Position numbers and translations under genes: made by a program | Part shown: positions 1 to 64,000 of the stretch, one piece after another | How positions within the stretch are numbered: the first letter of the stretch is position 1 | Layout of the letters: each line of letters starts with the position of its first letter | The notes under the pieces: model-generated | What the model was told of the DNA's origin: nothing | The model's database searches: none | The model's input: the letters and a program-made list of their open reading frames with translations, nothing else | NCBI GenBank assembly: GCA_951406725.2 | Contig: OX597815.1 | Span: 152,644,001 to 152,708,000, forward strand | Origin: Octopus vulgaris | Lineage: Eukaryota | Direction of reading: 5' to 3' | Length of the DNA stretch: 64,000 bases

Positions 1-979
1 ATTGATTTCTATAAGTTTTCACTTGAGCACTAGCATTGGTCAGTTTTTCTTGTGTCCCATAAAATTAGACTATTCTTACTGCTCTTATGATGTGTTTTTT
101 CATTCTAGGTGACAAGTTGAGAAGTGATGACAGAGAAAGAATGAGGATGCAGGGAGTGAAAGTTGTGAGAAAATGATGATAAGAATGGTGATTTGAAAGA
201 AAGGTGGAGAATGACAAGACTGACTGACAGTTGTGAGCCAACAGAGATGATTAATGATGTTATTAACATCTTGGGAGTGTGATAATTAAAGTCAAAAGTA
301 CTTATAAGAACATCATTCTCAGCTTTCTAATGTAGGAAATTCAATAACAAATCTCAACTAGAAATGTTTATAAGTGGTAAAAATTGTTAAAGATAATTTC
401 CTTTGTTTACAAAATCGTTCTCCAGAATTTCTTCTTGATTTATCATCTTATGGAGATGTCAGATTTTTACAGTAGTCTGATGTGTGGAGTTTCTTCCCAG
501 AATGTCTCAGGTTTACAAGGGCATTATAGTATTATAATATGTATTATAGTCTATATATATATCTCACTGAATGTTCAAAAACAAATGTTTTTTATTGCAA
601 AAACACAACTGTTTTCACTAACTAGACATACAAATAAACATCTCTATAAAAGTTAGCTTCAATCTCCACAATTTTACCTTTATTTTCTTCTTGACTACCC
701 GAAATATGCAAACATACTTTTTATTGGAATACCAGAAACATACTTTTTATTGGAATACACGGAGAAAAAGAAGGAAATAAAAATAGATGATACTAATAAT
801 AGATTCTCTATCATCGAACACAACTCTATTCACAAACACAGATCAAAGTCGGCCCTTCGTTGATTTTTTTCTCAAAGTCATGGTCACTATTTGCATGTTC
901 CAACAACAATATAGTAGACATTTGAACTCTTTTTGACCGATCAGACTCCATCATACTTTTAAAAAAAAAGTAGTAGTTG

Positions 980-1800
980 CGTATCTTTTCCTTTTGAACG
1001 GCACTTTGTAATTAAAAAGTTTTAAACTTTGTATACTGGTAGAATGTGTTTGTAAAACATCTTTTTCTCTTGGCTTTATTGAGAAAATTGTATAGGTTGT
1101 AAGATATTTTGTCTTTAATTTCAAGCATTTTGGCAATTTTAACCAATCGCTGAGGCCCATTTAGGTAAGTAACATTCTGTGCATAATGAATATGTCCCTC
1201 CTATGAGAAACAGATTGCATATATTTACATTTGTGAAGAAAACAAGATACCCTTCCCCAACCCCTAACCCTAACTAACCCTAACTCTAATCCTAAATCTA
1301 AAATAGACTGAAATGCAATAGATTGATACTAGGTCCATAATTATGGATGACATTTTCATTTGACACTGCTAGAAAAAAAATCCCATTTTCCATAGCGGTG
1401 TCGTATGAAATTGTCACCCATAATTATAACCCTAGTATTGATCTATTGCATTTCAATCTATTTAGGGTTAGAGTTAGGGTTGGTCAGGTTTAGGGTTATG
1501 GGTGGGGGAAGGGTATCTTATTTTCTTCACAAATGTAAATAAATCCAATCTGTTTCTTAAAGGGGGGACATATTCATTATGTACAGAATGTTATTTACCT
1601 AAATGGACGTCAGCCATTGGTTAAAGTTGCCAAAATGCTCGAAATTAAAGACGAAATATCTTACAACATATAGAATTTTCTCAATAAAAACAAGAGAAAA
1701 ATGATGTTTTACAAACACATTCTACCAGTATACGAAGTTGATAACTTTTTAGTTACCTAGATATTATGTCACAAAGTGCCGTTCAAAAGGAAGAGATCCG
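980..1800. mobile_element. Foldback/MITE-like element with internal (CCCTAA)/(TTAGGG)-like repeats, copy 1
   Basis: Ends cg(t/g)atcttttccttttgaacggcac ... gtgccgttcaaaaggaagagatccg. Two imperfect ~390-bp inverted arms around a ~20-bp spacer (about 1372-1392). Telomere-like repeats near 1260 and 1470. Confidence 0.8.
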
Positions 1801-2379
1801 TAGTAGCTGCTACAACTACTACCACTGCTACTATCAGAAATAACTACTACTACTACTGCTACAATTAGAAACATAAGTTGACAGTGACATCGAGATGTTT
1901 TTCCCTGTGTCTGAATCATACTGGTGACACCAATGAAAAATCCCTTTCTTTTTTTCTTTTGTTGGGAGAAAAGAGAATTTACAGTAACAACAAACCTTCA
2001 GCTCTCACTCCAGCATAAAAATTACTTCAACAAAATATTTTAATAGGGAAAAACGTGCGAAAAAATTAAATTAAATTAACGAAAGACAAATACATGAGCC
2101 TTCTCGCACATAAACACATTTATTCACATATATACAAACACATAAGCAGATGCAAATATTGAAGTACTAAATAGTAAAACAAATAATATTTAACCACATG
2201 GAGCATTTTACATGCATATCAATATTCTAAAGTTGGACCTACTATTCCTTATCCTAAAGCTACTAACAGATAAAGAAGAAAAGTTCCTGACTCATTTCAT
2301 CGTCTACTTTCAATCTTTGATTGTGATTCTGCTCAACCCAAACTTTCTCAGATTTTGCCTGCTGTTATCTACACCTACA

Positions 2380-3585
2380 AAGATTGCAGCTGTTTTTGTT
2401 CCTGCTTTTAACTATCAGAATTATCCTAGAACCCCTGGCAGCTATAGAAGATTGTTTTTGTCAACCATCTATCATGTCGTCCAAGCCTGGCTCAGCTACC
2501 TACAAATCGAAACTGATATCTGCGAAAAAAGGCGATCAATGATATCAAGCTTTCACATGAAGACCCTGAAATCAAGATTTCTAATCAAGAAGATGGTCTT
2601 ACTAACAAACATCTCAATGAGCAGTTGCTGTTGCTTAAACAAGAGGTCGAGCACCTTAAGTCTGTTGTTGCTGAATTACAGAATAAACAAACTGAATCCC
2701 ATTCAAAGTCTCCTATTGATGCAGAGCCACCCTTGATTTCTTCCCTAAAGACTTCCAAACTGAAGGGATCAAAATCGAAGCGGTCAAAGAAGGCAGAAGA
2801 ACCGGCAGTAATTTCCACTCATGATCCTATCTGTGCGGATTCTTCCTCATCTGCCTTTTCGGTCCCGGAGGTTCCCCAACCTGAATTGAGGAGCGTACAC
2901 TCAAACCCACCTGAAGACCATTGTTCTCCCCAAAAGAAAAAATGTAGTCAAAACTCCGGTGGGGCAGATTTAGATGTGAAACCTGCTCAAGATCAAATCT
3001 GTTTGGATTCTCCCTCATTTGTCCTTCTCATCAATGCCATTGCTCAACCAATTCTGCATGATCTTGATGTAAGTTCATCTGGGGAGTGGTGCTCCTCCAA
3101 AACAAAGAAGGGGCAGAACAGTTCCAAACCAGGCGGTAAAGTTATGACCACTAAACCCATTTCGATCGACCCCAACAGCCTACATAAGTGTGATGGCTAC
3201 GAAACCGCCCTTTCTAATTGATCAGATGAAGAATCGAATGCCGTAGTTCACAGTAGAGAACAGCAGAACGACCATTTTGCCCACTCAAGATCAGCAATCA
3301 TTTATTGTAAAGCTGAATCCACCGTTGATACAAGCATAAACCGCCTAAAAGCTGACATAAGTTTTGTTTCCGTTTTAGTTGGAGAATTGCACTTTGTCAA
3401 CGAAAATGTCATTATCCATAAGGTCGCTCGGCTAGGAAGATTCCAAGTGAACTCAACCTCAGACACTAGACCACGCCCAATAAGGGTAGTCTTTTCTGCC
3501 AATCAGGAGGCTTCAACCTTTCTGAACAGAGTTCAGAAGCATGCCCGGGAGGATTCTATATGGGTTTTCGCAAGGAATACTCACT
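2380..3585 (+). mobile_element. CR1/L2-group LINE ORF1 fragment (degenerate, 3'-truncated)
   Basis: Coiled-coil LKQEVEHLKSVVAELQ and the ORF1 motif RLGRF...RPRPIRVVF. Contains stops and frameshifts. Paralog of 9264-10503. Confidence 0.8.
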
Positions 3586-4125
3586 TTGAAGTGTGTACAG
3601 GGGCCATTTTCTTATAGTGCTAGCACTGGTCAGGTTGTCTTGCATCTCATATTATACAATTCTCATTGTTCTCTGATGTGTTTTTACAATCATGAAGACA
3701 TGTTGAGAAAGTGAGATGTTTAAGTGATAAGGGAAGAATAATGTGGATGCAGGTACTGAAAGTTACAAGAAAATGAGGATAAGAACAATGACATTAAAGA
3801 GAGGTGGAGAATGACATGACCAAACGGATGAAGCTAAGATACAATTATTTGTGAGATGGTTAATGATTCACTAACATCTTGAGAATCCAATAATCAAAGA
3901 CAGTGTTACTTAATGGAACATCAATGCTGGCTTTGGTAAAGTATGAGGCTTAATCACAAAATCTCAACAATCATTAGAAAGTCTACCTGTGAAATCATTT
4001 GTTCAGTGTTGTTGTGAATGTTCGTAAAAGGTAAAAGTTTTGATTAATAATTATAGCGTTTTGTATGAATGTGAATGTTGGTAAATTTTACTATAAATTA
4101 TAACACTTGAAATTATGAATTTCAG

Positions 4126-4161
4126 ACATGAATCTGCAGAATACACTTGCACAGCCACATG
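4126..4161 (+). CDS. 36-nt symmetric phase-1 micro-exon (xMNLQNTLAQPH) of an unknown gene
   Basis: tttcag|ACATGAATCTGCAGAATACACTTGCACAGCCACATG|gtgagt. Same length and splice context as 6822 and 16457. Confidence 0.7.
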
Positions 4162-4767
4162 GTGAGTTTAAAACTGAAGTACCAAATTGATTTCTATAAG
4201 TTTTCACCCAAGCACTAGCATTGCTCAGTTTTTCTTGTGTCCCATAAAATTTGACAGTTCTTAATGCTTTTATGATGTGTTCTTTCATTCAAGGTGACAA
4301 GTTGAGAAATGATAACAAAAGGATAATGAGGATGCTGGGAGTGAAAGTTGTGAGAAAATGAGGATAAGAATGGTGATTTGAAAGAGAGGAGGAGAATGAC
4401 AAAACTAAGTGACTGTCAGTTGCCAGCTAACAGAGATGATTAATGATGTATTAACATCTTGGGAAACTGATAATTAAAGTCAAAAGTACTTATAAGAACA
4501 TCATTTTCAGCTTTCTAATGTAGGAAATTCAATAACAAATCTCAACTGAAAATGTTTCAGTTGTTGAAGATAATTGTTAAAGATAATTTCCTTTGTTTAG
4601 AAAATCGTTCTCCAGAAGTCCTTCTTGATTCAAAATCTTATGAAGTTGTCAGATTTTTACAGTAGTCTGATGTTTGATATGAGATATCCTCTCTTGCAGG
4701 AGTATCTTCCCAAAATGTCTCAGGCTAGAATACGTATTATAATCTATATATATATATATATATATAA

Positions 4768-5050
4768 AACTTAGATTGCATGTATCTGTGCGTGTAAATG
4801 TGTGTCTGTCTGTATGTGTGCATCACTAAAACTCAAGATCTAACCTACTGATTTCATTCAAATTTCACACCTGCCTTAGTTATGGTCCATGTGGTGTCAT
4901 GGGCCGAACAAAGTTTCAACGTCTTGCGTAATGTGATCCTGGAGCAATCTCTTATCTCTTACACTATTTCGGTATTACTTGTCAGAAGTGAAACAATAAA
5001 ATCTCTATTGTAATGTGAATTAATACATTCACTGTGATATAGTTATGTAT
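4768..5050. mobile_element. Non-autonomous Helitron-like (DINE-1/Lep1-style) element; related copies at ~11748-12030, ~13910-14190 and inverted at ~63225-63480
   Basis: Shared (tgtc)n...ctaaaactc...actgatttcattcaaatttcac...ggtccatg...gtcatggg motif next to (TA)n. Class assigned by resemblance only. Confidence 0.5.
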
Positions 5051-5784
5051 GTATCTGTAAGTATATATATGCATGTATATGTATGCATGTATATGTATGT
5101 TTACATATACATGCACACATATCAGATCAGATTGGAGCCTGGTGCAGCCTTCAGGCTTGCCAGACCTCACTCAGACCTCAGCATGGAAAGCGGATATTAA
5201 AAGACGATGATGATTATGATGATGGAAGTTCTACAGTATAGATCTGTGCTGAGACATAATAATATTCACTGCAATGAAAGTCACATATTTTTTAGTCAGA
5301 TTATATACAAGTTATATAGATATCTAGTATTGCAATGTCAGACAGTGTTTTTTTGTATTGTATCACATATACAACCTGTTAACATGATAATGAATCAGAT
5401 ATTATTTATTAACTGATTTACATTGGTATTTCTGAAATTTAACCTTATTTTGCCATAGCATCGTCTTGTACCCTCACCAAACAGATTTAAACTTTATTAC
5501 CATCTGTGTAAATAATTCAACTGTTTTTCTTGGGCATGCAACCACTCCACTACAAACTGGTATTATTGACTTCTATAGTCCAATAAGGTCCAGATGTTAT
5601 TGTGTCCTAAAACAAAATGTGAAGCATATCTGTATATTTATGGTACTATTTCGGTATATTTTATAAAGCATTATTGTGACCTTTTGTAATTAGTTGGTCT
5701 TAATTCACATCAATGACAAATGTAGTACAACAGTGGTAATGTGAATGGGATTACATATTCCTTGTGATGTTGTCCTTATATTAG

Positions 5785-5832
5785 CTATAACATCACATAC
5801 AGTTTCTGTCAGTCACACCTTGCTACACAGGT
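5785..5832 (+). CDS. Candidate 48-nt symmetric phase-1 micro-exon (xITSHTVSVSHTLLHR)
   Basis: ccttatattag|CTATAAC...ACAGGT|gtaagt. Length is a multiple of 3 and it is open in phase 1, but the acceptor is weaker. Confidence 0.4.
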
Positions 5833-6821
5833 GTAAGTTCCAAGTCCTCAAGTTTAGATACAGGCTGCTTGATGCAAAATAATAAATGATAGTGTCATTA
5901 CCATTCACCATCAGCTTCCAGGCTCCCATTGATTAGATGGGTCATCAATGTCCAAGTCAGTTCTTATTCTGAGTTAACATCCACTTTCACTAATTGAGGT
6001 ACACACACGTCTCACTTAAATACTCTGGATTTTCTTTGAGGAGATACCCTTCTTAACACCAACCATTTTATAAAGGATCTTGGGTATGTTTTATTGTAAC
6101 ACAGGCAATAATAAGACTGTCATCATCATCACCATTTATCGTCCATTGTCCATGCTGGCATGGGGTGGACAGTGTGACCAGAGCTGACAAGCGGAGGGGC
6201 TGTACCAGACTCTAATGTCCACAACTAGATTGAACGTTGCACTCAAAATTACGCAGTCTCCTCTCATTCATCAATCACTTTCATGTGCGTACTGGGGCCA
6301 GTTTCTCATAGTGCTAGCACTGGTCAGGTTGTCTAGCATCTCATAATATTATACAATTCTCATTGCACTTTCATGTGTTTTTACAATCATGAAGACATTT
6401 TGAGAAAGTGAAATGTTTAAGTGATAAAGGAAGAATTCTGAGGATGCAGGTACTGAAAGTTACAAGAACATGGTATAAGAATAATGACTTGAAAGAGAGG
6501 TGGAGAATGACATGACCGAATGGATGAAGCTAAAATACAATTATTTGTGAGATGGTTAATGATTCACTAACATCTTGAGAATCCAATAATCAAAGACAGT
6601 GTTACTTGCTAGAACATCAATGTTGGCTTTGGTAAAGTATGAGGCTCAATCACAAAATCTCAACAAGACTTAGAATGTGTACTTGTGAAATCATTTGGTC
6701 AGTGTTGCTGTGAATGTTTGTAAAAGGTAAAAGTTTAGATTAATAATTATAGCTTTTTGTATGAATGTGAATGTTGGTAAATTATACTATAATTTATAAC
6801 ACTTGAGATTATGTATTTCAG

Positions 6822-6857
6822 GCTTACAAAGGCAGGTTACAAATGAAGAGCCAATAA
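6822..6857 (+). CDS. 36-nt symmetric phase-1 micro-exon (xLQRQVTNEEPI)
   Basis: tttcag|GCTTACAAAGGCAGGTTACAAATGAAGAGCCAATAA|gtgagt. Only the phase-1 frame is stop-free. Confidence 0.7.
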   Translation, partial: AYKGRLQMKSQ

Positions 6858-6881
6858 GTGAGTATAAAACTGAAGTACCAA

Positions 6882-9800
6882 ATTGATTTCTATAAGTTTT
6901 CCCTTGAGCACTAGCATTGGTCAGTTTTTCTTGTGTCCCATAAAATTAGACTATTCTTACTGCTCTTATGATGTGTTTTTTCATTCTAGGTGACAAGTTG
7001 AGAAGTGATGACAGAGAAAGAATGAGGATGCAGGGAGTGAAAGTTGTGAGGAAATGATAAGAATGGTGATTTGAAAGAAAGGTGGAGAATGACAAGACTG
7101 AGTGACAATCAGTTGGGAGCCAACAGAGATGATTTATGACATATTAACATCTTGGGACTGTGATAATTAAAGTCAAAAGTACTTATAAGAACATCATTCT
7201 CAGCTTTCAAATGTAGGAAATTCAATAACAAATCTCAACTAGAAACGTTTATAAGTGGTAAAAATTGTTAAAGATAAATTTCTTTGTTTACAAAATCGTT
7301 CTCCAGAATTTCTTCTTGATTTATCATCTTATGGAGATGTCAGATTTTTACAGTAGTCTGATGTGTGATATGAGATATCATCTCTCGCCGGAGTATCTTC
7401 CTGGAATGTCTCAGGCTTACAAAGCATTATAGTATCATAATATGTATTATAGTCTATATATATACCTCCCTGAATGTCCAAAAACAAATGTTTTTTTATT
7501 GCAAAAACACAACTGTTTTCACTAACTGGACATACAAATAAACATCTCTAGAAAAGTTAGCTTCAATCTCTACAATTTTACCTTTATTTTCTTCTTGACT
7601 ACCCGAAATATGCAAACATACTTTTTATTGGAATACCAGAAATAAACACACGGAGAAAAAGAAGGAAATAAAAATAGTTGATACTAATAATAGATTCTCT
7701 ATCATCGAACACAACTATTCACAAATACAGATCAAAGTCGGCCCTTCGTTGATTTTTTCTCATGGTCACTGTTTGCATGTTCCAACAACAATATAGTAGA
7801 CATTTGAACTCTTTTTGACTGATCAGACTCCATCACACTTTAAAAAAAAAAGTAGTAGTTGCGGATCTTTTCCTTCTGAACGGCACTTTGTAATTAAAAA
7901 GTTTTAAACTTTGTATGCTGGTAGAATGTGTTTGTAAAACATCTTTTTCTCTTGGCTTTATTGAGAAAATTGTATAGGTTGTAAGATATTTTGTCTTTAA
8001 TTTCAAGCATTTTGGCAATTTTAACCAATCGCTGATGCCCATTTAGGTAAATAACATTTTGTGCATAATGAATATGTCCCTCCTATAAGAAACAGATTGC
8101 ATATATTTACATTTGTGAAGAAAACAAGATACCCTTCCCCAACCCCTAACCCTAACCCTAACTAACCCTAACTCTAATCCTAAATCTAAAATAGACTGAA
8201 ATGCAATAGATCGATACTAGGTCCATAATTATGGGTGACATTTTCATTTGACACTGCTAGAAAAAAAATCCCATTTTCCATAGCGGTGTCGTATGAAATT
8301 GTCACCCATAATTATAACCCTAGTATTGATCTATTACATTTCAATCTATTTAGGGTTAGTCAGGGTTAGTCAGGGTTAGAGGTGGGGGAAGGGTATCTTT
8401 TTTTCTTCACAAATGTAAATAAATCCAATTTGTTTCTTAAAGGAGGGACATATTCATTATGTACAGAATGTTATTTACCTAAATGGACGTTAGCCATTCG
8501 TTGAAATTGCCAAAATGCTCGAAATTAAAGACGAAATATCTTACAACATATAGAATTTTCTCAATAAAAACAAGAGAAAAATGATGTTTTACAAACACAT
8601 TCTACCAGTATACGAAGTTTAAAACATTTTAGTTACCTAGATATTATGTCACAAGGTACCATTCAAAAGGAAATGATCCGTAGTTGCTGCTACAACTACT
8701 ACCACTGCTACTATCAGAAATAACTACTACTACTACTGCTACAATTAGAAACATAAGTTGACAGTGACATCGAGATGTTTTTCCCTGTGTCTGAATCATA
8801 CTGGTGACACCAATGAAAAATCCCTTTCTTTTTTTCTTTTGTTGGGAGAAAAGAGAATTTACAGTAAAAACAAACCTTCAGCTCTCCTTCCAGCATAAAA
8901 ATTACTTTAAAAAAATATTTTAATAGGGAAAAACGCGTGAAAAAATTAAATTAAATTAACGAAAGACAAATACATGAGCCTTCTCGCACATAAACACATT
9001 TATTCACATATATACAAACACATAAGCAGAGGCAAATATTGAAGTACTAAATAGTAAAACAAATAATATTTAACCATGTGGAGCATTTTACATGCATATC
9101 AATATTCTAAAGTTGGACCTACTATTCCTTATCCTAAAGCTACTAACAGATAAAGAAGAAAAGTTCCTGACTCATTTCACCGTCTACTTTCAATCTTTGA
9201 TTGTGATTCTGCTCAACCCAAACTTTCTCAGATTTTGCCTGCTGTTATCTATACCTACAAAGATTGCAGCTGTTTTTGTTCCTGCTTTTAACTATCAGAA
9301 TTATCCTAGAACCCCTGGCAGCTATAGAAGATTGTTTTTGTCAACCATCTATCATGTCGTCCGAGCCTGGCTCAGCTACCTACAAATCGAAACTGAGATC
9401 TGCGAAAAGGGCTCGTTCTGCTGATCCTCTTTTGGAAAATTCAGTTAAAAAGGCGATCAGTGATATCAAGCTTTCACATGAAGACCCTGAAATCAAGATT
9501 TCTCATCAAGAAGATGGTCTTACTAACAAATATCTCAACAAGCAGTTGCTGTTGCTTAAACAAGAGGTCGAGCACCTTAAGTCTGTTGTTGCTGAATTAC
9601 AGAATAAACAAACTGAATCCCATTCAAAGTCTCCTATTGATGAAGAGCCACTCTTGATTTCTTCTGTAAAGACTTCCAAACTGAAGGGATCAAAATCGAA
9701 GCAGTCAAAGAAGGCGAAAGAACCGGTAGTCGTTTCCACTTATGATCCTATCTGTGCAGATTCTTCCTCATCTGTCTTTTCGGTCCCGGAGGTTCCCCAA

Positions 9801-10503
9801 CCTGAATTGAGGAGCGTACACTCAAACCCACCTGAAGACCATTGTTCTCCCCAAAAGAAGAAATGTAGTCAAAACTCCTGTGGGGCAGATTTAGCTGCGA
9901 AACCTGCTCAAGATCAAATCTGTTTGGATTCTCCCTCATTTGTCCTTCTCATCAATGCCATTGCTCAACCAATTCTGAATGATCTTGATGTGAGTTCATC
10001 TGGGGAGTGGTGCTCCTCCAAAACAAAGGATAGGCAGTGCAGTTCCAACCAGGCAGTAAAGTTATGACCACTAAACACATTCTGTTCGACTCCAATGGCC
10101 CACATATGTCTGATGGCTACGAAACCACCCTTTCTAATTGATCAGATGAAGAATCGAATGCCGTAGTTCACAGTAGAGAACAGAACGACCATTTTGCCCA
10201 CTCAAGATCAGCAATCATTTATGGTAAAGCTGAATCCACCGGTGATACAGGCATAAACCGCCTAAAAGCTGACATAAATTTTGTTTCCGTTTTAGTTGGA
10301 GAATTGCTCTCTGTCATCGAAAATGTCAGTATCCATAATGTCGCTTGGCTAGGAAGATTGCAAGTGAACTCAACCTCAGACACTAGACCACGCCCAATAA
10401 GAGTAATCTTTTCTTCCAATCAGGAGGCTTCAACCTTTCTGAACAGAGTTCAGAAGCATGCCTGGGAGGACCTCTATATGGGTTTTCGCAAGGAATACTC
10501 ACT
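6882..10503. repeat. Segmental tandem duplication, copy 2 (matches 1-3585)
   Basis: Same collinear match, offset about 6.9 kb. Confidence 0.95.
7862..8680. mobile_element. Foldback/MITE-like element, copy 2, flanked by 6-bp direct repeat TAGTTG
   Basis: cggatc...gatccg termini; tagttg at 7856-7861 and 8681-8686. Confidence 0.8.
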
Positions 10504-11740
10504 GAGACAGAATTCATCGAAGAAACCTGATATCCGAGCTGAAGATGAGAAAACAGATGGGAAAGAAGGGTTTACGCATACAAGATGGTCAAATAATCAA
10601 GTACTACCTCTGGTCACATGCTGTAGTGCTGACACGGAAAGTTAATCGAGGGCGAATCAAAGTAAAGTAGATACCCCCGACAACAATGCTATCCTTCATA
10701 CCCCTTATTCTGCTTGTTCTCTAATTCCCGCCCCTCTATCTTCAGGGCTCAGCATCATCTATATTAACTCGTGCTCCTTACTTCCAAAGTTCAGCGAATT
10801 ATTTACATTGGCCATGCGTGATTCTCCAGATGTGATAGCTATCACCGAGACTCGGCTGACTCCAGCAGTAAAGGACTCTGAATTCCACCTACGGGGCGAC
10901 ACGCTCTTCAGATGTGACAGAGAAAAAGGGCGAGGTGGAGGTGTTGCTGTGTATGTCAAATCTGATTTCAAACCGTCCAGCTGTATTCTATTCACTAATG
11001 CTCAACCTACAACAAAATTCTATGCCAACTATTGCAAGCTGAGCCTATCCAGGTTTTGCCTGCCCGTGTTAGCTGTCTACAAGCCACCTCTTGCTGACCC
11101 CCAGGACGATGCTCATTTACTCAAAGCAATAAGATTCGTTTCATCTTCTCATGAATGTTTGATATTAGGAGACTTAAACGCTCCCACGATCGACTGGCCC
11201 GCATCAATTTGTACATCATCTTCCCTGTTCGGCCAGGCCCTTCTTGACATGGCTGAAGATTGTTTTCTATTGCAACATGTTGAATCTCTGATAAGGCATC
11301 GGTCTGGGCAGCAGTCATCTCTGCTGGATCTGGTATTCTCCCGCTATCCAAGATCAGTGTCAGGCTTATCTGTGTGCAGCCCTCTTGCCAAGAGTGATCA
11401 TGCTGTCCTGAAGTTCGACATGCACAAAACTTTTTCTACGTCCACGACTACTTCGCTACCACGTAGAGTCTTCTCTGCAATCAATCTTGAAATTCTAACC
11501 GAGGCTTCTGTGCTTCTGGACTGGCAATCCCTGATGACGATGTCCTCAGTTGACAAATAAGCTGCCGGATGAGATAGTGAAGATGCCGACGACCGCTTGG
11601 TACAAAGTCTCTCTTGACCAGAAATGGACTGAACTCTTTGTATGACCACACTCCTTGTACATAACTCCCTATCCCCCTACATGCCCTTTCTTTTGCGTTT
11701 TGAGCCAATAAAAATTAAATTAAAATTAAAATTAAAAATA
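9264..11740 (+). mobile_element. CR1-group LINE: ORF1 + APE endonuclease + ORF2 C-terminus and 3' tail, RT domain missing
   Basis: APE motifs PDVIAITET, RGGGVAVYVK, GDLN..IDW, LDLVF and SDH in ORF 10808-11560. Then NKLPDEIV...K.SLDQKW* (11556-11645) and an (AAATT)n tail. Confidence 0.88.
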
Positions 11741-13691
11741 TATATATAACTGAGAATGCATGTCTGTGTGCGTGTAAATGTGTGTCTGTCTGTCTGTATG
11801 GGTGCAACACTAAAACTCGAGAACTACCCAACTGATTTCATTCAAATTTCACATATCCCTTACTTAGGGTCCATGGAGTGTCATGGGCCAAAACAATTTC
11901 AACTTCTTGCCTAATGTGATCCTGGAGCAATCTCTTATCTCTTACACTGTTTTAGTATTACTTGTCAAAAATGAAACAATAAAATCGTTATTGTAATGTG
12001 AGTTAATATTTTCACTGTGATATATTTATGTATGTATATGTCTGTATATATATATGCATATATATGTATGCATGTATATGTATGTTTACATGTATATGCA
12101 TATATATCAGATCCGATTAGAGCCTGGTGCAGCCTTCTGGCTTGCCAGCCCTCTGTCAGACCGTCCAGTCAATGCCAGAATGGAAAGCGGATATTAAACT
12201 AAAGACACCATCATAAATACCAACTCTACTCTGTGTGTGTGTGTATGTGTGTGCGTGCATGTGTGTATGTGCATGTGTGTCTGGGCGGGTGTAAAATATA
12301 CAAATACTCATACTTTGAGATCTATATTTCCTGTTTGCACCAGCATACATAAATATGTGTGTGCGTGTGTGTATGAATGTATGTATGTATGTATGTATGT
12401 ATGTATGTATGTATGTATGTATATATGCAGATTTGTTTGTTTTGTTTTATGCATGCATTCTCATAGATATTAGTCACATATTTAGACATGCTCATAGAAA
12501 TTTAAATGATAAACCTCTGGAAAGTTTTACACATTTTTACTGTTCCAGTGGATCTGTAGTTTTTGAATCAGTTTCTCCTTTCCGGTTTTGAGAAGACCAA
12601 TTTCTCAAGATTGGCATTTATGCAGTGTGTTACATATTCCAGTGCCCCAATAATTACAGGTATAAACATGTGTGTATGTATGTGTGTGTGTGTGGTGTGT
12701 GTGTGTATGAGTGTGATTGTGTGTATTTCTATAAGCATGTACAAATGTGTATCTCTATGTGCATATATGTATGTGAGGTCGATGAAAACAACTTTCCCAC
12801 TGGCCTGAAATTGCTGGTTTTGTGCCAAAATTTGAAGCCAATGTTCCTGAAATCACATAAAGTATCTACTAAGGTTAGCACAGTTGGTAATATGGATAAA
12901 TTAGAATAAAATAGAGTTGATATTGAACCAAAACAGGGAAATATATTATTATGTTGGTATAAACAGGTGAGTTAATGACAATATTTCTGCTTTGTTTTAC
13001 AGGTGAGTTAATGACAATATTTTTGTTTGTTTTACATCTTTACTAGGTTTACTGATAGGTTATTACTGTTGTTATTCTTTAGCCAGATATCTGTCGTAAT
13101 CTAGCAGACTTATGATAAAAAGTGTCCCAAATGTGAACAGCCTGCCTTTCTTCAATTATTGTAAATTGGTAAATACATTAAACATATCTTAGTATCAAAG
13201 TATCAAACTTTGGTTTGCTACTAAGGTAAGAATACTTTTTTCTGTCTGCAAGATTAGATACAGGCTGCATAATGCAAAATTATAAATAGAAAAATAATAA
13301 ATGATCATGTCATTATTGTTCATCATCTACTTCCATGCTCCCATCCATTAGATGGGTCATCAATATCCAAGCCAGTTCTTATTCAGAGTTAACATCCACT
13401 TTGACTGCTTGAGGTACACATGCATCTCACTTAAATATTCTGGATTTTCTATAACAAGATACTCTTCTTAACACCAACCATTTTATAAAGGATATTGGGT
13501 ATGTTTTATTGTAACACAGGCACTAATAAGATTGTCATTATCATCACAATTTAAAATCGTTCTCCAGAAGTTCTTCTTGATTTATCATCATATGAAGTTG
13601 TAAGTTTTTTACAGTAGTCTGATGCTTGATATGAGATATCTCTCCGGAGTATCTTCCAAGAATGTCTCAGGTTAAAATATTTATTATAGTC

Positions 13692-13911
<220 letters not shown>

Positions 13912-15026
13912 CTTAGATTGCATGTATCTGTGCGTATATGAGGGTGTCTATCTGTCTGTATGTTTGCAACACTAAAACCCAAGATCTAGCCAACTGATGT
14001 CATTCAAATTTCCCGCATGCCTTAGTTACAGTCCATGCAGTGTCATGGGTCAAACAAATTTTCAACTTCTTGCCTAATGTGATCCTGGAGCAATCTCTTA
14101 TCTCTTACCCTGTTTCAGTATTACTTGTCAAAAGTGAAACAATAAAATCGCTAATATGAGTTAATACTTTCACTGTGATATATTTACGTATGTATATATA
14201 TGTATATATATGCATATATATGTATGCATGTATATGTATGTTTACATATATAAGCATACATATCACATCAGATTGGAGCCTGGTGCAGCCTTCTGGCTTG
14301 CCAGCCCTCAGTCAGAATTCAGCATGGAAAGCGGATATGGAATGGCGATGATGATGATGATAGAGCTTCTGCAATAGAGATCTGTGCTGGGACATAATCA
14401 TATTCACTCTAATGAAAGTCACTTATTTTCTAGTCAGATTATATACAATTTGTATAGATATCTAGTATTGCAATGTCAGATTATATACAATTTGTATAGA
14501 TATCTAGTATTGCAATGTCAGATTATATACAATTTGTATAGATATCTAGTATTGCAATGTCAGACAGTGTTTTTTTTGTATTGCATATACAACCTGTTAA
14601 CATGATAATGAATCAGATATTATTCATTAACTGATATACATTTGTATGTCTGAAATTTAACCTTATTTTGTCATAGCATCATCTTGTATCCTCATCCAAC
14701 AGATTTAAACCTTATTACCATCTGTGTCAGTTATTCTACAGTTTTTCTTGGGCAAAGAACCACTCCACTACGAACTGGGATTATTGACTTCAATAGTCCA
14801 ATAAGGTCCAGATGTTATTGTGTCCTGAAACAAAATGTGAAACATTTCTTTATAGTTATGATACTATTTAGGTATATTTTATAAAGCATTACTGTGACCT
14901 TTTGTAATTAGTTGGTCTTAATTAATATCAGTGTCAAATGTAGTACAACAGTGGTAACATGAATGGGATTAGATAATCCTTGTGATGTTGTTCTTATATT
15001 AACAAAAACATGACAGGACAGTTTCT

Positions 15027-15257
15027 TATTTCTTTATTGCCCACAAGGAGCTAAACACAGAGGGGACAAACAAGGACAGACAAAGGGATTAATTCGATTA
15101 CATCGAGCTCAGTGTGTAACAGGTACTTATTTAATCGACCCCGAAAGGATGACAGGCTAAGTCGACCTCGGCGGAATTTGAACTCAGAATGTAGCGACGG
15201 GCGAAATACCTCTAAGCATTTCGTCAACTTGCTAATGTTTCTGCCAGCTTGCCACCT
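15027..15257 (-). mobile_element. tRNA-derived SINE with 10-bp TSD GACAGTTTCT; same family at ~18580-18810(-), ~24420-24640(+), ~54357-54560(+), ~54603-54815(+), ~55505-55730(+)
   Basis: TSD at 15017-15026 and 15258-15267. Absent from the paralogous site near 5800. B-box-like gagttcaaattcc. Confidence 0.85.
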
Positions 15258-15724
15258 GACAGTTTCTGTCAGTCAGACCCTGCTACACAGGTGTAAGTTC
15301 CTAGTCCTCAAATTTACTGGTTACTCGGTTTCAACCCTATCAATGTCAACCACATGGATAAAGGAGATATCAAAGGGGAAAATAACTTTATTCGATGTAT
15401 TTAATAGAAGATTTAATTAGAGGTAACCTATATTCTTGAGAATCAGTTCTTTTGTACCATTCCAGATACTTTTCTTTTAAGAAATGGATGATTAGTTATA
15501 TATAGTTCATGATGTTGAGTGCAAATGCACAATGTTTTAGGGCTCATTACCACTGTCCGTTTCACCTGTGTAGAATTAATCATTGCTTACCTGAAAAGAA
15601 ACTGCTTTATTAAGAAGGATGAATGACAAGTAAATGTTTTTAAATATTTCAAGAATCAGATGACATTCTGGTGAACTGTAATGTAGGGAGTTAAAATTAA
15701 AGATTACCAGTGGCAACCTTTAAC

Positions 15725-15777
<53 letters not shown>

Positions 15778-16276
15778 GAGAGAGAGAGAGAGAGCTGGTG
15801 TATGATGATCCGAACTGATGTGGTGTATCATGTGTGTGTAGCTAGATCTTAGATGGCCAACCCCTGGTTGACATTAGAATTAAGCAGATGATGAGAAGAA
15901 TATTGCTTAGTAAAATCTAAACGTGAGAGAACAATGGCATATCATAGATATGACAGAAATATAATAAATGAAAGACAAAACTAAGTGATAATAATCCTTA
16001 GCAAGTGGTAAATAAATGTGATAATTGCAACATTGTTAGATTAAGTAGGATGTCTTAATATAGAGAGGAGATTTAGGAAGGCTAGTTTGATCTGTTGAGG
16101 ACCTAAATATCAAGTTATTACATGGTACCACTGTAGAAAGTATAAAAATGTTGACTGAAATCACAGTGGTCTCCAGTTGACCATTAATGATAGGAATATC
16201 TCGCAACAATAAAATATAAATTCCAATAGAGATATAGAAATTTAACTATACAGTTTAAAACTTGGAAATATTTCAG

Positions 16277-16348
16277 TGACTCTAAGACTGAGCGTGCAGG
16301 ATCTCCTAAATTTTGCTGAAAGTTTTGCACGAAAGCGGAATCATGATG
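16277..16348 (+). CDS. 72-nt symmetric phase-1 exon (xTLRLSVQDLLNFAESFARKRNHD)
   Basis: atttcag|TGACTC...CATGATG|gtaagtata. The downstream intron start resembles that of the 36-nt exons (...aattggtttctataagtttt). Confidence 0.65.
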
Positions 16349-16456
16349 GTAAGTATAAGATAAGAATACTTAATTGGTTTCTATAAGTTTTACCTACAGT
16401 TGACATCCATTGTTCATGCTGGCATGGGTTGGACTGTTTGAAATTATGAATTTCAG

Positions 16457-16492
16457 ACATAAATCTGCAGAATATACATGCACAGCCAATTG
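16457..16492 (+). CDS. 36-nt symmetric phase-1 micro-exon (xINLQNIHAQPI)
   Basis: tttcag|ACATAAATCTGCAGAATATACATGCACAGCCAATTG|gtgagt. Paralog of 4126-4161. Confidence 0.7.
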
Positions 16493-17082
16493 GTGAGTAT
16501 AAAACTGAAGTACCAAATCGATTTCTATAAGTTTTCCCTTGACCACTTGCATTGGTCAGTTTTTCTTGTGTCCCATAAAATTAGACAGTTCTTACTGCTC
16601 TTATGATGTGTTTTTTCATTCAAAGTGACACGTGAAGTGATGACAAAAGAATAATGAGAATGCAGGGAGTGAAAGTTGTGAGAAAATGAGGATAAGAATG
16701 GTGATTTGAAAGAGAGGTGGAGAATGACAAGACAGAGTAACTGTCAGTTGTGAGCCAACAGAGATGATTAATGATGTATTAACATCTTGGGAAAATGATA
16801 TTGTGAATCTGATAATTAAAGTCAAAATTACTTATAAGAACATCATTTTCAGCTTTCTAATGTAGGAAATTCAATAACAAATCTCAACTGAAAATGTTTC
16901 AGTTGTTAAAGATAATTGTTAAAGATAATTTCCTTTGTTTACAAAATCCTTATCCAGAAGTTCTTGATTTACCATCTTATGAAGATGTCAGAATTTTACA
17001 GTAGTCTGATGTTTGATATGAGATATCATCTCTTGACGCAATATCTTCCCAAAATGTCTCAGGCTAGAATATGTTTTATAGT

Positions 17083-17125
<43 letters not shown>

Positions 17126-17130
17126 AATAC

Positions 17131-18010
17131 AAGTCAGTAAATGGTGGGGTTGTGTTAACCGCACGTGGAGAAATGATAGGAGAGGAAAAAATAATAAGGC
17201 AGAATGCTAAATTGAAAGTAAATTTTAATAAAAATAGGTGTATGAAAAATTAAAAAAGAAAAAAGAAATCAAAACTGCTTTCATTGCAAGGCAAATTTTC
17301 AAGATTTGGAAGGGGAAATTTTTTTTTTAAATTGAGGAAGGGGAAAAAAGAAATTTATAATGTTCTTTTCAAAAAAGTAATAATACATATATACAAAAAT
17401 TATTGTTGGTAATGATGGAACAACAATATATCTTCTACTGTCCAGTCTGTTGTTTTGTTGGTAACTAAAGAGGTGGACATAGCCAGAAGATCATAGATAT
17501 CTGTCTTTAGTATTTTCTTCTGTTAGTGTATATCCCAGGAATAAGTGGTGGTCAAGGTGGACATAGACAATAAAGTGATTCATTTGGTGTGTAAATGTTA
17601 TTTTCTGTTGTAGGAACATTCTGGGAAGTTATAGATGTGTCTGGGTGTGAAAGTGATAGGTGTAATGTGTGTTGGATCTTCACACAAACAACAAACTGCA
17701 TCCACTTTATATTCAACTGCTCTTTTATTTTCAGTACTGTTGTGCTTGTTGTAGTTGTATAGCCACAACACCCAACCTTGATCAAGTAATATATTGTACA
17801 CATGTAGCTAACAAATGAGAACAGATGTAAATCACTGATCCATAGAAGCAGACACAGCATGTCTTCATCTTGTTGAAGTCCACACTTCCCTGACATGCGG
17901 TGATTAATTGTATGTGGCGAAATGTTGCTGTATCTGCCCTGTCCAGTCTGGTTCTCTGTATTTATTGTTGTTCTTTACTCCCAGATCAACTTGTAGTTTC
18001 TAGTGTTGAT
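17131..18010 (-). mobile_element. Penelope-like element terminal remnant
   Basis: Its end aaatggtggggttgtgtt(a/g)accgcacgtggagaaatgata is shared with the coding PLE at 38281. Abuts (TA)n. Confidence 0.55.
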
Positions 18011-18029
18011 TATATTCATAGGTGTGGGG

Positions 18030-18395
18030 GTGCAATGGCCCAGTGGTTAGGGCAGCAGTCATAGGACCACGGGTTTGATTCCCAGACCAGGTGTTATGAG
18101 TGTTTATTGAGCGAAAACACTTAAAGCTCCATGAGGCTCAGGGAGAGGGGGGGTGACCCCTGCTGTACTCTTTCACCAAAACTTTCTCTCATTCTTTCTT
18201 CCTGTTTTTCTTGTACCTGTATTTCAAAGGACCAGCCTTGTCACACTCTGTGCCATGCTGAATCTCCCCGACAACTACATTAAGGGTACCTGTGTCTGTG
18301 GAGTGCTCAGCCACATGCACGTTAATTTCACAAGCAGGCTGTTCCATTGATGGCTTCAACTGGAACCCTTGTCATTATAACCGATGGAGTGCCAC
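18030..18395 (+). mobile_element. tRNA-derived SINE (second family); truncated copy at 40018-40295, related copy at ~53110-53390(-)
   Basis: A-box tggcccagtggtt and B-box-like ggtttgattcc. Body shared with 40018-40295. Confidence 0.75.
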
Positions 18396-19301
18396 GTATG
18401 TTCATGGGTGGATTCTATTCATTTAATGAAACACCAGTTATAAAATAATTATCCTAACTGATGTAAACTCAGCTTGATTTTCTTTCACTCCCCTCTACAT
18501 TAAAATGCAATCTAGAAAGGCATGAAGATCGCAGTATAGCATTTCTCCTAGTCTGAAAGTATAATAGCATACAATATTTATTTCTTTATTGCCCACAGGG
18601 GGCTAAACTTAGAGGGGACAAACAAGGACAGACACAGGGATTAAGTCAATTACATCAACCTCAGTGTGTAACTGTTACTTATTTAATTGACCCTGAAAGG
18701 ATGCAAGGCAAAGTCGACCTCGGCGGAATTTGAACTCAGAACGTAGCGGCAGACGAAATACCACTAAGCATTTCAGTTGGCATGCTAATGATTCTGCCAG
18801 CTCACTGCCTTTACAACATAAAATATTATTTATACAATGTTCCTATTATTTACATCAATATCTTGTACCTCCCTATTGTACCTATCTACATCTAGGTAGA
18901 CTGCACTATAGAGAGTTGTGTTTATCAGGGACAGAGACCAGTGCTGGGGCTAGATTTGAACTGTTGACCCTTGACACAGGGAATCAATACAGTATCCTCT
19001 CAATCAGCTTATATCAATGATTTATCAAAATTATGAGAGGGCATTATCTATGACATTGTCGACTTGTTATGCTTTTGAAATTGATACAGAATGTACCAGT
19101 CATATACTAGGGTAAAATCAATTCACCAACAACAGTCCATGATTATCATCATCGTCTTAATGTTCATTTTTCTATGTTTGTCAGTCTTAGACAACTACTC
19201 CAGCATAACTGTTGTGATTAACTTTTGCTATGCTTTTCCACCTCTTCCTCCATCATTTTCTATTGGTTCTTTCCACTTGGAACCTTTATCTTCCATATTC
19301 T

Positions 19302-20780
19302 AGATGAACATCAATGGAATTTGTATCTTTGTGGTTCCAGTACCGGTGGCACACAAGAAAACCATCCGAACGTGGCCGTAGCCAGTACCGCATCGACTGG
19401 CCTCCGTGCTGTGGGCACAACAAACACCATCTGATCGTGGCCGTTCGCCAGCCTCATCTGGCACCTGTGTCGGTGTCGGTGGCACATAAAAACACCATCC
19501 GAAGACCCGGCGACGTAGTCAGTTCACCTGTGCATACCTTCCCTCTTATGACACTTGTGAAGACCTGTTGAGGCAAGTGTGTGACACTTGTGAAGACCTG
19601 TTGAGGCAGAGGCAAGTGTGTGACACTTTGTGAAGACCTGTTGAGGCAGAGGCAAGGGTGTGACACTTGTGGAGACCTGTTGAGGCAAGTGTGTGACACG
19701 TGTGACACTTGTGAAGACCTGTTGAGGCAAGTGAAAATCAAACCAAATCAAAATAGATGAACATCAGTGGAATTGTATCTTTGTGGTTCCAGTACCGATG
19801 GCACACAAGAAAACCATCCGATCGTGGCCGCCAGCCTCATCTGGCACCTGTGTCGGTGGCACATAAAAACACCATCCGAAGACCCGGCGACGTAGTCAGT
19901 CCACCTGTGCATACCTTCCTACTTATGACACTTGTGAAGACCTGTTGAGGCAAGTGTGTGACACTTGTGTAGACCTGTTGAGGCAAGTGAAAATCAAATC
20001 AAATCAAATCAAACCAAATCAAAATAGATGAACATCAATGGAATTTGTGTCTTTGTGGTACCAGTGCCGGTGGCACACAGGAAAACCATCCGAACGTGGC
20101 CGTGGCTAGTGCCGCATCGACTGGCCTCCGTGCTGTGGGCACGCAACAAACACCATCCGATCGTGGCCGTTCGCCAGCCTCATCTGGCACCTGTGTCGGT
20201 GGCACATAAAAACACCATCCGAAGACCCGGCAAGACTAGTCAGGCCATAACCCGTGGCCCCTACCTGGGACGTAGTCAGTCCACCTGTGCATACCTTCCT
20301 TCTTGTGACACTTGTGAAGACCTGTTGAGGCAAGTGAAAATCAAATCAAAACAAATCAAAATAGATGAACATCAATGGAATTTGTATCTTTGTGGTACCA
20401 GTGCCGGTGGCACACAAGAAAATCATCCGAACGTGGCCGTAGCCAGTACCGCATAGACTGGCCTCCGTGCTTTGGGAACGCAACAGACACCATCCGATCG
20501 TGGCCGTCCGCCAGCCTCATCTGGCACCTGTGTCGGTGGCACATAAAAACACCATCCGAGCGTTGCCGTTCGCCAGCCTCGTCTGGCACCTGTGTCGGTG
20601 GCACATAAAATCACCCACTACACTCTCGGAGTGGTTGGCGTTAGGAAGGGCATCCAGCTGTAGAAACACTGCCAGATCTGACTGGCCTGGTGCAGCCTTC
20701 GGGCTCCCCAGACCCCAGTTGAACCGTCCAACCCATGCTAGCATGGAAAACGGACGCTAAATGATGATGATGATGATGAT
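19302..20780 (+). repeat. Tandemly amplified RTE-type 3'-UTR/SINE body (4 units) ending in a SINE tail and (ATG)n
   Basis: Unit start agatgaacatca(a/g)tggaat at about 19302, 19754, 20026 and 20362. Internal sub-repeat gacacttgtgaagacctgttgaggcaag. Confidence 0.85.
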
Positions 20781-22023
20781 GATTCCTTCTATATCTGTAT
20801 CATCTCTTTTGTGCACTATCTCTTATTCTTCTGAGATCCACATTTTCTTCCAACTCATCTTAGTTCCAGCATTCCTTCATACTAACATACTTCTAGTGAA
20901 GTATGCTTACCTTATTTCTTGTCAGTTTTTATACATCCTCCGCATTCAATGCAGCATTACACTTTACAAATAAACATCATACAATCTACTCTTCATCTAG
21001 GCATGGAATCCCTTAGTTGCCAGTGAACATAATAGCTTTCAGTGCATTCTTCACTTAACTTTTTTTTCTCTAACTAAAATGTTACATACAAAGTGCTTTC
21101 TCTCTGTCAATCTACCTCTGATCCAACTATACCTCTAATGTATAATGGGTATACCATATCGAATTCCTATCCCCACCCCCACCCACCTTTCTTGCATGTC
21201 AAATATGATAACTCTCCAGATGATAAAGATACTGATTGATGCAGTGATTCCTTCAGGACCTAACTGTTGTAGATGTAAGGTCCAGATGTTGGTGACTCCT
21301 GTCTTCTTTCCTGTTAACTAAAATTCTTTTCATTGCTTGGTTTCCTTTCAGACCTCTCCATTACCAACTTCTCTATAAAACTGTGGCCTTGATCCAGAGC
21401 AAAATTTCCTATGAGTCATGAACCCTAGTTCATGTTTATAGCTATTGTGTTTTATAATATATGATGTCTATCTGACAATATTATATTTTGCATTTTGTGT
21501 AGCTGAGATTATTCTGGTATCATATTTGTATTTCATTGGTCTTGCTGCAGCCAATATTACTAGTATTGTTTGATAGTCTAATCCCTGCTGTCTACATGTT
21601 GATATGTTATAAATATTAAATAGCCAGAGAAGGAGAGGCATTTCATATGCCCTTTTCAGGAATTGATCATGTGATGTTATCAGGTGATCTTCAATGTTAG
21701 GAGCAAATGGTGTAACTGTTGACGATCTATGTTGATTCTTTTGGCTCTGATACACTTTTGCCTACACAAACACTTTTCCTTCCATTTGTTTACCAAAAAT
21801 TTTCCCAAAAGTAATTTTTAATTTATCTTTAATTTCTTCTCCACCTTCATCCTTTCTTTCAACCGCTGATATTTTTATCAACATCTTTAAAAACTGAGAA
21901 CAATGTCTTATACTTTTCATGTTTCTTAACAATGCTTATTTCTCTACTGATAAAGTTTCTTTATTATATTTATATTACTGCTAATGTTGTTGCTATTAGT
22001 TCTTGTTTTTGTGTCTTTTGCAG

Positions 22024-22142
22024 GTATCTATCTGGACATTGCTTCTGACACCCTAGCAAATATCAACCAGGATAATGATAATACCAGAGTAAAACAGAGC
22101 TTTCAGATGCTAGAATCAGAGCATAGAAGCAGCGAGTGTTAA
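22024..22142 (+). CDS. Phase-1 exon ending in a stop; death-domain-like peptide GIYLDIASDTLANINQDNDNTRVKQSFQMLESEHRSSEC*
   Basis: Strong acceptor ttcttgtttttgtgtcttttgcag. Pattern G.YL.I....L.NI..DN......Q.FQML resembles death-domain helices 2-4. The domain looks truncated. Confidence 0.55.
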
Positions 22143-22539
22143 CCTGCTCTGAAATAACCACCATTAGGCAAAAAGTAAATTTCTGAGTAAATGCAGATGT
22201 TGTTTAGCCCAAGGCCAATCTTGGCCAGACAGAAACCTATGATCTAATGCATCCCAGCCAGAATCGATTTTCAGTGATCATTGCTCATTTTTCTACAAAA
22301 AAAAAAAAACTCTATGAATGTATATTTCAAAATAAATCCATAGATTTAAAATTTAATAACCGTTTGGAAAATTCTGTCACATAAAAATTATGACACAAGG
22401 CACTGAGGCAATATATTACTTACTTTTTTCTTCTTTTTTTTTTGGGAGTGGGCAGTACTGTTAGTCTAACACAATGAAAGAAAAGTTTTTCATGTGTGAG
22501 TAAATTTGGTAAATGGAAATTGACAGAAGCTCATCATAT

Positions 22540-24170
22540 ATCATCATCATCATCATCATCATCGTTTAACGTCCGTTTTCCATGCTAGCATGAGTTGGAC
22601 AGTTCGACCGGGGTCTGGGAAGCCAGGAGGCTGCACCAGGCTCCAGTCTGGTTTGGCAATGTTTCTACAGCTGGATGCCCTTCCTAAAGCCAACCACTCC
22701 TTGAGTGTAGTGGGTGCTTTTTATGTGCCACTGGCACAGGGGCCAAAGGTGGCTGGCAAACGGCCACGATCGGCTGGTGCTTTTTACATATCACCGACAC
22801 AGATGCCAGTCAGGCGGCACTGGCATTAGCCATGTTCAGATGGTGCTTTTTACGTGCCAGCAGCATAGGAATCTTAACTACAATTTCCATTTGATTTTTA
22901 TTTTGATGTTGGTGTTGACGTACTTGACTCAATAGGTCTCCTCAAGAGCAGCGGGTCACTTTACGATCCAAAGTTAGCACAGTAGGCCATCCTGTGTGCC
23001 ATGAACTCACTTCATTTGTCGGGTCTTAGCAGTCACAGCATATCTCAGAGGTCTCAGTCTTTCATCATTTCCTCTGTGAGGCCCAATGTGCCACCAGCAT
23101 GGGTATCACAACTACAATATCCATTTGATTTTTATTTTGATGTTGATGTACTTGACTCAAGCATAGCAGGTCACCCTACGAACCAAGGTTAGCACAGAAG
23201 GCCATCCTGCAAACCATGAACTCACTTCATTTGTTGGGTCTGTGAAATCACAGCATATCTCCAGAGGTCTCGATCTTTCATCATTGCCTCTGTGAGGCCC
23301 AACGTACAAAGGTCATGCTTGAACACCTCATCCCATGTTTTCCTGGGTCTACCTCTACCCCAGATTCCTTCAACAGTTTGGGAGTGGCACTTCTTCACAC
23401 ATCTCTCCTCATCCATCTGTAGTACATGACCATACCAACGCAAATGTCTCTCCTGCATGCCACATCTGATGCTTCTTACGTCAAACATTTCTCTCAAGAC
23501 GTTTACACTCTGACGTGCATGGACACTGACATTACACATCCAGCGAATCATGCTAGCTTCATTTCTTTTGAGCCTACACATGTCGTCTGCAGTCACAGCC
23601 CATGTTTCACTGCCTTGAAGCATGGCAATTTTCACACATGTGTTGTACAATCTACCTTTCACTTTGAGCGAGAGACCCTTTGTCGCCAGTAGGGGAAGAA
23701 GCTTTCTAAACTTTGCCCGGGCTATTCTTATTCTAGTGGTAACACTCTCTGACCATCCACCCCCACTACTAACTAGGCAGCAGAAACTATCAACTACTTC
23801 TAGTTTCTTCCCCTGGAGTGTAATGGAATCTGTTTTTTGAGTGCCATACATGAAAGCTATCTTCTCGGTTAATTTTCCTTTGATGTTGCTGTGCCTCTTT
23901 TGTGTCCATAGCTTACACTGGGTACATCTTCTGGAGTTTCTACCTACACCTTTTCTACAGATCGAGCAGGGCCACCTACCTATGGGTGTGTGTGGTGAGT
24001 TTGCCTTCCTACTCACTAGAACTTTGGTCTTTGCTACATTGACTCTAAGGCCTTTTGATTCTAAACCTAGCTTCCACAAACGAAATTTTTTCTCTAGTTC
24101 CAGTAGTGATTCTGCTACGAGGGCTAGGTCATCAGCATAGAGGAGCTCCCAGGGGCAATCCATCTCGAAT
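22540..24170 (-). mobile_element. RTE-clade LINE, 5'-truncated (RT C-terminal part and 3' UTR)
   Basis: ORF 23222-24163: LLYADD, GLRVNVAKTK, GSETW, LRWYGHV, GRGRPRKTW. (CAT)n tail near 22540-22563. Confidence 0.92.
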
Positions 24171-25934
24171 TCCTATATATGTATATATATATATAGTTCT
24201 GTATAGAAAAAATTGCTCTATCTAAGGATGTCTTACATCCAAGTGTCCACTGGTTTATCTCTATATTGATTAGTGTTTTCATCTTTTAGATATATGAGAA
24301 GAGAATTTTAGTAATATGATATTAAAAAAATGGAGTGCTTGAACACAGCAAAATCAATTTATTTACATAGTTGTCAATTTCATAATGCCTACACATGTTT
24401 CAATATCTACCTTCATTTAAGGCAGTGAGCTGGCAGAAACATTAGCAGGCCAGGCAAAATGCTTAATGGTATTTCGTCTGTCTTTATGTTCTGAGTTCAA
24501 ATTCTGCCGAGGTCAACTTTACCTTTCATCCTTTCGAGGTCAATAAATTAAGTACCAGTTGCATACTGGGATCAACCTAATCAACTGGCCCCCCTCCCCC
24601 AAAATTTCAGGTCTTGTTCCTAGAATAGAAAAGAATATCTACCTTCATTCATATTTTACAGTTAAAAATGGCATCATGAATTTAGAAGGTAAAAATCTCT
24701 TTCTGGCAAAAATTTTTCTTTTGAAGAAATTTTTACTTTCTAAATTCATAATGTAATTTTTTTTATTGTAAAACATGAATGAAGGTAGACATTGAAACAC
24801 ATGTAGGTGTTATGAAAATGACTGCTATGTGTGTATGTTTATGAATTTGTGTTTCAAGATAACTGATGTGAAATTGTGTGTTGAAACAGATAATGTTATA
24901 TTTCAGGAAGGTCATTTTAATTTTCCAAGAGTGTACTGGGTGCTTTTTATGTGCCACCTGTTCAGGTTTGTTGGATACAATATGAGACAACTGTTGTTAT
25001 TGCTAGACCTAACTCATTGTAAAGAAAATACCAAACTACAGTGGAAAAGGCTAGCCACTGGATTTGGTTAAAAAGAGACGATGAGCGATGTCTATAAGAA
25101 TATTGAGCTTTATTTAATAACCAGTTGATCTAGCAAGTGGGGCCTCATATCAGTGAGTGGGACCAGTGCACATTGATGCTGTCAAGAGGTAGGCACTGAA
25201 ATGGTGTGCATTCTCTCCTGATGACCCCATACACTTGCTGGATTGTGGTATGCAGAGTTCTCGGCTGGTAGCACTTGCATGTGCAGGTTGTTTGCAAAAG
25301 CCCCAGCATAATTTTCACAGCCACAAAAATATATAACTAAAAACGTTACATTACATGAACTACACTTGAAAATAATGTTATTAAGTAACCAACTACTACA
25401 ATACACAATGAGGCCTGTCACAAAGGCCCAACAGTAACATAAATTTTAACCTATTTAGATAGAATCCTGACTTCGAGCAGTATCTGGTGTGAAACCATGG
25501 TCAACTTTTACAAGCTTACAAAAAGATCAGATTTCAGATTCAAAACAAGCTCCCCTCATTTACTCCCGAATCTTAACCAACAAGCAACTAACTGTATTCA
25601 GTTCACTTTGAAGCTAGCTGTTGGACAGACCTTCAACAAATCTGCACAGAAAATCATGCCCAAATGCAGTGGAAACACGTGTAGCTTGTAAAAAGGAATA
25701 AATGTTGAAGATGTACCAGTTTCTAAATTCCATATCATTATAATTATTGCTAATATATACTTCAGATAATATTAACATCCAGAGAAGCAAACATGGAATT
25801 ACCCAATGGTGGAATTTACTGCATGAATGACTACTCATAGAAGTCAGAGACATTAAATACTAATTGAAGCAGATAGCCATAACTGAGAGCTATTACAGTA
25901 TCTGCCCAGATAAATATATCCCTCTAAAGCACAT

Positions 25935-25962
<28 letters not shown>

Positions 25963-25968
<6 letters not shown>

Positions 25969-26250
25969 TGTTGTGTCTGGGGAGAGTAATTTTCTTTTTG
26001 TGCCTTATAATGTAACACACTCACCGGTAAAATTTCCACTTTTTTCTTATTTTTATTTTGCTCTTGAAAAGGTTGCAAGATGCAATGAAAATTTTAGGAA
26101 AATAAAAATAAGAAATAAGTGGAAATTTTACCGGTGAGTGTGTTACATTATAAGACACAAAAAGAAAATGACTCTCCCCAGACACAACAGAATATGCTTC
26201 AACACACAAACCCATATAAAGAATCTTGCAAACCAAATCCAAAAATGAAA
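25963..26250 (+). mobile_element. Short PLE-type terminal fragment with ~100-bp inverted arms
   Basis: Arms at about 25963-26062 and 26096-26193. Unpaired tail ttcaacacac...aatcttgca resembles 38198-38250. Lies between (TA)n tracts. Confidence 0.65.
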
Positions 26251-29059
26251 TATATATATATTGAGAGAGTAGTAATAATAACAATAGTCCTTGGATGAAA
26301 TTTAGAAACATTTAATGGATTAAATGCTTATAAATTCCATCCTAGGATTATTGTTATTGGTATTATATTTATCCTACATTATATCGGTACAATTTCAGGC
26401 AACCGCCAAAAACTGGTTCACCAGTCAGTATCATTAGACTAAGGCAGGCATAATAGGATGGGAGCTTTATTTGCATGTTCAAAATGTTTCCCATTAACAA
26501 ATTTAAAAGATATATATAGAGATAGAGATTTATAATAGTATAAAATACAATTATAATTAAGGGCAGAGAAGAGACCATGCCTATGCTGAAAATAGATGCT
26601 AAATCGTGAAACCACTTAAAATTATCACTTTTATATTATACATGTGTTGAAATCATGGGACTAAGTTCACAGAATTTCATAAAATAATTAGCCTTGGATT
26701 GATCAATTTCTGGATTAGTCTAATAATTTTTCCTCATCAGCCAGGCATACTAAGGGAAATAAATGAGATACTTATATATACCCACAGGAAAGCTACGATT
26801 ACATACAAATATCACAAATATGTCCACATCGAATATCACGATCTATTTGTTCAGAGAAGTACAGACATGCTAGACTATGAAATTCAATGTCGAACCACTA
26901 AGCTACAGGGAAGTAAACGTACCAACATCGGTTACCAAGCAATGGTGGTGGGGAGACAAACACAGACACACAAATACATACACACACACATACATGCATA
27001 CATACATACATACATACATACATATGTATATACACACACACACACACACATATACAATGGGGTTCTTTCAGTTTCCTTCTACCAAATCCACTCACAAGGC
27101 TTTGGCCAGCCCAAGGCTATAGTAGAAGACTCTTTCCCAAGATGCTACACAGTGGGACTGAATCGGAACCTTGTGGTTAGGAAGCAAGCTTCTTACCACA
27201 CAACCACTCTTGCATATATATATGTATTATTGTACATATATGTGTGTCTTAGATAGATTCTTCACAGATTTGTGCTAAAAATGCACCAGTCAGTCCCATA
27301 AGCCACTGCAGTAATGATGCTTGTCTCCCTCTCCAATATATATTGTTTTTGCCTCTGAACAATGCGTATATATTTACAATGATAAACAGATGGTGATACT
27401 GTATCTTTTTTTTTTTGTATTATGTACTCTTGTTCATTATATACTTTTGATGGTTTCTTGTGAGAAATCTTAGGTCTTGTGCCTCAACTACATGATCTAT
27501 CCTCATATCATAGTCTTGTGCCACTCAGATATTTGTGGCAGAGATTTTTCTTTATCAATTTCTCCTTTGTTCAATCTTGCCAAGCAGTGCCATTGTCTTC
27601 ACATGTCTCTAGTCCTATTTTCAGCTTAATTTTCTTTTTCTTTGTAAACAGTGAAGGCATAAGAGTGACAACAGGCATAGGTGTGGCCGTGTGGTTAAAA
27701 CCATTGCTTCCCAGCCATAAAGTTTTGTGTTCAGTCCCACTGAATGACAACTTGGGCAAGTGTCTTCTAGTATAGTCCTAGACTAAACAAAACCTTATGA
27801 GTAGATTTGGTGAATGAAAACTAAAAGGTCTGCAAATACATACATACATACATTTCAATGACTATAGATACAATCACGGAAACTGTATAAATCTGTAAAA
27901 CTTCCCAGAAGTTTATCATTGAAATACATATGAGAATATCTAGATATGCAACTATATGCATCAGAATATATACATAAAACATAAAAATCTGCACATATAT
28001 ACGTACAAGCAAACAAACAAAAATACCCTGTTGAAATTCCAATGAAGGAACCTTGGATTTTGGTTAGAAACCGACTCTTTCTCTATTGGCAAGAAATCTT
28101 GTTTTATTGCTGGTTTGGTTACTGTTTGCATAACACTATATTTTTATGTTTCCTATTTGGAAATAGGTAAATATATTTTACCTTTGAAGTAGGAATATAT
28201 ATTGATAAACATGTCACTTATAACTTACTTATAAGTGTTATCATTATACATAAATCCTGACTCCAGTTACATAAACATCATAGCAAGAAATATATACTTT
28301 GAAATGCTAATGGACATTTTATGCATGCATGTATGTTGAAGATAAATAAATTTGTGTTTTTTTAACCACAGTTTCATAATTGCAGAAATAAATTTCATTA
28401 ACAATTTGAAGAACGTGAAGTAAGAGAAAATAATTACTACATTATTTTATTTATGTACATTTAGCATTTATAGTACAATTGGAAAGTAAAGTCATTTTGT
28501 CATAGTGCTTTACGACTTAAAATTCACATTAGCTAATCCTTCATACTAACTACTAGAGTTCACAACAATTCAAATAAGTCTTGTTGGATTTTTATCATAG
28601 ACATGGCCTAAAAAATAGCTAATATCTCAATGAGTGAGTGTTGTGGAGTTTAGTAACATCCTACAAACACTGAGTAATTTCCCAAAACTCAGGGTTTTTA
28701 TAACTGCTCATATCCAAATTCTAAGAACCATATTTTGTGAAAGGTTTCTTTGACGTAAGTTTAGAATTTGTATATGGGCAGTAATTTTAACCAATGAGAT
28801 TACCAACAATTATACTTGTTTGGGTAAACAACCATTACATCATATTGCTGCCTTTTATGACTTGCTACACTTGAAATAAAACTGAACAATGGCATACATG
28901 CATGCATGTATGCATACATACATACATACATACATACATACATACATACATACATACATACATACATACATACGTACATATAAATCTGTAAAACTTATAT
29001 ATATATACACATAAAAACCATACGTCCGTACGTATGCATGTATGTATGTATGTATGTAC

Positions 29060-29341
29060 AATCATAAAGGTCAGCTATCCTGCAGATATAAATATCTCTT
29101 TGGAAATCAAAGAAAAAGAGGATATCTATGGACAACTACTTCGAAAACTCCAGCTTCTATATCCAAACTGTGAATTCATATTCATACCAATAACAATTGG
29201 AGCACTAGGTTTTGTTAGTAAATGCTCAAAGGATAATCTGGGTAAACTAGGATTTTCAGAAAGAGAAATCGGCCGGCTGATTCATACATTACAAGTTCAG
29301 TCTGTAAGTGGAACAGTAGAAATATGCAAAATTAAAAAATG

Positions 29342-29342
<1 letters not shown>
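29060..29342 (+). mobile_element. RLE-type (R2/R4 group) LINE 3' fragment
   Basis: V.YP.D.NI......K...Y..L...L..LYP...F.FIPI.IGALG restriction-like endonuclease C-terminus. Confidence 0.7.
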
Positions 29343-29380
<38 letters not shown>

Positions 29381-30545
29381 TCACCATCATCATTTAACGT
29401 CCGTTTTCCATGCTAGCATGGGTTGGACGATTCGACCGGGGTCTGGTAAGCCATGGAGGCTGCACCAGGCTCTAGTCTGATTTGGCAGTGTTTCTACAGC
29501 TGGATGCCCTTCCTAACGCCAACCACTCCATTAGTGTAGTGGGTGTTTTTTACGTGTATTTATATATATATACATATATATATATATATCATTATCATCA
29601 ACATCATTTAGTGTCTGCCTTCCATGCTGGAATGGGTCAGGCGGTTTGACTGAAAGTGGTAAGATGAAGAGCTGCACCAGCTTCCAATCTGAATCGGCAT
29701 GGTTTCTACAGCTGGATGTCCTTTTTAATGCCAACCATTCCACAATGTTAAAGATATTAGTCAGTGCTGACTAATATCATACTTCAATGTTGATGGGAAG
29801 GTTTATATAGTGTGTTTGAAAGGTTAAACAATAAAAGCACAATTCACAAATTATGTAAACTTCTTTCTAAAAGGTTTGCGGAATTCTGCAATGGGAAATT
29901 GACCCCTAGATATTAGCTAACTCTAACCAGATGACATCAACGTATCCCTTGTTCTTTTTACACCATTGAATGGACTGCCAAACCCTCAGTACAAGCTCAA
30001 TGCTTCCTAAAATTTCAAGAACCCCAATTTTTTATATAGATGTATCAACAAACCTGTTCTTCACAATAATATCCTTCATCCTTCATTCTAATTCAAAACC
30101 TTCCCACCAATGTTGAAGTGTTGCATTAGTTGGTACTGACTAATCTCTTTAACATCCTTCTCAGGAATCCTTGTCATCATCGTCATCATCATCATCATCA
30201 CCACCATCGTTTAAAATTCATGTTCCATGCTGGTTGAATGGTTTGACAGGCTCTGATGGTTCCAAGGACTACATCATGCTCCACTGTCTACTTTAGCCTA
30301 GTTTCAATGGCCAGATACCCTTCTTAACACAAACCACAAGACAACTTGTATTGGGTACTTTGTTTTTTCATGTCACCAGCACTAGTGAGGTTGCCAGGCA
30401 GTTTGCACCACTAAGAAACCTATGAGTGGTAGAGCTTTATGCATGGATCTGAGGGGTTAAAATATGAGAGAAGAGCCTAAGGTAGAAAATCTTCCTTGCT
30501 GCAGAAAAACTGCATGGTATGATCTGGGAAGAGATAAAAATGGTG

Positions 30546-30960
30546 AGGTGCAGGAGTGGGTGTGTGGTAAGTTGCTTGCTTACCAACAACATGGTTCTGA
30601 GTTCAGTCCCACTGCATGGCACCTTGGGCAAGTGTCTTCTACTATAGCCTCAGGGCAACCAAAGCCTTGTGAGTGGATTTGGTAGAAGGAAACTGAAAGA
30701 AGCCCATTGTATATATGTATATATATATGTGTATATGTATGTGTGTGTATATGTTTGTGTGTCTTTGTTTGTCACCCCCCCCCACCATTGCTTGACAACC
30801 GATGCTGGTATGTTTACGTCCGCGTAACTTAGTGGTTCGGCAAATGAGACCGATAGAAGAAGTACTAGGCCTACAAAGAATAAGTTCTGGGTCGATTTGC
30901 TCGACTAAAGGCAGTGCTCCAGCATGGCTGCAGCCAAATGAATGAAACAAGTAAAAGAGG
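30546..30960 (+). mobile_element. Abundant tRNA/CORE-type SINE; further copies at ~26890-27215, 27675-27825, 36250-36430, 40685-40890, 41580-41745, 49420-49770, 52055-52790, 55935-56135, 58660-58965, 63515-63665, 63840-63990
   Basis: gtgtggtaag...gagttcagtcccact...accttgggcaagt core and 3' gctccagcatgg...gaaacaagtaaaagag. Many matching copies in the window. Confidence 0.85.
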
Positions 30961-31356
30961 AGATATCTGGGTAAACCATTTAAAAAGAAATTTTAAAAAA
31001 AACAATGAAGAAATATAAAAAAAAATTACTTTATCGAAATAATATTTTCTGTTACAAATATTTAATTCAACTGTATTTTTTTTACATTAAGAGAGTTGGT
31101 TTTTCTTTTTTGTTTAAATTTTTCAAATTGATTTTGTAGATGTAATAAAATGAAAATGCTTTGCTCTCATTTGTGATTCCTCCACCATTTTCTTACATTT
31201 CCTGCAAATGGAAAAACAAAATTTCATAAATTTTAATATAACGAATATGTGTCTATGTATATAACTGTCAAAATAAACAAACTTAAAAGGTAAGGTGCAT
31301 TTAAGACAGCAAAAACAGGTATCAAAATCACACAGTCATTAGTGAAAGGCCAAGGA

Positions 31357-31468
31357 ACCACCGCAAAGCATTTCATTTCATCTCAATCCTGTCTTCTTTC
31401 TGCCGCCTAAAACCTCATCTCCCAATTCTCTCTCTCGCTATGTGGTGTCGTTTCTCCCTCTGTTTTCA

Positions 31469-31518
<50 letters not shown>

Positions 31519-32119
31519 ATATATCTCACCTTCACTCGCTACCGCAGGATGAAAAAAGAAAACATCAGCTAAGTTCCCGACCTGTTTCCTCTTTTCATTG
31601 TTTTTGCAAGCCTTATTATTATTGTGTCCCCATCTAGTAGCGTTGTCGTTGTCTTTCGTCTCAAATGCTAGCTGAAGCATGAAAACTTTCACTCACAAAA
31701 ACTTATTCACACCACCGCAAAGCATTTCATCTCAATCCTGTCTTCTTTCTGCCGCCTAAAACCTCATCTCCCAATTCTCTCTCTCGCTATGTGGTGTCGT
31801 TTCTCCCTCTGTTTTCACTGTCTCTCTCTCTCTCTATCTCTATCTCTCTCTCTCTCTCTCGGTATATATCTCACTTTCACTCGCTACCGCAGGATGAAAA
31901 AAGAAAACATCAGCTAAGTTCCCGACCTGTTTCCTCTTTTCATTGTTTTTGCAAGCCTTATTATTATTGTGTCCCCATCTAGTAGCGTTGTCGTTGTCTT
32001 TCGTCTCAAATGCTAGCTGAAGCATGAAAACTTTCACTCACAAAAACTTATTCACACCACCGCAAAGCATTTCATCTCAATCCTGTCTTCTTTCTGCCGC
32101 CTAAAACCTTATCTCCCAA
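31357..32119. repeat. ~350-bp tandem repeat (2 full units plus a partial) containing (CT)n
   Basis: Unit starts accaccgcaaagcatttc at 31357, 31711 and 32056. Confidence 0.93.
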
Positions 32120-32239
32120 TGCGCGGTGCAATATCCTACGTTCTCGATATCCTACGTTCTACTTGCCTAGAACCTGTCATCATTTCTCTGAACCACCCCT
32201 CCCCACTGGTGCTCCCCTATATTTCTGCACCCCCCCCCA

Positions 32240-32475
32240 TAAAAAGCACCATCCGAACGTGGCCGATGCCAGACCCCTCTGGCATCTGTGCAGGTGGCAC
32301 GTAAAAAGCACCCACTACACTCGCGGAGTGGTTGGCGTTAGGAAGGGCATCCAGCTGTAGAAACACTGCCAGACTAGACTGGAGCCTGGGGCAGTCCCGA
32401 GCTCCCCAGACCCCGGTCGAAACCGTCCAACCCGTGCTAGCGCGGAAAACGGACGTTAAACGATGATGATGATTA
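32240..32475 (+). mobile_element. RTE-tail SINE; further copies at ~5120, 12110, 14270, 29380(-), 29590(-), 48940(-), 54977, 61990
   Basis: ggagtggttggcgttaggaagggcatccagctgtagaaac...ggaaaacggacgttaaac(gat)n. The same tail terminates the RTE LINE fragments. Confidence 0.85.
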
Positions 32476-32619
32476 TCAATATTCTTTTATTATTTTACCA
32501 GTCCTCTGTATCTATCTTGGTATTCACATCCTTTGCAAACTGATCGTACATTTTCTTTTCTTTCCATGGTTTTTCTTCTTTTTTTTTGTTCATTTCTTGT
32601 TTAAATTTTTTCTTTATTT

Positions 32620-34870
32620 TTATTATGATTATTATTATTATAGTTTTTTTTTCCATCTATCTTCAAATTTTCTTCCATTTCTCACCGAGTGTTTTTTGTA
32701 CACCTAGGGCAGAGAAGCACATTGTATGCATTCCTAGATTATACACGCAAATTCACAGGTAAAATATGTATTTAGAAAAATTAACAAATAAATAAATTCA
32801 TGAATGCTCTTCTCAGTACATGGGTCATTCCAGTTAACACGATTTTTTGCACTTCCTGTAGGGATAGTAAGCCTGGTATCATTTTCAAATAGGTTTCAGT
32901 ACCTTTTTCTATCATTCCTAGAGATCCTACAATCTCTGGTACTGTAGTCGCCTTGAGATGCCACATTTTTTCAATTTCTATTAGCAAATCTTTATATTTA
33001 CTGATCTTGTCAAATTCTTTCGGCGCTATATTGTGATCGCAAGGAATACTCATGTCAATTAATAAACACACCTTTTTGTCTGATCTTTTATAATATCTGG
33101 TTTATTAGCTTTTATAATTTTGTCAGTATGTATAGGGAAGTCCCAGAAAATTGACACATTTTCTCCCTCAGTCACAGCTTCAGGATGGTGTTTATACCAT
33201 TTGTCAGCGGTTTTGATTTTATAATGCCAGCATATTGTCCAGTGTTGATTCTGTCATGTCTTGCTTTATATTCTACAGGTGCTAAGACTCATCATCCTGA
33301 CATTAGGTGATCTATAATTTCAATTTCACTACACACTGAGATTAGGTGGTCTATAGTTTCAATCTCAATGTGGTCTGTAGTTTCAATCTCATGGTGGTCT
33401 ATAGTTTTTCAATCTCATTATTATCATCATCATCATCATTATTATTCTATGTTTGACTTTTGCTTTACATTTGTACAAGTTGGCTCCAAGTCTCACCCAG
33501 AGACCTCAAGAGACAACAAGTTGGAAGTTCATGTTGGTGTTATGCCTAGCATGCCATATATTTGGTTTTGTACTTAGTGTTGTACTAGTAAATGTCTAAA
33601 AAAACCATAGGAAAATTATGTTTGTTTTAAAACTTGAGATTACATAGAAAGTATTTTGCATAGGATATGAGCAGTTCCCATGAGCACTATCTTTTGAATT
33701 TCTGCCATTTTGGGGTTTCCTGGTATCTGAGTTACGTAGCAATCAGCCCCTTTTGCTATCATTCCTAGGGCACCTATAACAACAGGTATTGTTTTAGTCT
33801 TCAGGCTTACAAAGAATAAGTCCTGGGGTTAATTGCTTGACTAAAGGTGGTGCTCCAGCATGGTCATAGTCAAATGACTGAAACAAGTATTTGCATTGTC
33901 AACAGTTTTCGTATTCTTCTGTCAATATTACATATTTCAGTAATTCACCAGTTAATGATATTTAAACTGTAAGTCACGTCTGGTATGGCTAAAGCATTGA
34001 TCGCTTCGATCCTGTTACTCGCATTCAGCTCTGTCTTGAGTATTGCTCTTACTCTGCAATAACATTCTCTCCTGATCCTTTCCTTCATCACTGAATGCCT
34101 TATTTCGTCCCCTTCAATTACCCCTAGGTACTTGTAGCTCTCCGCTGGGTCTAATTCTTTTATGACATTCTGCTGGTCAAGGTTAACGTTAGATGTTTCT
34201 GTCATTTTTCCTTTGATAAAGGTAGTGTTTGCACATTTATCGAGGCCAAATCGTACTAGGTTGTTACAAAACATTGTTGTAAAATTTTGTTAGCATATCA
34301 TAACTCTCTGGGAAGGCATTCAACCAGAAGTTAGGAATTTTATCCTCTCTTGGAGACTTCCATTTGCTTGACCTCCTGAGAGCAGATCTTATATCTTCTA
34401 CCTTGACACCCTACCACTTTTGCTCCTCTAAGGAGTCCAAGTCTGCAGATATTCTATCAATCCAAGGGGCCTTTTCGTTGTGTGTTTTTTCTTCTGCCCA
34501 AATTTTATTCCAAAATCCCTGCACTTTTTCTTTTGATGGTACAGACTTTACAGTAACTGGTGTTTTCCCTATCTTCCTGTAAAAAGTTTTGGAGTTATTT
34601 TTGAAGATGTTGTCCTTGAAGAATCTATCACACTTTTCATAGCTCGCTATGCAGGCAGCTTTAGCAGATACCTTTTGCTTGATGGTTTCTATGGTGACAT
34701 CAATATCAAGTATAGTTTTCATATTATATTTTTTTCTTTAATTTTGGGGTTTTCGTAGGTTTGGTAGTCTTGTCAACCTTAAGGTTTTTCAAACATTCTA
34801 TGTCAGACCAAAGTAGTTTAATTTGTTGTTGGATACACTCTTGCCAATTGTGTTGTTGCAATAAAAGTTG
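32620..34870 (-). mobile_element. R4/Dong-clade LINE, degenerate and interrupted
   Basis: FGLDKC, YKYLGV and IEAINALAIP..TYS (33945-34274). RLE domain LIDMSIPCD....K...KYKDL..EIEKMW...VGSLG (32781-33071). Confidence 0.85.
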
Positions 34871-35398
34871 TGTTTACGTATTTGGGTAATATATTAAAGT
34901 TTTTAAGTATTTTTGAGATGTTCATTTGTCTGTCCGTTTGGAAAATACAATAAGACTTTTGCAATGGGAAGAAGAATGTTTACATTTTCGAATGCTCAGG
35001 GAGAGTCAAAAAGAAAAGAAAACAAGTTGTGGCTAGTAAAGTTCTAAGATTTACTAAATATGGTCTTTTGTATGATTGCACAGAGAGAAATGATAGTGTT
35101 CTTACAATAAAAATGAGGATGATATTTACATTTTCGAATATTCAGGGGGAAAGAGAAGGATACCTTGTCGTACATTAGTTGTAGATATTAAAGATTTTTT
35201 TTTTTTGTATTTTAAGCTGACCGTTTGTGTGTTCGATAGCTGTAGGTATGTAAGTTTCCTAACTTATTTTATTTTGAGGGAGATTTAAAATATTTACCTT
35301 TTGCTTGATAATTTATTATTATCGTCGTTATTATTATTATTATTATCATTTTCATTTGCCTCTTCTTTCAATTGTTTCCATTTATTATTATTATTATG

Positions 35399-35448
<50 letters not shown>

Positions 35449-35449
35449 G

Positions 35450-35745
35450 TTTTGCATTTGTACAAGTTGGCTCCAAGTCTCACCCAGAGACCTCAAGAGA
35501 CAACAAGTTAGAATTTCATGCTGGTGTTATGCCTAGGGTGCTATATATTTGGTTTTGTACATAGTGTTGTTCTAGAGAATATTCAAGAAACCATAAGAAA
35601 ATTATGTGTTTGTTTTAAAATTTGAGATTACAAAGACAGTTTTTATGTAGGATATGAGCAGTTACCATGAGCACTATCTTTTGAATTTCTGCCATTTTGG
35701 GGTCTTTTGGTATCTGAGCTAGGTAACAATCATCCACTTTTGCAT
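35450..35745 (-). mobile_element. R4/Dong-type LINE 3' end next to (TAA)n; second copy at ~33445-33810
   Basis: Minus-strand PKMAEIQKIVLM.TAHIL-type C-terminus and 3' UTR shared between the two copies. Confidence 0.7.
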
Positions 35746-35897
35746 TCATGGAAATAATATCAGTCAAGGATTAATATTGTTTTATAATTATTTCTTCTTT
35801 AGATTTTTACAAATACTCTCTACCTAAAAGTGTTTTGCTTTCTTGCTTGTTTGAGTTCTCAACTATTTGTAGAGTTGTGGGGTGCAGCTATAATATA

Positions 35898-36116
35898 CGA
35901 GGGAGGTACTAAAAATTTCCTCATTTTGGGCAAAAGAAAACACAGGAAGATCAGTTAATTATGATTTTATTCAACATATCCCCCCACTTGGGTTCACACA
36001 CTTATTTTAGCTGTCCTTCAGTTTTTCTAAGCCCTGTGAAAGAAATCGGAAGACTGGGCCTCAAATCAGGCTTTTAGCAATACCCTGAAAGCCAGGAACT
36101 TTTCAGCATCCCCTTG
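35898..36116. mobile_element. mariner-type MITE
   Basis: TA-cgagggaggtactaaaaatttcc ... ggaacttttcagcatccccttg-TA: imperfect TIRs with TA target duplication. Confidence 0.7.
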
Positions 36117-36495
36117 TACTGTCCAGCAGTGTCCCCCATCTGCCATACTTGTATGTCTGAACTCAAAGTTCCACTATATATTTGGTTCTTTCTGTTTTGT
36201 TCACTACATTTCAATTCCTGGTCTGAATGTCTTCAAGACACATTTTCTTTTTTATCTTTTACTTGTTAGAACTACAGCTATGAAGGGTTTAGTCAAACAA
36301 ATCAGTCCCAGTGCTTTTTAAGTCAGATATTCATTCTATTAGTCTCTTTTGCTAAACTGCTAAGTTACAGTTTGTAAACCTGCCAACACCAGTTGTCAAG
36401 TAGTGGTGTGAAACAAAAACAAACATAAAAACACACACACATATTTATATGCATGTGCATGTGTGTGTGTATGAAAATATGTATGTTTATATGTG

Positions 36496-36526
<31 letters not shown>

Positions 36527-36534
<8 letters not shown>

Positions 36535-37008
36535 ATATTTCGGAATGGTCATATTGCCAGTTTAGCCAATAAAAACACACGCACTATATATTTGGTGTTA
36601 TTTTTGCTTCAGTGATATTTATTTTTTACATTAATCTTAATCTTATTTCGGCCAAAGTTCTTTCGTCACACTCCTGTGACCGCATCAGTGGTCCTTTGTT
36701 TTCTTCTCACTTACTTGTGTCTCTCCTTACTAACCGTCAGCCATTTTGTATTTCTATTGTATGTCTTCATTTGCGCATGCTTATATCTCCATGTGCGTCT
36801 ATGTTTATTTAGTGTGTGTGTGGGGGGGATGCCTGTAATATTTCTATCTTCTGTTTATATACATTCTTGTAATTTGTATTTTGTTTTTGTTGTTGTTGCT
36901 TTTGTTCGAATTTTGTTCATGTGTTTACATCCACCCATTATTATCATTACATATGCTTGTATGTATGTATAACAACAATATTAGTAATAATAATAATAAA
37001 TCTAATCT

Positions 37009-37063
<55 letters not shown>

Positions 37064-37651
37064 TATATACATATATACACACATGTATACACATATACAT
37101 ATACACATATATATACACACATACATATATATAGTTATTCATTTCTATTTCTTTAACTATCTGTGTATTTATTATGTTTGCAGGATCCACTATTGTCATA
37201 TGTTGTGGTGTGTGCTATTGCTCCATTCTAGTTTTCTATTCAGGCTAGGTTTATTTTCTATTATATGTGTAGCTTCTGTAATTTGTCTAATTGTTGCATC
37301 TGTTCTATGTGTGGACAATATCTTAATCTCTATGTTATTGATTGATCCCCCGTGTTCTTGTTCGGCGTGTTGGTACAGAATCGATGAGCTTTTATAGAGA
37401 TTAAGATATTGTCCACACATAGAACAGATGCAACAATTAGACAAATTACAGAAGCTACACATATAATAGAAAATAAACCTAGCCTGAATAGAAAACTAGA
37501 ATGGAGCAATAGCACACACCACAACATATGACAATAGTGGATCCTGCAAACATAATAAATACACAGATAGTTAAAGAAATAGAAATGAATAACTATATAT
37601 ATGTATGTGTGTATATATATGTGTATATGTATATGTGTATACATGTGTGTA

Positions 37652-37712
<61 letters not shown>

Positions 37713-38250
37713 TTTCGATTAGATTTATTATTATTATTACTAATATTGTTGTTATACATACATACAAGCATATGTAATGATAATAATGGGTGGATGTAAA
37801 CACATGAACAAAATTCGAACAAAAGCAACAACAACAAAAACAAAATACAAATTACAAGAATGTATATAAACAGAAGATAGAAATATTACAGGCATCCCCC
37901 CCACACACACACTAAATAAACATAGACGCACATGGAGATATAAGCATGCGCAAATGAAGACATACAATAGAAATACAAAATGGCTGACGGTTAGTAAGGA
38001 GAGACACAAGTAAGTGAGAAGAAAACAAAGGACCACTGATGCGGTCACAGGAGTGTGACGAAAGAACTTTGGCCGAAATAAGATTAAGATTAATGTAAAA
38101 AGTAAATATCACTGAAGCAAAAATAACACCAAATATATAGTGCGTGTGTTTTTATTGGCTAAACTGGCAATATGACCATTCCAAAATATAACAATATCTG
38201 TTTCAACACACGACTTCACATAAAAAATCTTGCACAACAAATATTTAAAC
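36527..38250. mobile_element. Penelope-like element end forming an ~805-bp near-perfect inverted repeat with a 60-bp spacer
   Basis: Arms at 36527-37333 and 37394-38197. Encodes a GIY-YIG C-terminus (H...H...IL...RQITEA.HI....PSLN). Mirrored ORFs in the track (36676+/37752-). Confidence 0.9.
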
Positions 38251-38280
38251 ATATATATATATATATATATATAGATAGAT

Positions 38281-39962
38281 CAATAAATGGTGGGGTTGTG
38301 TTGACCGCACGTGGAGAAATGATAAGTAAGGAAAAATTTTAATAAAATGAGAAAATGATAAAATATATAAATATATATTTATTCAACTGGTTTTCGTCAT
38401 TGTATGACTTGTCAAGAATATTTATGTTTTAAGAAGTTTTTTTTTAAATTAGAAAGGGGAAAAAAAGAAAATTGCATTGTTTTTTGTAAAAGAATAATGA
38501 TAAAAATGTACAAAAATTAAAAAATAAGTTCTCCGATACATTGTGAGTTTGTTGTGTATCTTGAGTTTTATGGTTGTTTACGAAAAAATTACCTTGAGGT
38601 GTTAAGATCCAAAGGGATTAAGAGCATGTGTTGTGTTGTGTTTGTGTTGTTAAATTCAGCATGTTTGCAGGACAGGAAGTAGTAGTAATTGTGGTCCTGG
38701 TTCTTCAGTTCCTGTGTTGTGAGTAAGGGGAGACAACTCTTTTGATTTCTTCAATAAAACCCAAATTATAAAACTATCATTTTAGCTTCATTTGCATTAT
38801 CTTTTTTTATATAATTGCTTGTTAACTTAACTTTCAGATTTTAACACTTTATTTATATTATTTTCTAATAATATAAATCTGCATAGACAATTGCATTTCA
38901 AATTGTCATATCATTTATAATAAAAATGATAGTAATAACAACAATAGTAAAAATGATATTTAAAGAATATAAGTTTTAGCTTGAAGTGATGAATGCATGG
39001 TATCTTTATATATTTGTGTTAGTCCATCCATGAAGAGTGAGGTAGAGAAAGGAAGTTTGATCAACGAGGAGTTTGCATATTAAGTTGTGTTTGGAATTTT
39101 TCAATAAAGAGATTCTCCTTGTTAATTCTCTCCTGTGTGGTGATCCCGTCTTTACATTGGTAGAAGGGGAATATATAGAATTTGGGGTTTAAGTCTTTAG
39201 CACATGAGTCTAAGTGGTCACTCAGTGGAATTTGTCAGTATTCCGGGAGATTTATTTGTTCTTTATGCACCGTTACTCGTTTACGTAACGGGAGACTCGT
39301 TTGTCCAACATAATTATGTTGGCAACCAGCGCATGTGAGAACGTAGATAAGGTTCTCGGAGGAACAGGAGAAGTTAGTCTTGATTTTAAACTTCGTACCT
39401 TGTTTGAAGGTAAATTCAGAGCCTTCAAGTAGAAAGGGGCAGGTACCACAGTTTGAGCGTGCACATTTTTTTACTGTTGGGGGTGGATGTGGTGTGTGAA
39501 GTTTGGCATTTGTCAAGAGTTTTTTTAAAGATTTGTGTTGCCTTTTGCATTTGAGGATTTTGTGTGTATTTATAATGTTTTTCATTTTTGGGTCTGTTGA
39601 CAGTAGACTGAGGTTTTGTATGATTGTGGTGTATGCTTCGATATTTTTGGGGTTGTGGGTGGAAATGTATGGAAGTATTTTGAGGTTGTGTGTGGTGTTA
39701 GGTTGGGTGGTTTTCAGTGTAGTGTTGTCTAGTTCTTTGGCGCGTTTTATTCCATACTCTATAAAGGTGGAGGGATATTGACGTTGTAATAGTGTTTTTT
39801 TGAGGTCTTGAAGGCGTATTTCTCGTGTTTTTGGATCCGAGACAATGGTGCATACCCTTTTAGCTAAATTGAAAGGGATATTTGTCTTGGTGTGTTTTGG
39901 GTGGCATGAACTAAAGAGGAGGTATTGTTGTGAGTCTGTAGGTTTGTGGTAGATGTCTGTTA
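38281..39962 (-). mobile_element. Penelope-like element (Neptune-type), 5'-truncated: RT thumb, Cys linker and GIY-YIG
   Basis: DIYHKPTDSQQYL.FSSCHPKH, CARSNCGTC, NLIYVLTCAGC...YVGQT...R. Flanked by (TA)n. Confidence 0.92.
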
Positions 39963-39964
39963 TG

Positions 39965-40021
<57 letters not shown>

Positions 40022-40309
40022 CTCCACGAGGCTCCGGCAGGGGATGGTGGTGATCCCTGCTGTACTCTTTCACCACAACTTTCTCTCACTCTTACTTCCT
40101 GTTTCTGTTGTACCTGTATTTCAAGGGGCCGGCCTTGCCACTCTCTGTGTCACGCTGAATATCCCCGAGTACTACGTTAAGGGTGCACGTGTCTGTGGAG
40201 TGCTGAGCCACTTACACGCTAATTTCACGAGCAGGCTGTTCCGTTGATTCGGATCAACCGGAACCCTCGTCGTCATAACCGACGGAGTGCTTCCATATAT
40301 ATATATATA

Positions 40310-40640
40310 TATATGGAAAAAAAGTAAAGGTAGGAAATGCTAAAATAATTTTATAAAAAACATTTCAGTACTGGTTTCTCTTGTTTACTCTTGTGGGTTT
40401 GAGGTCGAACCCACAAGAGTAAACAAGAGAGACAGAGACAGGCAGAAACAATGAAAATGCCACTTGTATTTGAATACTATGCAAATATTCTTTTAAAAAC
40501 CTTTTCTTTTAACTTTTCCAAAATTTTAATTGTTTTCCATGCTTACAGTTGAAAAAGTCTCAATGACTGAAACTGGTAATGAAATGTTTTTTATAGAATT
40601 ATTTTAGCATTTTCTACCTTGACTTTTTTATCCATATATA
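40310..40640. repeat. Short inverted-repeat element (~70-bp arms) enclosing a perfect 23-bp hairpin
   Basis: Arms at about 40310-40378 and 40569-40640. Hairpin at 40377-40430. Confidence 0.7.
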
Positions 40641-41889
40641 TCAACTCATGTGTTCCTTTTCATCCTTCTACATATATATATATACTCTTTACTCTTTTAC
40701 TTGTTTCAGTCATTTGACTACAACCATGCTGGAGCACCACCTTTAGTCAAGCAATCAACCCCAGGACTTATTCTTTGTAAGCCTAGTACTTATTCTATTG
40801 GTCTCTTTGCTGAACTGCTAAGTTACGGAGATGTAAACACACCAGCACCAGTTGTCAAGCGATGTTGGGGGCACAAACACAGACACATAGACACACAAAC
40901 ACACACACACACACACACACATATATGGATATTTTCACTTGTTTCTTTTATGTCCTGTTTTCAACTCTAGAATGGATTAGATGTGTAGTTTTCAACTGTG
41001 GTCCACATGACCCTTGTTAGTTCATATAAAATTTCGTTCTTAAAATTTATGTGCAGAAAATTTACCATACTTCTACAATACACAAAATGTTTTAACAATG
41101 TTTTTTATGCAGTTCCTCATAATATTTGTTTATGGAAATACAAGAGGATTTTTTTTTAAACACCAAATGGTTATGGGGTCCAATAGAATAAAACAGAAAC
41201 AAAGGGTTTCATAAATAAAAAAAATAATTTAGAAGAATATACTGCTGAAGCATTGTTTTACAGCCAGATGCTTTTCTTGTCACTGACCCTTACTGCTTTT
41301 CAAATAAGAGGTCACCGATTCCACAAATCTTTGAATGTGAAAAGCCAGTGAATGATTTATTGACAGGAGAAATGAAAACAACCTATAGCTCAGGGACTTT
41401 CAAAGAGACCCAAATGTTAACAAATGCATAGACATGCACACACACACATACACACATGCACGCATGCATGCACACACACACACATGCACACACATGTAAA
41501 CACATATGCAAGTGTGTACACATGTACACATGTGCAGACAGATGCACATGCACATGTGCACACAAAACATGCACACACACACAACAGGCTTCTTTCAATT
41601 CCCATCTACCAAAGCCACTCACAAGGCTTTGGTCAGCCTGAGACCATAACAGAAAACCTACCAGACAAGACACTTGACCACTGTGGGACTGAACTCAAAG
41701 CTATGTGGTTATCAAGTTAATTGCTTAACCACCCAGCCATACTTGTGCCCCGATGACTCAGCCTTAGTATTACAAATGATAAGTGCACTTACTTTCAAAT
41801 ACTCCAGTGTTTCTGAAATTTGGTCTTCTTTCTGTAACATAAAACAATCATGTTTTTTATCATTCAATATAAATCCCTGCACAAATAAA

Positions 41890-42495
41890 CAGCACTCCTA
41901 CACTTGAATATTACCCTAACACTTAAATACCATCCCTACACTTAAATGGTACCCTTACACTTAAATAGCACCCCTACACTTAAATAGAACCCCTACACTT
42001 AAATAGCAACCCTACACTTAAATAGCACCCCTACACTTAAATAGCACCCCTACACTTAAATAGCATTCCTACATTTAAATAGCACCCCTACATTTAAATA
42101 GCACCCCTATACTTAAATATACACCTACACTTAAATAACACCCTACACTTATATAGTACCCTTACAATTAAATAGCACTGCTACACTTAAATAGCACTGC
42201 TACATTTAAATGGCACTACTACTCTTAAATAGCACCCTTACACTTCAAAAGTACTGCTACATATAAATGGCACACCTACACTTAAATAGCACTGCTATAC
42301 TTAAATAGAACTACTACAGTTAAATAGCAGTGTTACACTTAAATGGCACTCCAACACTTAAATAGCACCCCTACACTTAAATAAAACTCCTACATTTAAG
42401 TGATATGCTTACACTTAAATAGCACCCTTACACTTAAGTGGTACTACTACACTTAAACAATACTTCTAAGCTTAAACAACACTGATACATTTAAA
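41890..42495. repeat. 19-bp minisatellite (CCTACACTTAAATAGCACC), ~30 degenerate copies
   Basis: Directly visible head-to-tail array. Confidence 0.93.
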
Positions 42496-43179
42496 CAAGA
42501 GTCTTAGAGACAATTCTCCTAAACCCTAAAGACGACAGTGATATCAACAGATCAGAGAATCTTTCCGGATCAAGCTGCAACTTCTCTGTATTGAGAGGTC
42601 ACAACCCTGGTACTATGGACTCGAAAGTCATAAGAAAGAATTACAAGATGGATTCTTCAAGTTGAGTCAACTGGCAGGAGACCTAGAGGTATATAGATAT
42701 AGAGATGTATATACATACATGTATGCATGTATCAAGATATATATATATATGGATGTATGCATCCCCCACACACACACACAGAGTTAGGAGTCTTGTCATT
42801 CAAGTAACTTAGTGACCTCACTAGTGCTGGGACCATGAAAAGCACTCAGTATAGACTCTGAAAAGTGGTTGGCATGAAGAAGGGTATCTGGCCATGGGAA
42901 CTATGCCCAAGCAAACATTGACCATGGTGTTGTCCTTCAGATTCTGTCAACCCATCTAGGCATTAAATGATGATGGTTATACAGTTCTCTATTTGAGAGA
43001 TGAGGAATTATGTACATTATTTACATTATTTACATTTGATGGATATTTGTCCTCATCTTGTTTGCTTTTAACAAACCATTTCTGATGATGTACTCTCCAG
43101 CCTTCATCAGGTGTCCTGAGGGAATTTTGAATCTGGGTTTCTCATTCCAAAGGTATTTTTCCGATGTTATTATTATTAA

Positions 43180-43221
<42 letters not shown>

Positions 43222-43222
<1 letters not shown>

Positions 43223-43830
43223 GAATGAGAGAGCAGTGCATGGCATCAAAGTGACACCAGGGTAAAATATACGAAGCCCAGTATACCCATCATGACTACC
43301 AATCTGATAAGGGTACACTAGGCACATGCATCACGACCATATTTGCACGACATGGTGATCTCATATCAAGATAAACAGCGCATGAGCTTGCAGGTGGGGC
43401 CCAGTTAGAATTTTCTTCTGGTCGAGTAACCCATCCCGCTCAAAAGGTCCCTGAATAAGGGTTGTTTAAGGATGTTGAAGGAAACATCCATGTTTTCAGA
43501 GGTGAATTATTCAAACCTCAAAGAATCCCTCTCAACACAAGGCTATGATGCTCCCCACTACTTCTGCTCATGATCAGAGATGCACATATTGTCAGCCACT
43601 AAGGGACATGCTCAACATGTTAAGGTCAAACAAATCTGTGGTATTGAGCAGAATATTTGCTGTAGCCCATCTTTTATACCAAGACAAAACAATGTACATG
43701 ATAACACCTCCAGTCGGTTAAGATCTGAAGCCTCGAGAGCCACTGCCTGGTACTGTATCAAGGCATCTGTGGTATTGAGCAGAATATTTGCTGTAGCCCA
43801 ACTTTTATACCAGAACAAAACAATGTACAG
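43222..43830 (-). mobile_element. ~550-bp interspersed repeat (SINE-like) abutting (TAA)n; second copy at ~53790-54345
   Basis: Both copies share gcatg(g/c)catcaaagtgacacc...tatacgaagccca...gaatatttgctgtagcccatc. Confidence 0.75.
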
Positions 43831-43832
43831 GA

Positions 43833-43918
<86 letters not shown>

Positions 43919-44029
43919 CACCATCATTATTATTATTATTATTATTATTAATATTATTATTAATCAGGTCACTGCCTGGAATCAAAATCTTGGGGTTAGT
44001 AGCCCATGCTGTTGTTAACCACTATGCCT

Positions 44030-45340
44030 TATGCTTGTGAGCAATTATGGAATGAATTTTAGGGATTATAAACCTAATATTTTCCTTTCTGTCCTTAATA
44101 CCAGTTCCCATATGCTATTCATATTGGCCACATATCTTTTGTATCTATTCAGAGAGGCCTTTCTCATAGTGTAGACAGAGTGTGGACAGTTTATTGGTTT
44201 CATCCTTTCTTTTCTTCATAATTGGAGTGGATAGTATGTTTTTGGGGTAGTTGTTGCTTAATAGATTGTTACTTAGCTTGATCATTTCTTTGTGGTGGAT
44301 ATCAGGATTGCTACTTATATTCTTTGCTCAATGTTTTAGGTACTGAGCAATCACTCTCTTTACACTGTGGAATTGAAGTTGAGGTATCGTCCAGTGAAGG
44401 TTGGCTTGCAGTATACAGATGTCCTGGATCCATAATTGGTGCATGTTAATAATACGTCCAGGAATGCTAACTGATTGTCTTTTTCCTTTTCTTTTGTGAA
44501 CTGTATGGATGGCTTTATTGAGTTCACTTAATCTAACAGTACTTGAACATCTTCCTGTCAGGTCAGAGTATGAAGGTATCATCAACATATTGCAGCCATA
44601 GGATTGGTTTTAGTGGTGTTGATTCTAAAGCCAAATTCTTAAAAACAAATTCCATGTATATATTGGCTACCATCAGTGATAATAGTGAACCTATAGCTAA
44701 ACCCTCTTCTTGTCCACATATATCAGTGTCCATTCTGAAGTAGGTACAAAAAAAAGATACAAAAGATATGCAGCCCATATGACATCAGGACAGTATTCAA
44801 GAGTAATACAACACTTCGCAAATATCTCCTTCGATTAAAACCACCAATAGAAGAGAATATGACCAAAGACTGTGTAATACTCCATCCCATGCAGCTGTGG
44901 TAGGTTATACTAAGATTAAACATGCTGCCCTCTCAAAATAAGGGTAGAGGAACATTGCAAAGCTGTGACATGAGGAGATATTGATAAATTGGGTATAGCT
45001 AATCATGTATGGAAAAATGGAGACCACCTTTCCCTGTGGGATGAAGTTAAAATAGACAGAGAACACCACTGGAAAATATGAAAACTAAAAGAAGCAGTAC
45101 ATATGGTAGGACACAACAACCTCCTAAGCAGACTGAGTGCAGTTAGGAACAGCATATAGAAACCGGTATTAAGGAAGGATAGGAGAATATTAAATTTATA
45201 AGCCCTTGTTAATAACAACACCAACATCGAAAAATACCTTTTCCTAAGACACCTGATGAAGGCTGGAGTGTATATCAGCCGAAACATTGTGTTAACAACA
45301 AACAAGATGAGGATAAATATCTGTCAATTGTAAATTCTTC
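44030..45340. mobile_element. Penelope/Poseidon-type PLE, degenerate: RT fragment on minus joined to 3' end on plus
   Basis: Minus: QEEGLAIGS.LS...ANIYME...W.QYVDD. Plus (about 44730-45340): decayed GIY-YIG C-terminus and a terminal repeat with a hammerhead. Confidence 0.75.
45248..45293 (+). ncRNA. Minimal type I hammerhead ribozyme motif (PLE-associated); degenerate copy on minus at ~43069-43116
   Basis: gacac-CTGATGA-a-ggctg(10-nt loop)cagcc-GAAA-ca-T-T-gtgtt. Stem III probably decayed from palindromic ACGT. Confidence 0.65.
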
Positions 45341-46650
45341 ATCTCTTAAATAGATGTCCATTCATGCGAATTACCGAACGGATGCCTCTGTACAAGGCAT
45401 CTATCCAGCTGCGGAAGACGGGACCAAAACCAACCACTATGAGGACAGCCTCCAAGTATCGATGGTCTACCCAATCGAAAGCTTTGGATTGATCCAAATT
45501 GATCAGGGCCCCACTCATGCCAGGTTCCTTAACTACCCTGTCTATGATGTAGCGCATCAGATGGAGGTTGTTATGGATGCTCCGGCCTGGCATGGCGCAT
45601 GTTTTACACCTTGTCAACCAGTTTCTCAATGACAAGCACCAACCTCTTGGCTAACACCATGGCCAAAATTTTCAAGTCTGCATTGAGAATAGTGATGGGC
45701 CGTAAGTTATATATTACGTTCCCCTTGTTTAGATCTTTCTTATGCAGTGTTATGGCTCCTCAGCCAGTTGCAGTACACTGCTGCCAAGACATCTCCGAAC
45801 AAGTCTGGCATACAACTGTTAAGCTCATAGGGTAGACCATCTAAACCCGGTGATTTGTCCCTCGAGCATTCCGCCATTATGTCCCGCACTTGCGCCACCA
45901 TGATGGCACCTTCGCAGCACTCTGCCTCTCTTGTCGAAAGTCGTGACAGGCTGTGCTGGTAGGCACTGAAATCCACCCTGCGTTCTCGCTCACTACTCGT
46001 CCTGAACAGTCGGGCAAAATGCTGTTGAAAAGCCACACACATTTTACTTGGTTTGAGTAATTCGTGCCCTTATTCATCTACCAGAGACCGAATGTTGGCT
46101 TTGTTGCCCTTTTGTGCCTCTGCCACCTGGGCCTCTTATGCGACTCCAACACATTCGTTCCTTAAAGCACGCATCCTAGCTCTGACAACACACCATTCGT
46201 GTTTAGCATTGAAGTGTTGGTCGAGGGTCAACCTCGCCGTCAAAATGTCGAATGCGAAGCCACTTCTAATCGCTTCTTCTAGCTTCTAAACTAGGTCACC
46301 CTCTACACTGTTTCTATCTATTGCTAGTGCTTTACTATAATTAATCGCTTCCGCTTTTACTGCTCTCAAGGGTAAACCACCATTTGTTGTTGATGATGGC
46401 TCCCGTCGAAGCCCTCTTTACTAGTGTGCTAATCCGGTCTCTGAAAACCTGTCTCAACGGGAAACATGCGTTCAGTTTCCAGTAACCGGGACCCTGCCTA
46501 TCTGTCTTATCTATGTCTAGCGTACACGTCACAAATTTGTGATCTGTGTAGCTGACTATGTAGAATTGTGGACACCCTACGCTATCTCTATCTACTGTCC
46601 TACACAGTATCCTATCTAGATACTATCTCGACGACCCGATGCAGTTGCTC
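45341..46650 (-). mobile_element. Tx1/L1-clade LINE ORF2 fragment
   Basis: DHK, GYWKLN, KSPGLDGLPYE, GRSIHNN, LDQSKAFD.VDH. Confidence 0.88.
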
Positions 46651-47034
46651 CATCTGTTTCCAAGGTAGCATTCCAATCCCCCACTCGAGGAGATCACTAT
46701 AAAGTTTCTTGGAAGAGTACTCCTGGCATCTTCCAACCGCATTGGGGTAATTGGATTTTAGTGTGATGCAGGGTTGGTGTGATGTGCAATATTTTAATGT
46801 GTTCTGGTGGTGTTGTGTATAGGTGGTTGCTTGTTTTTATGTCTCCATGTGTCAGGTTTTTTTTTTGTGGTTTTGGCCAACTTACGTGGAGCCCATTTGA
46901 ATAGCGTTTGTCTAGCAGATAGATAGATTAATATGAATATATATATATATATATATATATGTATATGTATAAAGATATATATATATATATATACGTATAT
47001 ACGTGTGTTTGTATGTATATACATATATGTATGT

Positions 47035-47622
47035 ATATGGGACAGGAAGTAAATATGTGCCGAGATATCAAAAAGGAGATCTCACGGAGAGTAAGGGCCG
47101 GATGGAAGGCATTTAATGGCATAAGGGATATCCTCAAGGGAAGGTTGGACAGGACCACCCGTGCCAACCTCATTAACAGTGCAGTTCTGCCTGCAATGTT
47201 ATATGGTAGTGAAACATGGGCTACCACAAAGAGAGAAGAGCAAAGACTGGTAACGGCTCAAAGTGCCATGGAAAGGTCAATGCTTGGTATCTCGTTGAGA
47301 GAGCACATCAGTAGCGAGATCATCAGAAAGAAGTCCAGTGTGAGAGATGTCATCGCAGAGTATACACGCAGCAAGTATAGATGGGCTGGACACGTCGCCC
47401 GGCTCACCGATAATCGGTGGACCCACGCAGTTGTCGAGTGGTACCCGCGCGAGCGGAAAAGACCACCCAGAAGACCTCCACGACGGTGGAGTTATGATTT
47501 CAGGAGGATGATTTGGATCACGTGGATGATAAAGGCGCGATCCAGAGAGGAGTGGACAGCGTGCTGTGACCAGCAGTGTCAAATGGACGCCTGACGGACT
47601 GGTCAGTCAAGGTGATCAAGGT
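47035..47622 (+). mobile_element. RTE-clade LINE 3' fragment
   Basis: EISRRVRAGW, LPAMLYGSETW, RWAGHVAR, RP.RRP.RRW; short tcaaggtga tandem tail. Confidence 0.9.
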
Positions 47623-48319
47623 GATATACATATATACATATAAAAGACAAAATAAAGTGAAAAACTTCAGAAGACTTGTTTATATGGTTAAAGAATATAT
47701 TTAAATCGTCTTGTTTTTAAAAATGCTATAAATTTTTGTGTATAGTAACATTGTTTTTGGAGAAATAACCGGTTTCGTATTTGCTTCTCAAATTTCTTGA
47801 ATTTTTTTACCGATACTGTGTCATCTCTTCACTATGATTTGAAGTATGAGAGTTTCAGACAGGGGAAGGTAATCAGGGATTTTTTCGGTATAAGAGAGAT
47901 AATTATAAATATTGGGAATGACTAGGTTTTATTAATTTAAAATGATTTGGGTTAGAAAGAATAGAATGTTAGAAGTGGTTAGGTTTTGATTTATATATAT
48001 ATATATTTTCCAATGAGGTAAGTTTCCTCATTTAAAAATGCTAGAAAAAGTTAACTTTGGGCTTATATTATAAGTAGGTTTCCTTATTTAATCTAACTTG
48101 TGTTGGTGTACCAATAGCACATTGATAAAATGGAAAGATTAGAAATTGTGGCAGTAGTTACTTTGCTCATTTCTCAATGTGTTTACTAAAGGGTGTCATT
48201 CTGTATGTTGGGAATGCAATCTGCTGTAAATGCAGAGTGCATCTGCATCTGAGTGATAATCCCGTGGACCCTATGTAGTTTGGGTGGCAGCCCGAGCATC
48301 CAGGGGACCTATAATTACA

Positions 48320-48665
48320 ATCCATTATAGCTGAAATTCAGTTCTGGCTGAATCAATATCCAGAAGAAATACCGTAAAGAATCAGCAAAGAATTCATAAT
48401 TGAATCGGTTGAATTCATCCTATGAAACAACCACTTTATGTTTGACAACATGTTTTATCAACAAAAATCCGGGACTGCCATGGGTACTAGGGCAGTCCCA
48501 GTCATTGCGAACCTAACAATGAGCTATCTGGAAATAATAATATACCAGGAATCTTTATCTACATTTGGAAACCCTCTTTCCCAATACATAAAAGAAAATT
48601 GGAAAAGATTTCTAGATGACTGTTTCAACCTCTGGAATGAAAACACAAATTCCTGAAATTCAAAA
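48320..48665 (+). mobile_element. Penelope-like RT fragment
   Basis: N.F.FDN.FYQQKSGTAMG...P..ANL.M...WKRFLDDCF. Confidence 0.85.
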
Positions 48666-51014
48666 GACTTGAATATTTTTGTTTAAATTTGTAAAGTATT
48701 TCAGAAACTTTGTGATAAGGTTCCTGCCTAGGAACATAGCCATGACATCCCGAAAAATATCAACTTCTTTATTTTGGTATTTAGGAAGAAATAAGAGGGA
48801 AATCATGCCAGGGTCAATACTGCAGTCCTTAACAAAAAAGGTTAAAAGGAACCCTCAAAACCTCAGTCTACCAACCAATAACCTAAGTTACAGTTGTCCC
48901 ATTGTGTCAAGGTTACACAAAATATCAGCAAAGGAGTCACATCACCATCATTATCATCATTTAACATCTGTCTCCCATGCTGGCATGGGTTGGACAGTTT
49001 GAGAGGAGCAGGTAAGCCAGTGGACTGTGTCAAGTTTGAGTCTGTTTTGGAATGGTCTCTACATCTGGATGCCCATCCTAATGCCAAACACATTACAGGG
49101 TGTACTGGATGCTTTTCATGGAGCACCAACATTGGAGACGTCTGTTTTGGCATAGACATGGACAAAAGATGGTGCTACAGGACCAAAGTAGATTAAATCA
49201 TTGTATAAGAAGAAATAAGACGTTTTCAAATATTTTAAATATTTATTTATTTAAAAAAACAGCCATATATAAGTACATGTTTGGTAAAGTTTTAGTAATA
49301 TCAGGATCAGTTTTTGTTAATTACATTATAATTCGGTCTTGTTTCTTGACATTTCATGACCCACTTTTCCTACAAATCTCATCCACTTATAAAACAGGAC
49401 CCACACTTATGTATACATTCTTTTATTTATTTCAGTCATTTGACTGTGGCCATGCTGGAGCACCACCCTTACTCGAGAAAATCGACCCTAGGACTTATTC
49501 TTTGTAAGCCTAGAACTTATTCTATCGGTCTCTTTTGCCAAACTGCTAAGTTACGAGGATGTGAACATATCAGCATCGGTTGTCAGGTGATGTTAGGGAC
49601 AAACACACACACATATATATATATACGATGGGCTTCTTTTAATTTCTGTCTACTAAATCCACTCACAAGGCTTTGGTCGAAAACAGTTGACCAAGGAGCC
49701 ACGCAGTGGGACTGAACCCAGAACCATGTAGTTGGTAAGCAAGCTACTTACCACACAGCTACTCCTGCACCTATATGTACACACACACACACACACTTAC
49801 ATACATATGTGTGTGTGCAATCATTAATCCAGACACATTTTTCTTCTCTCTCTCCGTTTTTTTCTTCATTCCTTTCTGTAGGAAAGCATAGGCTTGAAGT
49901 GTCAAAGACTCTTCCATTTTTTCCTGAGCATCAAACTGACACTCCTTGTTTGTTCTTTTCTTGGCTGTCTTTGTACAATTTTCAACTATACATTTACACA
50001 CACTAATACTTTTCCCTCAACGAGATATTCCTTTTAGCATGATAAGGCCTCTTGTGGACAGTTTTTTTTTATCAATGCCTACTGGTTACTCTGAGTATTG
50101 GTCTACATGTGTACCTCATATGCATAACATGCTGCATGTGTGTGCATGTATTTATATGTGTTTGTGTGCATGTATATTAGTAAAATTAAAATATTAGTGT
50201 ATATTAGTAAAATTACAGTAAAGTGAAAAAAAGGTATAGCGAAGCTGACATGAAGAGTGGAAGATCCAACATTTCAAATAGACTCCTCCAGAGAAAAGTT
50301 GCCAAGAAAAAATTAATAAGGGACAACAGCTTTACATCCTCTGCCATGTCTTTTGAATATCTCTCTGGTCAATTTCTCCATGAAAAAGGATTTCTTTCAT
50401 TAAGTCTGTGTTAATCTTTTGTTTTACTGAGATAATTTTTGATAAAAAAGGATATTTGTTTCAAATGGTTTCTGATGTTGTTTTGGTGCAGTGGTTACTA
50501 CAGCTGGAAGGGTTTACAAGAGATGCAACATTCGATTTCTGCAGGTACTCTTACGACTTATTTTTTATCTGATATGTGTGTGTGAAAATAAAGAAATATG
50601 TATGTATAGGTAATAGTAGAAAATAAACCAGAAGTGAAAGCAACACAAAAAAGAAGAAAATGACAGGATAAGCTATCATCATCTTAGGAAAATCGAGACA
50701 TTTTATAAAGGTATATAAATATACTCCCATCACTTCTGGCTTATTCTTCTATCATTGTTATGATATTTCACTGTATACTTTCAAGAACTTTTAAATTATG
50801 TACATGTGTATATATATGTATACATACACACACACATACATATATATACACATATATAAACAGAGTTAGTGGTTATAGTAACCTACTAAGGGATAAAATA
50901 TCCGTATATACTATCAGTATCTGTATTATCCCCAGGCGATGGTGTGAAGGCACAGCATACACATAGAGTATAGATAACAACAGGATAAACAAGAGTTTAT
51001 CAAGAACCAAGGCA

Positions 51015-51283
51015 AGTAATTAGAAAATGGAGAAAACCATAAATTAACCAACATATCAATTGGACCACATTTATAACTTATTTATTAATACAAAGCATGA
51101 CAAAACAAATCTTACAGCTGTTTCTAATCAGATTACCAGAATGCAGTCTATACATAAATGTGAGAATTCTTCATCTTCATAGGGTATTCGAATTAATTCA
51201 TGCTGTGTATTAATAAGTAAGCTATAAATGTGGTCCAATCAATGTGCTGGTTAATCTATGGTTTTCTCCATTTTCTAATTACT
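51015..51283. repeat. ~85-bp imperfect inverted repeat (PLE-end-like)
   Basis: agtaattagaaaatggagaaaaccata... versus ...tatggttttctccattttctaattact. Confidence 0.7.
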
Positions 51284-51408
51284 CATACATACATACATAC
51301 ATACATACATACATACATACATACATACATACATACATACATACATAAATGCATACAAAACACACACACACACGATATGCATATATGACTGTAAAAAAAC
51401 ATAGACTA

Positions 51409-51414
51409 TTTATT
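51409..51414 (-). promoter_or_regulatory. Candidate polyadenylation signal for NUB1
   Basis: AATAAA on the minus strand about 440 nt after the stop, followed by T/GT-rich sequence. Confidence 0.35.
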
Positions 51415-51855
51415 AAGAAAATTAGTTATCAATATTTTCACTAACATATTTCCTATAGAATCATGAAACTAATTCCTTCCAAGTGTTTTCCTCAGGAGAA
51501 TATTCTATCATAATATTTCTGTTGGAATATTGAAACCTTTACACCACACCTATTCATTAAATCAAAACAATTTTTAAATTTAATTTTTAGAAAAATTCAA
51601 TTTTAATTTTAGAAAAAGTTCAATTTTAATTTTAGAAAAAATTCAATTTTAATTTTAGAAAATCTAACACAAGTATAATCAGTCCATGCCATGACAGCTG
51701 GCTTAATTTTCAAGATGAAATATTAAAAGATCTTTCAACAACTCGTAAGATTGTAGCAATAAACATGACCAAATAATTAAGTTTCCTATTCTGTTTTTCC
51801 TGTGTATCAAATAAGTCTTATCTCCAAACAAACAAGTTTTCCATCTGATGTTCTG

Positions 51856-52007
51856 CTAGACGTGTTCCAGTAAACTCAGATAGTCTGAAAGGATCTGTGA
51901 TTCTTCTATAAGTAAGAAATCAAGGTAATCTTCGGAATCCCTGGGTAGAATTTTCCTGAAATTATCCAATACCTCCTTCTCCTTCATGTCTTGTTCTTGA
52001 GTATTTT
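51856..52007 (-). CDS. NUB1: NEDD8 ultimate buster 1, last coding exon (ENTQEQDMKEKEVLDNFRKILPRDSEDYLDFLLIEESQILSDYLSLLEHV*)
   Basis: Acceptor ctttctattttgacag, phase 1, matching the previous exon. EDYLD.L..E..I...YLS matches the NUB1 C-terminal motif as I recall it from vertebrates. Confidence 0.88.
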
Positions 52008-53566
52008 CTGTCAAAATAGAAAGGATTATAAATGTAAAATGCCAGTTATCATTTTATCTTTTACTTGCTTCAGTCATTGGATTGCAGCCATGCTAGAGCA
52101 CTACCTAGAAAGATTTAATCAAATAATTTAACCGCAGGACATATTTTCTTTTTAATCTGATACATATTCTATCAGTCACTTTTGGTGAACCATTAAGTTA
52201 AGGGGATGTAAATAAAACTGGGACGGACCCAAAGGGGGGAGGGGCCTTAGGGACACGTGCCCCTCTCAAGAAAAGAAGTGCACCCTTCTAAATAATATTA
52301 TTACGCCCTTTTCTCCTGAAATTGTATTCCTTTCTGACCTTATGCCCTCCTTTTGAAAAATTCCTGGGACTGTGCCTGTAAACCAACACTTGTCAAGCAG
52401 CAGTGAGGACAAACACAAAGACACACACATTAGCGTAGCGATCGGGAGAGGGGTGGGGACAGCCTACCCCGAGTGGCACTTTTAAAGGAGCACCACTTTT
52501 GGGTTTGCTGTAGGTAATATGTGTTTCTTGTGGGGTCCGGGAGTAGCAAATAGAAGAGCTGCCCCAGGTGGCACACACTCTAGCTACACTATTGGACACG
52601 CATACACATATATTTGATACGCTTCCATGCCAGATTCAGTTACAAGGCATGGGTTGGCCTAGGGTTATAGCAGAAGTCAGAAGTCACTTGTGCAAGGTGC
52701 TACACAGTGGGGTTGAAGCAGAAACCATATACTTGGGGAACCAACTTCTTAATCACTCAACCACACCAACACCCATAAAACTCAATTAACTTTCTGACGC
52801 CAGGAATCAAACCCAGGCCAACCAGGTGAAAACCAATAATCCCAACCATTACCCACATCAGAAGATGGATATGAAAAAAAAACAAGGCATTTTGAGCAGA
52901 CGGCATTCATTAGATAACCACAGGATACCTGGTGATGGAGTGATTAAGAAAAAGCTGGGTCAGGTGGGGAAAAAAACAAAACATAATAACCAGCTATTTT
53001 GTATGTATAGTCCAAAGTTAACTTTGATCAAAGGTATTCCAGTTATGGCCACTCCATCTATTTTTTGACATATTGCATCAAGGATTGTTGTTGTATATTC
53101 CTTCTCAAGCTATGCCAGGCTCATAAGGGCCAATTTCCCCACTTTCATTGGCGTCTAGGTTCTCCACCTGGATGGTCTATTGCAGGTGAGCTGCTAGATG
53201 CTGGAGGAAAGAGTGAGAGAAAGTTGTGGTGAAAGAGTAGACAGAAGCTCGCCGTTACCTTCTGCTAAAGCCACGTGGAGCTTAGGTGTTTCACTCATAA
53301 ACCCACATATCACCTTGTCTGAGATTCGAACCCGTGAACCCTCAACCATGAACCCGCTGCTCTAACCACTAGGCCATGTCCCTCCACATATCAAGGACTA
53401 CATTATCTAATATATTCCTTTGTGTTTTTTTTTTTTTATTTTTAGATGGTAGACAATGATTTAAGGAAGATTTGACTACTACCGTTGGCAGGTCAAGCAA
53501 CTCATGCTACCTTGGGGTGGTTTGACAACTAGCGTTGGGAGTTGGGTGGAAATATCAAACAATTAC

Positions 53567-53711
53567 CTTGGGGTGACTGAAGGGGTGAAGCTGGATTAGG
53601 GGGCAAAATTCCATCATATTTATTGAGAAGATTCAAAGCTTTCTCTAAATCATTTTTGGATGACTTTAGTGCTTCTTTAGAGAATTCTGTTATGTATCCA
53701 AGATCAACAAT
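53567..53711 (-). CDS. NUB1: NUB1 penultimate exon, UBA domain (IVDLGYITEFSKEALKSSKNDLEKALNLLNKYDGILPPNPASPLQSPQ)
   Basis: Acceptor tttctttccatttcttgtag and donor G|gtaatt; 145 nt (phase 0 to 1). UBA pattern LGY...AL...ND.EKA.N.L followed by G.LPP as in NUB1. No upstream exons recognised within the window. Confidence 0.88.
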
Positions 53712-54815
53712 CTACAAGAAATGGAAAGAAATTATTATATTTTTAGACATTTATTATTATTATCATTATTAATTATTATTATTATTATTATTGAGTGAGA
53801 GAGAAATGCATGCCATCAAAGTGACACCGGGGTAAAATATACGAAGCCCAGAATACCCATCATGACAACTCATCTGATAAGGGTACACCAGGCACAAGCA
53901 TCACAACCATGTGTGCGACATAGAGATCTGATACCAAGATAAACGGAGCATGGCCCTGCAGGTGGGGCCCAGTTAGAATTTTCATCAGGTTGAGTAGCTC
54001 ATCCCACTCAAAAGGTCCCTGAATAAAGGTTGTTTAAGGATGATGAACAAAACACCCATGTTTTCAGAGGTAAATTATTTAAACTCCAAAGAATACCTCT
54101 CAACACATGGCTATGATGTTCCCCCACTACTACTCATGATCAGAGATGCACATATCATCAGCCACTAAGGGAGATGCTCAACTGGTTATGGTCAAACAAT
54201 TGACAAGTAAATCTGTGGTAATGAACAGAATATTTGCTGTAGCCCATCTTTTATACCAAGACAAAACAATGTACATGATAACACTTCCAATCATTTAGGA
54301 TCAGAAGCCATGAAAGCCACTGCCAGGTACTACATAAAGGCATTTATTATTATTATTGGCAAGATCATTAGCACACTGAGCAAAATGCCTGGTGACATTT
54401 TGCTTGTCTTTAAGTTCTGATTTCAAATTCCGCCAAGGTCAACTTTGCCTTTATCCTTTTGGGATCGAGAAAATAAGTACCAGTTGACCACTGAGTTTAA
54501 TGCAATCAACTCATCCCTGCCTATAAAACTGCTGCCCTTGTGACAAAATTTGAAACCATTATTATTATTATTATTATTTATTATTATTATCATCATTATT
54601 AAAGGTTGCGACCTGGCAGAATTGTTAACATACTGAGCAAAATGCCTGGTGGTATTTCATCCTGTTCTGAGTTCAAATTCTGCCAAAGTCAACTTTGCCT
54701 TTCCTTCTTTAGGGGTCGTTAAAATAAGTACCAGTTGAACACTAAAGTCGATGTAATCGACAAGTCCCCTATCACAAAATTTCAGGTCTTGTGCCTATAG
54801 TAGAAAGGATTATTA

Positions 54816-54847
<32 letters not shown>

Positions 54848-54867
54848 GTTGTTGTTGTTATTATTAA

Positions 54868-55501
54868 CCCTTTCATTACATTATTCCTAAGTAGAACACA
54901 TCCCTTATGAGTTTCAATTAAATTCTAAAATCATCACAAATTTAGACTGGTTTCATTAAACAACTGTAATTTATCAGAGTGGTTGGCATTAGGAAGGGCA
55001 TCCAGCTGTAGAAACATTGCCAGATCAACCCTCAGTCAAACAATCCAACTCATGCCAACATGGAAAGCAGATGTTAAACGATGATGATGATGATGAATTG
55101 AAGAAAAGTTTTCAATCAATTCTATTGCATAACTTTTGTCTCTAAGTGACTCTAATCACAAGCTAGCTTTTTTTATCTTGGTTTGTTTACTTTCTGTGAA
55201 ATGATTTGTTTCCGTAGTGATTGCTGCTTACAAGCCTACATTTGCTTGACTTCTCCATATCTTCTGTTGAAAAGCCTTCAAATTCAGAATCCGTAATCCA
55301 TTTTAAAAGTTGAAAAAAAATCACTGAAGAAAAAATGTGGGAAAAAAAAATCTCCCAAAATTCGCACAGCTCAGATATCAAACAATGTCAGATATTGTAA
55401 CTCAACTATTTACAAAGTAAAATCAAATGTTTTCATCATTTGTGCTGAAATTCACATTTAAATATCAATGGGTTCATTCAGATGGGTTGGTAATGAAAGA
55501 G
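54868..55501. mobile_element. piggyBac-type MITE with a nested SINE
   Basis: TTAA-ccctttcattac ... gtaatgaaagag-TTAA. Confidence 0.75.
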
Positions 55502-56136
55502 TTAACGGCAACGAGCTAGCAAAATCATTATCACACTGGGCATAACTATTTAGTGGCACTTTAACTGTCTTTCCATTCTAAGTTCAAATTCCACTGAGGA
55601 TAACTTTCTCTTTCATTCTTTTGTGATCAATAAATCAAGTACCAGTCAAGAACTGGGGGTTGATGTCATTAACTAGTTCCCTTCCCCAAAATTTCAAGCT
55701 TTATGTCTATAGTAGAAAGGATTATTATTATCATTATTCTTTGAGCTCAAATCTCTCTAGGAAAAGAAACAGATTTTTGAACCCCAGTTAAACTCCAGAT
55801 CCTTCTGTCTCATACTTCGCTTGAAAGTCATGACATTTTGAAACCAGTTAAGTAAATGACTCCTGATAAAAAATACATTTTCCTCTATGTTTATAGATGG
55901 ATGTGTGTGTATGTGTGTGTGTGTGCATGTATGCATTCTTTTATTTGTTTCAGTCATTTGACTGTGGCCATGCTGAATCACTGCCTTTAGTCTAACAAAT
56001 CAACCCCAGGACTTATTGTTTCTAAGCCTAGCACTTATTCTTTGGTCTCTTTTTGCTGAACTGCTAAGTTACAGGGACGTAAACACACCAACATTGGTTG
56101 TCAAGCAATGGTGGGGGGACAAAAACATAGACACAA

Positions 56137-56179
<43 letters not shown>

Positions 56180-56181
<2 letters not shown>

Positions 56182-57840
56182 AGCAGAGATACCCGGCATT
56201 GTCTGTGTTGCATGCAATTGAAGAATTAGATTTTTCTGTAATATTTTCTGTAATACTTATGATTCTCATGGTTTTTTTCCATCTTTACACACCCTAAAAA
56301 AATTCTAATCATGACACATATCCCACACTACTGATTTTTCTACACAGATTCCAAAATTCCAGTCTTATAGAACCTGTTAAAAGGATTTTGCTCCTGAAAA
56401 ATGGAGGTCATGGAGCTCTAAAATGTGGGAGTTAAGGTCCCTATTGGAGGTGGGTGTCTGAATGTCAACCAGAGAAGTTGAATTGTTGAGAATCTTTTTA
56501 ACTTGGGTCTTATATCTATTGTTTGAATTTCTTTGAAATAGGAAATATATGTATGTTCACTGGGTTTGTAAAAGAGAGCAAAGCTACAGGAAACGAAAAG
56601 ACGAATGATCACAATAAGCAATCAGCTACAATATTCTAGTCGTTACCACTCCCAATGTAGGATTTCTCACCATACAGGTGACAAGCACAGCCGTAAGATG
56701 CATTACGGATCAATAGCAATTGGAAGGGCATAACCCAACTAAAATAAACATTAACAACTGTTTGATGTGAGGGCTAAGGAGAAATGAAAGTGTCACCTCT
56801 GGAGTTTGCAAATGACCACTATACTGATACGTAACTGGATAGAAGAAATTTACAATCTATAAATATCTTTGAATAATCAGTCACTCATCTGGGAAGGCCT
56901 TGAAATCAATGTTAGCATCCAGGGACTATGTGTGACCCACTGATAATAAAAAGACTGAAAGGAGATCTGCAACCAAATAACTTTACTCAACACTTTGCAA
57001 CTGAACCAGTTAGGTCAAATATGCCTCTCATTTACTTGACAATTTATGCACCACATTGCAGAAATCACAATGTAAGTATATCTCAAAGCAAACTCTTACA
57101 CTGTTGTACCAATGAATTACAAATAATGCTCATCTTTTATGCTCGGGTGACCTTAGAGCTTCCAAGAGTACAAATGTAGTTGTCTTTGCTTAGATAAAAT
57201 GACTAAATTGTGGGTGTTAAGTCCCCATGAAGGGACTCTTTCTAACTTGTAAGATGAAATTTTAGAAATATTACTTCATTTGTGTCTAATATCTATGGTT
57301 AAAATTTCATCAACAGCAAAAATATATGAATTATCATGAGGGTTATGGCCCTTATGCATAGAATATAATTTCCAAATTTTGTAAACATCCATTCAGTACT
57401 TTTGACTTAGTTTTGGAACATAAAAGAAATGACTAAAATTTTGGAGTTAAGGCCCCCAATAGGGTGTCTTAGAATCCTCATGAGAAGTAGAAACTTTGAG
57501 AATACTTCTTGATGTGTGTCAATTACCCATGGTTGAAATTCCATCAACATCAAAAATTTATGAATTTTCATGGGGGTTCTGCCCCCTTTAAGCCATCTGA
57601 AATTCAAACCAAATATATTGCATTATACCCACCCTTATGCATTGAATCTAAGTTCCAAATATCATAAGGATCCATTCAGTAATTTTGATCCATGAAAATG
57701 TATGAAACACAGTATTACCCTTCTCCCTAGGCTTGGATTTTGTGTTCCAAATTTCATTAGGATCGGTGCAGCAGTTTTCGAATGTATAAGTAACACACGA
57801 ACACACATAAAGACATTGACTTTGATATAATAGATATGAA
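56180..57840. mobile_element. Non-autonomous Helitron-like element with degenerate internal repeats
   Basis: Start agcagagatacccggc; end ccaaatttcattaggatcggtgcagcagtttt...acacacataaagacattgactttgatataatagat. Internal ggagttaagg(t/c)ccc repeats. Flanked by (TA)n. Confidence 0.5.
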
Positions 57841-57876
57841 TATGCACATATACATACATGTATATATATGTGTGTG

Positions 57877-57931
<55 letters not shown>

Positions 57932-57964
57932 TAGACACACACACACACACACAAAAAATAAGAT

Positions 57965-58600
57965 AAACTGGGAAATATGCTGTGCTTGAGAAAACCCGGC
58001 AAGCCAAATGAAACCATAACCTCGTGGCCTATGCCAGGGGCATAACCAGCCCACTTATGCGTACCTTTTCCTTCTTTGGACACTAAACTCTGCTTGCAAA
58101 GATCTGATGAGGCAAGTGAAATCGAAACCAAATTCGATGACTGGCATCCGTACTAGCGGTGTGCAAAGAGCACCATACGAGTATGATCGTTGACAGAGCA
58201 GCTAAACGGCTTCCGTGTTAGTGGCACATAAAAGGCACCATTTGAGTGTGATCATTACCAGCATCGCCTTACTGGCACTTGTGCCCCATGCTAGTAGGGT
58301 GCAAAGAGCACCATCCGAGCGTGATCGTTGCCAGAGAGGCTAACTGGCTTTCGTGCCGGTGGCACATGTAAAAACATTCAAGCGAGGTCATTGCCAGTAT
58401 CGCCTGGCTGGCCCCCATGCCAGTGGCACGTAAAAGCACCCACTACACTCTTGGAGTGGTTGGCATTAGGAAGGGCATCTAGCTGTAGAAACTCTGCCAC
58501 AAGATTGGAGCTTGGTGCAGCCATGTGGTTCGCCAGCCCTCAGTCAAATCGTCCAACACATGCAAGCATGGAAAGCAGACGTTAAACGATGATGATGATG
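57965..58600 (+). mobile_element. RTE LINE 3' UTR fragment
   Basis: Reverse-complement match to 62170-62735; (GAT)n tail. Confidence 0.85.
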
Positions 58601-59166
58601 AACTAAGTGGGCAAACAAAAATATGAGACACAGCCTAGTGCTTTTTTCTTATGTTGAAAAGCCTGGTGCTTATTCTATCAGTTTCTTCTTGTCAAACCAG
58701 TAAGTTATGGAGATATAAATAAATGAACAGCAGTTGTGAAGCAGTGATGAGGGCGAAACACAGAGACAAAGACACAGTCATACACTTACATATATACATA
58801 TATATACGATTGATTTCTTTCAGTTTCTGTCTACAAAATCCACTGACAAGGCTTTTGTTGGTCTGAGGCTATAGCAGAGGACACATGCCAAGTTAACACA
58901 CAGTGGGACTGAACCCAGGACCATGTGTTTTAGAACTAAGTTTGTTACCACACAGCCACATCTGCACCAATGTATGTGTGTGTGTGTGTGTGTGTGTATG
59001 GATGTATATATTTATGATTTTCTATGCTACAAAATACTGTTAAAATACTTTTTTTTTACTAGAACTTTCTCGTTTGTTCAAATAATCTTATGAGTTGTCA
59101 TTTTTAAGTGTCAAAACGCTAGCTTCTTCATTCAGCACTGAGACAACATAATGTAGTATCGTAATA

Positions 59167-60169
59167 ATGTCGAAAAGTAAAGAACTCACAAATTCAGTGA
59201 AAAACTTAATTATTGAACAGTAGAAAGCAGGTAAAAGTAACAGGAAAATATCAGAGACCCTTTGTATTCCATTTTCTACCATATCTTCATTTATTCAAAG
59301 ATATAAAAATTCAGGAACTGCTGAAAACAGAATAAGATCTGGTGCATCATGCAAGATTTCCCCTAAATCTTTAAGAAAAATGAAGCAAAGAATCGAAAAA
59401 AAACGCCATGATCACCAGAAAGAGTTGCAAGAATATCTGTTAGCTTCAGGGACTAGTGTTACACTATGAACAATCAGCAATGAACTTCATAGGAATGAAC
59501 TGAAGTCACGCTCTCCTAGGAAAACTCCGCTGTTGACTAAAAGGCATAGAGATGCCTGTTTAAAATTTGTTTATGAACATAAGGATAAATCTGATACATT
59601 CTGGGAAAAATGTTCTATGGACAGACAAATCGAAAATTGAATTGTTTGGATGCAATTTGCGTAGCCATGTTCGATGAAAGATGGTAATGCCTATTCGCCG
59701 ATAAACACAATTCCTACCGTAAAATTTGGAGGTGGCAACATCATGGTGTGGGGGTGTTTCTCTGCAAATTGTACTGGCAATTTACATGTGATAGATGGTA
59801 GAATGAATGCAGAGATGTACCAAAATAGTTTGAACAATAATTTATAGGACTCTGTAGAAAAGCTCCAGCTTTGTGAAGGGTGGGTTTTACAACAGGATAA
59901 CCACCCTAAGGACACGGCGAAGTCTACCAAAAAATGGATTGTCAATCACAATATAAAATTATTAGAATGGCCAAGGCAGTCACCTGACTTGAACCCCATT
60001 GAAAATTAAAATTCATTCAAGAGCCCCAATGTGCATTGCAGATTTGAAGAAAATTTGTCAAGAAGAATGGGAAAAAAATCCTAAAGAAACATGCAAGTCA
60101 TTGATTAAGAACTACAAGAAGAGATTGGTTAAAGTGGAACTGAATAATGGTTATGCTACGAAGTATTAA
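59167..60169 (+). pseudogene. Tc1-family (DDE) transposase, decayed; right end of element near 60399
   Basis: HTH N-terminus MSKSKEL..., [41 protein letters not shown], with stops and frameshifts. Element ends ...cactg next to (TA)n. Confidence 0.9.
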
Positions 60170-60396
60170 ATCAGAATTATCAGTTATTTATGTTCTGTAC
60201 GAATACTTTTTTCACCCCTAAATATTTATAATTGAATATAAATTCCTTAGTTACTATAATTTATTAGTTTCTTTTGCATATTCTTAGTTTATGCATGTGT
60301 ATGCAAATATAATATTGGTATATTCCATTTCTATTCATTAGAAATTAAAAAATAAAGAATTTTGACATGTATGAATATTTATTTTATTTCCCCCCA

Positions 60397-60426
<30 letters not shown>

Positions 60427-60433
<7 letters not shown>

Positions 60434-61968
60434 TAAAAAATGGAGTTAACGCAGGTGTAAACAAGTATTTTTACTTTCGACACATGTTTCGAAAATTCCA
60501 CTGATACTATTCAAAAGAATAAATGGTATAAACAATGCAATCTTCTCTTCGGGAAAGTTAAAAAAATGAAACTCGTCAATACGACATTTTAGCAAAAAAT
60601 GATGGATTTGTATAGCGATAGACAGAATGCTATTAATATTGTTTAAAAAAACGTTATATGATATAACGTCATAAGTAGCTAACAGAAAGAGTAGGGATAT
60701 TAATAGTGAATGTTAAATATAAAGGAAATTAAAGTTTAAATTATATATAATGATAGAGACTACTTATATGCACTAAATGTATGTTTCTGCCAATGCTTAC
60801 ATCTGTATGCTCGTTCTATAACCGTGTTTACTAGAGTATTTTTAGAAAAAATAATGAAAAATAGCTCAGAATTGCAGAGAAGACAGAATTTCTTGCCTTT
60901 GTCATATGGTATCGAAATTGAGAGGATCAACCATTCTAAATGAAATTGTTCATTGTGGTCTTTTAAATCCCAAATCAGTTTGCTAAGACCGGTACTATTC
61001 CGTTTATTTCTATCCCTAAATGTTGAGTAATGGATAGAAATTCTTTTAGATAACTCTAACGATGTGCTTCCAATGTAAAATCGTACTTTATTACGAGTAC
61101 TGATTATACACTGGTATATAGAATTTTTAATCTTAGAGTTACTTGACATAAATTTAATTCTATTGGAATTAACTTCAGATACAATAACCTTGTTATTAAT
61201 ATTTCTAGAGGGTTGGATGGTATTAGCTAAATTAATGTTAGTATTAGTAAGTAAATGTATTAATATTTAACAGTTTGTTATTATGAGAAGATATAATTTG
61301 CAAGAGATTTTTTGTGTTTGAAAAACCTATCCTAACCTTATGTGAATTAATTATAGAGTAATATCTAGAATTGTTTGGAAAATTCCTAGCAATAGCTTGA
61401 CGAAACAGCAGTGGGAGATTAGATTTAATTTGTCTCCGTAAGGAATTATTAACCAAATATTTTTACTAGTATTCATAGCGTAATTACTTTTGAAGGTGTT
61501 ATATTTACTTTTAGATCGATAATAGGGGATTAAATAAGGGTTATCTGCATTCATTCGCCCTGCATCGGTGCATAAGTTATGTTTGTTATCAATAATTCCT
61601 TTACGACTAGAAATCTTATCTACATTATTGAATTTACAATTAGATTGAGCAGAATCAATGTCATATTGACGAGTTTCGTTTTTTTCACTTTCCCGAAGAG
61701 AAGATTGCATTGTTTATACCATTTATTCTTTTGAATAGTATCAGTGGAATTTTCGAAACATGTGTCGAAAGTAAAAATACTTGTTTACACCTGCGTTAAC
61801 TCCATTTTTTATTCATATTATTCAAAATATTCAACGTAAACACAAAGTTTCAACCTTTATAACAAGGAGTTACAACACCTTTACTTGTGATATTTTTGCT
61901 GCCCTGGTAACTATTCATTTATTTTTCCATGTTAATTGTTAATAAGGTAAAGATACACTCATCTATTT
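60427..61968. mobile_element. Naiad-type Penelope-like element fragment with ~160-bp inverted ends
   Basis: ORF 60760-61149(-): IY...FYIGST...KR...H...STGLS..IW.LK...W...C.LC..E...CKH. Inverted repeats at 60427-60588 and 61657-61818. Confidence 0.85.
61687..61772 (+). ncRNA. Type I hammerhead ribozyme motif with long stem II; inverted copy at 60473-60558(-)
   Basis: actttc-CCGAAGA-[gaagatt...aattttc]-GAAA-catgtg-TC-gaaagt. Perfect 6-bp stem I and GUC triplet. Confidence 0.7.
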
Positions 61969-62169
61969 ATATATATATATATTTGCCCTCATGCCGTTGG
62001 CACATAAAAGTACCCATTACACTCTCGGAGTGGTTGGTGTTAGGAAGGGCATCCAGCTGTAGAAGTTCTGCCAGATCAAGATTGGAGCCTGGTGCAGCCA
62101 TCTGGTTCGCCAGCCCTCAGTCAAATCGTCCAACCCATGCAGACGCTAAATGATGATGATGATAACCTC

Positions 62170-63122
62170 ATCATCATCATCATCGTTTATCGTCCACTTT
62201 CCATGCTGGCATGCGTTGGACGATTTGACTGAGGGCTGGCGAACCACATGGCTGCACCAGGCTCCAATCTTGATCTAGCAGTTTCTACAGCTGGATGCCC
62301 TTCCTAAAGCCAACCACTCCGAGAGTGTAGTGGGTTCTTTTATGTGCCACTGGCACGGGGGCCAGTCAGGCGGTACTGGCAATGACCTCGCTCGAATCTT
62401 TTTACACATGCCACCAGCACAGGTGCCAGTAAGGCCACACTGGTAACGATTACACTCGGATGGTGCCTTTTATATGCCAATGGCACGGAAGCCGGTTAGC
62501 CGCTCTCTCAACGATTACACTTGTATGGTGCTCTTTGCACACCGCTAGCAAGGATGCCAGTCATCGAATTTGATTTCTATTTCACTTGCCTCAACAGGTC
62601 TTCGCAAGCAGAGTTTAGTGTCTAAAGAAGGAAAAGGTATGCATAAGTGGGCTGATTATGCCTCTGGCATAGGCCACGAGGTTATGGTTTCATTTGGCTT
62701 GCCGGGTCTTCTGAAGCACAGCATATTTCCAAAAGTCTCGGTCACTAGTCATTTCCTCGGTGAGGCCTAGAGTTCGAAGGTCGTGCTTCACCACTTCATC
62801 CCAGGTCTTCCTGGGTCTATCTCTTCCACAGGTTCCCTCAACCGCTAGGGTGTGGCACTTTTTCACACAGCTATCCTCATCCATTCTCGCCACATGACCA
62901 TACCAGTGCAGTCGTCTCTCTTGCACACCACATCTGATGCTTCTTAGGTCCAACTTATTTCTCAAGGTACTTACACTCTGTTGAGTATGCACACTGACAT
63001 TACACATCCATCAGATCATACTGGCTTCATTCCTTGCAAGCTTACACATGTCCTCAGCAGTCACAGCCCATGTTTCACTGCCATGTAGCATGGCTGTTCA
63101 TACACATGCATTATACAGTCTA
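62170..63122 (-). mobile_element. RTE-clade LINE 3' fragment with 3' UTR
   Basis: ORF 62690-63007: RRLHWYGHVARM...RPRKTW. Related to 23222-24163. Confidence 0.9.
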
Positions 63123-63481
63123 CATATATATATATATACATACATATATTATATATATGTATGTATGTATGCCTGTATATATGTGAGATAATAGTTTCAC
63201 TTTAATGGTTTCAGTATTAAAGTGAAACTATTGAAGTGAAAATATCTGACATTACAATAGAGAGATATTATTGTTTTACTCCTGACACGTAATGCTGAAA
63301 TAGTGAAAAAGATATGTTACTGTGGGCTTGCACTAGGCAAGAAGTTAAACATTTTTTTGGCCTATGACACTACATGGACCCTTAGTAAGGCATGTGTAAA
63401 ATTTGAATGAAATTGGTTGTGTAGTTCTCAAGTTTTAGGGATTCACACAGGCACACAGACAGACATGCTCAACTTTATATA

Positions 63482-63515
<34 letters not shown>

Positions 63516-64000
63516 CGATGAGATTTTTTCAGTTTCCGTCTACCATATCCACTCACAAGGCTTTGGTCAGCCCAAGGCTATAGTAGAAGACACTTGCCCA
63601 AGGTGCCATGCAGTGGGACTGAACCTGGAACCATGTGGTTGGTAAGCAAGCTACTTACCACGGAGCCATGCATCATCATCAACATAGTTTTAACTTCTAT
63701 GTTTCCATTAGGTATATTTTCCAAAGACAGGAAATGAACAATGTTGCTTGTATGATGGTGACACAGGTTTACAGGTATCATGTGATGTCAAGAGAAGGGC
63801 ACAAACACACATACACATACATATATACACACATGATAAGCTTCTTTCAGTTTCTGACTATCAAATCCACTCACAAGGCTTTGGTTGGTCCAGGATTATA
63901 GTAGAAAACACTAGTCCAACGTGCCATGCAGTAGAACAGAACCTGAGACCACAAGGGTTGGAGGCTATCTTCTCAAACAAACAGCCACATATCATTTAAC

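Follow-up and report, generated by a model that had tools for sequence, protein, structure and literature searches.

Studies of positive selection in receptor families usually look at the ligand side. Paired immune receptors (Siglec and KIR pairs, for example) are single-pass proteins that combine near-identical ectodomains with divergent intracellular signalling parts and act through ITIM or ITAM-adaptor logic. Exons that evolve faster than introns have been described for conotoxins, snake PLA2 and abalone fertilization genes in the available part of one study (10.1101/107672). An octopus-specific expansion of adhesion GPCRs, 'group 3', was described by Ritschard et al. in 2019 (PMC6408891), and the accessible text of that paper reports selection at the level of branches. 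The window analyzed here is a stretch of 64,000 nucleotides from Octopus vulgaris containing tandem 36-nt exons with an inverted pattern of exon and intron divergence. Its features are as follows.

1..3585, + strand: intron following a type B exon whose end is 24 nt upstream of position 1; forms a higher-order A-B repeat unit, at 93% to 6882-10503.
3581..4766, + strand: flank of the exon A module, duplicated at 6275-7464 (87%).
4126..4161, + strand: 36-nt type A mini-exon in phase 1-1, contributing 12 codons to the cytoplasmic linker; AG/GT bounds, with a B-to-A GT..AG joint in contigs of runs X1 and X3.
6275..7464, + strand: duplicated module flank around exon B, from the alignment to 3581-4766.
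6822..6857, + strand: type B mini-exon, 36 nt, phase 1-1; AG/GT bounds, single open reading frame; contigs of X9 and X10 join its end to the start of a type A exon.
16277..16348, + strand: exon 1 of the Death domain (72 nt, phase 1-1); in X1 a type B exon is spliced to it (a loose end, 30/30 letters).
16457..16492, + strand: type A' mini-exon between two Death-domain exons; upstream flank lost, assignment based on sequence.
22024..22142, + strand: last coding exon, second Death domain half; tblastn to residues 1216-1254 of P0001, E=0.004.

The gene is an octopus GAIN/GPS adhesion GPCR, and the mini-exon array encodes a cytoplasmic linker between the 7TM region and a degenerate Death domain. 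A GPS motif precedes TM1 (Pfam PF01825, E=3.4e-15, exon at C2:152602210), and the same exon contains an HLT motif, a candidate autoproteolysis site; the donor of the GPS exon, C2:152602365, was picked to keep the frame and is weak and without read confirmation. Single exons matched the secretin-like 7tm_2 domain weakly (E ~0.02), homologs matched it with E=1e-23 and 2e-12, and all 7TM exons were mapped in frame. The ectodomain, including the GAIN region, appears to correspond to residues 214-834 of P0001, at 60-88% per exon. The homolog XP_014788728.1 carries LRR, GPS, 7tm_2 and Death. A single open frame runs from the HRM exon across the 9 mini-exons of the tail and into the last exon. As the mini-exons are located after TM7 and before the Death exons, they do not encode a secreted or extracellular mature peptide. 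The analogy to toxin and immune genes drawn in the sequence-only reading thus holds for the pattern of divergence but not for the kind of peptide, which is an intracellular part of a receptor tail and neither a secreted toxin nor an exposed immune epitope. We infer probable membership of group 3 from the LRR, GPS, 7TM and Death architecture of P0001, which fits the description in the accessible part of PMC6408891.

The window gene is without LRR exons (~43 kb absent relative to paralog D, which has many 72-nt LRR exons), while the LRR cap exon is kept. Its Death domain is homologous to that of P0001 but is truncated, possibly interrupted by A', and has, in exon 16277..16348, an Arg where paralogs and the O. 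bimaculoides homolog have Trp. Relative to two paralogs, the last exon (22024..22142) is shorter by a net 51 nt, and it ends in an early stop; the O. sinensis model P0002 ends alike. Two paralogs have an intact Death domain, and in the window gene and one other it is broken; a Pfam search with separate Death exons produced no match, even for intact paralogs. The same kind of tail exons is present in P0002 (11 copies versus 13 here). Among 26 homologs, a long repeat tail was seen by inspection only in P0001 and P0002, the others with a complete end having short tails. The public gene model P0008 misses the entire tail.

Four paralogous arrays contain 39 modules; 14 of these are identical duplicates, and there are 25 distinct exons. 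Length variants are mostly in frame, 3 of the 39 mini-exons are frameshifted (65, 65 and 58 nt) and several paralogs are partial. Relaxed constraint is compatible with these frameshifts, the partial paralogs, the missing LRR exons and the damaged Death domain of the window gene. Public contigs from two studies (X1, X3, X9 and X10 among the runs) join mini-exons at GT..AG, demonstrating splicing at the B-to-A and B-to-Death junctions; no run is recorded as RNA. None of the joints listed, with 7.5 kb covered, was an A-to-B joint, which is not evidence either way. In the window gene, joining a type A exon to a type B exon with a final T generates a Tyr codon across the junction (Y-I/M-N-L, presumably a Y-x-N motif of the Grb2-SH2 type), while a B exon ending in A produces Asn and a skip to the Death exon produces Leu. 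No sequence similarity was detected between the mini-exons and Death exon 1, though their flanks are weakly similar. An Ig-like 'YTC' reading frame was rejected, as it contains a stop codon in type B and the exon upstream finishes in phase 1. A purine-rich open stretch ~130 nt past each donor, the last exon in P0008, was treated as intron, since its acceptor and frame differ from module to module and none of the joints listed led to it.

The exons at 4126-4161 and 6822-6857 match at 19/36 positions, while their flanks differ at 4 of 65 nt upstream and 6 of 67 nt downstream; a recount reproduced all of these values and confirmed that the divergence ends at the AG and GT of the splice sites. Retention of different halves of a 66-nt exon by A and B, which would make the 19/36 an alignment artefact, was rejected because both align gaplessly to the same columns; each differs from the 66-nt exons at 10-14/36 positions. 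Across the ~1.2 kb of the aligned module pair (3581-4766 and 6275-7464), introns differ at 117/1143 columns (10.2%). A search for equally divergent intronic patches found a worst 36-column window of 9 substitutions versus 17 in the exon (Fisher p=4e-8), so the sequence-only reading withstood the refuting check that it had proposed. The flanks had been termed highly conserved, but near flanks (10/132) were not significantly more conserved than the remaining module columns (107/1011; p=0.36), and the flanks are simply ~10%-diverged duplicates. All 5 differing bases between 4126 and 16457 (M>I, T>I, L>H, H>I) were confirmed; on its own, this comparison does not indicate selection, as 5/5 nonsynonymous changes have p ~0.27 under neutrality.

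Over all 39 modules, exon divergence exceeded flank divergence in 657/741 non-independent pairs. Mini-exon diversity at codon positions 1, 2 and 3 was 0.37, 0.32 and 0.20. In 10 disjoint module pairs, hand-picked from the flank tree, including the 4126/6822 pair and having only ~107 synonymous sites, pN was 0.174 (63.8/367), pS 0.086 (9.2/107) and flank divergence 0.071 (596/8376). Nonsynonymous sites differed from synonymous sites (p=0.022) and from flanks (p=1e-10), whereas synonymous sites did not differ from flanks (p=0.57). The nonsynonymous excess persisted when the 4126/6822 pair was dropped. Codon tests were performed on 22 of the 25 distinct exons, the 3 frameshifted ones being excluded. 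With MG94 and a flank mutation matrix, omega was 2.2-2.9 (p=0.0007-0.005) and the synonymous rate was 1.05-1.64 times that of the flanks, which was not significant. The IQ-TREE GY model produced an omega of 2.7 on the exon tree, with LRT p values of 4e-5 to 0.002 on three trees; its nulls used a coarse kappa grid, and our own codon models are preferred. GY94 with flank base frequencies gave an omega of 1.4-1.7 (p=0.10-0.30), and omega is thus model-dependent. Recent same-type copies had exons no more variable than their flanks (variable sites of 1/36 versus 53/879 for the D array, 1/36 versus 45/624 for A and 5/36 versus 77/876 for B), indicating that mini-exon change was episodic rather than continuous.

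Comparison of the window gene with the full paralog D detected a pN of 0.030 for extracellular, 0.073 for TM and 0.32 (35/110) for ICL1-3 codons, with introns at 0.041 and ectodomain synonymous sites at 0.036. Nonsynonymous and synonymous divergence did not differ significantly for ICL1-3 alone (p=0.12), and Death exon 1 had a pN of 0.21-0.31 versus a pS of 0-0.10. When cytoplasmic codons were pooled, mini-exons excluded, the excess was significant (N 68/237 versus S 6/57, p=0.004). These results demonstrated a nonsynonymous excess confined to cytoplasm-facing codons. Paralog ectodomains have diverged about as much as introns, and change in the loops, tail and Death domain has been ~eight times as fast. 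This pattern suggests that selection acted on coupling to downstream partners or on evasion of an antagonist inside the cell. Of the two explanations offered by the sequence-only reading, diversifying selection acting on the peptide is supported by the codon models, the disjoint-pair counts and the pooled cytoplasmic comparison.

The other explanation was that conversion homogenizes introns while exons escape. Wholesale conversion of introns is unneeded because exon synonymous divergence equals flank divergence, and the one tract found (~-94 to +105 around module C2:152467876) includes the exon rather than sparing it. Gene conversion among modules is local. An unlikely variant is that conversion homogenized the introns and ectodomain of old paralogs and modules, with selection only keeping prior cytoplasmic differences, so that the acceleration reflects retained age. 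This tract, the mosaic 3' flank of A', a star-like flank tree with weak deep support and the 7TM end of P0002, which by eye mixes residues of several paralogs, are in keeping with such a history. So is the last 7TM exon, whose synonymous divergence (0.18-0.24) exceeds that of its flanks (0.05-0.07), a hint of older divergence retained near selected sites. However, mini-exon pS and the fitted synonymous scale match the flanks, the clear tract copies the exon too, near flanks are no more alike than far flanks, and selection on cytoplasmic codons would still be required.

Neutral drift of a decaying, unconstrained spacer, appearing fast through slippage, CpG decay or mildly constrained flanks, could account for the frameshifted exons, the broken Death domain, the partial paralogs and the non-significant omega of one model, and CpG is richer in exons (40/1359 versus 132/21739). 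We regard this as improbable: neutrality demands a 2.6- to 3.2-fold exon-specific rate, the excess holds without CpG transitions (0.132 versus 0.067) and is topology-specific, introns diverge much as ectodomain synonymous sites do, length variants are mostly in frame and the youngest array exhibits no exon hypermutability. Hypermutation aimed at exons would explain why splice sites bound the divergence, but is highly implausible and largely refuted by the equality of pS and flank divergence; synonymous sites and third positions exhibit no matching rise, cytoplasm-facing codons alone change within single exons and 13 young copies contain 1 segregating exon site.

Our favored explanation is that splicing adds frame-preserving tandem mini-exons to the cytoplasmic tail of an adhesion GPCR and that the amino-acid excess is probably due to episodic diversifying selection on the intracellular face. 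Such selection would make the signalling outputs of paralogs differ despite near-identical ectodomains. A single linker exon with its flanks may have been multiplied through unequal crossing-over into 36-, 57- and 66-nt variants, with amino-acid changes fixed in copies soon after duplication, introns drifting at the neutral rate and short conversion tracts moving exons between modules. The tail, a low-complexity Ser/Thr/Gln/Pro-rich string, could act as docking units, with exon order and number setting the number of candidate phosphotyrosine sites.

A doubtful possibility, counted within the favored explanation as roughly one third of it, is that the change was driven by conflict with an antagonist inside the cell (an effector from a microbe or parasite that binds loops and tail) and not by the rewiring of host signalling; it has the same selection result and differs in cause only. 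Every cytoplasm-facing segment, short loops included, changes together, and an LRR ectodomain with a Death domain resembles innate-immune architecture. Recent copies are stable, however, and we know of no antagonist for these receptors. The accessible text of PMC6408891 describes gill and skin expression of group 3 receptors but favors a neural adhesion role, with axial nerve cord expression. The cytoplasmic-face result offers a direct test of the neural-adhesion and immune readings of this family. A bolder and less probable reading is that the cluster is a paired-receptor system arranged in reverse to most fast-evolving receptors, with a shared sensor and many outputs. Its tail would serve as a mix-and-match set of 36-66-nt exons whose copy number, conversion and splicing add or remove phosphotyrosine docking sites, some encoded only across junctions, while selection, possibly by an intracellular pathogen effector, drives loops and Death domain apart.

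A search of mostly openly accessible literature found no account of such a modular tail, of selection targeting the inner face of a receptor or of tyrosines arising from exon junctions. The exon-faster-than-intron pattern of toxins and the receptor expansion were already known. The octopus paralogs resemble Siglec and KIR pairs in their near-identical ectodomains (extracellular pN 0.030) but are 7TM receptors, inspection of the window gene's tail found no canonical ITIM, and any opposing signalling is putative. Schistosome micro-exon genes (MEGs), in the available part of PMC4350168, have in common small symmetrical exons, possible combinatorial splicing and raised dN/dS; they encode secreted parasite proteins consisting mostly of micro-exons, whereas the octopus micro-exons are restricted to a 7TM receptor tail and are tandem duplicates with their flanks. 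As in toxin genes and MEGs, the octopus mini-exons have exon divergence above that of the flanking intron and dN>dS. The exon/flank ratio of ~2.9 in mature-toxin exons, from the accessible part of 10.1101/107672, is similar to 0.33/0.12 in the octopus array, but the fast peptides of toxin and gamete genes are secreted or extracellular, while in octopus the ectodomain is slow and rapid change is found on the intracellular side. Compared with the group 3 description in the available text of PMC6408891, which contains no selected sites, mini-exon tail or cytoplasm-facing localization, the present gene has the branch-level selection of the octopus adhesion GPCR expansion localized within the receptor.

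A recount of the 36-nt mini-exons at 4126-4161 (type A) and 6822-6857 (type B) returned exactly the counts of the sequence-only reading, in which the exons matched at 19/36 positions and the flanks differed at 4/65 and 6/67, and from which diversifying selection or intron-homogenising conversion had been proposed. Alignment of the whole modules (mini-exon plus duplicated flanks) gave 117 substitutions in 1143 intronic columns. Equally divergent intronic patches were looked for; the worst intronic 36-column window had 9 substitutions, compared with 17 for the exon (p=4e-8). The near flanks, described in that reading as highly conserved, were no better conserved than the far flanks (p=0.36). The tally of 5/5 nonsynonymous changes between the exons at 4126 and 16457 was correct but is unremarkable as evidence alone (p about 0.27). 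An older duplication inside each module (3620-3968 versus 4215-4546, 68% identity) flanks the exon, and by eye LINE-like fragments (ORF1, endonuclease-like) in array introns (2460-3600 and 9340-11600) were copied along with the A-B unit.

The observation is real, and the identity of the mini-exons is explained: they are parts of a receptor tail. The closest homolog, O. bimaculoides XP_014788728.1, carries LRR, GPS, 7tm_2 and Death domains, and homologs bearing names were from Octopus only. Upstream of the window lie a GPS exon (Pfam E=3.4e-15), HRM and 7TM exons, and exons that we take to encode an LRR cap, a Cys-rich region, a SEA-like region and GAIN. From the 66-nt exon to Death exon 2, all tail exons join in a single open frame.

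Tail exons of the window gene, in order after TM7: 66-nt, B, A, B, A, B, A (4126), B (6822), Death exon 1, A', Death exon 2
16277-16348, Death exon 1, between B (6822) and A' (16457)
16457, A' mini-exon, between Death exon 1 and Death exon 2
22024-22142, Death exon 2, end of the exon order

The Death domain is broken in this gene and in paralog D, a full-length paralog with its own array, and intact in two other copies; LRR exons are present in paralog D and absent from the window gene. The O. sinensis model P0002 has a D-type tail with 11 repeats versus 13 in O. vulgaris, and the O. vulgaris model P0008 has an ectodomain matching that of the window gene by eye and lacks the tail. Death exon 1 is triplicated in two paralogs. 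Its flanks (16213-16390) weakly resemble module flanks (scores of 43 and 38 versus shuffle maxima of 30 and 31) and may share an ancient origin with them. A candidate short AG..GT exon was seen by eye at 28370-28420, 3' of the last coding exon.

A search of the 2.8-Gb genome with the module gave 40 matches in four arrays, all on C2, the contig holding the window. From this region, 39 modules bounded by a canonical acceptor and a canonical donor were extracted; their exons measure 36, 57 or 66 nt, apart from three frameshifted ones (65, 65 and 58 nt). A very recent expansion at G000:C2:152049653-152082622 comprises 13 almost identical modules of 2.74 kb, and 12 of them have the same 36-nt exon sequence. 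The gene's 3' region occurs in six segmental copies in both orientations (G000:C2:151.86-152.71 Mb), several of them split by inversions, and one stretch matches window 25945-27000 at 100% identity; assembly artefacts or pseudogenes may account for some of the copies. Across the genome, 60 matches to the LRR-cap exon were found, most of them in clusters on C29-C31, which shows the LRR receptor family to be much larger. A second exon class (donors at G000:C2:152440897, 152470460, 152472437-152476392, 151932528 and 152088177) shares the module's donor flank but takes a TAG acceptor further upstream, in phase 1. These exons, of 87-129 nt, encode acidic, often Tyr-containing peptides, and one is frameshifted; three are similar (79-80%) to the end of a SINE-like repeat at window 5158-5223 and may have arisen by exonisation. 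The D-type member is present in the O. sinensis model, with 4/22 residues changed around its tyrosine.

Among 25 distinct mini-exons, the mean pairwise difference was 0.33 for exons against 0.12 for flanks; codon positions 1, 2 and 3 gave 0.37, 0.32 and 0.20. Ten disjoint pairs gave pN 0.174, pS 0.086 and flank divergence 0.071 (N versus S, p=0.022; S versus flank, p=0.57). MG94 with the flank mutation matrix gave omega 2.2-2.9 (p=0.0007-0.005), with a synonymous rate indistinguishable from flanks on the two flank-based trees; GY94 gave 2.6-3.3 with exon frequencies and 1.4-1.7, not significant, with flank frequencies. The nonsynonymous excess persisted after dropping CpG transitions or pair 4126/6822. 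Recent copies of one type showed no exon excess, and change was therefore concentrated in bursts that separate the types. In one short conversion tract, an exon was carried over together with ~100 nt of flank on either side.

The window gene was compared with paralog D, loop boundaries being assigned by us from hydrophobicity. Divergence was pN 0.030 and pS 0.036 over 656 extracellular codons, pN 0.073 over 140 TM codons and 0.041 in introns, while 35/110 nonsynonymous sites were changed in intracellular loops 1-3. Death exon 1 gave pN 0.21-0.31 and pS 0-0.10 against paralogs, and pooled cytoplasm-facing codons without mini-exons gave N 68/237 versus S 6/57 (p=0.004). Divergence tracked membrane topology even within single exons, a pattern expected under neither hypermutation nor homogenisation of introns. 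Counting against this, synonymous divergence was raised too in the last 7TM exon, and some older divergence may thus have been retained.

Contigs of 4 of the 24 listed sequencing runs (four studies), none recorded as RNA, aligned to a 7.5-kb stretch containing B, A and B. In those of X1 and X3, the B exon that immediately precedes the window was joined at GT..AG to the A exon at 4126, and those of X9 and X10 joined the end of a 6822-type B exon to the start of A. No A-to-B joint was listed among the aligned contigs of the four runs over this stretch. B-to-A splicing of the array is proven; the exact copies are not, because the exons are repeated. In one X1 contig, one of these B exons ran on into Death exon 1 (30/30 letters); either skipping of exons or an allele carrying fewer modules could explain this junction.

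Frame-preserving exon modules have been duplicated and spliced, with a nonsynonymous excess on the cytoplasmic face. The tail would be disordered, its docking units strung one after another. Along the window array the junction codons read G, Y, G, N, G, Y, G; the two tyrosines would arise only where a B exon ending in T is followed by an A exon, creating Y-x-N motifs, and one B copy contains Y-E-E-P. By consensus, both motifs are candidate SH2-binding sites. Paralogs carry other tails, acidic Tyr-rich exons among them. Selection, whether through signalling rewiring or an intracellular arms race, is a fairly probable cause; rewired signalling output among paralogs is the most likely form, followed by the arms race.

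Judged by architecture, the receptor family most probably corresponds to the octopus-specific aGPCR group 3 described in PMC6408891. The literature search found no description of the mini-exon tail or of selection concentrated on these receptors' inner face; PMC6208332 supports only aGPCR involvement in invertebrate responses to microbes. Exons are known to outpace introns in conotoxins, snake PLA2 and abalone genes (10.1101/107672), and schistosome MEGs have small, symmetrical, fast exons (PMC4350168). The present pattern is a variant of this known exon-faster evolution, in an unexpected place.
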